A stretch of 30,312 nucleotides of DNA from a virus (Duplodnaviria > Caudoviricetes), in IMG/VR virus record IMGVR_UViG_3300033067_000779, positions 1 through 30,312 of that record; one strand, written 5' to 3'. Position 1 is the stretch's first letter. Every line of letters starts with the position of its first letter. Positions 1 through 30,312 of this stretch are shown here, piece after piece. A program made the translations under genes and the position numbers. The notes under the pieces are model-generated. The model had not been told where the DNA came from and did not search any database. It was given only the letters and a program-made list of their open reading frames with translations.

Positions 1-9
1 GCTTGAACA

Positions 10-444
10 TCACGCGGCCTCTTTCTTTCCGGCGTTCAACACATCGGTCAACGGGGCGAGTTGCGAAAGGCTCGCGTGCGCCGCCGTGAGCCGGCCGTTC
101 GGCGCGGTGTCCACGGCGATCTGCCACACTTCGGCTTGCTCGGTGGGGGTGAGGCCAGCGAGTGGGCGGATCTGGCGTTCGCTAGTGGGAACCATGGTTC
201 CCAAATCGCCGATCGTGTCGTATATCGAGGTTGCCTCGATCAATTGGTTTGCCCGTCGGCGTGTCATTCCCCACCGCTCGCGGCAGTAGTCCTCGAACGT
301 GCCGTGCGACTGGCGGTACAGCCGGGCGTCGCGGATCTCGGCAAGCGCGGCGCCGACTTCGTAGAACGTCTTCAGCCCGCGCTCGATGACGGCTTCACAC
401 GTGGAGAGACGATTGGTTTCGATGGTGGTCAGCGCGTCCATCAC
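10..444 (-). CDS. Phage hypothetical protein (DUF3102-like helical protein)
   Basis: 144-aa ORF. The motif 'FYEVGAALAEIRDARLYRQSHGTFEDYCRERWG' is typical of phage DUF3102-like proteins. Start overlaps the stop of the upstream ORF. Confidence 0.7.
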   Translation of the reverse strand: MMDALTTIETNRLSTCEAVIERGLKTFYEVGAALAEIRDARLYRQSHGTFEDYCRERWGMTRRRANQLIEATSIYDTIGDLGTMVPTSERQIRPLAGLTPTEQAEVWQIAVDTAPNGRLTAAHASLSQLAPLTDVLNAGKKEAA

Positions 445-659
445 GCGGCCTCCTTCACTTCGCTCGGCGCTTCCGTATCGGCAAGAGTTGCGGCGGCGGA
501 ATAGCGGCGCAAAAAAAGGCGCTGCGCCGCGCGGTACAGCACGGAGCGGTTGTTGATACCCCAGAGCTGCGCCAGCGCCGCCATCTGCTCGGCGTCGCTT
601 CTGTCGGACTGGAAGGTGACGCTTACCTGCTCGTCAACGGATCGTCGTGGGCGGGGCAT
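441..659 (-). CDS. Small putative DNA-binding regulator (ribbon-helix-helix-like)
   Basis: 72 aa with a beta-strand (QVSVTF) followed by two helices (..NRSVLYRAA..). AGGAG RBS upstream; directly behind a consensus promoter. Confidence 0.55.
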   Translation of the reverse strand: MPRPRRSVDEQVSVTFQSDRSDAEQMAALAQLWGINNRSVLYRAAQRLFLRRYSAAATLADTEAPSEVKEAA

Positions 660-694
660 GTATCTTGCTCCTGGTTCATTCTTGCGTTAACGGA

Positions 695-723
695 AGTATA
701 CTCCACTGACATCGGAATGTCAA
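695..723 (-). promoter_or_regulatory. Sigma70-type promoter for the leftward genes
   Basis: Minus strand reads TTGACA (723-718), 17 bp spacer, TATACT (700-695). Confidence 0.8.
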
Positions 724-822
724 GTAAAAATCCTGTTTTTCGGGTATACTGTACGTGGCGCAATAGTTCCGCAGGGGTTTGGTGCCAACGACCGGGGTGC
801 GTAAGCCCCCGGTCGTTCGGCG

Positions 823-852
823 TTGACGCCCTCTTTACGCGCGTGCTATACT
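823..852 (+). promoter_or_regulatory. Sigma70-type promoter for the rightward (late) operon
   Basis: TTGACG (823-828), 18 bp spacer, TATACT (847-852), with extended -10 TG at 844-845. Confidence 0.7.
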
Positions 853-940
853 TGCGTTGGCGGAACTCTTCCGCCGTTGCACCGGGCGGCCACCTTCCCT
901 CGACAGCCCGCCGCCCGGTGCTACCAGAGAGGCGCGGCGC

Positions 941-2062
941 GTGGCACGCTACCCTGCTGCTGACTGGCAGCCAACCCCCAACATGTGGCGCGGCAACAGC
1001 GGCCGAGACGCGGTGTGCTTGCACATCGCGCAAGGCGGCTATCAGTCGAGCATTGACTACATGCGGCAGGCCGGCACATCGGCGCATTTTGTCATCAGCC
1101 TGACGGGCGCCGTCGCGCAGTGCGTAGACACCGACGATAGCGCCTGGGGCAACGGCCTGACGCCGAACGGGCGCGGCTGGCTCACGCCGAGCGGGCGCCC
1201 CGTCGCCCCGTCGTGGAGCGGCATCCGCGCCGGCGTCAACCCCAACCGGACGACGATCTCTATCGAGCATGCGGGCTTCTCCGGCGCCCCCCTGTCTGCC
1301 GCACAGCAGACGGCGACCGTGGCGCTTCTTGCATGGCTGGCGACGCAGCACCCCACGCTTGCCCCGTATCGCCCCGCGCGCACCCTCATCGGCCACGCGG
1401 ACATTAACCCGCGTGACAAGCCGTTCTGTCCCGGCCCCGCGTTCGACGTTGCTGCGCTCGCCAGCCGTGCGAACGGCGACGCCCCGCCGCCCGTCTACAC
1501 CGCCGACAGCCCGATCCTCGGGCCGGCGCACGTCACCGGCGCGGCGGCGCTGCTGCGCGAGCGGGCGACGGCGTACAACGCCTATGACATCAGCGTGATC
1601 GTTGGCGCGTACGCCGCAACGTGCGCCGATGTCGGCGTGGACCCGGCGATTGCGCTGGCGCAGATGATCCACGAAACCGGCTGGCTCACCTCGTGGTGGT
1701 GCGAGCGCCCCCGCCGCAACCCGGCCGGGATCGGCGTCACCGGCGCGTGGCGGCCGTGGCGTATGCCCGGCCCGTGGGCGCAGCGGGGCGCGCTGTGGCT
1801 GGAGGGCGTGTCGTTTAGCGACTGGCGCCGCGAGAGCGTCCCGGCGCACGTCGGACGGCTACTTGCCTACGCGTTGACGGACGAGCAGGCGACGGCGGCG
1901 CAGCGCAAGCTTATTGACTACGCGCTGTCCGTGCGCCCGCTGCCCGCCGCGTATCGGGGCGTGGCGCCGACGCTGCGCGGGCTGAACGGGCGCTGGGCTG
2001 TGCCGGGCACGACGTACGCCGACGCCGTGGCGCGGGTGGCGACGGCCATTACGGGGGCGTGA
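941..2062 (+). CDS. Endolysin: N-acetylmuramoyl-L-alanine amidase (Amidase_2) plus C-terminal glucosaminidase-like domain
   Basis: Amidase_2 motifs HIAQG, SAHFVI, ISIEHAG, IGHADIN..CPG. C-terminal 'ALAQMIHETG..RNPAGIG..LNGRWA..YAD' resembles GH73. Start placed at GTG 941 after AGAGAGG (ORF track begins at 857). Confidence 0.85.
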   Translation: MARYPAADWQPTPNMWRGNSGRDAVCLHIAQGGYQSSIDYMRQAGTSAHFVISLTGAVAQCVDTDDSAWGNGLTPNGRGWLTPSGRPVAPSWSGIRAGVNPNRTTISIEHAGFSGAPLSAAQQTATVALLAWLATQHPTLAPYRPARTLIGHADINPRDKPFCPGPAFDVAALASRANGDAPPPVYTADSPILGPAHVTGAAALLRERATAYNAYDISVIVGAYAATCADVGVDPAIALAQMIHETGWLTSWWCERPRRNPAGIGVTGAWRPWRMPGPWAQRGALWLEGVSFSDWRRESVPAHVGRLLAYALTDEQATAAQRKLIDYALSVRPLPAAYRGVAPTLRGLNGRWAVPGTTYADAVARVATAITGA

Positions 2063-2063
2063 C

Positions 2064-2297
2064 ATGACCACCTACCGCACCACCCGCGACACGCCCGTCT
2101 ACCTCCGCCCGTCGGCGGCAAGCGGGGTGTTTCTGTTCTGGCCGGCCGGGACGGTGTTCGAGGCGACGCCCCGCCGCCGCTGGGCGCGTGCGTCCGGCGC
2201 TGCTGGCCGATGTGTGGGAGTGGAGCAGGTTCTGAGGGGAGGGCGCCTGGAGCGGCAGCCGGCAAGCACACCGCTCCAGACTAGGCCGACGGCGTAG
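2064..2297 (+). CDS. Hypothetical protein (N-terminus loosely SH3-like)
   Basis: Starts 1 nt after the endolysin stop; 'TTRDTPVYLRPSAAS..WPAGTVFEA'. Confidence 0.4.
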   Translation: MTTYRTTRDTPVYLRPSAASGVFLFWPAGTVFEATPRRRWARASGAAGRCVGVEQVLRGGRLERQPASTPLQTRPTA

Positions 2298-2344
2298 GAG
2301 GCGGCGCTGCCTTATGACAGAGAACACAAGCGGAGGGAGCGTCA

Positions 2345-2623
2345 ATGAGCAGTAGCGATCCCTTCGACGCCCAGCGGCAGGCGGCCACGCTCCTAGGAGA
2401 CGTGATTTTCGCCCTGAACCTTTCCACTGAGCACCGGGCGGCCTTGCAGGACGCGATGGGCCGATGGATGCACGCCCTGGCAAACGCCGCCAACGCGGCG
2501 GCGGGCCGGGCGGCCGTGGCGCTCATCGAGGCGCAGCGGGCACGGGTGGACGCCAACACGGCGCTCCTTGCCGATCTGGCGCAGCGCGTCGAGGTGCTGG
2601 AGGGCGGCCGTGGCGAGTCCTGA
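2345..2623 (+). CDS. Hypothetical helical/coiled-coil protein
   Basis: GGAGGGAG RBS upstream; C-terminal heptads 'LLADLAQRVEVLE'. Confidence 0.65.
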   Translation: MSSSDPFDAQRQAATLLGDVIFALNLSTEHRAALQDAMGRWMHALANAANAAAGRAAVALIEAQRARVDANTALLADLAQRVEVLEGGRGES

Positions 2624-2987
2624 CGAGCTGCGCGACATCGAGCTACGGCGGCTTGCCGAGCTGGAAAAGCAGCGCGCCTACCACGGCATCGACACGGACC
2701 CGGAGATCCTGCTAGAGATCGCCGACATCCGCGCACGCTACGGCGCCGACGCGCACGCCACCCCGCCGCATCGGGTGGCGACGACCAAGGACACGGTTGC
2801 GGCGCTGTGGCTGGAGATTGACTTGATCCGGGCGCTCGCCGCCTCCGCGCTGCGGATGGCGGTGGACTGGCACCAGTGGCGCAACCGGCTGCTCTACGCG
2901 ATCGGCGTGCTCGCCGTCGTGAGCGGCATCAGCATCGCCACGCTCTGGCTGGTCCTGGTGCTCGTCAGTCGGCTCGGGGGGCTGTGA
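2610..2987 (+). CDS. Membrane protein with C-terminal transmembrane helix (holin/antiholin candidate)
   Basis: GTG start at 2610 after GGAGGG. Hydrophobic C-terminus LLYAIGVLAVVSGISIATLWLVLVLV; near the endolysin. Confidence 0.6.
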   Translation: MASPDELRDIELRRLAELEKQRAYHGIDTDPEILLEIADIRARYGADAHATPPHRVATTKDTVAALWLEIDLIRALAASALRMAVDWHQWRNRLLYAIGVLAVVSGISIATLWLVLVLVSRLGGL

Positions 2988-4021
2988 TGGATACACGGCG
3001 CGTGCCAGGTATCCAGCAGAAGGGCAACAAGTGGCGGTTTCGGGTGCGCGACGGCGACGGACGCCGGCGGTGGGTATGGTGCGACACGCTGGCCGAGGCC
3101 ATCGAGCGCAAGCGGGGCGCGGTCCCGCCGCCGACGGAGCCCGAGGGCGTGCGCGTCGAGGGCCTGACGCTTGACGAGGAGCCGCCGCCGATCGAGGAAG
3201 TCTGGAGCAAGGCGATCCGCACAAGCGAGCGGGTGCTGGCAATGGCGCAGCGCAAGACGCAGCAGAGCATCGAACTCCCGAGCGAGCCGTGCGCCATCGC
3301 CTTCCTCTCCGACCTGCACCTCGGGGCGCCGGGCACCGACTACCGGGCGGCGCGGCGAGATGCGGAGATCGTCAGGGACACGCCGGGCTTCTACGCCGTC
3401 TTCCACGGCGACGGCTTCGACAACTGGATCATCGGCAAATTGCAGCCGTTGCAGCGCGGGCAGGCCGTGCCGTATGACGAAGAGGTGGCGCTGTTCGTGG
3501 ACTGGCTGAACATCTTGCGCGGCAAGTTACTCGCCGTCGTTTTGGGAAACCATGACAACTGGTCCCGCAAGGTTGGCGCGGTTGATTTCATCCGCAAGGC
3601 GCTCGACGGCGCACGGCTCCTGTTCGATACGCAGCAGGTGTACTTTCTGCTCGTCCATGGCGACACGACACGGCGGGTGCTGGTGCGGCACAAGTGGCGC
3701 GGCAGCAGTATCTACAATGTGACGCACGGGATTGAGGTGGGATGGGACCGACTCGGCGTCAACTTCGATTGGGGCATCGCCGGGCACACGCACATCGGCA
3801 CCTACTGCCGCCCGTTCACGCGGCACCGCAAGCGCCGCCACGCGATTTTGACGGGCGCGTATAAGCTGGTTGACGAGTTCGCCGCCGAGATTGGCTTTGC
3901 ACCGACGGACGGCATGGGCTGCGGGGCAATGGTGCTCCACCCCGACGGGCGCGAATGGTGGTTCGACGGACTGAGCGAGGCGGCCGAGTTTCTGACGTAT
4001 TTGCGGAGCAAGGGAGGCTAG
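2987..4021 (+). CDS. Calcineurin-like metallophosphoesterase with N-terminal AP2/integrase-arm-like domain
   Basis: SDLHLG, GDGFD, GNHD, RH and GHTH motifs. ATG 2987 overlaps the upstream TGA. N-terminal 'GIQQKGNKWRFRVRDGDGRRRW..TLAEAIE'. Confidence 0.8.
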   Translation: MDTRRVPGIQQKGNKWRFRVRDGDGRRRWVWCDTLAEAIERKRGAVPPPTEPEGVRVEGLTLDEEPPPIEEVWSKAIRTSERVLAMAQRKTQQSIELPSEPCAIAFLSDLHLGAPGTDYRAARRDAEIVRDTPGFYAVFHGDGFDNWIIGKLQPLQRGQAVPYDEEVALFVDWLNILRGKLLAVVLGNHDNWSRKVGAVDFIRKALDGARLLFDTQQVYFLLVHGDTTRRVLVRHKWRGSSIYNVTHGIEVGWDRLGVNFDWGIAGHTHIGTYCRPFTRHRKRRHAILTGAYKLVDEFAAEIGFAPTDGMGCGAMVLHPDGREWWFDGLSEAAEFLTYLRSKGG

Positions 4022-4185
4022 TGGTGTCAAAGCTTTGGCCCAACCGCCACCTCGGCGCCCCGCGCCCGCCGCCCATCTTGCGGCTGTGGCTGGTGCTCTG
4101 TGACGAGGCGGCCGAGGCCGTGGCGCGGGGCGACAAAGCAGCACTGGCGCGGGCGATTGCCGCGCTGCGCGGGGAGGATCGATGA
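4021..4185 (+). CDS. Small hypothetical protein
   Basis: GTG after GGGAGG; its stop overlaps the next ATG (ATGA). Confidence 0.45.
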   Translation: MVSKLWPNRHLGAPRPPPILRLWLVLCDEAAEAVARGDKAALARAIAALRGEDR

Positions 4186-4394
4186 AACCGACAACCAAGG
4201 CGCCGATCGGCAAGGTGATCGCCGGAGCCGGAGGGGCGTCCATCGCCGGCCCGCTGCTCGATGTGCTGCTGTGGCTGTTCAATGCCGCGCCGCCCGCCGA
4301 CATCCGCGCGGCGATGCTGGCGCTGCTGAGCGCCGGGCTGGCGCTCGCCGCCGGGTGGCTCACGCCGCTGTTCGCGGGTGAGGTTGCGCCGTAG
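4182..4394 (+). CDS. Small two-TM membrane protein, putative holin
   Basis: 70 aa with two hydrophobic segments and a basic N-terminus; GGAGG RBS. Confidence 0.55.
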   Translation: MKPTTKAPIGKVIAGAGGASIAGPLLDVLLWLFNAAPPADIRAAMLALLSAGLALAAGWLTPLFAGEVAP

Positions 4395-5024
4395 ATGGCC
4401 TTCCCGTCAACATCCGTTCAGGACACCTTCAGTTACAGCAACGGCCTGCTGGCGTCCGTCAGTAGCGGGGCGTGGACATCGCCGGTCGGCCTGGATTTCA
4501 ACGTCTCGGGCAACAAAATCTTCGGCTTTGCTGGCGCCGGATCGATCGTGACGTATGCGACGCTCGGCAACATCACGATGCCGGAGTGCTACATCACCAT
4601 CACGGATTTGCCGAGCAGCGGGCAGGCGGTCGCGGCGCTCTGGATCGACGGGAGCGGCAACGGCTACGCCTGCCAGTACACGCACGGCAGCCCCGGAAGC
4701 ATCATCGCCGGCACCGTCTCTGGATACGCCGTCACCGCGATCGGCGCCAGCGTGAGTCTGACGCTCTCGGCCGGGGATCAAATTGGCCTGGAGGTCAACA
4801 CCACGACCAACACGGTGAACGCCTGGTCGGCGACCGGCGGGACGTGGACACAGCGCGCCAGCCGCTCGAACAGCACGCACACATCGGCGCGGCGGGTCGG
4901 GCTGGCCGTGGCCGGCACGGCCGCCGGGCTCGATGACTTCGGCGGGGGCGCCGTGACCGCTGCCGCAACCAGCATGACACCACAGCGCGGGCCGCGTCTC
5001 CCATTCGCCATTTTAGCAAGGTAG
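4395..5024 (+). CDS. Putative virion accessory protein (beta-sandwich/lectin-like)
   Basis: Ser/Thr/Gly-rich beta pattern, 'DTFS..NG.L...WT' and 'LDDFGGG'; abuts its neighbours. Confidence 0.6.
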   Translation: MAFPSTSVQDTFSYSNGLLASVSSGAWTSPVGLDFNVSGNKIFGFAGAGSIVTYATLGNITMPECYITITDLPSSGQAVAALWIDGSGNGYACQYTHGSPGSIIAGTVSGYAVTAIGASVSLTLSAGDQIGLEVNTTTNTVNAWSATGGTWTQRASRSNSTHTSARRVGLAVAGTAAGLDDFGGGAVTAAATSMTPQRGPRLPFAILAR

Positions 5025-5030
5025 GAACTG

Positions 5031-5498
5031 ATGGGACGGATGTACAGCATCACCTTAGCGCCGGGGGCGATCACCGTCGCGGCCGACCTGATCGAAATCT
5101 CGCCGGCCGACGATCTGCCGGTCGTCATTCACGGCTTCCGCGTGTGGCAGACGAGCGACCTGGGCGACGCGGCCGAAGAGATCATCACGCTCTCGTGGCT
5201 GCGCGGGCACACCACAAGCGGCTCGGGCGGCTCGGCAGGCACCGCCGTACCGAAGAACCACCGAGACGCGGCGGCGGGCTTTGCCTGCGAGGTCGGCAAC
5301 ACCACGGCGGCCAGCAGCGGCACCGCCGTGACGACCTACAGCACCGGATGGAACGTGCGGGCGCCGCTGGAGGTGGTGTTCACGCCCGAGCAGCGTATTC
5401 GGGCGGATCAGGGCAACACCACGCTGGTGTTGCGGATGGGCGGGGCGCCGGCGGACTCACTGACGATTGGTTGTTCGGTAGACGTGGAGGAACTGTAG
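5031..5498 (+). CDS. Putative virion structural protein
   Basis: 155 aa, beta-rich, ends 'VDVEEL'; AGGAA RBS. Confidence 0.6.
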   Translation: MGRMYSITLAPGAITVAADLIEISPADDLPVVIHGFRVWQTSDLGDAAEEIITLSWLRGHTTSGSGGSAGTAVPKNHRDAAAGFACEVGNTTAASSGTAVTTYSTGWNVRAPLEVVFTPEQRIRADQGNTTLVLRMGGAPADSLTIGCSVDVEEL

Positions 5499-5499
5499 G

Positions 5500-5937
5500 A
5501 TGGCACTACGACGATCGGTCGGCCTGCGTAACTTCTGCCTGACCTCGGGCTTCGCAACGGCCTTTGACGGCGGCACCGGGCGGATCAACATCTACACCGG
5601 CAGCCAGCCGGCCTCGGCCGACGCGGCGGCCACCGGGACGCTTCTGGCAACGCTCACGCTGGCGAGCGATGCCTTCGGCGCGGCGTCGTCCGGCGCGGTG
5701 GCAATCAATAGCGTGACCAGCGACTCGGCGGCGGATGCGTCCGGCGCGCCGGGCTATGCGCGCTTCTACCTGACTGGCGACACGGCGCCGGGGAGCATCG
5801 CCGACAGCGACGATCGGCGGATGGACTGCGACGCCACCGGGACGGAGATCACGTTCTCCGGCCTTGTCGGCGGTGAGATCGTTGCCGGTGGCACCGTGTC
5901 GGTCAGCTCGTTCACCTACACCGAGGCCGCCGGCTAG
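5500..5937 (+). CDS. Putative virion fibre-associated structural protein
   Basis: 'INIYTGSQPASADAAATGTLLATLTL..GTVSVSSFT' pattern is common in phage structural proteins. Confidence 0.65.
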   Translation: MALRRSVGLRNFCLTSGFATAFDGGTGRINIYTGSQPASADAAATGTLLATLTLASDAFGAASSGAVAINSVTSDSAADASGAPGYARFYLTGDTAPGSIADSDDRRMDCDATGTEITFSGLVGGEIVAGGTVSVSSFTYTEAAG

Positions 5938-5949
5938 TAGGGGATCGCC

Positions 5950-7041
5950 GTGCCCGTCTTCCGTCGGCCATCATTTGCCCCGTTCCGGCGGCGCCCGTCG
6001 ATCCTCGGCGGCGCGCCCGCGCCAGTGTTTGACGGTACGGGCGCGGTGGTGGCGACGGCGACGGCAAGCGGCGCGGCCTCGCACACCGCGCCCACCTTTG
6101 CCGGATCGGGGGCGGTCGTCGCGACGGCCGCCGTCAGTGGCGCCGGTTCGCACACCGCCCCGACGTTCAGCGGGGCCGGGGCGGTCACGGCCACCGCCAC
6201 CGCCACCGGCAGCGCGGCGCACACCGCGCCGACGTTTAGCGCAAGCGGCGCGGTGGGGGCGGTCGCCACCGCAACGGGCGCCGGTTCGCACACGGCACCC
6301 ACCTTTGCGGGGAGCGGCGCGGTCAGTGCCACGGCTTCGGCGAGTGGCGCGGGCACACACACGGCCTCAACCTTCGACGGCACGGGCGCGGTAACGGCGG
6401 CTGCGTCTGTCAGCGGCGAGGGCTCGCACGCCGCGTCACTGTTTGACGGCACCGGCGCGGTTGTGGCCGTGGCGACCGTGAGCGGGGCCGGCGCGCACAC
6501 CGCGCCGACGTTCGCAGGCTCGGGCGCCGTGGTTGCGGCGGCCGTCGGGAGTGGCAGCGGCAGTCACACCGCCCCGACGTTCAGCGCGAGTGGGGCGGTC
6601 GTTGCGACGGCAACCGTCACCGGCGCCGGGGCGTTTGTCGAGGCCGGTGCATTCGACGGCACGGGCGCGGTCGTCGCCATCGCCACGGCAAGCGGCAGCG
6701 GCAGCCACGCGGCCCCGACGTTTGCGGGGAGTGGCGCGGTCGTCGGGGGTGCTCAGGCGACCGGGGCGGCCTCGCACACGGCCCCGACATTCAGCGTCAG
6801 TGGTGGGGTTGTTGCGTCGGCGGTCGTGATCGGGGCGGGCGTCTATGCAATCGACGGCGTGGGCGCGGTCGTTGCCTACGCGACGGTGAGCGGCGTGGCG
6901 GTGTTCACGGAAGGGGGCGTACTTGCCCCCGGCACGACGATCGCTCTGCCCGCGTTGCACCGGCGCGTCACCAGCCGAGCCGAACGGAGCACCATACTGG
7001 CCGCCCTTCAGCGGCGCGTCACCCTAGATACGAGGGATTAG
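5950..7041 (+). CDS. Ala/Gly/Ser/Thr-rich repeat protein, putative fibre
   Basis: About 13 copies of a ~23-aa unit FxGSGAVVATAxxSGAGSHTAPT. Confidence 0.75.
   Translation: MPVFRRPSFAPFRRRPSILGGAPAPVFDGTGAVVATATASGAASHTAPTFAGSGAVVATAAVSGAGSHTAPTFSGAGAVTATATATGSAAHTAPTFSASGAVGAVATATGAGSHTAPTFAGSGAVSATASASGAGTHTASTFDGTGAVTAAASVSGEGSHAASLFDGTGAVVAVATVSGAGAHTAPTFAGSGAVVAAAVGSGSGSHTAPTFSASGAVVATATVTGAGAFVEAGAFDGTGAVVAIATASGSGSHAAPTFAGSGAVVGGAQATGAASHTAPTFSVSGGVVASAVVIGAGVYAIDGVGAVVAYATVSGVAVFTEGGVLAPGTTIALPALHRRVTSRAERSTILAALQRRVTLDTRD
6028..6910 (+). repeat. Degenerate ~69-bp coding tandem repeat (~13 units)
   Basis: Unit-initial Phe codons recur at 6028, 6097, 6166, 6235 and onward; protein-level conservation exceeds DNA-level conservation. 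Confidence 0.85.
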
Positions 7042-7043
7042 GC

Positions 7044-7319
7044 ATGGCATCCTACATCCGCGATCCGAAAGATCCCGACGACGTGGACACCTTCAGCGTC
7101 GATTGGACTAACCGCCTCGGCAGCGAGACGATCAGCACGCTTGCCGTCTCCGCTGTCTCGGGCTGCACGGTAGACAGCAGCAGCACGAGCGGCGCGGTGA
7201 CGACGGCAACCGTGAGCGGTGGTACGGCAGGCGTGGCGGCCGTGGTGCGGTTTCGTATCACCACGTCGGGCGGGCGGCAGCTTGATGAGACGGTGACGAT
7301 CCCGGTAGAGGCGCGGTAG
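7044..7319 (+). CDS. Putative phage fibre adaptor protein
   Basis: The 'KDPDDVDTFSVDW..SGGTAG..ITTSGGR..ETV' signature is seen in small phage Ig-like adaptor proteins. Confidence 0.65.
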   Translation: MASYIRDPKDPDDVDTFSVDWTNRLGSETISTLAVSAVSGCTVDSSSTSGAVTTATVSGGTAGVAAVVRFRITTSGGRQLDETVTIPVEAR

Positions 7320-7330
7320 GAGGGGAGCGG

Positions 7331-7798
7331 GTGACGACGGCACGACAGACACGAAAGACGGCTAAAAAAGAGGTGTGGCGGGATTCGTTCCTGGCCGCGC
7401 TTGCGGCTGTCGGGAACGTGTCTGAGGCCGCCAAAGCCGCCGGGGTGAGCCGGGCGTTCGTCTACACGGAGCGCAAGGCCGATCCCGCGTTCGCGGCGCT
7501 GTGGGATGACGCCCTCGACAGCGCGGCCGACGTGATGGAGCGAGAGGCGTTCCGGCGCGCCGTGGAGGGCGTTGACGAGCCGGTGTTCGGCCCGACGGGG
7601 CGCGGACTTGGCTCGGGCGAGATCGGCACGATCCGCAAGTACTCAGACACGCTGCTGATCTTCCTCTTGAAAGGTGCGCGGCCGAACAAGTACCGCGAGA
7701 CGACGCGCAATATCAACGTCACCTTGACGCCCGAGCAGGTGGCGCAGATGAGCGACGCCGAGATCGACGCCGAACTGAAGCGGCGGGGGCTGCTGTGA
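7331..7798 (+). CDS. terS: Terminase small subunit
   Basis: HTH 'FLAALAAVGNVSEAAKAAGVSRAFVY', 'EAFRRAVEG', 'KYSDTLLIFLLKGARPNKYRE'; overlaps the terL start (GTGA). Confidence 0.85.
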   Translation: MTTARQTRKTAKKEVWRDSFLAALAAVGNVSEAAKAAGVSRAFVYTERKADPAFAALWDDALDSAADVMEREAFRRAVEGVDEPVFGPTGRGLGSGEIGTIRKYSDTLLIFLLKGARPNKYRETTRNINVTLTPEQVAQMSDAEIDAELKRRGLL

Positions 7799-10191
7799 TC
7801 AGCGCCGACGATCTGCTGCTCGTGCGGGAGCATCGTCGGCGAAAGGCGCTGCCACCCCATCCCGCCTTCCGCGCCGCCGCAGACGAGGCGCAGCGCATCA
7901 CCGATCGCGCGTGGCTGTTGGCGGGCCCTGCCGAGTGCGTCGCCGGCGAGACGTGTATCTACGACCCGACAACGGGCAAGAGCACGCCGATTCGTGACCT
8001 TGCCGAGCGGGGCGATCCGATCGCCGTACTGACTGTCTACGGCCCACAAACAGTAGCGGCGCCGTTCCACAAAGGGCGGGCGCCGCTGTATCGGGTGACA
8101 ATGGCGAGCGGGCGATCATTTGTGGCGACAGATCGCCATGTCATGCTTACGTCTGAGGGGTGGTGTTATCTGCGCGACTTGCGCGTCGGCGCCGTGGTGC
8201 CCTCATCCGCTCCCATCCCTCTGCCGTCCACTGTGGACGCTGGCCCTTCAGCGTTTCAGCAAGGTGGTCGGCGTTCGTCCCATAGACCGCGAGATTCTCG
8301 GGGCGATTATCCTGTTTATCACCATTCTTGTGATGCACAACCTCTTGTGGTTGAAGATAGCGCCCAAGTGTTTGCTCCATCACAAGCCGGTGTTCTCGCA
8401 CATAATTATGCCGATCGCGGGCAGGATGATCGGGGCACTTTATCAACACGTAGCCGTCTTGGTCGATTACCCGCCCGCCCCTCCATCGCCCATTGCGCTC
8501 CATTACCGGCTCATATGGCGTATAGGGGACGGCATGCCGTTCAAGATACGCCTTCACATGGCGCTTGTTCGTGCCAACCTGGCGCGCTATCTCACTCAAG
8601 CTTGCGCCCTCTGCTGCAAGTCGGCGCACTGTATCAGCATTCCGAAGGATTGCATTGTCACGAAGCCGCGTGCGGGCTACGCCCTGCTTCGTCAGGTACT
8701 TGTCTACCTGATGCTGCGAGCATCCTACTAGCCGTGCTGTGGTCGGCGTGGACTGCGTCTCTTGAAATATCTCCAAGATACGCGCTTTCTGCTCATCCGT
8801 TAGGGGTGGGCGCTTCATATGCCTCTCCTGTGGCGCCGATGAATACGGTATGTGGCTATTATACGGTACAGATGGATACGGTGTCAAGCGTAGCATACGA
8901 ACAGGTGGGCGACTTCTACGATATGACGGTGCCTGGCGCGGCGCACTACTTTGCCGAGGGGTATTGGCACCATAACACGGGCAAGACCTTCGCCGGCCTC
9001 TACCGGCTCGACAGCGAGGCGCGGCGCTACCCGGATCAGTACATCCTGGCGCGCAAGGTGCGGGCGACGATGGACAGCACGGTGCTCGGCACGTGGCGGC
9101 GCATCATCGCGCTGCGCGGCGGGGTGACGGCGTTTGGCGGCGAGCACCCGCAGTTCTACGTCTACCCGAACGGCGCGCGGGTGTGGGTTGTGGGCTTCGA
9201 TAATCCCGACAAGATCCTGTCCGGCGAGTTCGGCGGCGCCTACGTCAACCAGGCCGAGGAGCTTGACGAAGCGGACTTCGAGACGCTAACCACCCGCGTG
9301 ACGGGGCGTGGCAGCCAGACCCCAACGCCGATGGTGTGGGGCGACTGCAACCCCGGCCCCGAGGACCACTGGATTATGCGCCGGGCGCAGAGCGGCGCCT
9401 TGATGCTCCTGGAGAGCCGCCACGAGGACAACCCGACGCTCCACGACGGCAGCGATTGGACCGAGCAGGGCCGCCGCACGCTCGCCACGCTTGACGCGCT
9501 CACGGGCGTGCGCTACCAGCGGCTTCGCCTCGGGCGGTGGGTCGGCGCCGAGGGGCAATACTTCGACCAGTGGGACGAGGCGCGGCACGTCATCGCGCCA
9601 CGGGCCACGACCGGGCGGCATGTGTGGGGCGCGTTTGACTACGGCTATACGCACAACACGGCCTTCCTGCTGCTGAGCAGCGGCCCGGACGGATCGATCG
9701 AGGTGATCGGCGAGCACGTGCAGCACAAGTGGCTGCCGAGTCAGCACGCGGCGGCGATGGACGCGCTTTGTGCCCGCCTTGGCGTGCGGCCCCGCTTCGT
9801 TGTCGCCGGCCTTGACGTGTTTCAGGCGAAGGGCGACAGCGACGGGCGGACGATCGCGGATCAGTACGCGGCGCTCGGCTGGCGCTTTGAGCCGGCGCAG
9901 GTAGACCGCGTGAGCGGCGCCGCCGAACTCTCGCAGCGGCTTGGCAACCCGGCCGCCGACATCGCGCCGACGCTGCGGGTGTGGCAGACGTGCCCGCGCC
10001 TGATCGCTACCATGCCGCGCATGGTCCACGACCCGCGCCGGCCTGAGGATGTGCTGAAGACCGACGCTGACGCCGAGGGGCGGGGCGGCGATGATCCGTA
10101 TGACGCGCTCCGCTACGGGGTGATGGCGACACGGCAGCCCGTCACCATTCGCCGCGCTCGCACGACTGACCGATTTGGAGACGTACGCTGA
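7795..10191 (+). CDS. terL: Terminase large subunit precursor containing an intein (mature protein ~451 aa)
   Basis: Removing 7936-8976 restores Walker A GPAE|TGKT. Walker B-like 'AYVNQAEE', coupling motif 'DCNP', nuclease motifs 'FDYGY' and 'DDPYDALRY'. Confidence 0.92.
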   Translation: MISADDLLLVREHRRRKALPPHPAFRAAADEAQRITDRAWLLAGPAECVAGETCIYDPTTGKSTPIRDLAERGDPIAVLTVYGPQTVAAPFHKGRAPLYRVTMASGRSFVATDRHVMLTSEGWCYLRDLRVGAVVPSSAPIPLPSTVDAGPSAFQQGGRRSSHRPRDSRGDYPVYHHSCDAQPLVVEDSAQVFAPSQAGVLAHNYADRGQDDRGTLSTRSRLGRLPARPSIAHCAPLPAHMAYRGRHAVQDTPSHGACSCQPGALSHSSLRPLLQVGALYQHSEGLHCHEAACGLRPASSGTCLPDAASILLAVLWSAWTASLEISPRYALSAHPLGVGASYASPVAPMNTVCGYYTVQMDTVSSVAYEQVGDFYDMTVPGAAHYFAEGYWHHNTGKTFAGLYRLDSEARRYPDQYILARKVRATMDSTVLGTWRRIIALRGGVTAFGGEHPQFYVYPNGARVWVVGFDNPDKILSGEFGGAYVNQAEELDEADFETLTTRVTGRGSQTPTPMVWGDCNPGPEDHWIMRRAQSGALMLLESRHEDNPTLHDGSDWTEQGRRTLATLDALTGVRYQRLRLGRWVGAEGQYFDQWDEARHVIAPRATTGRHVWGAFDYGYTHNTAFLLLSSGPDGSIEVIGEHVQHKWLPSQHAAAMDALCARLGVRPRFVVAGLDVFQAKGDSDGRTIADQYAALGWRFEPAQVDRVSGAAELSQRLGNPAADIAPTLRVWQTCPRLIATMPRMVHDPRRPEDVLKTDADAEGRGGDDPYDALRYGVMATRQPVTIRRARTTDRFGDVR
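8147..8818 (-). CDS. HTH-HTH-HNH homing endonuclease encoded antisense inside the intein
   Basis: 223 aa from ATG 8818 with AGGAGAGG RBS. Two HTH-like segments, then 'GYV..EHRLVMEQTLGRYL..EVVHHKNGDKQDNRPENL' (HNH_3-type). Confidence 0.9.
   Translation of the reverse strand: MKRPPLTDEQKARILEIFQETQSTPTTARLVGCSQHQVDKYLTKQGVARTRLRDNAILRNADTVRRLAAEGASLSEIARQVGTNKRHVKAYLERHAVPYTPYEPVMERNGRWRGGRVIDQDGYVLIKCPDHPARDRHNYVREHRLVMEQTLGRYLQPQEVVHHKNGDKQDNRPENLAVYGTNADHLAETLKGQRPQWTAEGWERMRAPRRRRASRADNTTPQT
8858..8887 (-). promoter_or_regulatory. Consensus sigma70 promoter for the antisense HNH gene
   Basis: Minus strand reads TTGACA (8887-8882), 18 bp spacer, TATAAT (8863-8858), about 40 nt upstream of the HNH ATG. 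Confidence 0.85.
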
Positions 10192-11531
10192 TGCCACGAC
10201 CACGCGCCACGATCGGCAGCCTCGGCCTGCCGCTGTTCGCCGGGAAGATAAGCCTCGACGTGAACCCGCGCCTACGCGGCAAAGAGGCGGTGAAGGTCTA
10301 CCGCCAGATGGCCGCCGACGAGCCCGCTGCCACCGCGTTCCTCGGCGCCTGCCGCACGCTGCTGCGGACGGACCTGGCGGTGCAGCCCGGCGCCGACCCG
10401 CGCCACGCCGAGCACGTCGAGATGTGCCTGGACGAGATGCGGGACAGCGCCGCCGTCAAGCTGCGCCAACTCTACTCGATGATCGCCTACGGCTACGATA
10501 TCCACGAGATCGTGTATCGCCGCCGCTCCGACGGCACCGTCGGCTGGGCCGATTGGGCGCTGCGGCGGCAGGAGTCGTTCGAGCGGTGGGAGGTGGACAA
10601 GCGGGGCGCGATCGTGGCGTGGACGCAGCGCCCGGCGCCCGACTACGTGCTACGGACGATCCCGCTCGCCAAGGCGCTCCACGTCGTCGCCAATGACGAC
10701 GACGGCACGCCCGAGGGGGTGAGCGCGCTGCGCGGGATGTACCGGCTGTGGCGGTTCGTGTCGAACTTCGAGTGGCTGCTCGGCGTCGGCCTGGAGCGCG
10801 GCACGGGGTTTCCGGTGTTTCAGCGGACGGACGCGGGGGTGACGATAGCACCCGAGCAGCTTGACGAGTTGGAGGACCAGGCGAAGGCGATCCGGCAGAA
10901 CGAAGAGGCGTATGTCATCCTCCCGCCGGGGATCGGCTTCTCGTTCGCTGAGATGCCCGGCCTGACCGCCGAGTCGTACCTGGAGGCCATCCAGCGCTTC
11001 CGGGTGTGGATGCTGGCCACGGTGCTGAGTGACTTCATCGCCTTGGGCACGCAGGGCGGCAGCTACGCGCTCGGCAAGGATAAGACGGAACTGTTCCTGA
11101 TGGCCCTCAATGGCTACCAGGACCGCGTGTGCGAGGCCATCAACAAGGCCATCGTGCGGCTGCTGCGTGCGAACGGTTGGCCGACGGAGGAGCCGCCCAC
11201 CGTGACGCTGCCGGCCGTCCGCAAGTACGACCTCGGCGCCGTCAGCTCGTTCGCTAAGGCGCTCAGCGACATCGGCGCGTTCCACGTCACACCAGGCGAT
11301 GAGGCGATGTTCCGGCGCATGGCCGACTTTATCGACGTGCCGCAGGAGGAGCTTGACGATCTCTTTGAGACGGACGCGCCGCAGCCGGGCCGCACGCCCG
11401 CCGACACACCGGAGATGGAGGAGGAGGATGCTGATCCACCTGGACCCGCTGTTGAAGGAGATGAAGGCGATGACGGCGCTGCTTCGCCGCGTCGTGGAAC
11501 TGCTGGAAGACGAAGCGCGCCGGCCCGCTGA
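10191..11531 (+). CDS. Portal protein (DUF935/Mu gp29-like)
   Basis: Follows terL. 'YGYDIHEIVY', 'PEGVSALRGMYRLW', 'GLER..GFPV', 'GGSYALG' are typical of this portal family. Confidence 0.85.
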   Translation: MPRPRATIGSLGLPLFAGKISLDVNPRLRGKEAVKVYRQMAADEPAATAFLGACRTLLRTDLAVQPGADPRHAEHVEMCLDEMRDSAAVKLRQLYSMIAYGYDIHEIVYRRRSDGTVGWADWALRRQESFERWEVDKRGAIVAWTQRPAPDYVLRTIPLAKALHVVANDDDGTPEGVSALRGMYRLWRFVSNFEWLLGVGLERGTGFPVFQRTDAGVTIAPEQLDELEDQAKAIRQNEEAYVILPPGIGFSFAEMPGLTAESYLEAIQRFRVWMLATVLSDFIALGTQGGSYALGKDKTELFLMALNGYQDRVCEAINKAIVRLLRANGWPTEEPPTVTLPAVRKYDLGAVSSFAKALSDIGAFHVTPGDEAMFRRMADFIDVPQEELDDLFETDAPQPGRTPADTPEMEEEDADPPGPAVEGDEGDDGAASPRRGTAGRRSAPAR

Positions 11532-11550
11532 CGAGCGGGGGAAGAAGTAG
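11428..11550 (+). CDS. Small ORF overlapping the portal 3' end in another frame
   Basis: ATG preceded by GGAGGAGGAGG; 40-aa amphipathic helix MLIHLDPLLKEMKAMTALLRRVVELLEDEARR. Confidence 0.4.
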   Translation: MLIHLDPLLKEMKAMTALLRRVVELLEDEARRPADERGKK

Positions 11551-11569
11551 CACAGAGGAGGGCCGATCT

Positions 11570-11812
11570 GTGAAGGGGCGATTTCTGCGGCGCGGCGTGC
11601 CGGGGGCACCGCGCTACCCAACCTCGACGTACATGCCTGATCCGTATGCGGTACGAAGCGGCGACTTTCTGCTGCTTCACCACGGCTATGAGCATGTGAC
11701 GCACGTTCACGAGTTCGGGGATGGTGTGCGGTTCGCGCAGACAACGAACATGCTTGCGGTCCCCGGCGGCGCGGTGGTTCACGACCTCCGCGATGGGGAG
11801 CCGGCCTCATGA
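11570..11812 (+). CDS. Hypothetical protein
   Basis: GAGGAGG RBS before GTG 11570; its stop overlaps the next ATG. Confidence 0.5.
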   Translation: MKGRFLRRGVPGAPRYPTSTYMPDPYAVRSGDFLLLHHGYEHVTHVHEFGDGVRFAQTTNMLAVPGGAVVHDLRDGEPAS

Positions 11813-12573
11813 TCCTCGTCGCCACACCGCAGCGCCCGGTCTACCCGGATGCGCTCGTCGCCCGCAACACGGCGCAGATCGCGGCACTGGAGGGCAACCT
11901 GGACATCGTGCGCGACACCACGCCGGTGCTGGTGCCCGACGACGCGCCGATCTACACGCGGCACGCCGTCGCCCGCAACGCGCTCATCGACCGCCATCTG
12001 CGCGACTGGCATACGCATGTGCTGTGGGTTGACGCCGACCTGATCGACGTGCCGCCCGATCTGCCGCGCATCCTGCTGGAGACGGCACGGCGGGGGCCGA
12101 CGGAGACGGCGTGCCCGTTCTGCCGCTCGGATCTCGTGGTAGACCACGGCGACGGGACGTGCGACTGCGGCGATTGCGGCAGCGGGTGGCTGCGCGGGGA
12201 GTTTGCGTCCATCGTCGCGCCGATGGCCGTGCTGGACCCATCGCCCGCGCGGCTGGCCGCCTACCCGGTTGCCGAGCAGTTCTACGACATCGGGGGGTTT
12301 CTGGAGCCGAGGGGCGGGATGCTGCACCGGGCGCGGATGTTCCCGCCGTGGTTCGATCAGACGGGGCCGGTGATCGAGCTTGCCTCGGTCGGCTGCTGCT
12401 ACCTCATCCCGGCGCACGTCTACCGGCGCGGCGTGCGCTACGCCCCGCCCGGCATACCGGGCCCGGTGGAGCACTGGAGCGTGATGCGGCAGGCGGGACT
12501 ACGGGTGTGCGCCCGCACCGACGTGCGCGTCATCCACGCCTGGCTGCCAGACTATGGGCTAGAGCCGAACTAG
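11809..12573 (+). CDS. GT-A fold glycosyltransferase (Anp1/GT2-like) with an inserted zinc ribbon
   Basis: 'ARNALID', 'VLWVDADL' DxD motif, 'FYDIGGF', 'ELASVGCCYLIPAHVYR', 'VEH', 'VIH'; insert CPFC..CGDC. Confidence 0.75.
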   Translation: MILVATPQRPVYPDALVARNTAQIAALEGNLDIVRDTTPVLVPDDAPIYTRHAVARNALIDRHLRDWHTHVLWVDADLIDVPPDLPRILLETARRGPTETACPFCRSDLVVDHGDGTCDCGDCGSGWLRGEFASIVAPMAVLDPSPARLAAYPVAEQFYDIGGFLEPRGGMLHRARMFPPWFDQTGPVIELASVGCCYLIPAHVYRRGVRYAPPGIPGPVEHWSVMRQAGLRVCARTDVRVIHAWLPDYGLEPN

Positions 12574-12583
12574 GAGGGGCAAG

Positions 12584-12814
12584 ATGGAACCCGCGCGTAT
12601 TATCGAGGTGGTAGCGCAGCGCGATGGACTGACCCCCGGCGCGGCACGGGTGCTTATCGAGCGGTGGGCGTGGCCGCTTGGATTGGCGCTCGGTCCGGCC
12701 TATACGAAGGCGCATGACAATCATCCTGATTGGCAGTTGTGGCTTCTTGCCGAGCGCGACACGAGCCCATCATTGGAAACGTGGCTGCTGTTTACAGAGA
12801 AGGCAGGGCGCTAG
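12584..12814 (+). CDS. Hypothetical protein
   Basis: AGGAGG RBS; fills the gap between two genes exactly; lower GC than its neighbours. Confidence 0.55.
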   Translation: MEPARIIEVVAQRDGLTPGAARVLIERWAWPLGLALGPAYTKAHDNHPDWQLWLLAERDTSPSLETWLLFTEKAGR

Positions 12815-13423
12815 ATGCTCGCAATCATCCCCGCCGGGGGCAAGGCCGAGCGGTTCCACGGCATCTACAAGGATCTCTTGCCGCTCGGCGACGGGCGCAC
12901 GCTGCTCGGCGAGACGCTGAGCCGGGCGCGGGCGATGGGCTGCACGCGGGCCGTCGTCGTCACGTCGGCGGAGAAGGCCGCCGCCCACGAGCGGGCGCTG
13001 GCCGGCACGGATACCACCTTGCTCGTCTCGACGGGGCGCGGGCTGTGGGCGGCGATTGCGGCGGCGCTCGTCATTCCGTCTGACGCGCTGCTGCTGCTGC
13101 CGGACACGGTGTTCACGCCCGTCGAGCCGGTGCCGCCGTTCCCGCTCTCGTTCGGCGTGTTCCCGACGAACGAGCCGGAGCGCTTCAGCGTCATCCGGGG
13201 CGACACGATCGTCACGAAAGAGCCAGGGCCGCCGTCGCTCGCCTGGGGCTGCGTGGCGTGGTCGGTGGCGGTCGCGGACTGGTGGCAGGGGCAGGCGTTC
13301 AGCCACTACGATGATGCCTTCCGGGGCGCCATGCGGCGGTTCGGCCATCGCACGTTTTCGATCGCGGGCTATGAGGACTTCGGCGCATGGCCGGCGTATC
13401 GGCGCTATGTGGAGGCGTTATGA
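12815..13423 (+). CDS. Sugar-phosphate nucleotidyltransferase-like protein
   Basis: N-terminal 'AIIPAGGKAERF..KDLLPL', 'LLLPDT', 'PERFSV', 'TKEP' and 'YEDFG' match the NTP_transferase (RmlA/GalU-like) layout. Confidence 0.8.
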   Translation: MLAIIPAGGKAERFHGIYKDLLPLGDGRTLLGETLSRARAMGCTRAVVVTSAEKAAAHERALAGTDTTLLVSTGRGLWAAIAAALVIPSDALLLLPDTVFTPVEPVPPFPLSFGVFPTNEPERFSVIRGDTIVTKEPGPPSLAWGCVAWSVAVADWWQGQAFSHYDDAFRGAMRRFGHRTFSIAGYEDFGAWPAYRRYVEAL

Positions 13424-14121
13424 ACATCACCATCGCCTCGGCGTTCCGCAACGCCTCCCGCTACATTCCGACCTACGCCGGGCAGATGCGCGGCCTCGTG
13501 GGCGCCCTCCACGCACGCGGCGATACGCCGCGCCTGCTGCTGGTGCACGGGGACTCGACGGACAACACCGCCGAGTTGCTCGAAGCGCTGCCGGGCGCCG
13601 TGCCGTGTCCGATGCATCTCTTCGAGTGCTCCCACGGCGGGCGCAACCTCGGCAGCGTGGACACGGTGGAGCGCTGGACGCAGATCGCCACGATCTGGAA
13701 TGCGCTGCTGGCGCGGCTGGACCCGGCCGCCGATGTGTTCCTGCTGATCGAGTCGGATCTGGTGTGGCAGCCTGCGGCGCTGGTGCGGGCCGTGGACCAG
13801 CTCGGGCCGGACGTGGACGGCGTGGCGGGCATGACGTGGTTCCAGGGCCGCTTTTATGAGATCTGGGGTACGAAAAGTGATGGGATCAATTTCACGACGC
13901 ATCCGCCGTACCATCCGCGCTGGACAGGGCATCTCATGCGCATAGACAGCGCGGGGAGTTTGATGTGTGCAAAAGCAGAGTATGCCCGTAATGCGCGGTT
14001 CACGAATACCGACGGCATCATTGGATGGTGCAACGGCATGCGCGAAGCCGGAGCCAATCTTTGGCTTGACCCGGCCATCGATCTCTACCACCCGCCCTAT
14101 GAGGAGCTACGGCCGCTATGA
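13420..14121 (+). CDS. GT-A fold glycosyltransferase (GT2-like)
   Basis: 'ITIASAFRNASRYI', 'GDSTDNT', 'FLLIESDL', 'IDSAGS', 'LYHP'; ATG 13420 overlaps the upstream TGA. Confidence 0.75.
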   Translation: MNITIASAFRNASRYIPTYAGQMRGLVGALHARGDTPRLLLVHGDSTDNTAELLEALPGAVPCPMHLFECSHGGRNLGSVDTVERWTQIATIWNALLARLDPAADVFLLIESDLVWQPAALVRAVDQLGPDVDGVAGMTWFQGRFYEIWGTKSDGINFTTHPPYHPRWTGHLMRIDSAGSLMCAKAEYARNARFTNTDGIIGWCNGMREAGANLWLDPAIDLYHPPYEELRPL

Positions 14122-14294
14122 CGATCATCTCCGACCCGGCACAGCGTCGCAACCTGGAGTATGAGCGGGAGCAACTGATCGCCCGGCTGCGGGAGGTGGA
14201 GCGCGCGCTTGGACGGGCGCCGACGGTGCCGACCCGCAACGAGCGGCGGCTGATGGAGTTCGAGCGCCGCCGGGGCGGTGAAGGGGAGGGGTAG
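14118..14294 (+). CDS. Small hypothetical protein (58 aa, absent from the ORF track)
   Basis: ATGA overlap and GAGGAG RBS; MTIISDPAQRRNLEYEREQLIARLREVERALGRAPTVPTRNERR.., TAG at 14292-14294. Confidence 0.6.
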   Translation: MTIISDPAQRRNLEYEREQLIARLREVERALGRAPTVPTRNERRLMEFERRRGGEGEG

Positions 14295-14314
14295 AGTACG
14301 AGCCGCCGTCGTGC

Positions 14315-14343
14315 TTGACACGGTAGAGTAAAGGCTCTATACT
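14315..14343 (+). promoter_or_regulatory. Sigma70-type promoter upstream of the head genes
   Basis: TTGACA (14315-14320), 17 bp spacer, TATACT (14338-14343). Confidence 0.85.
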
Positions 14344-14386
14344 GTGAGCGGGCGATCTGTCGCCCAACAACCAACCTGCCTTACGG

Positions 14387-14418
14387 GGCCGGATCTCATC
14401 ACGAGGTCCGGCCTTTTT
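14387..14418 (+). terminator. Intrinsic terminator-like hairpin in the head-operon leader
   Basis: GGCCGGATCTC-atcac-GAGGTCCGGCC (11-bp stem, one G-U pair) followed by TTTTT. Confidence 0.7.
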
Positions 14419-14437
14419 GATTCTCGCGGGTGCCACG

Positions 14438-15571
14438 ATGACCGACCCAACTCCCGATCGCGTGCAGTTGAACCTCGTCTCTGAGGTGGCCTTTGCCGAG
14501 GGCGCCCCGCCGCGCCCGATCCACATGCTGCGCGTCGGCACGTTCACCGCGAACAGCGGCCGGCAGGTGACGTTCAGCACGGATGATCTGCGCGCCATCG
14601 CCGCCAACTTCACCGCCGGGGGGCGCAAGCGCCCGCCGATCACCGAGCGCCACGACTACGGCCGCGCCGTCGGGCGGATCACCAAGGTGTGGACGGACGG
14701 CGAAAACCTGTACGGCCAGCCGACGTGGAACAAGGTGGGGCGCGAGCTGCTTGCCGATGAGGTCTACGACGGCTTCAGCGCCGAGATCGACATGGCCGGC
14801 ATGGTCCTGTTCGGCGGCACCCTGACGAACTACCCGGCGGTGAGCGAGCTTGCCGCTGTCACGCTTGAGGCGCCGCCGGCTGATGACGGCGGGCCGTGGA
14901 CCACGATTGAGGTCATCCCGTGGGATGACATGCCCGAACACCTCGGGGCTACTCGTGCGCCGTCGCCGGGCGCGCGTGTCGATACCAGCAACACAACGGA
15001 GGATGACGACATGGCAGAGGAAGTCACCACTTCCCAGCCGCCGGTTGACACGCAGCAGGCGGCGCCGCCGCTCCCGCCCGTCAACGACGCGGCGATGAGC
15101 GCGCAGATCAGCGCGTATGTCCAGCAGATGGAGGCGCGCTACCAGGCACAGCAGGAGGCGGCGTTCACCCGCGCGCAGCAGGAGTTCGAGCGCCGGATCG
15201 CCGACATGGAGGCCCGCCGGCAGGTGGAGGCGTACGCGCAGAACCTGACCACGGCCACGCTCACGCGGCCCTACGCCCTGCCGGGGCAGGCCGACGACTA
15301 CAGCGCGGTGCTGCTGAGCCTCAGCGCCCCGCAGCGCGCCTCGGTGCAGGCGCTGTTCGACAAGATCCTGGCCGGCGGCCTCGTAAACTTCGAGGAGATC
15401 GGCACGGGCGGCGAGGGCGAGGAGGCGCAGGACGCACGCGCGCAGTACGAGGCGGCCGTAGCGGCGGAGATGGCGAAGAACGGCGGGAGCAAAACCCAGG
15501 CGCTGCTCGCCGTCAACCGCGCGCACCCCGAGCTGTACGCCGCGCAGGCGACGAAGAAGGGAGGCCGCTAA
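14438..15571 (+). CDS. Mu-like prohead protease / scaffold protein
   Basis: 'PITERHD..AVGRI..LYGQPTWN..GRELL..YDGFSAEI..GGTLTNYPA' match Mu gpI-like proteases; coiled-coil C-terminal half. Confidence 0.85.
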   Translation: MTDPTPDRVQLNLVSEVAFAEGAPPRPIHMLRVGTFTANSGRQVTFSTDDLRAIAANFTAGGRKRPPITERHDYGRAVGRITKVWTDGENLYGQPTWNKVGRELLADEVYDGFSAEIDMAGMVLFGGTLTNYPAVSELAAVTLEAPPADDGGPWTTIEVIPWDDMPEHLGATRAPSPGARVDTSNTTEDDDMAEEVTTSQPPVDTQQAAPPLPPVNDAAMSAQISAYVQQMEARYQAQQEAAFTRAQQEFERRIADMEARRQVEAYAQNLTTATLTRPYALPGQADDYSAVLLSLSAPQRASVQALFDKILAGGLVNFEEIGTGGEGEEAQDARAQYEAAVAAEMAKNGGSKTQALLAVNRAHPELYAAQATKKGGR

Positions 15572-15952
15572 ATGGCTTACGAGAATCCCACCAAGGTGCT
15601 GAGCTTCCCGGCCAACGGCGACCTCAGCGGCTTTCAGTTCTACCCCGTGACCATCCTGACCACGGGCCGGATCACCACGACCGCCACGACCACCGACGTG
15701 CTGCTGGGCGTCCTTCAGGATACCCCGAGCGCGCAGGATGAGATGGCCGCCGTCGCCATCGAGGGTGTCACCAAGATCGTCGCCTACGGCGGCGCCATCA
15801 CCGCGTTCTCGCCGCTCGGCGTGACCACGGGCGGCGTTGCTGCGGCAACCACGACCGACAACCAGCAGATCGTCGCGCGCAGCCTGGAGCAGGTGGCGGA
15901 CGCGGGCACCAACCTCGTCATCTCGGCGCTGCTGACGCAGGGGAGGTACTAA
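15572..15952 (+). CDS. Capsid decoration/cement protein (DUF2190-like)
   Basis: 126 aa lying between scaffold and capsid; 'LGVLQD.P...EMAAVAIEGVTKIVA.GAIT'. Confidence 0.75.
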   Translation: MAYENPTKVLSFPANGDLSGFQFYPVTILTTGRITTTATTTDVLLGVLQDTPSAQDEMAAVAIEGVTKIVAYGGAITAFSPLGVTTGGVAAATTTDNQQIVARSLEQVADAGTNLVISALLTQGRY

Positions 15953-15955
15953 GCT

Positions 15956-16909
15956 ATGCCACTGCCTACGCTGAGCCAGGTGCATATTCAGTCGGCGCTG
16001 TCCGATCTGAGCATCGCCTACCGACAGGACGCGCCGGCCATCTCGGACCTGATCTTCCCGCGCGTCTCGGTGTCCAAGCAGGCCGACAAGTACTTTGTGT
16101 GGAACAAGGGCGACATGTGGCGGGCCTCGGCGCAGAAGCGCGCCCCCGGCGCCGACTTCGCCCGCGTCGGCGTGCGGCTGTCCACGGACAGCTACAGCGC
16201 CATCCAGTACGCCCTTGAGTACGCCATCCCCGACGAGATCCGCGCCAACCAGGACGCGGCGGTAGACGTGGAGATGACGGCGGCCATGTTCCTCGTGGAC
16301 CAGCTCAATCTCCAGAAGGATCTCGACTTCGCGTCGGACTTCTTCGCCACGACGAGCGGGTGGGGCTCCGGAACCATCTCGACGGCGTGGGATAACGTGT
16401 CGAGCGGCACGCCGGTGACGAACATCACCGCCGCCGTCACGACCATCCGGCAGGCGCTCGGAGCGTCGAACCAGCACGACATCGTAGGGCTGGGCGGCAT
16501 CAAGATCCGCAACGCCCTGCTGACCAGTGACCAGGTGCGGGACCGCACCAAGTACGTCACGGCGCAGACGCAGGACGCAATCGAGTCCTCGCTGGCCGGC
16601 GTGCTCGGCCTGGACCGGCTGGTGATCTCCAACCGCGTCTACAACACCGCCAAGGAGGGCCGCACGGCGTCCTACTCGTCCGTGTTCGACAACGACTTCC
16701 TGGTGGTGGCGGTGCCGCGCAATCCGGGCCTCAACACCCCGGCGGCCGGCTACACCTTCGCCTGGAGCGAGGGCGGCGCGGGTGACATGTACGTCGAGAT
16801 GTACCGCGACGACGCCAAGAAGGCGGACGTGCTGCGCTCCATCTGCTACTACGACCAGAAGCAGACGGGGAGCGACCTCGGCGTGTTCTTCAGCAACCCG
16901 GTAACGTGA
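15956..16909 (+). CDS. Major capsid protein
   Basis: 'VHIQSALSDLSIAYRQ..IFPRVSVSKQADKYF..RAPG' N-terminus typical of a phage capsid family; size and position fit. Confidence 0.85.
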   Translation: MPLPTLSQVHIQSALSDLSIAYRQDAPAISDLIFPRVSVSKQADKYFVWNKGDMWRASAQKRAPGADFARVGVRLSTDSYSAIQYALEYAIPDEIRANQDAAVDVEMTAAMFLVDQLNLQKDLDFASDFFATTSGWGSGTISTAWDNVSSGTPVTNITAAVTTIRQALGASNQHDIVGLGGIKIRNALLTSDQVRDRTKYVTAQTQDAIESSLAGVLGLDRLVISNRVYNTAKEGRTASYSSVFDNDFLVVAVPRNPGLNTPAAGYTFAWSEGGAGDMYVEMYRDDAKKADVLRSICYYDQKQTGSDLGVFFSNPVT

Positions 16910-16938
16910 CGCATTAGGAAGCGGTAAATGGGGGTTCG

Positions 16939-16947
16939 TGGTATAAT
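16939..16947 (+). promoter_or_regulatory. Extended -10 promoter for the GIY-YIG gene
   Basis: TGGTATAAT (TGn-TATAAT) in the gap after the capsid stop; no clear -35. Confidence 0.6.
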
Positions 16948-17020
16948 GCAAGGAACAGATGTGCTCCCGCGCAGCGCCAACTGCCGGGAGCGTGGCCGCA
17001 ACCTAATTGGGAGGTGCGAC

Positions 17021-17731
17021 ATGGGCATTCTACCACGAGTGGACGCCTACGGTGTTGTGTATCTCATTCGCAACACCGCAAGCGGCGGGGTCTACGTCGG
17101 ACAGACGATACAAGACTACCGCATTCGATGGCGTCGCCACCGCGATAACCTCACGCGCGGTGTACATGAGAACCCCCATTTACAGCGATCATGGAACAAG
17201 CACGGCGCAGCCGTGTTCGTCGTTGATGTCGCAGAGGCAGTCGCCGACCAAGACTCTCTCAACATTGCCGAGCAGCGATGGATTGTAGACCTTCGTGCGC
17301 GTGGCGTGCGGGTCTACAACCTCAAAGACGGCGGATCTCCCTTCGGCGGATCGCCTAGCGAGGAAACCCGGCGGCGAATAGGCGAGTCGAGTCGTGGACG
17401 CAAGGCAAGTGCTGAGACGTGTCAGCGCATCGCTGATGCAACACGCGGCGTCCCTAAAACCCGCACGCCTGCACTAGAGGCGAAATGGGAGGCGCAGCGC
17501 GGGAAAAGAGAGACGCCCGAACAGACGGCGAAGCGGCTTGCTGGCATGGCGCGGAATAGGCCGATTGTTGTCTTTCGCGCGCCCGATGGCGCCCTCCACG
17601 AAACACAGAACATAACCGATCTTGCCCAGCGCCACGGCCTACATCCGCGCCTGCTGCACTACGTTGCGTCGGGCAAGCAGCACCATCATCGCGGGTGGGT
17701 GCTTGTAGAAAAGAAAGGAGGCTCAGCATGA
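17021..17731 (+). CDS. Free-standing GIY-YIG homing endonuclease with NUMOD3-like repeats
   Basis: 'GVVYLIRN..VYVGQT..RWRRH..HENPHLQRSWNKHG..AEQRWI..YNL', 'SEETRRRIGES'. ATG 17021 after GGGAGGT; GC lower than flanks. Confidence 0.88.
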   Translation: MGILPRVDAYGVVYLIRNTASGGVYVGQTIQDYRIRWRRHRDNLTRGVHENPHLQRSWNKHGAAVFVVDVAEAVADQDSLNIAEQRWIVDLRARGVRVYNLKDGGSPFGGSPSEETRRRIGESSRGRKASAETCQRIADATRGVPKTRTPALEAKWEAQRGKRETPEQTAKRLAGMARNRPIVVFRAPDGALHETQNITDLAQRHGLHPRLLHYVASGKQHHHRGWVLVEKKGGSA

Positions 17732-18748
17732 AGGTATATGTTATTCATCCTGGGGCGTCCTTTTAGCACCGCCGATGTATTCGACGGGCTGGTTGCGGGC
17801 TTGCGGGCGAATGGCGTAGACGTGACGGAGGGCCGGCTCGATACGATCCTCGCGTGGTACGACACCCTGGTAGTCGTCGGCGCGGCACGGGGTGTCCTCC
17901 ACACGACGGCCCTGGACCCGGACCACCTGAACCGGTGGGCGCTGGCGTCGGCGCACATCACGCGCCACATCCTCCTGACGGAGCCGGACCTGGTGATCGC
18001 CGTCTCGGCGCATAACTACAGCGTCGGTGACGCCAAGATCCTCAAGCGCTACGGCTTCAAAACGGCCATGCTCGGCACCGAGGCGCCATACCTGATCGAT
18101 CTGGAGGCGCAGTTTGCGGCCCTGTACGGCACGGTGTTCACCAACGAGCGGGCGTCAGTGCCGCGCTTCCGCACCGTCAACCCGAACGCCCACTATCTGC
18201 CGCATGCCTACAACCCCGACGTGCATCGCCCCGATGGGCCGGCGTCACCCTCGGACGTGCTGTTCGTCGGCTCGCTGTTTGACGAGCGCCGCGCCCTCTT
18301 TTCGGGCGTGGACTGGACGGGGATTGACTTCCACTGCCGGGGCTACGACCTCGCCCGCGACGTGCAGACGGCCGACATCGTGGCGAACACCGAGACGGCC
18401 GCGCTGTACCGGGGGACGAAGATCGCGCTGAACCATCACCGCACGACGACGAGCCACGCAAGCGGGCAGCACATCGCCGCCGACGAGGCCGAATCGCTCG
18501 GCCCGCGCGCCTATGAGATCGCCGCGTGCGGGGCGTTTCAACTGATGGACGACAGCCGGGCCGAGGCCCGCGAGGTGTTCGGCGAATCGCTCGTCACCTA
18601 CCGGGCCGGCGACAGCGCCGCTCTGGCGCGGCAGGTACGGACGTGGCTAGACCGCGATCGGACAGCCGTAGCGGCTGCGCAGCGGGCGGCGATCTTGCCG
18701 CACTCGTGGACGGCGCGGGCGCGGCAGGTGCTTGAGGTGCTGGCATGA
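17728..18748 (+). CDS. CgeB-like (GT-B, Glyco_trans_1_2) glycosyltransferase with a +1 frame break near the N-terminus
   Basis: 'YLPHAYNPDVH', 'DVLFVGS', 'IALNHHR', 'PRAYEIAACGAFQL', 'HSWTARA'. The RBS-supported start at 17728 stops at 17764 unless shifted +1. Confidence 0.8.
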
Positions 18749-19263
18749 GCTACGACTACGGCACTCCGGCGGGCGTGGCGCGCTACGTCCGCCACCTCTG
18801 CAACACGGCCGGCGTGTTCGACACCGCCACCCGCCCGACGCTTGCCGACGTGGAGGCGTTCCTGGAGGAGCGGTCCAACCAGCTCAACGCCTGGTTGGCT
18901 CAGGCCGGCTACGTCGTGCCCGTCACGGCGGCGCGGGCAGCGTCGGTGCTGGGGCGCTACGCCAGCCTTGGCGCGGCGTGCGACTGCGAGCTGACCCAGC
19001 GCAGCGCGGGGTACTCGGAGGACGAGAACCGCCGCGAGAACAAGTTCTGCGCGCAGTTCTTGGAAGCCGAAGCCTACATCAAGAGCGGCGCACTCTCCGC
19101 GCTCGGGGCAACCACCACGGCCGCGCCGGCGGTGCTCAGCGGGCTGCGCGTCGGCGGGAGGACCGCGACGGGGCAGCGCTTGCGGCCGGTGTTTGGGCGG
19201 ACGGGATTCAACAACGACCCGACGGCGGAAAGCCCGACGGCGGAAGGGGCGTGGGACGAGTGA
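18745..19263 (+). CDS. Putative head-tail adaptor
   Basis: 'YGTPAGV', 'TRPTLADVEAFL..LNAWL..GYVVPV' helical pattern; position after the capsid gene. Confidence 0.65.
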   Translation: MSYDYGTPAGVARYVRHLCNTAGVFDTATRPTLADVEAFLEERSNQLNAWLAQAGYVVPVTAARAASVLGRYASLGAACDCELTQRSAGYSEDENRRENKFCAQFLEAEAYIKSGALSALGATTTAAPAVLSGLRVGGRTATGQRLRPVFGRTGFNNDPTAESPTAEGAWDE

Positions 19264-19652
19264 TCGCCTACACCATCACGGGCGTTGAGGCAGTGCTTGC
19301 CGACCTGGCGCGCATCCGCCTCGACCACGCCGCCGCCGTGCTGCGCGACTACCTGACGGACGTAGTAGCGCCGGACGCCGCCAACTACCCGGCAGAGATC
19401 CCCGGCCAGCGCTACGTCAGGACCGACACTCTTAAGCTCGGCTGGACGGAGGCCGAGCCGACCGTGAGCGCCACAGCGGGCGACGTGCTGGCGGTGCTGG
19501 AGAACAGCACGCCGTATGGGGACTACGTGCAAGGCGACGCGCAAGCGAGCGTCCACGCGGGCCGCTGGCGTACCGTGGACATGCTGATGGACGCGCACGA
19601 GGCCGGGGCGGCGCAGGCGATCGAGGCGTGGGTCGGAGGGCTCGTCTCGTGA
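19260..19652 (+). CDS. Putative neck/tail completion protein (HK97 gp10-like)
   Basis: GTG 19260 overlaps the upstream stop; 'ITGVEAV', 'YVRTDTLKLGW', 'NSTPYGDYVQG'. Confidence 0.65.
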   Translation: MIAYTITGVEAVLADLARIRLDHAAAVLRDYLTDVVAPDAANYPAEIPGQRYVRTDTLKLGWTEAEPTVSATAGDVLAVLENSTPYGDYVQGDAQASVHAGRWRTVDMLMDAHEAGAAQAIEAWVGGLVS

Positions 19653-20140
19653 GCACCTACACCACCGCTGAAGCCGCCGTGCTCACGCTGCTACGCGCCT
19701 ACGACGGCGGCGGAGTGTTCACCGAGGCGAACGCAAGCCGGGGCGACTTCTCGGCCACGGACGCGCCGGGCTACCGGCAGTATGCCGTCGTGCTGATGGC
19801 CGACAGCAGCGACTACGGCGACGGGCGCTCGCACGGCAAGCGGCAGCAGACGCACCGGATCAGCGTGCTGCTGTTCCAGGCGCGTGAGCAGGGGCTCGGC
19901 GGCGACGGCGCGGCGTATAGCGCCCTGACGACGCTTACGGACGCCGTGGCGGCGTGGTTCGAGCGCTACCCCCGGCTGAACGGGGCGGCGGGCGTCAAGC
20001 GGGCGGCGATCGTCCGCGTCGGCAAGCCACGGACGACGCAGGCGCCGGGCGGCGGGGCAGGCCCGCACCTCGTGCAGCCGATCATGCTGGACGTGCTGTG
20101 CGAGACGACGCCCGCGCAGCAGGAGAGCGCCGGGGCATGA
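19649..20140 (+). CDS. Putative tail terminator protein
   Basis: GTGA overlap; ~163 aa; position before the tail tube gene. Confidence 0.55.
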   Translation: MSTYTTAEAAVLTLLRAYDGGGVFTEANASRGDFSATDAPGYRQYAVVLMADSSDYGDGRSHGKRQQTHRISVLLFQAREQGLGGDGAAYSALTTLTDAVAAWFERYPRLNGAAGVKRAAIVRVGKPRTTQAPGGGAGPHLVQPIMLDVLCETTPAQQESAGA

Positions 20141-21159
20141 AACTCCTCGTCATTGACAGCGGCGATGCGTTCAGCACCAAGGATGTGTTTGACGGCCTCG
20201 TGAGCGGACTCAAGGCCAACGGCGCGGAGGTGTACACCTATCCGCTCTGCACGAACCTCCAGATTATGGAGGCGATGACGGATGCGGCCAAGGCGCTCCA
20301 GGTGTTCAACCACGAGCCGGACCCGTACAACCTCGCCGCCGCCGGTATACCGGGCGTGGCGATGTACCGGCAGGTGGACGCGGTGATCGCCGTCACGGGG
20401 ATGAAGCTGCCGTTCGGCGTGCCGCTGGCGCTCAAGCGCGGCGGCTACCTGACGGCACTGCTCTGCACGGAGTCGCCGTACCTGACGGCGGAGCGCGAGC
20501 GCCACGACGCGGCGTGCTATGACGTGGTGTTCACCAACGACCGCAGCGCCGTGCCGCTGTTCGACCGCTCGGCGCACGTGCATTACCTGCCGCACGCCTA
20601 CCGGGCGGACGTGCATACGCCGGACGGGCCGCGCGCCGATCCGTGCGACGTATTCTTCGTGGGGACGCTGTTCCCTGAGCGGCGGGCGCTGTTCGACGGG
20701 ATCGATTGGACGGGCATCAACCGGGTGTTCAAGGTGTTCGATTACGACAACCGCGACGACCCGACGCAGGTATGGCACGGGATCATGCCGAACGATGAGG
20801 CGGCGACCTTCTATCGCTCGGCGCGGATCTCCATCAACCACCACCGGACGATCAAGGACCACCGCGAGCGGCAGCACATCACGGATGCCTACAGCCTCAA
20901 CCCGCGTGTCTATGAGATCGCGGCGTGCGGTGGGTTTCAGGTGTGCGACGCGAGCCGGCCGGAGTTGTTCGCGGTGTTTGGTGACAGCATACCGACCTAT
21001 ACGGATAGCGCCAGCCTGGGCCAACTGCTGCGCTACTACCTTCGCCACGAGGACGAGCGGCAGGCGCTCGCAGCCCGGCAGCGGGCGGCGGCGCTGGCGC
21101 ACTCGTGGACACAGCGCGCGGCGACCGTGCTGGACGTGCTGCGACAGCATCACCACTAG
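20137..21159 (+). CDS. CgeB-like glycosyltransferase, paralog of 17728-18748
   Basis: ATGA overlap; 'FSTKDVFDGL', 'YLPHAY', 'DVFFVGT', 'ISINHHR', 'NPRVYEIAACGGFQV', 'HSWTQRA'. Confidence 0.85.
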   Translation: MKLLVIDSGDAFSTKDVFDGLVSGLKANGAEVYTYPLCTNLQIMEAMTDAAKALQVFNHEPDPYNLAAAGIPGVAMYRQVDAVIAVTGMKLPFGVPLALKRGGYLTALLCTESPYLTAERERHDAACYDVVFTNDRSAVPLFDRSAHVHYLPHAYRADVHTPDGPRADPCDVFFVGTLFPERRALFDGIDWTGINRVFKVFDYDNRDDPTQVWHGIMPNDEAATFYRSARISINHHRTIKDHRERQHITDAYSLNPRVYEIAACGGFQVCDASRPELFAVFGDSIPTYTDSASLGQLLRYYLRHEDERQALAARQRAAALAHSWTQRAATVLDVLRQHHH

Positions 21160-21170
21160 GAGGCACCTCT

Positions 21171-21572
21171 ATGGCAACTATCGCGGGCAAAGACGCGATC
21201 CTGTACCTCGGCTCAACGAACGCTTCCGCGATTACGGAGACGTTCGATCTGAGCATCGAGACATCCACCGATACGGCGGAGGATACGGCGCACGGCGACT
21301 CGTGGCGCACGTTCATCCCGACGCTCTCGACGTTCGACATGACGATCGGCAAGCACTACGACAACGCGGCCGGCGGCGGTCAGCTTCAGTCGTGGGTCAT
21401 CAGCCGCACGTCGCTCAAGTTCTACCTCTACCCGGATCGGGCGACCAGCACCATCTACTGGTACGGCACCTGTTACCTGGGTGGCGGTGGCATGTCCATG
21501 ACGCTGGAGGACACGGTGGATAGCCAGTTCTCGGCGATCCCCCAGGGCCAGCCGACGTACGTACATCCGTGA
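21171..21572 (+). CDS. Major tail (tube) protein
   Basis: AGGAGG RBS; 'AGKDAILY..DTAEDTAHGDSWRTFIPTL..FYLYP..WYG' pattern typical of siphophage tube proteins. Confidence 0.8.
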   Translation: MATIAGKDAILYLGSTNASAITETFDLSIETSTDTAEDTAHGDSWRTFIPTLSTFDMTIGKHYDNAAGGGQLQSWVISRTSLKFYLYPDRATSTIYWYGTCYLGGGGMSMTLEDTVDSQFSAIPQGQPTYVHP

Positions 21573-21874
21573 CCGGCACGACGGGCGCCATCTACGTCGG
21601 GCGCCACCTCGTGGGGCGGCTCACGGAGTGGCGGATCGTCATCAGCCCGACGACGGAGCAGCCCACGCTCATCGGCAAGGGCCGCTTCCTACGGGCGTGG
21701 GTGGCCGGGCGGCCGGAGCGGCTGACGGCGCGGCTGCTGACGGCATCGCCGCCGGCCTACATCGGCAGGCCGAAGCCGCCCCCGCCGCGAGCGGTGACGC
21801 TCTCCGGCGAGCGGGCGGAGCTGACCGCGCGATCCGTGGTGATCGCGCGGGGTGTGTATGACGCGCAGGGCTAG
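21569..21874 (+). CDS. Hypothetical protein
   Basis: GTGA overlap with the tube gene; 101 aa. Confidence 0.55.
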   Translation: MTGTTGAIYVGRHLVGRLTEWRIVISPTTEQPTLIGKGRFLRAWVAGRPERLTARLLTASPPAYIGRPKPPPPRAVTLSGERAELTARSVVIARGVYDAQG

Positions 21875-21952
21875 GGCGACGGCCCGAACAGCCGGACGGC
21901 CCACCGGCTGCCCTGCGCGGGCTTGGGCCTCTCAGAACAGAAAGGGCCATCT

Positions 21953-22462
21953 GTGACCACCTACCTCGACAAAGCCGCCTTACTCCACAACCTGACGGCG
22001 CTCCACGAGAAGACGGTGACGAGCAAGCTGCTCGGCGGCGCGGTCCTCATCCGTGAGGTGAGCGCCCGCGCCCGCCTGGCCGCCAACGAGGCCGCCACCG
22101 CCGAGAATCCCGACAAGCCGGATCAAAGCCTGTATTGGGCCATGCTCATCCACGAGGGCGTCATCGACCCCGAGACGAAGGACAGGCTGTTTACGATCGA
22201 TGAGGCCCTGACGATCGTGGAGGGCCGCGACTACGCGGTGCAGGAGCTTGTCGGCCACATTACTACCCTCGCGGCCCTTGGTCCGCGCGCCATGTTTCGC
22301 GGCGGTGCTGCGGCAGACCGTCCACAACGAGACGCGGGCGCGGGCGCTCACGCACCTGGAGACGCCGCTGGAGGCGCTACCGGTGGCGGATCTGGCGACG
22401 ATGACGGCCGAGCGGCACTTCCTGACGGAGAAGGCGGCGGCGATGGGGATGGGGCTGCATGA
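21953..22462 (+). CDS. Tail assembly chaperone (gpG-like)
   Basis: GTG after GAAAGGG; 'VLIREVSARAR..GVIDP..RLFT'; lies between the tube and tape measure genes. Confidence 0.75.
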   Translation: MTTYLDKAALLHNLTALHEKTVTSKLLGGAVLIREVSARARLAANEAATAENPDKPDQSLYWAMLIHEGVIDPETKDRLFTIDEALTIVEGRDYAVQELVGHITTLAALGPRAMFRGGAAADRPQRDAGAGAHAPGDAAGGATGGGSGDDDGRAALPDGEGGGDGDGAA

Positions 22463-22607
22463 GTTCCTGGATCGGCTGCGGTCCTCAGACGTGACGGAGC
22501 TACGAGCGGCGGCGCTCGTCACACAGGCCCAGCGGGAGATCGGCGATCAACTCGCCGAGGCGGAGCGGAAGCGCAAGCAGCGGCGCGGAAGGCGGGGACG
22601 TGGCTAA
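22296..22607 (+). CDS. gpT-like extension of the tail assembly chaperone (+1 frame)
   Basis: Overlapping ORF 'FAAVLRQ..LAEAERKRKQRRGRRGRG' ends at the tape measure start; no obvious RBS of its own. Confidence 0.6.
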   Translation, partial: FAAVLRQTVHNETRARALTHLETPLEALPVADLATMTAERHFLTEKAAAMGMGLHEFLDRLRSSDVTELRAAALVTQAQREIGDQLAEAERKRKQRRGRRGRG

Positions 22608-25600
22608 AACCATCCAGATCAAAATCCAGGCCCAAGCCGATCTCAAGGCCCTCAAAGAGGTGCAGGCCGCGCTTGGGGCGCTCGGGAAGACGAGCGGCAA
22701 GGGCGGCAGCGCCGGGCTTGTGCAGCAGACGCAGGCCGCCGCGAAGCTTGCCGTTGCCAACGACAAGGCGGCGATCAGCAACCAGCGCCTCGCCGCCGCC
22801 GCCGCACAGGCGAACGCCGCACAGGGCCGTGCGGCTGCCGCTACCTCGCAGGCCGCCGCCGCGCAGAGCCGGGCCGCGCTTGCCGCGCTCCGGCTGGAGC
22901 AGGCGCAGACGCGCGCCGCCGCCGCAACCGCCCGCGCCTCGTCCGGCATGGCCGTCCTGCCGCGCACCATCGCCGGACTGTCGCATGAGGCCGCCGCGTT
23001 TGCCACCAGCATGCTCGGCGTCGGCACGGCCATGGCCGCGATTGGCACCGGCGTCGAGCTGGCGCAGCTTGGCGCACAGGCGGCGCTCGTGGAGGAGCGG
23101 TTTAACGGCCTCGCCGAAGCGGCCGGCACGACCGGCGACGCGCTGATGGGCGCCTTGCGGGCGGCATCCGGCGGCGAGATCTCTGACATGAACCTCCAGC
23201 TTGCCGCGAACCGGGCGCAGTTACTCGGCGTGGCCGACTCTGCCGAAGAGATGGGCGTGCTGATGCAGATCGCCCGCGACCGCGCGCAGGCGATGGGGAT
23301 CAGCACGACCCAGGCATTCAACGACCTCGTGACGGGCTTGGGCCGGGGCTCCGCGCTCATCCTCGACAACCTTGGCATTATGGTGGAGGTTGGCGAAGTC
23401 AACGAGGCGTACGCGGCAAGCGTCGGCAAGAGCGTGACGGCGCTCACGGAGGCCGAGAAGAAGCAGGCGCTCATCAACGCCGTCATCAGTCAGGGCAAGG
23501 ACACGATCGCCGCGACGGGCGGGGCGGTGGAGAGCACGGCCGGCACGTTCCAGGCGCTCCAGGCCAACGCCGACAACGCCAAGGCGGCGGTTGGGCGCGT
23601 CATCGGCGAGCTGCTGAAGGTGCCGGCGCAGGTGACAACCGAGATTCTGGTGAAGGTGACGCGCAACGCCGAGTTGGCCGCCAAGGCGCCGGGCGAGAAC
23701 CGCGCCGACATCGCCGACGCCGCGCGCACCGCCAAGGACTACGATCAGTACCGCGCCTCAATCGACAAGGTGAACGAGGGACTCCGGGCGCAGGCGCAGA
23801 GCGCGCGGGTGGCGTTCGCGGGCGTCGAGCCGCTGACGGAGGCGCAGTTCCGCTACGTCAAGGCGCAAGAGGCGGCGAAGGTGCCGACGGAGAAGGCGAT
23901 TGCGAACGTCCAGAAGCTCGCAGGCGCCTTCGACATCGCCGCGCAAGTGCAGGACAAGACCGGCAACCAGGAACTCGCCGATGACATGGTGCGGATCGCC
24001 GCGCTGTCTCCCGAGGCCGCCCACGGCGTCGAGACACTGGGCCGGGCGTTCGTCGCCGGGCAATTGAGCGGTGAGGGCTTCAGCGGGGCGCTGCGTGGCT
24101 TGGAGGGCGATCAGCAGGCCGAGGCCGCCGCCGCCGCGCTCGTCACGCAGCGCCACGGCGAGCAGACAGCCGGGACACTCCAGGTTGCCGATGCGTCCAT
24201 TGCCGCCGCGCAGGCGAGCCGCGACGCCGCCGCCGGATCAGTCGAGCAGGCCGCCGCGTCGGAGCTTGCCGCGCTTCAGGCCAACGCGATGACGAGCGCG
24301 CTTGATCAGTCCGTCAATGCGGGGCTTAGCGCGGAAGCGGCAGCGATGCGCCTCGCCGCGCAGTTCGGCGTGAGCGAGAGCGCCGCCATAGCCGCCGCCA
24401 ACGCCTACTACGCGGCACGAGACGCGGCGGCGGCGTTTGCCCTGGTTGCGGGCGGGCTTGCAACCTTCAGCGGCGCGGCCGGCCTCGCCAACCAGCGCAG
24501 CGGCGAGCGCGGGGGCAGTGGCAGCGCAGCGACCGACGCCGCACGTACGCGGGCGCAGATGGCCGCCAACGAAGCCGCGCGGCGCGCCGCCTCGGCAACA
24601 GGTGGCCGCGCCGGCGGCGGCGGTGGTGGCGGGGCGCGTGTCTCGGATGAGCAGAAGGCCGGAGAGCAGATTGCCTCGATCGCCGAGAAAACCGCGCAGC
24701 GGCTCATCGAGATCGATCAGCGCGCCGCCGAGGCCCGTGCCGCCGCGTACCGCAGCCTTGCCGCCGAGATCCTGGCATCCTCCGCCGCGATGGTGGCGCA
24801 GCAAGAGGCCGACGACCTCGACCTCGTGGGCGCCTCGGAGGAAGAGGCGCAGCGGCTCATGGCCCGTGAGCAGGCGCAGGCGAAGGCGCGCGTCGCCATG
24901 AGCGAGGCGGTGGCCGAGGCCCGCGCCCGTGCCGAGAGCGACCCGGCTTTGGCTGAAGACGTGCTCAAGGCGCGGCAGGAGCAGATCAGCGCGCAGCAGG
25001 ATCTTGACCAGCGCTACGCCGAGCGGCAGGCCGAGCTTGCGGAAAACCCCGAGGCGCTGGCCGCGCTCAAAACGCAGTACGACGAGGCGACGGCGGCGAT
25101 CAGCGACCAAACCGCGATCCAGGTGGAGCTTGCCGAGAAGAAGGCGGCCGACGCGGCTGCCGCTGCCGTGGCCGAGAAAGACGCGGTGATCAAGGAGGCG
25201 CAGGCGCAGGCGTCGGGCGTCAAGGGCGCGACCGACGCGCAGATCAGCGCGTTCAACTCGTGGGCCTCGGGGGCACGCGCGGCAGCCGACAGGGTGATCG
25301 CCGCCATGCAGGACGCCGGGCGGGCGGTGGCGTCCGTGCCAAGCCCGAGTGGCGGCTCGTCCGGCGGCGGCGGGGGCGCGTCCGCCCCGTCCACGGGTGG
25401 CGGGGGTGGTGGGGGCGTATCCGCAAAAAGCGGCGGGGGCGCCGTTGTCGCCGGGGGCATGGTGGCGATGGGCGCGCTCACGCCGATGGCCGGGCAGCCG
25501 GACGTGGAGGAGGCGGCGCGGCGAGCGCAAGAGATCCTGAAGCCAAAGCCCGGCGCAAGCGCGCCGCCGGCCCCGGCCGCTCCGAAGGGCAAGGGCAAAG

Positions 25601-26685
25601 GCAAGGCGAAGGGCAAGGGCAAAGGCAAGGCGAAGGGGCCGTCGCAGGCCGACACGGATAAGGAGCTAGAGGCCACCGAGAAGGCGATTGCGCTCCTGAA
25701 CGCCATCGCCGAGCTACGGGCGCTCCTCGCCGAGGGCGCGGCGCCGATCGACGGCAAGGCGCTGGAGCGGCTGGCGGCGGAAGCCAAGATGGCGCTCGGC
25801 GCCACATTGGCCCGCCTCATCCCGCTCACGGAGGATCAGGCCGAGGCCGCCGAACGCTACATGGACGCGGCGTCCAACGCCATCGGCATTCTCTCCGACG
25901 TGCTCAGCCTGCGCTCGGAGCTTGCCGAGGCGCACGGCCCGATTGACGGGCGCGTGCTGGAGCGACTGGCCGAGGAAGCCCGGCAGGCGCTCGGAGCGCT
26001 GCTGGCCCGCCTGCTGCCCGCCACCGAGTCGCTTGCCGACCGGGTGGGCGCCTACGCCGACGCGGTGGGGAGCGCGGTGTCGGCCCTCGTGGACACGCTG
26101 AAGCTCAGGAAGGAACTGAGCGACCCGGCGCTCTACCAGCCGATCGATCCGAAGCTGGTGGATATGCTCGTGCGCGATGCCGACGTGGTAATCGCCGCGA
26201 TGAACAAGGCCGCCGCCCGCTACGAGACGAAGGGGCTAGAGGCGGCGCAGACGTTCGCGGACGCGCTGAGCAGCACCTACGGCGCGTTCCACGATGCCCT
26301 GGTGTTCAACCAGGCGCTCACGGACAGCGCGTTCGCGTTCGATCCGAAGGCGTTCGCGCAGTTCGAGAAGGGCGTCATGGCGACCTTGGACGGCACCGAG
26401 CGGCTTGCGGCCCGCGCGGCGGCCATCCCCGAGGCGCACATTGCGCGGCTCGATGCGGTGATGGCGACCGTCGGGAGCACATCGGAGGCGCTGATCAAGC
26501 TTGCGGCCGTGCCGTGGGCAGACATCCCGAAAGCCGCCGGGGCGTTCGGCGGGCTTGGCATCGGCGGCGGGATTGGCGGCACGACCATCAACAACACGTT
26601 CCACATCAGCGGCAGCGACCCGAACGCCATCGCAGACACCGTGGTGCGCCGCATCAGCAGTCAAATCGCCGGGAGGCGCGCCTAA
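22600..26685 (+). CDS. Tape measure protein
   Basis: 1361 aa, Ala-rich and helical; 'DLVTGLGRGSALILDNLGI' motif; canonical position. Confidence 0.9.
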   Translation: MAKTIQIKIQAQADLKALKEVQAALGALGKTSGKGGSAGLVQQTQAAAKLAVANDKAAISNQRLAAAAAQANAAQGRAAAATSQAAAAQSRAALAALRLEQAQTRAAAATARASSGMAVLPRTIAGLSHEAAAFATSMLGVGTAMAAIGTGVELAQLGAQAALVEERFNGLAEAAGTTGDALMGALRAASGGEISDMNLQLAANRAQLLGVADSAEEMGVLMQIARDRAQAMGISTTQAFNDLVTGLGRGSALILDNLGIMVEVGEVNEAYAASVGKSVTALTEAEKKQALINAVISQGKDTIAATGGAVESTAGTFQALQANADNAKAAVGRVIGELLKVPAQVTTEILVKVTRNAELAAKAPGENRADIADAARTAKDYDQYRASIDKVNEGLRAQAQSARVAFAGVEPLTEAQFRYVKAQEAAKVPTEKAIANVQKLAGAFDIAAQVQDKTGNQELADDMVRIAALSPEAAHGVETLGRAFVAGQLSGEGFSGALRGLEGDQQAEAAAAALVTQRHGEQTAGTLQVADASIAAAQASRDAAAGSVEQAAASELAALQANAMTSALDQSVNAGLSAEAAAMRLAAQFGVSESAAIAAANAYYAARDAAAAFALVAGGLATFSGAAGLANQRSGERGGSGSAATDAARTRAQMAANEAARRAASATGGRAGGGGGGGARVSDEQKAGEQIASIAEKTAQRLIEIDQRAAEARAAAYRSLAAEILASSAAMVAQQEADDLDLVGASEEEAQRLMAREQAQAKARVAMSEAVAEARARAESDPALAEDVLKARQEQISAQQDLDQRYAERQAELAENPEALAALKTQYDEATAAISDQTAIQVELAEKKAADAAAAAVAEKDAVIKEAQAQASGVKGATDAQISAFNSWASGARAAADRVIAAMQDAGRAVASVPSPSGGSSGGGGGASAPSTGGGGGGGVSAKSGGGAVVAGGMVAMGALTPMAGQPDVEEAARRAQEILKPKPGASAPPAPAAPKGKGKGKAKGKGKGKAKGPSQADTDKELEATEKAIALLNAIAELRALLAEGAAPIDGKALERLAAEAKMALGATLARLIPLTEDQAEAAERYMDAASNAIGILSDVLSLRSELAEAHGPIDGRVLERLAEEARQALGALLARLLPATESLADRVGAYADAVGSAVSALVDTLKLRKELSDPALYQPIDPKLVDMLVRDADVVIAAMNKAAARYETKGLEAAQTFADALSSTYGAFHDALVFNQALTDSAFAFDPKAFAQFEKGVMATLDGTERLAARAAAIPEAHIARLDAVMATVGSTSEALIKLAAVPWADIPKAAGAFGGLGIGGGIGGTTINNTFHISGSDPNAIADTVVRRISSQIAGRRA
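25585..25632 (+). repeat. Perfect 24-bp tandem duplication encoding KGKGKGKA twice
   Basis: AAGGGCAAGGGCAAAGGCAAGGCG at 25585-25608 and 25609-25632. Confidence 0.9.
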
Positions 26686-27998
26686 TGGCAACCAACCTCA
26701 CGCTCGATACGATCAACCTCCACGACGGCACGACGTACGAGCTGTCCATGAACGACGCGACCGGGCAGCGCTACACACCGCTCGCGCCGACGCCGATTAC
26801 GCTCGCCACCGGCGGCCCGCCGTTCACGCCGGGCCGCTACCCGGTGTGGATGCAGTACGACAACGTGGTGGAGTCGTTTGGCGTCCAGGTGCGCGGGGCG
26901 AGCCGGGACACCATCGTGGCGAACGTGCGCGCCATCCGGCAGCCGCTCGCCGCCTGCCGCTGGAAACCGCAGTTGCTCCAGTGGACGCCGAACGGGCACA
27001 CGGACACGCTGCGCGGCGCCGTGATGAGCGGGTCGCTCCAGGAGCTACCGGCATTTCTCAATGAGGAAGACGGGCGCGGCATGGCCCGCTGCGTCATCAC
27101 CTGGGAGCGCTGGCCGTTCTGGTATAGTCCCACGTCGGAGACGATCGTGAACGCCGTCACCTACACGAACACCGGCGGCAGCGGCGGGAACGTCGAGGAT
27201 CTACCGGCCACGCTCAAGGGCGACTACGGCGGGCACGGCCAGCCGATGAACGTCTTTTTCAGCGGCGGGGACGTGGCCGTCGCGGCGGCGCTGCGGATGT
27301 ACGTGGCGACGACCTCAAACCCCGGCTTCCTCAACCGGAACGACTCGCTGATCACCTCGTCAACCTCGTGGGCGGATGCGGGCAGCGCCTCGACGCTGGC
27401 GACGGGCGAGCCGGATCTGCCGTACCGGCTGCTGATGCGCGTCGCCTCGCCGGACGCCGACCTCGCGCTGCGGTGCATCGTGCGGATCGGCTCGGCGTCG
27501 GGGCCGATCATCTGGACGACCGGCGCGTGGCGGCCGGGGGCAAGCACGGCCGCCTACTACGACTTCGGCTTCTTCCGCATCCCGCCGCAGTTCGACCGGG
27601 CGAGCTATGACCAGGATCTCTACATCACGCCGCAGTTTCGCAGCCACAGCGGCAGCGCCACGACCGGCACGCTCGACTTCCTCGAATGTCCGCGCTACTA
27701 CACGTTCGCCCGGATTGACACCCGCGTAACGCCGGGCAGCAATCAGGTGCTCGTCATCGAGTCGTTCCCCGACTCGTTCGGCGTGACCGGCCTGCCGCAC
27801 CAGCAGCCGTTCGCGTTTATGACGGACAGCACGAAGATCCTCCAAAACTGCACCGTCCGGGGCACGCTGCCGCTTGCCATCTCCGGCGGCGATCTGTGGT
27901 GCGCGTGGACGAGCGGCGGCGTCCATGACGTGGCGGACAGCATCACCGTGTCGGCGACGAGCCTGCCGCTCTACGCGGCGATGCGGGGCAACGAATGA
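26685..27998 (+). CDS. Putative distal tail protein
   Basis: ATG overlaps the tape measure TAA; beta-rich, 437 aa; 'ITWERWPFWY' resembles the Dit 'PxxY' motif. Confidence 0.65.
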   Translation: MATNLTLDTINLHDGTTYELSMNDATGQRYTPLAPTPITLATGGPPFTPGRYPVWMQYDNVVESFGVQVRGASRDTIVANVRAIRQPLAACRWKPQLLQWTPNGHTDTLRGAVMSGSLQELPAFLNEEDGRGMARCVITWERWPFWYSPTSETIVNAVTYTNTGGSGGNVEDLPATLKGDYGGHGQPMNVFFSGGDVAVAAALRMYVATTSNPGFLNRNDSLITSSTSWADAGSASTLATGEPDLPYRLLMRVASPDADLALRCIVRIGSASGPIIWTTGAWRPGASTAAYYDFGFFRIPPQFDRASYDQDLYITPQFRSHSGSATTGTLDFLECPRYYTFARIDTRVTPGSNQVLVIESFPDSFGVTGLPHQQPFAFMTDSTKILQNCTVRGTLPLAISGGDLWCAWTSGGVHDVADSITVSATSLPLYAAMRGNE

Positions 27999-29146
27999 CC
28001 CTCCCCGTGAACCTCCGCTGCGAGCTGTACAGCCCTGGCACCGGCGGCGCGCCGTCGAGCACGCTGCTCGTAGACCTGGCGCAGCGCATTGACGACCTGA
28101 CGTTCAGCACGTCGGCGCGCTTCGGGTTCGAGTCGGCGTCCGTCTCGCTCGTCACGCCGGTGGAAGAGGCGCTGATGATGGCGCTGCAATGGCTGATGCA
28201 CGGCCTCGTCATCAGCGGCCCAGACGGTACGGTGTGCTGGGAGGGGTTCCTCCACGGCGTCGAGCTTCAGGCCGGGCAGAAGCGGCGGAGCATTAGCCTG
28301 GAGGGGCTGGCGAACCGGGTCAGGACGCGCTACACGACCGTGCTCGGCACGCCGGGCACCACGGGCACCTACAGCAACACGACGAGCCAGGGGATCTACG
28401 GCGTCAAAGACGCGGTGCTGGACCTACCGGAGACGACGACGACGGCGGCGCAGAACTACGCACAAGCGTTCCTGGCGGCCAACGCCTACCCGAAAAGTAT
28501 CCCGGCCTCGGACGCCTATACCGGCGCGCTTGGCGACATCCGGGTCACGCTCTCGTTCGTCGGCTGGTGGGATACGCTGAAATGGCTCCTGACGAGCAAC
28601 ACGACCACCAGCACCGCCGTAACCACCACGCAGGTGACGGACCTCTTGACGGCGTACAACCTGACCAACGCCTTCTTCGGCACCAGCACCGCCAACGTGA
28701 CGGCCTCGGGCGTCTCAGACACGCAGTACATCGAGGCGAATACCACGTACTTCGACAAGGTGCAGCGCCTCTTAGAGCAGGGCAACTCCTCTAACCAGCG
28801 GCTCGCGTGGGGGATCTACGAGGATCGGACGCTGTACGTCAGCGCGTGGGCCGGGGCGACGCCGGACACCGTGACGTACTACGAGAGCATCCGCGACGGG
28901 CTGATCTACAGCAGCGGCGGCGCGGTCGTGGCGCCGTGGGACGTGCGGCCGAACGCGATGGTGGAGACGATGGAGTTCTTGGACCCGGCGCCGGTGTCCA
29001 CGGCGCCCGACTCGGCGGCGCGCTTCTTCTGCGAGCGGACGACGTGCAGCGTCTCCCGCGACCGGATCGGCGTCACGCTGGAGCCGACCGACACCGACAA
29101 CCTCTCGGCACGTCTGGCACGGCTCACGCCGTCGGGGAGGGCGTGA
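27995..29146 (+). CDS. Putative baseplate hub / minor tail protein
   Basis: ATGA overlap; 'VCWEGFL', 'SQGIYGVK'; follows the Dit-like gene. Confidence 0.65.
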   Translation: MTLPVNLRCELYSPGTGGAPSSTLLVDLAQRIDDLTFSTSARFGFESASVSLVTPVEEALMMALQWLMHGLVISGPDGTVCWEGFLHGVELQAGQKRRSISLEGLANRVRTRYTTVLGTPGTTGTYSNTTSQGIYGVKDAVLDLPETTTTAAQNYAQAFLAANAYPKSIPASDAYTGALGDIRVTLSFVGWWDTLKWLLTSNTTTSTAVTTTQVTDLLTAYNLTNAFFGTSTANVTASGVSDTQYIEANTTYFDKVQRLLEQGNSSNQRLAWGIYEDRTLYVSAWAGATPDTVTYYESIRDGLIYSSGGAVVAPWDVRPNAMVETMEFLDPAPVSTAPDSAARFFCERTTCSVSRDRIGVTLEPTDTDNLSARLARLTPSGRA

Positions 29147-29589
29147 TGGACCACGCATTGACGCTCGAACAGGCGAAGACCCTCTTCCTCTCGCTCGGCT
29201 CGGGCTACGTCGAGGGGACGTGGACGCCGGAGATGTACGGCGGCACGTCGGCGGGCACCACGACGCACAGCATTCAGGTTGGCGCCTACACCCGGATCGG
29301 GCGCGTCGTGACGGCAACGGCGAACGTGTCATGGACGAACGCCACCGGCACCGGCGATCTCCGCATCAGCCTGCCGTTCACGGCGGCGAACGTCACCAAC
29401 CAGCGCTACGCCGTCGCCATCCGCACGAGCGAGTTGACGTTCACGGCGACGAGCGGCTTGCAGGGCCTCATCGTGCCGAACACCAACTACCTGCTCATCG
29501 GCGGGCACACCACGAACGGCGTCAACGCCTCGCTCGCCGTCGAGACAGCCGGGAGCGTGGTATTCACGGCGACGTACTTCGTGGAGTAA
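29146..29589 (+). CDS. Tail fibre / receptor-binding C-terminal-like domain protein
   Basis: 'YVEGTWTP..GAYTRIGRVV..ISLPFT..ATYF' is a common fibre-tip motif; TGATG overlap. Confidence 0.7.
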   Translation: MDHALTLEQAKTLFLSLGSGYVEGTWTPEMYGGTSAGTTTHSIQVGAYTRIGRVVTATANVSWTNATGTGDLRISLPFTAANVTNQRYAVAIRTSELTFTATSGLQGLIVPNTNYLLIGGHTTNGVNASLAVETAGSVVFTATYFVE

Positions 29590-29620
29590 CCCAAACCGCC
29601 GTGCATCCGTACATGACACC

Positions 29621-30178
29621 ATGAACACCATCACCCGACTCCTCTACTCCGTGCTCATCCTCTACGCCGTCACAGAAGGTACGGTGTTTGTCGCCTGGTG
29701 GCAGGACTACGACGGCTGGACGTGCCCGTTCTATGTGACGAGCGACGGCGTGCCCCATCACACCGGCTGCGAGCGCACCGGGCCGACGGGCGCGAACGGG
29801 CTGCGCTCACTGTCGATCCCGGTGCCGCCGGACGCCGTGGCCGTCGGCGTGGAGCACCGGGGGTGGGAAGGCGCGCTCGGTGAGGAGCGCCTACCGCTCA
29901 TTGAGGCGCGGTGGACCAGCCGCACCACGGCCGCGCTCACGTTCGTGCAGACGGACGCCGCGCCCGACGCCATTATCACCATCAACGGCAACTTCTTCGC
30001 CGTCGCCACGACCGGGCAGCCCGGCACGTACACGGTGGAGATCCCCGCCCCCGGCTCGGTGGACTATCGCCACCGCCCGTGCCGGGGCTCGGTGCTCTGC
30101 GCCGGGGGCCGCTGCGCCGCGCCGCTGCCCGCGCCGCCGGGCACGGTGTTTCTGCCGCTGGCATGGAAAAGCCCCTAG
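29621..30178 (+). CDS. Hypothetical exported protein with C-terminal 'VFLPLAWK' motif
   Basis: Hydrophobic N-terminus, Pro-rich linker, then FLPL plus a basic residue at the C-terminus. Confidence 0.55.
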   Translation: MNTITRLLYSVLILYAVTEGTVFVAWWQDYDGWTCPFYVTSDGVPHHTGCERTGPTGANGLRSLSIPVPPDAVAVGVEHRGWEGALGEERLPLIEARWTSRTTAALTFVQTDAAPDAIITINGNFFAVATTGQPGTYTVEIPAPGSVDYRHRPCRGSVLCAGGRCAAPLPAPPGTVFLPLAWKSP

Positions 30179-30198
30179 CCGGGTGGGACTAGGGGCTT
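30167..30198 (-). terminator. Intrinsic terminator hairpin (U-tract on the minus strand; possibly bidirectional)
   Basis: AAGCCCCTAG (30169-30178) pairs with CTAGGGGCTT (30189-30198); the minus strand ends in TTTT. Confidence 0.6.
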
Positions 30199-30312
30199 CA
30201 ACTACGCTTGCTGCTTCGGCCTGCCCGGCGGGCGCGGCGTGTGGGGAAGGCGAAACGATGTCGGCTAGGCGGCGCGGCGCTTGGGATGCTGCGCACAACT
30301 CCGCCCCCAATG

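Follow-up and report, generated by a model that had tools for sequence, protein, structure and literature searches.

A Walker A intein in a phage terminase gene with an intact HNH endonuclease gene on its opposite strand

Introduction

The TerL gene of a Caudoviricetes virus (IMG/VR record IMGVR_UViG_3300033067_000779, positions 1 to 30,312, the whole of which is referred to here as the window) is interrupted in its Walker A motif by an insert that is open on both strands, which raises the question of whether one segment of DNA can encode a protein-splicing domain and a nuclease at once, and whether the two belong together. A sequence-only reading had taken the insert to be a class 1 intein splitting GPAE/TGKT, with a non-protein-like + frame between blocks B and F and a complete minus-strand HTH-HTH-HNH gene with its own RBS, and had proposed a dual-coding element; the analysis presented here confirms this layout and supports dual coding. 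We conclude that the insert is a class 1 Walker A intein containing an intact antisense HNH gene, and consider it likely that intein and gene work together as a single homing element, with one part expressed from each strand.

Results

The TerL precursor is encoded by a single + strand ORF of 798 codons (7795..10191; TIGR01547, E 6.5e-13; phrog_2, E 1.6e-20) that runs unbroken through the intein and lies between + strand genes for the terminase small subunit (7331..7798; phrog_4044, E 9e-38) and a portal protein (10191..11531; Portal_Mu, E 2e-26). The intein of 347 aa (7936-8976, + strand; C1...HN/T) follows an N-extein of 47 aa (7795..7935, + strand) whose last residues, GPAE, are the first half of Walker A, and precedes a C-extein (8977..10191, + strand) that starts with the +1 Thr of TGKT and contains the ATPase and nuclease domains; the spliced product would have ~451 aa. 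The sequence features of a class 1 intein are all present (C1, T65/H68, D329, H346-N347 and the +1 Thr), and they fall within an N-terminal splicing region (residues 1-91, 7936..8208, with C1 and block B T65-x-x-H68) and a C-terminal one (residues 311-347, 8866..8976, with block F D329, H346 and N347), which include the invariant residues and which AF2 models as a Hint fold with a pLDDT of 96-98. The intervening residues 92-310 (8209..8865, + strand) are a stop-free linker, predicted to be disordered (pLDDT about 50), that results from reading the HNH gene in the + frame; profile searches between blocks B and F, where a canonical intein has its endonuclease in frame, found no nuclease family in this frame. 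As a single sequence the intein scores under the curated cut-offs of both models that it hits, Pfam Intein_splicing (E 1.4e-5) and TIGR01445 (E 5.6e-5). Its profile matches PDB inteins at E 7.8e-27, and the top PDB match of the AF2 model is the Mtu RecA intein (Foldseek, E 3.6e-7).

Removal of the intein would restore a conserved host motif, since the motif is uninterrupted in 117 of the 120 TerL homologs among the matches listed, with GPAE/TGKT itself in 59 of those 117. The intein is predicted to splice out to give GPAETGKT. One might suppose instead that the insert is not read as one protein, either because TerL is made in two pieces, from an internal ATG near 8839 and with a split intein, or because the insert is removed from the RNA, and the database gene call P0123 (450 aa) does begin at that internal ATG. 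A split, however, would not need the ~220 stop-free codons that are kept both in the window and in its relatives, the two Hint halves are modeled as a single domain, and an Rfam search, by which group I and group II introns were also rejected as candidates, gave nothing at E ≤1; we regard this possibility as very remote.

The gene on the opposite strand (8147..8818, - strand) encodes an HTH-HTH-HNH endonuclease of 223 aa with the HNH residues H143, H162, H163, N171, N175, N182 and H185, and is preceded by a Shine-Dalgarno-like AGGAG (8825..8829, - strand) located 6 nt ahead of the ATG. When both strands were searched, this protein matched HNH_3 (E 1.7e-11, 44 bits versus a cut-off of 24.8) and HTH_23 (E 3.2e-8), and its AF2 model has a mean pLDDT of 91. 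Foldseek gave no HNH match to the fold at E ≤0.001, with I-HmuI (1u3e) at rank 13 (E 0.09, probability 0.99), and a PDB sequence search matched no HNH protein. The overlap of the two strands extends beyond the linker, as the 3′ end of the HNH gene overlaps the structured intein residues 71-91. An upstream ATG at 8896 would give a 249-aa ORF but was dismissed as the start of the HNH gene, as it lies upstream of the promoter described below and the N-termini of homologs fall near M1 of the 223-aa protein. A search for an intrinsic terminator of the antisense transcript found none.

The + frame over the HNH gene is offset such that a stop arises when an HNH codon NTT, NCT or NTC is followed by A, as the sequence-only reading had stated; four null models give 4.7-7.4 expected stops, against which none is observed (P(0) 0.0001-0.0035; with ~4.7 expected, P is about 0.0004). 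The remaining two + frames over the HNH region have 2 and 11 stops, and the corresponding frame in six distinct intein-free relatives has 2-13. Under the same rule, Phe before I, M, T, N or K forces a + frame stop, and among 322 Phe dipeptides in 119 homologs, which were found without DNA context, such pairs were seen 0 times versus 69 expected. In 38 pairs of relatives whose HNH proteins are 60-70% identical, identity in the + frame is 32%, and differences at the HNH codon positions are concentrated in the third (0.57 versus 0.29 and 0.24), such that selection follows the HNH frame across relatives. The family-wide figure of 0 stops versus 593-852 expected was discarded as a test because the 117 elements that it covers were chosen for an open frame.

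A survey of loci with a strong HNH match, a set not selected for open frames, showed that the frame is open in 162 of 171, and the 156 loci that have both intein ends represent 117 distinct elements. The insertion is at Walker A in 116 of these 117, and the hosts are terminases and nine other NTPase families. C1, the block F Asp and the terminal Asn are present in 117/117 and His-Asn in 113/117, and the HNH residues H143, H163, N171, N175 and H185 are likewise invariant in all 117. The + frame linker profile alone retrieves 497 clusters (50% identity) at E ≤1e-10. This family, which belongs to uncultured phages, was recovered by alignment scans. Scanning with the HNH protein as a single sequence led mainly to distant loci without an intein, and scanning viral contigs with the TerL C-extein led to one distant locus; among GenBank phages (50,697 records) there was no intein match and no HNH match covering 80%. 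GC-rich DNA is poor in stops and control genes have stop-free runs of 57-165 codons in the same frame, which might seem to allow for chance or an assembly artefact, but this explanation is refuted by the stop statistics, by an independent contig that spans the element, and by the layout common to 117 distinct elements, and we give it essentially no weight.

The antisense gene also appears to have its own promoter within the intein codons, which the sequence-only reading had not noted. A consensus sigma-70 site (TTGACA-18-TATAAT; 8858..8887, - strand) that scores 12/12, the only such site in the window, has its −35 on codons V316-S317-S318 and its −10 on Y308-Y309-T310, and its hexamers use codons that are rare in five phage genes (TCA, 1 of 82 Ser codons; TAT, 5 of 52 Tyr codons). 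The intein amino acids partly allow the promoter, as 12/12 was also reached by 1 of 30 versions of the window that had been recoded synonymously. The position is conserved in relatives, and a score of at least 9/12 is seen in 58 of 117 elements versus a mean of 13 and a maximum of 21 after synonymous recoding, while the other 59, about half of the family, score lower. In 25 of the 62 members that lack a Shine-Dalgarno motif, TAnnnT is found exactly 6 nt ahead of the first ATG, and many family members look leaderless. The promoter is predicted to drive an HNH mRNA that is separate from terL transcription and splicing. ACCGTAT repeats at this site were considered as operators; the intein codons (D/Y/N-T-V) partly account for them.

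Taken together, stop avoidance, selection in the HNH frame, invariant splicing and nuclease residues and a conserved antisense promoter support dual coding. It could be argued that the copy in the window splices while its HNH gene is a silent passenger, the open + frame reflecting selection on terL only, which would by itself suffice for stop avoidance; moreover, four metatranscriptome runs from one study yielded only short contigs scattered over the phage, which carry no strand or start information. Nevertheless, the HNH ORF, its catalytic residues, the RBS and the 12/12 promoter with its rare codons are all intact, and purifying selection acts on the HNH frame in the family, all of which makes a silent gene quite improbable.

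That the element is mobile by homing is indirectly supported by its patchy distribution and by a pattern like that of co-conversion. On the TerL tree (FastTree, with long-branch warnings, and with empty alleles picked by a length filter so that sampling is biased), the 16 intein-bearing rows need 12 state changes, eight of them forced by starred branches, and the TerL of the window groups with 10 empty alleles, which is the pattern that homing predicts. In run X2, which provided the independent contig across the element, the intein differs at no more than two sites and 32 of the 34 differences lie in the two flanks, a pattern that resembles co-conversion, although another divergent patch at 10190-10598 means that it could be ordinary phage mosaicism. 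An empty-allele joint of the same phage was not found in DNA runs X2, X7, X8 and X10, in three of which cover is patchy. Within the family, the distribution of inteins closely follows the extein clusters (33-34 changes over 30 clusters), so that moves between gene families are rare and much of the spread could be old.

These data also bear on whether the HNH protein is a free-standing-type phage endonuclease for which the intein is a safe harbour, one that nicks related terL genes away from the insertion, possibly in both alleles, and spreads by broad co-conversion or competitor exclusion rather than by precise homing. Enzymes of the I-HmuI type cut both alleles, the flanks in X2 differ over several hundred bases, and intein-free HNH relatives nest inside the family tree, several of them being arranged head-to-head with an intact NTPase gene (a helicase for L135 and L177, a deoxynucleoside kinase for L152 and L181). 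Against this, 116 of 117 elements are at Walker A, where the G-K codons beside the insertion show conservation at the DNA level (G94 G95, A87 A86), and the HNH and splicing domains have co-evolved, as their trees co-vary (Mantel 0.34, null maximum 0.155). We therefore consider the safe-harbour explanation unlikely.

Discussion

We propose that on the + strand translation of terL would continue across the entire insert, with the Hint domain folding around a disordered linker of ~220 aa and then splicing out, while on the minus strand the sigma-70 promoter in the intein C-terminal codons would drive a separate mRNA independently of terL transcription and splicing. The HTH-HTH-HNH product would bind intein-free terL alleles and nick or cut near the Walker A codons, and, with the intein-bearing genome as the repair template, the element would then be copied. 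Splicing, transcription, the cleavage site, nicking, and any timing benefit of producing the nuclease separately from a late gene are what we infer in this scheme; nicking is presumed from the behavior of I-HmuI-type enzymes.

A broader reading, which we advance tentatively and give somewhat less than an even chance, is that this is a large and old intein lineage in which two-strand coding is a stable design. The codons of the splicing domain would serve as the promoter of a nuclease that is often leaderless and so made early, apart from the late terminase, a Walker A-reading HNH would have taken the element into terminases and at least nine other families of P-loop NTPase, and the intein-free relatives would record free nucleases entering and leaving mini-inteins. 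If so, those relatives beside helicase and kinase genes offer a present-day test of the idea that homing inteins began 'splicing first'. The family also offers a naturally occurring collection of long overlapping genes in antiparallel orientation, in which constraint is measurable on both strands and a promoter lies inside a folded domain. With it, one can test how endonucleases become associated with inteins, how host genes are switched via the common Walker A, and why separate expression would be favored. Gene-calling programs divide such terminases and conceal the intein, as with P0123, and hence both surveys of phage inteins and annotation of terminases overlook them.

Among known systems, the I-HmuI-like HNH_3 enzymes resemble the window protein in that it matches HNH_3 above the cut-off, with a weak fold match to 1u3e, but I-HmuI is encoded in a group I intron, whereas the present enzymes are antisense in an intein and have one or two N-terminal HTH domains ahead of the nuclease. 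A split intein with an intervening endonuclease gene was reportedly described by Dassa in 2009; there the host gene is in two ORFs, while in the window it is a single ORF of 798 codons. The DnaX intein considered below is said to have been worked on by Gorbalenya in 1998, in a study that both Phillips and Gosselin cite.

The sequence-only reading had cautioned that its novelty needed a literature check, rightly so, as inteins with antisense nucleases are already published for LAGLIDADG and VSR-like enzymes, with terminases among the hosts. Gosselin, Arsenault and Gogarten (bioRxiv 10.1101/2025.01.02.630785) describe actinobacteriophage inteins of four types (in-frame HNH, antisense LAGLIDADG, antisense VSR-like and frame-3 EndoVII), the non-canonical ones being termed rare (63/784). 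These share with the window element a full intein with an opposite-strand endonuclease ORF, an unstructured in-frame region, terminase hosts, and a patchy distribution interpreted as homing. They differ in that the window nuclease is HNH_3 and that the present family has at least 117 distinct members, a conserved embedded promoter, and no match in 50,697 GenBank phage records. Literature searches found no antisense HNH intein, and the four types of that article do not include one; what appears to be new here is the antisense HNH class, the size of the family and the embedded promoter. Moreover, out-of-frame and antisense-nuclease inteins have been viewed as rare and likely short-lived intermediates, whereas here the layout is the norm for at least 117 elements.

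In the TerL Walker A inteins of mycobacteriophages, some of which splice and cleave (Kelley et al., 2016; PMC5050341), the TerL1-a site is between Lys and Thr of GKT, while that of the present family is before the first residue of [STC]GK[TS], and the article as consulted describes no antisense nuclease gene. The ShiLan-type insert (2025, PMC11855218) is stop-free and conceals an HNH in another of its frames, and the core of that HNH is ~53% identical to residues 107-178 of the window HNH. It is on the same strand (third frame), with zinc fingers, a methylase host and no splicing domain, whereas the window element has a Hint domain and its HNH is antisense with HTH domains. In cyanobacteria, the DnaX intein carries a LAGLIDADG gene out of frame (Phillips et al., bioRxiv 10.64898/2026.09.14.751524); it has, like the window family, an overlapping endonuclease ORF under purifying selection, a relaxed intein frame and a Shine-Dalgarno motif, and shares with it the idea of secondary invasion of a mini-intein. 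It differs in having a LAGLIDADG enzyme and a single cellular host gene, and the words HNH and promoter are absent from the main text of that article. The DnaX ORF is termed a +2 ORF there (bioRxiv 10.64898/2026.09.14.751524), but anti-sense where Gosselin et al. cite it.

An Intein in the Walker A Motif of TerL

The window holds a phage head-tail region (family and profile matches), in which TerS (7331-7798, +, profile match) is followed by TerL (7795-10191, +), by the portal gene (10191-11531, +, family match) and, downstream of the portal, by protease and major capsid genes (family matches). The intein spans 7936-8976 (+) and is 347 aa in length (TerL residues 48-394), running from a Cys start to a His-Asn end between GPAE and TGKT; TerL inteins located in Walker A are also described by Kelley et al. 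(PMC5050341). Its matches to Pfam Intein_splicing (E 1.4e-5) and TIGR01445 (E 5.6e-5) both lie under the curated cut-offs. The AlphaFold2 model, with an input alignment of 81 family sequences, has a pLDDT of 96-98 at residues 1-91 and 311-347 and of about 50 at residues 92-310, and it matched solved inteins in a structure search (best E 3.6e-7).

Alignment with intein-less TerL homologs, as proposed in the sequence-only reading, confirmed the insertion site. Walker A is uninterrupted in 117 of the 120 listed homologs of 222-707 aa (59 GPAE/TGKT, 26 GPSE, 17 GPYE), which together with the Cys1...HN/T ends and the Hint-like model bears out the class 1 intein that had been claimed to split this motif. 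Two of the other three start within the window's intein type and one is without the motif. The window's own gene call is one of these two and begins at an internal ATG, so that the annotation hides the element. Among 22 longer TerL homologs, the same intein type was judged from profiles, without DNA, to be at Walker A in four, 16 have inteins at other positions and an unbroken Walker A, and two are ambiguous; unrelated inteins were also seen at Walker B and nuclease motifs in other TerL relatives. TerL is a single 798-codon ORF through the insert, and split or RNA-level expression of the interrupted protein is highly improbable.

An Antisense HNH Gene Under Selection on Both Strands

The complete antisense HTH-HTH-HNH gene that the same reading described was recovered at 8818-8147 (-), encoding 223 aa with an HNH_3 match (E 1.7e-11) and HTH domains (model pLDDT 91), and its last codons overlap the structured intein residues 71-91. 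HNH codon positions 1, 2 and 3 lie opposite + positions 1, 3 and 2, and therefore NTT, NCT or NTC before A creates a + stop. The earlier claim that such stops are absent where several would be expected also held: none is observed across the gene, and the numbers expected are 4.7 on synonymous shuffling (P 0.00035), 4.8 with codon order permuted (P 0.0035), 7.4 under a third null (P 0.0001) and 4.7 under phage codon usage (P 0.0004). CTT/CTC encodes Leu at 9/11 safe positions versus 0/5 risky ones, and in 12 other ORFs of the window the longest stretch without a stop in the same frame is 57-165 codons. Of the patterns tested, a stop is unavoidable only where Phe precedes a codon starting with A; the others can be escaped synonymously, which makes this antisense frame cheap to keep. 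In 119 homologs found without DNA context, Phe precedes I, M, T, N or K in 0 of 322 Phe dipeptides versus 69 expected.

In 38 pairs with 60-70% HNH identity, intein-frame identity is 32% and differences at HNH codon positions 1, 2 and 3 are 0.29, 0.24 and 0.57, which indicates that the HNH is under protein-level selection and that the linker is mainly kept open. All 117 distinct elements listed retain C1, the block F Asp and the terminal Asn on the splicing side and H143, H163, N171, N175 and H185 on the HNH side. The element is real and selected on both strands; that the HNH is a silent passenger is very unlikely.

A Predicted Promoter Embedded in the Intein

Follow-up revealed a predicted antisense promoter that was absent from the first observation, a sigma-70-type TTGACA-18-TATAAT at 8887-8858 (-), located 39 nt before the HNH ATG and followed by AGGAG. 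It is the sole 12/12 site in the 30-kb window; three further sites reach 10-11, so the phage appears to use such promoters. Near-consensus sigma-70 promoters were seen as a divergent pair at 723 (-) and 823 (+), before an endolysin-like gene, and at 14315, before the head protease gene. The -35 coincides with the codons of V316-S317-S318, in a predicted beta-strand of the intein, and the -10 with those of Y308-Y309-T310. Rare codons are used there: TCA, which accounts for 1/82 Ser codons in five genes of the phage, and two TAT, which accounts for 5/52 Tyr codons.

Among the listed elements, -35 matches cluster 86-91 nt and -10 matches 110-113 nt from the intein 3' end. Scores of at least 9/12 occur in 58 of 117 (after synonymous recoding, 13 on average and 21 at most) and of at least 10 in 30 versus 4.6 after recoding. 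Against conservation, 59 of the 117 score below 9, and against the window promoter itself, a score of 12 is also reached by 1/30 synonymous recodings. TAnnnT lies exactly 6 nt 5' of the first ATG in 29/107 members, and in 25/62 of those without an SD, versus only 2-4 members at comparison gaps of 3, 9 and 12; from the sequences, this spacing reads as a leaderless-mRNA signature. No terminator was found for the antisense transcript. Around the promoter the minus strand carries three copies of ACCGTAT (8847-8882, spacing 15 and 18 nt), which may represent a local duplication that makes the leader longer or a site that the HTH domains bind for autoregulation.

A Large Family in P-loop NTPases

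A sequence search with the window HNH gave 1734 homologs. Scans of viral, metagenome and genome collections with a 62-sequence HNH alignment then gave at least 186 loci (the best 80 each from the viral and metagenome scans), and with 25 earlier loci 211 are listed, 204 of them with an HNH call. The same antisense frame is open in 162 of the 171 listed loci at 150 bits or more, and both intein ends are present in 156; of the other six, four reach a contig end and two (L052/L141) are intein-free. The nine closed loci (six distinct) are without inteins and have 2-13 stops in the frame. The intein-end profiles were iterated on these same loci, and independent support comes from the family profile against PDB inteins (E 7.8e-27). 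A survey for inteins with antisense HNH genes had been suggested at the outset; the 150 complete elements listed, window included, represent at least 117 distinct ones at 90% HNH identity (272-455 aa), and an artefact has a negligible probability.

[STC][GASC]K[TS] directly follows the intein in 97 of the 117 listed, and a looser Walker A pattern in 116. Of 108 C-exteins scanned, 33 match terminase families, 21 match nine other NTPase families (clamp-loader, AAA, AAA_23, AAA_24, AAA_25, AAA_30, AAA_34, DnaB_C and SNF2), one a second intein and 53 nothing. Searched on its own, a profile of the + frame linker matched 897 cluster representatives at E 0.001, of which 497 remain at 1e-10; the best 150 include 130 with both intein ends, 17 incomplete and three doubtful. 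Named genome records carrying the element come from several phyla, two of them being titled as isolates (L191, L195); a search of GenBank phage records gave no member of the family. Four distinct elements (L058, L087, L093, L102) end in Lys-Asn rather than His-Asn, and multi-intein hosts include the proteins P0265 (two linker-profile matches) and P0248 (1153 aa) and the locus L163 (further Hint domains).

Mobility and Proposed Mechanism

Splicing-domain and HNH distances are correlated (Mantel 0.34, null maximum 0.155), and extein changes number 33-34 for 30 clusters on both trees (shuffled at least 61); hence intein and HNH travel together, with lineages specialising on host genes. In a FastTree of 145 TerL C-exteins, from which eight rows with a missing motif or another intein were excluded, the 16 intein-bearing rows require 12 changes, eight of them forced by starred branches, and the window TerL groups with 10 empty alleles (support 98); long branches and the length filter on homologs weaken both results. 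One contig of sequencing run X2 covers 6800-9662 with 34 differences from the window, 32 of them listed at 7821-7879 and 9048-9375, leaving at most two inside the intein. Such nested, divergent flanks are compatible with co-conversion over tracts of differing length, as they are with general mosaicism. No empty allele of the window phage was seen in runs X2, X7, X8 and X10, three of which have patchy cover. RNA contigs, from four metatranscriptome runs of one study, were short and spread over different parts of the phage.

Intein-free HNH relatives nest within the family tree. Those at L135 and L177 lie head-to-head with helicase genes and those at L152/L153 and L181 with deoxynucleoside kinase genes, whose NTPase domain begins near the shared boundary; this arrangement suggests that P-loop DNA is a target of the nuclease whether or not an intein is present. 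Their shadow frame has 2-8 stops. The L052/L141 HNH (2468-3013), sister to that of the helicase intein L063, is open in this frame over the match and may have recently left an intein. A free-standing-style nuclease that shelters in an intein is unlikely, if less so than the alternatives considered earlier. In two loci lacking detectable intein motifs, L200 (1443-3167, -) and L203 (858-3824, -), N6_N4_Mtase DNA methylase ORFs are open across a same-frame antisense HNH relative, an arrangement that resembles the ShiLan insert but with the HNH in antisense.

Judged from sequence, the element is probably an active homing intein, and we consider the following scheme likely. TerL would be translated through the whole insert and the Hint domain would splice out, while the host-type promoter within the intein 3' codons would drive a separate HNH mRNA; the HNH would nick or cut empty terL in the vicinity of Walker A, with repair then copying the element into it. 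A possible advantage is that the nuclease would be made during replication, ahead of late terminase synthesis.

Two-strand inteins are already published. Gosselin et al. (10.1101/2025.01.02.630785), who cite Gorbalenya (1998), describe in-frame HNH, anti-sense LAGLIDADG, anti-sense VSR-like and frame-3 EndoVII inteins (non-canonical types 63/784, with terminases among the hosts), and Phillips et al. (10.64898/2026.09.14.751524) a DnaX intein with an out-of-frame LAGLIDADG. The hidden HNH of Arsenault et al. (PMC11855218) has a core about 53% identical to that of the window HNH but is on the same strand and without a splicing domain. A full-text literature search, covering few subscription journals and with preprint supplements outside its coverage, found no antisense HNH intein, and what is new here is the HNH class, the embedded promoter and the large family.

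Elsewhere in the window, a GIY-YIG homing endonuclease-like gene (16928-17731, +) lies directly 3' of the major capsid gene, and glycosyl-/nucleotidyltransferase-like genes among the head genes (11809-14121 and 17738-21159) suggest capsid or DNA glycosylation.
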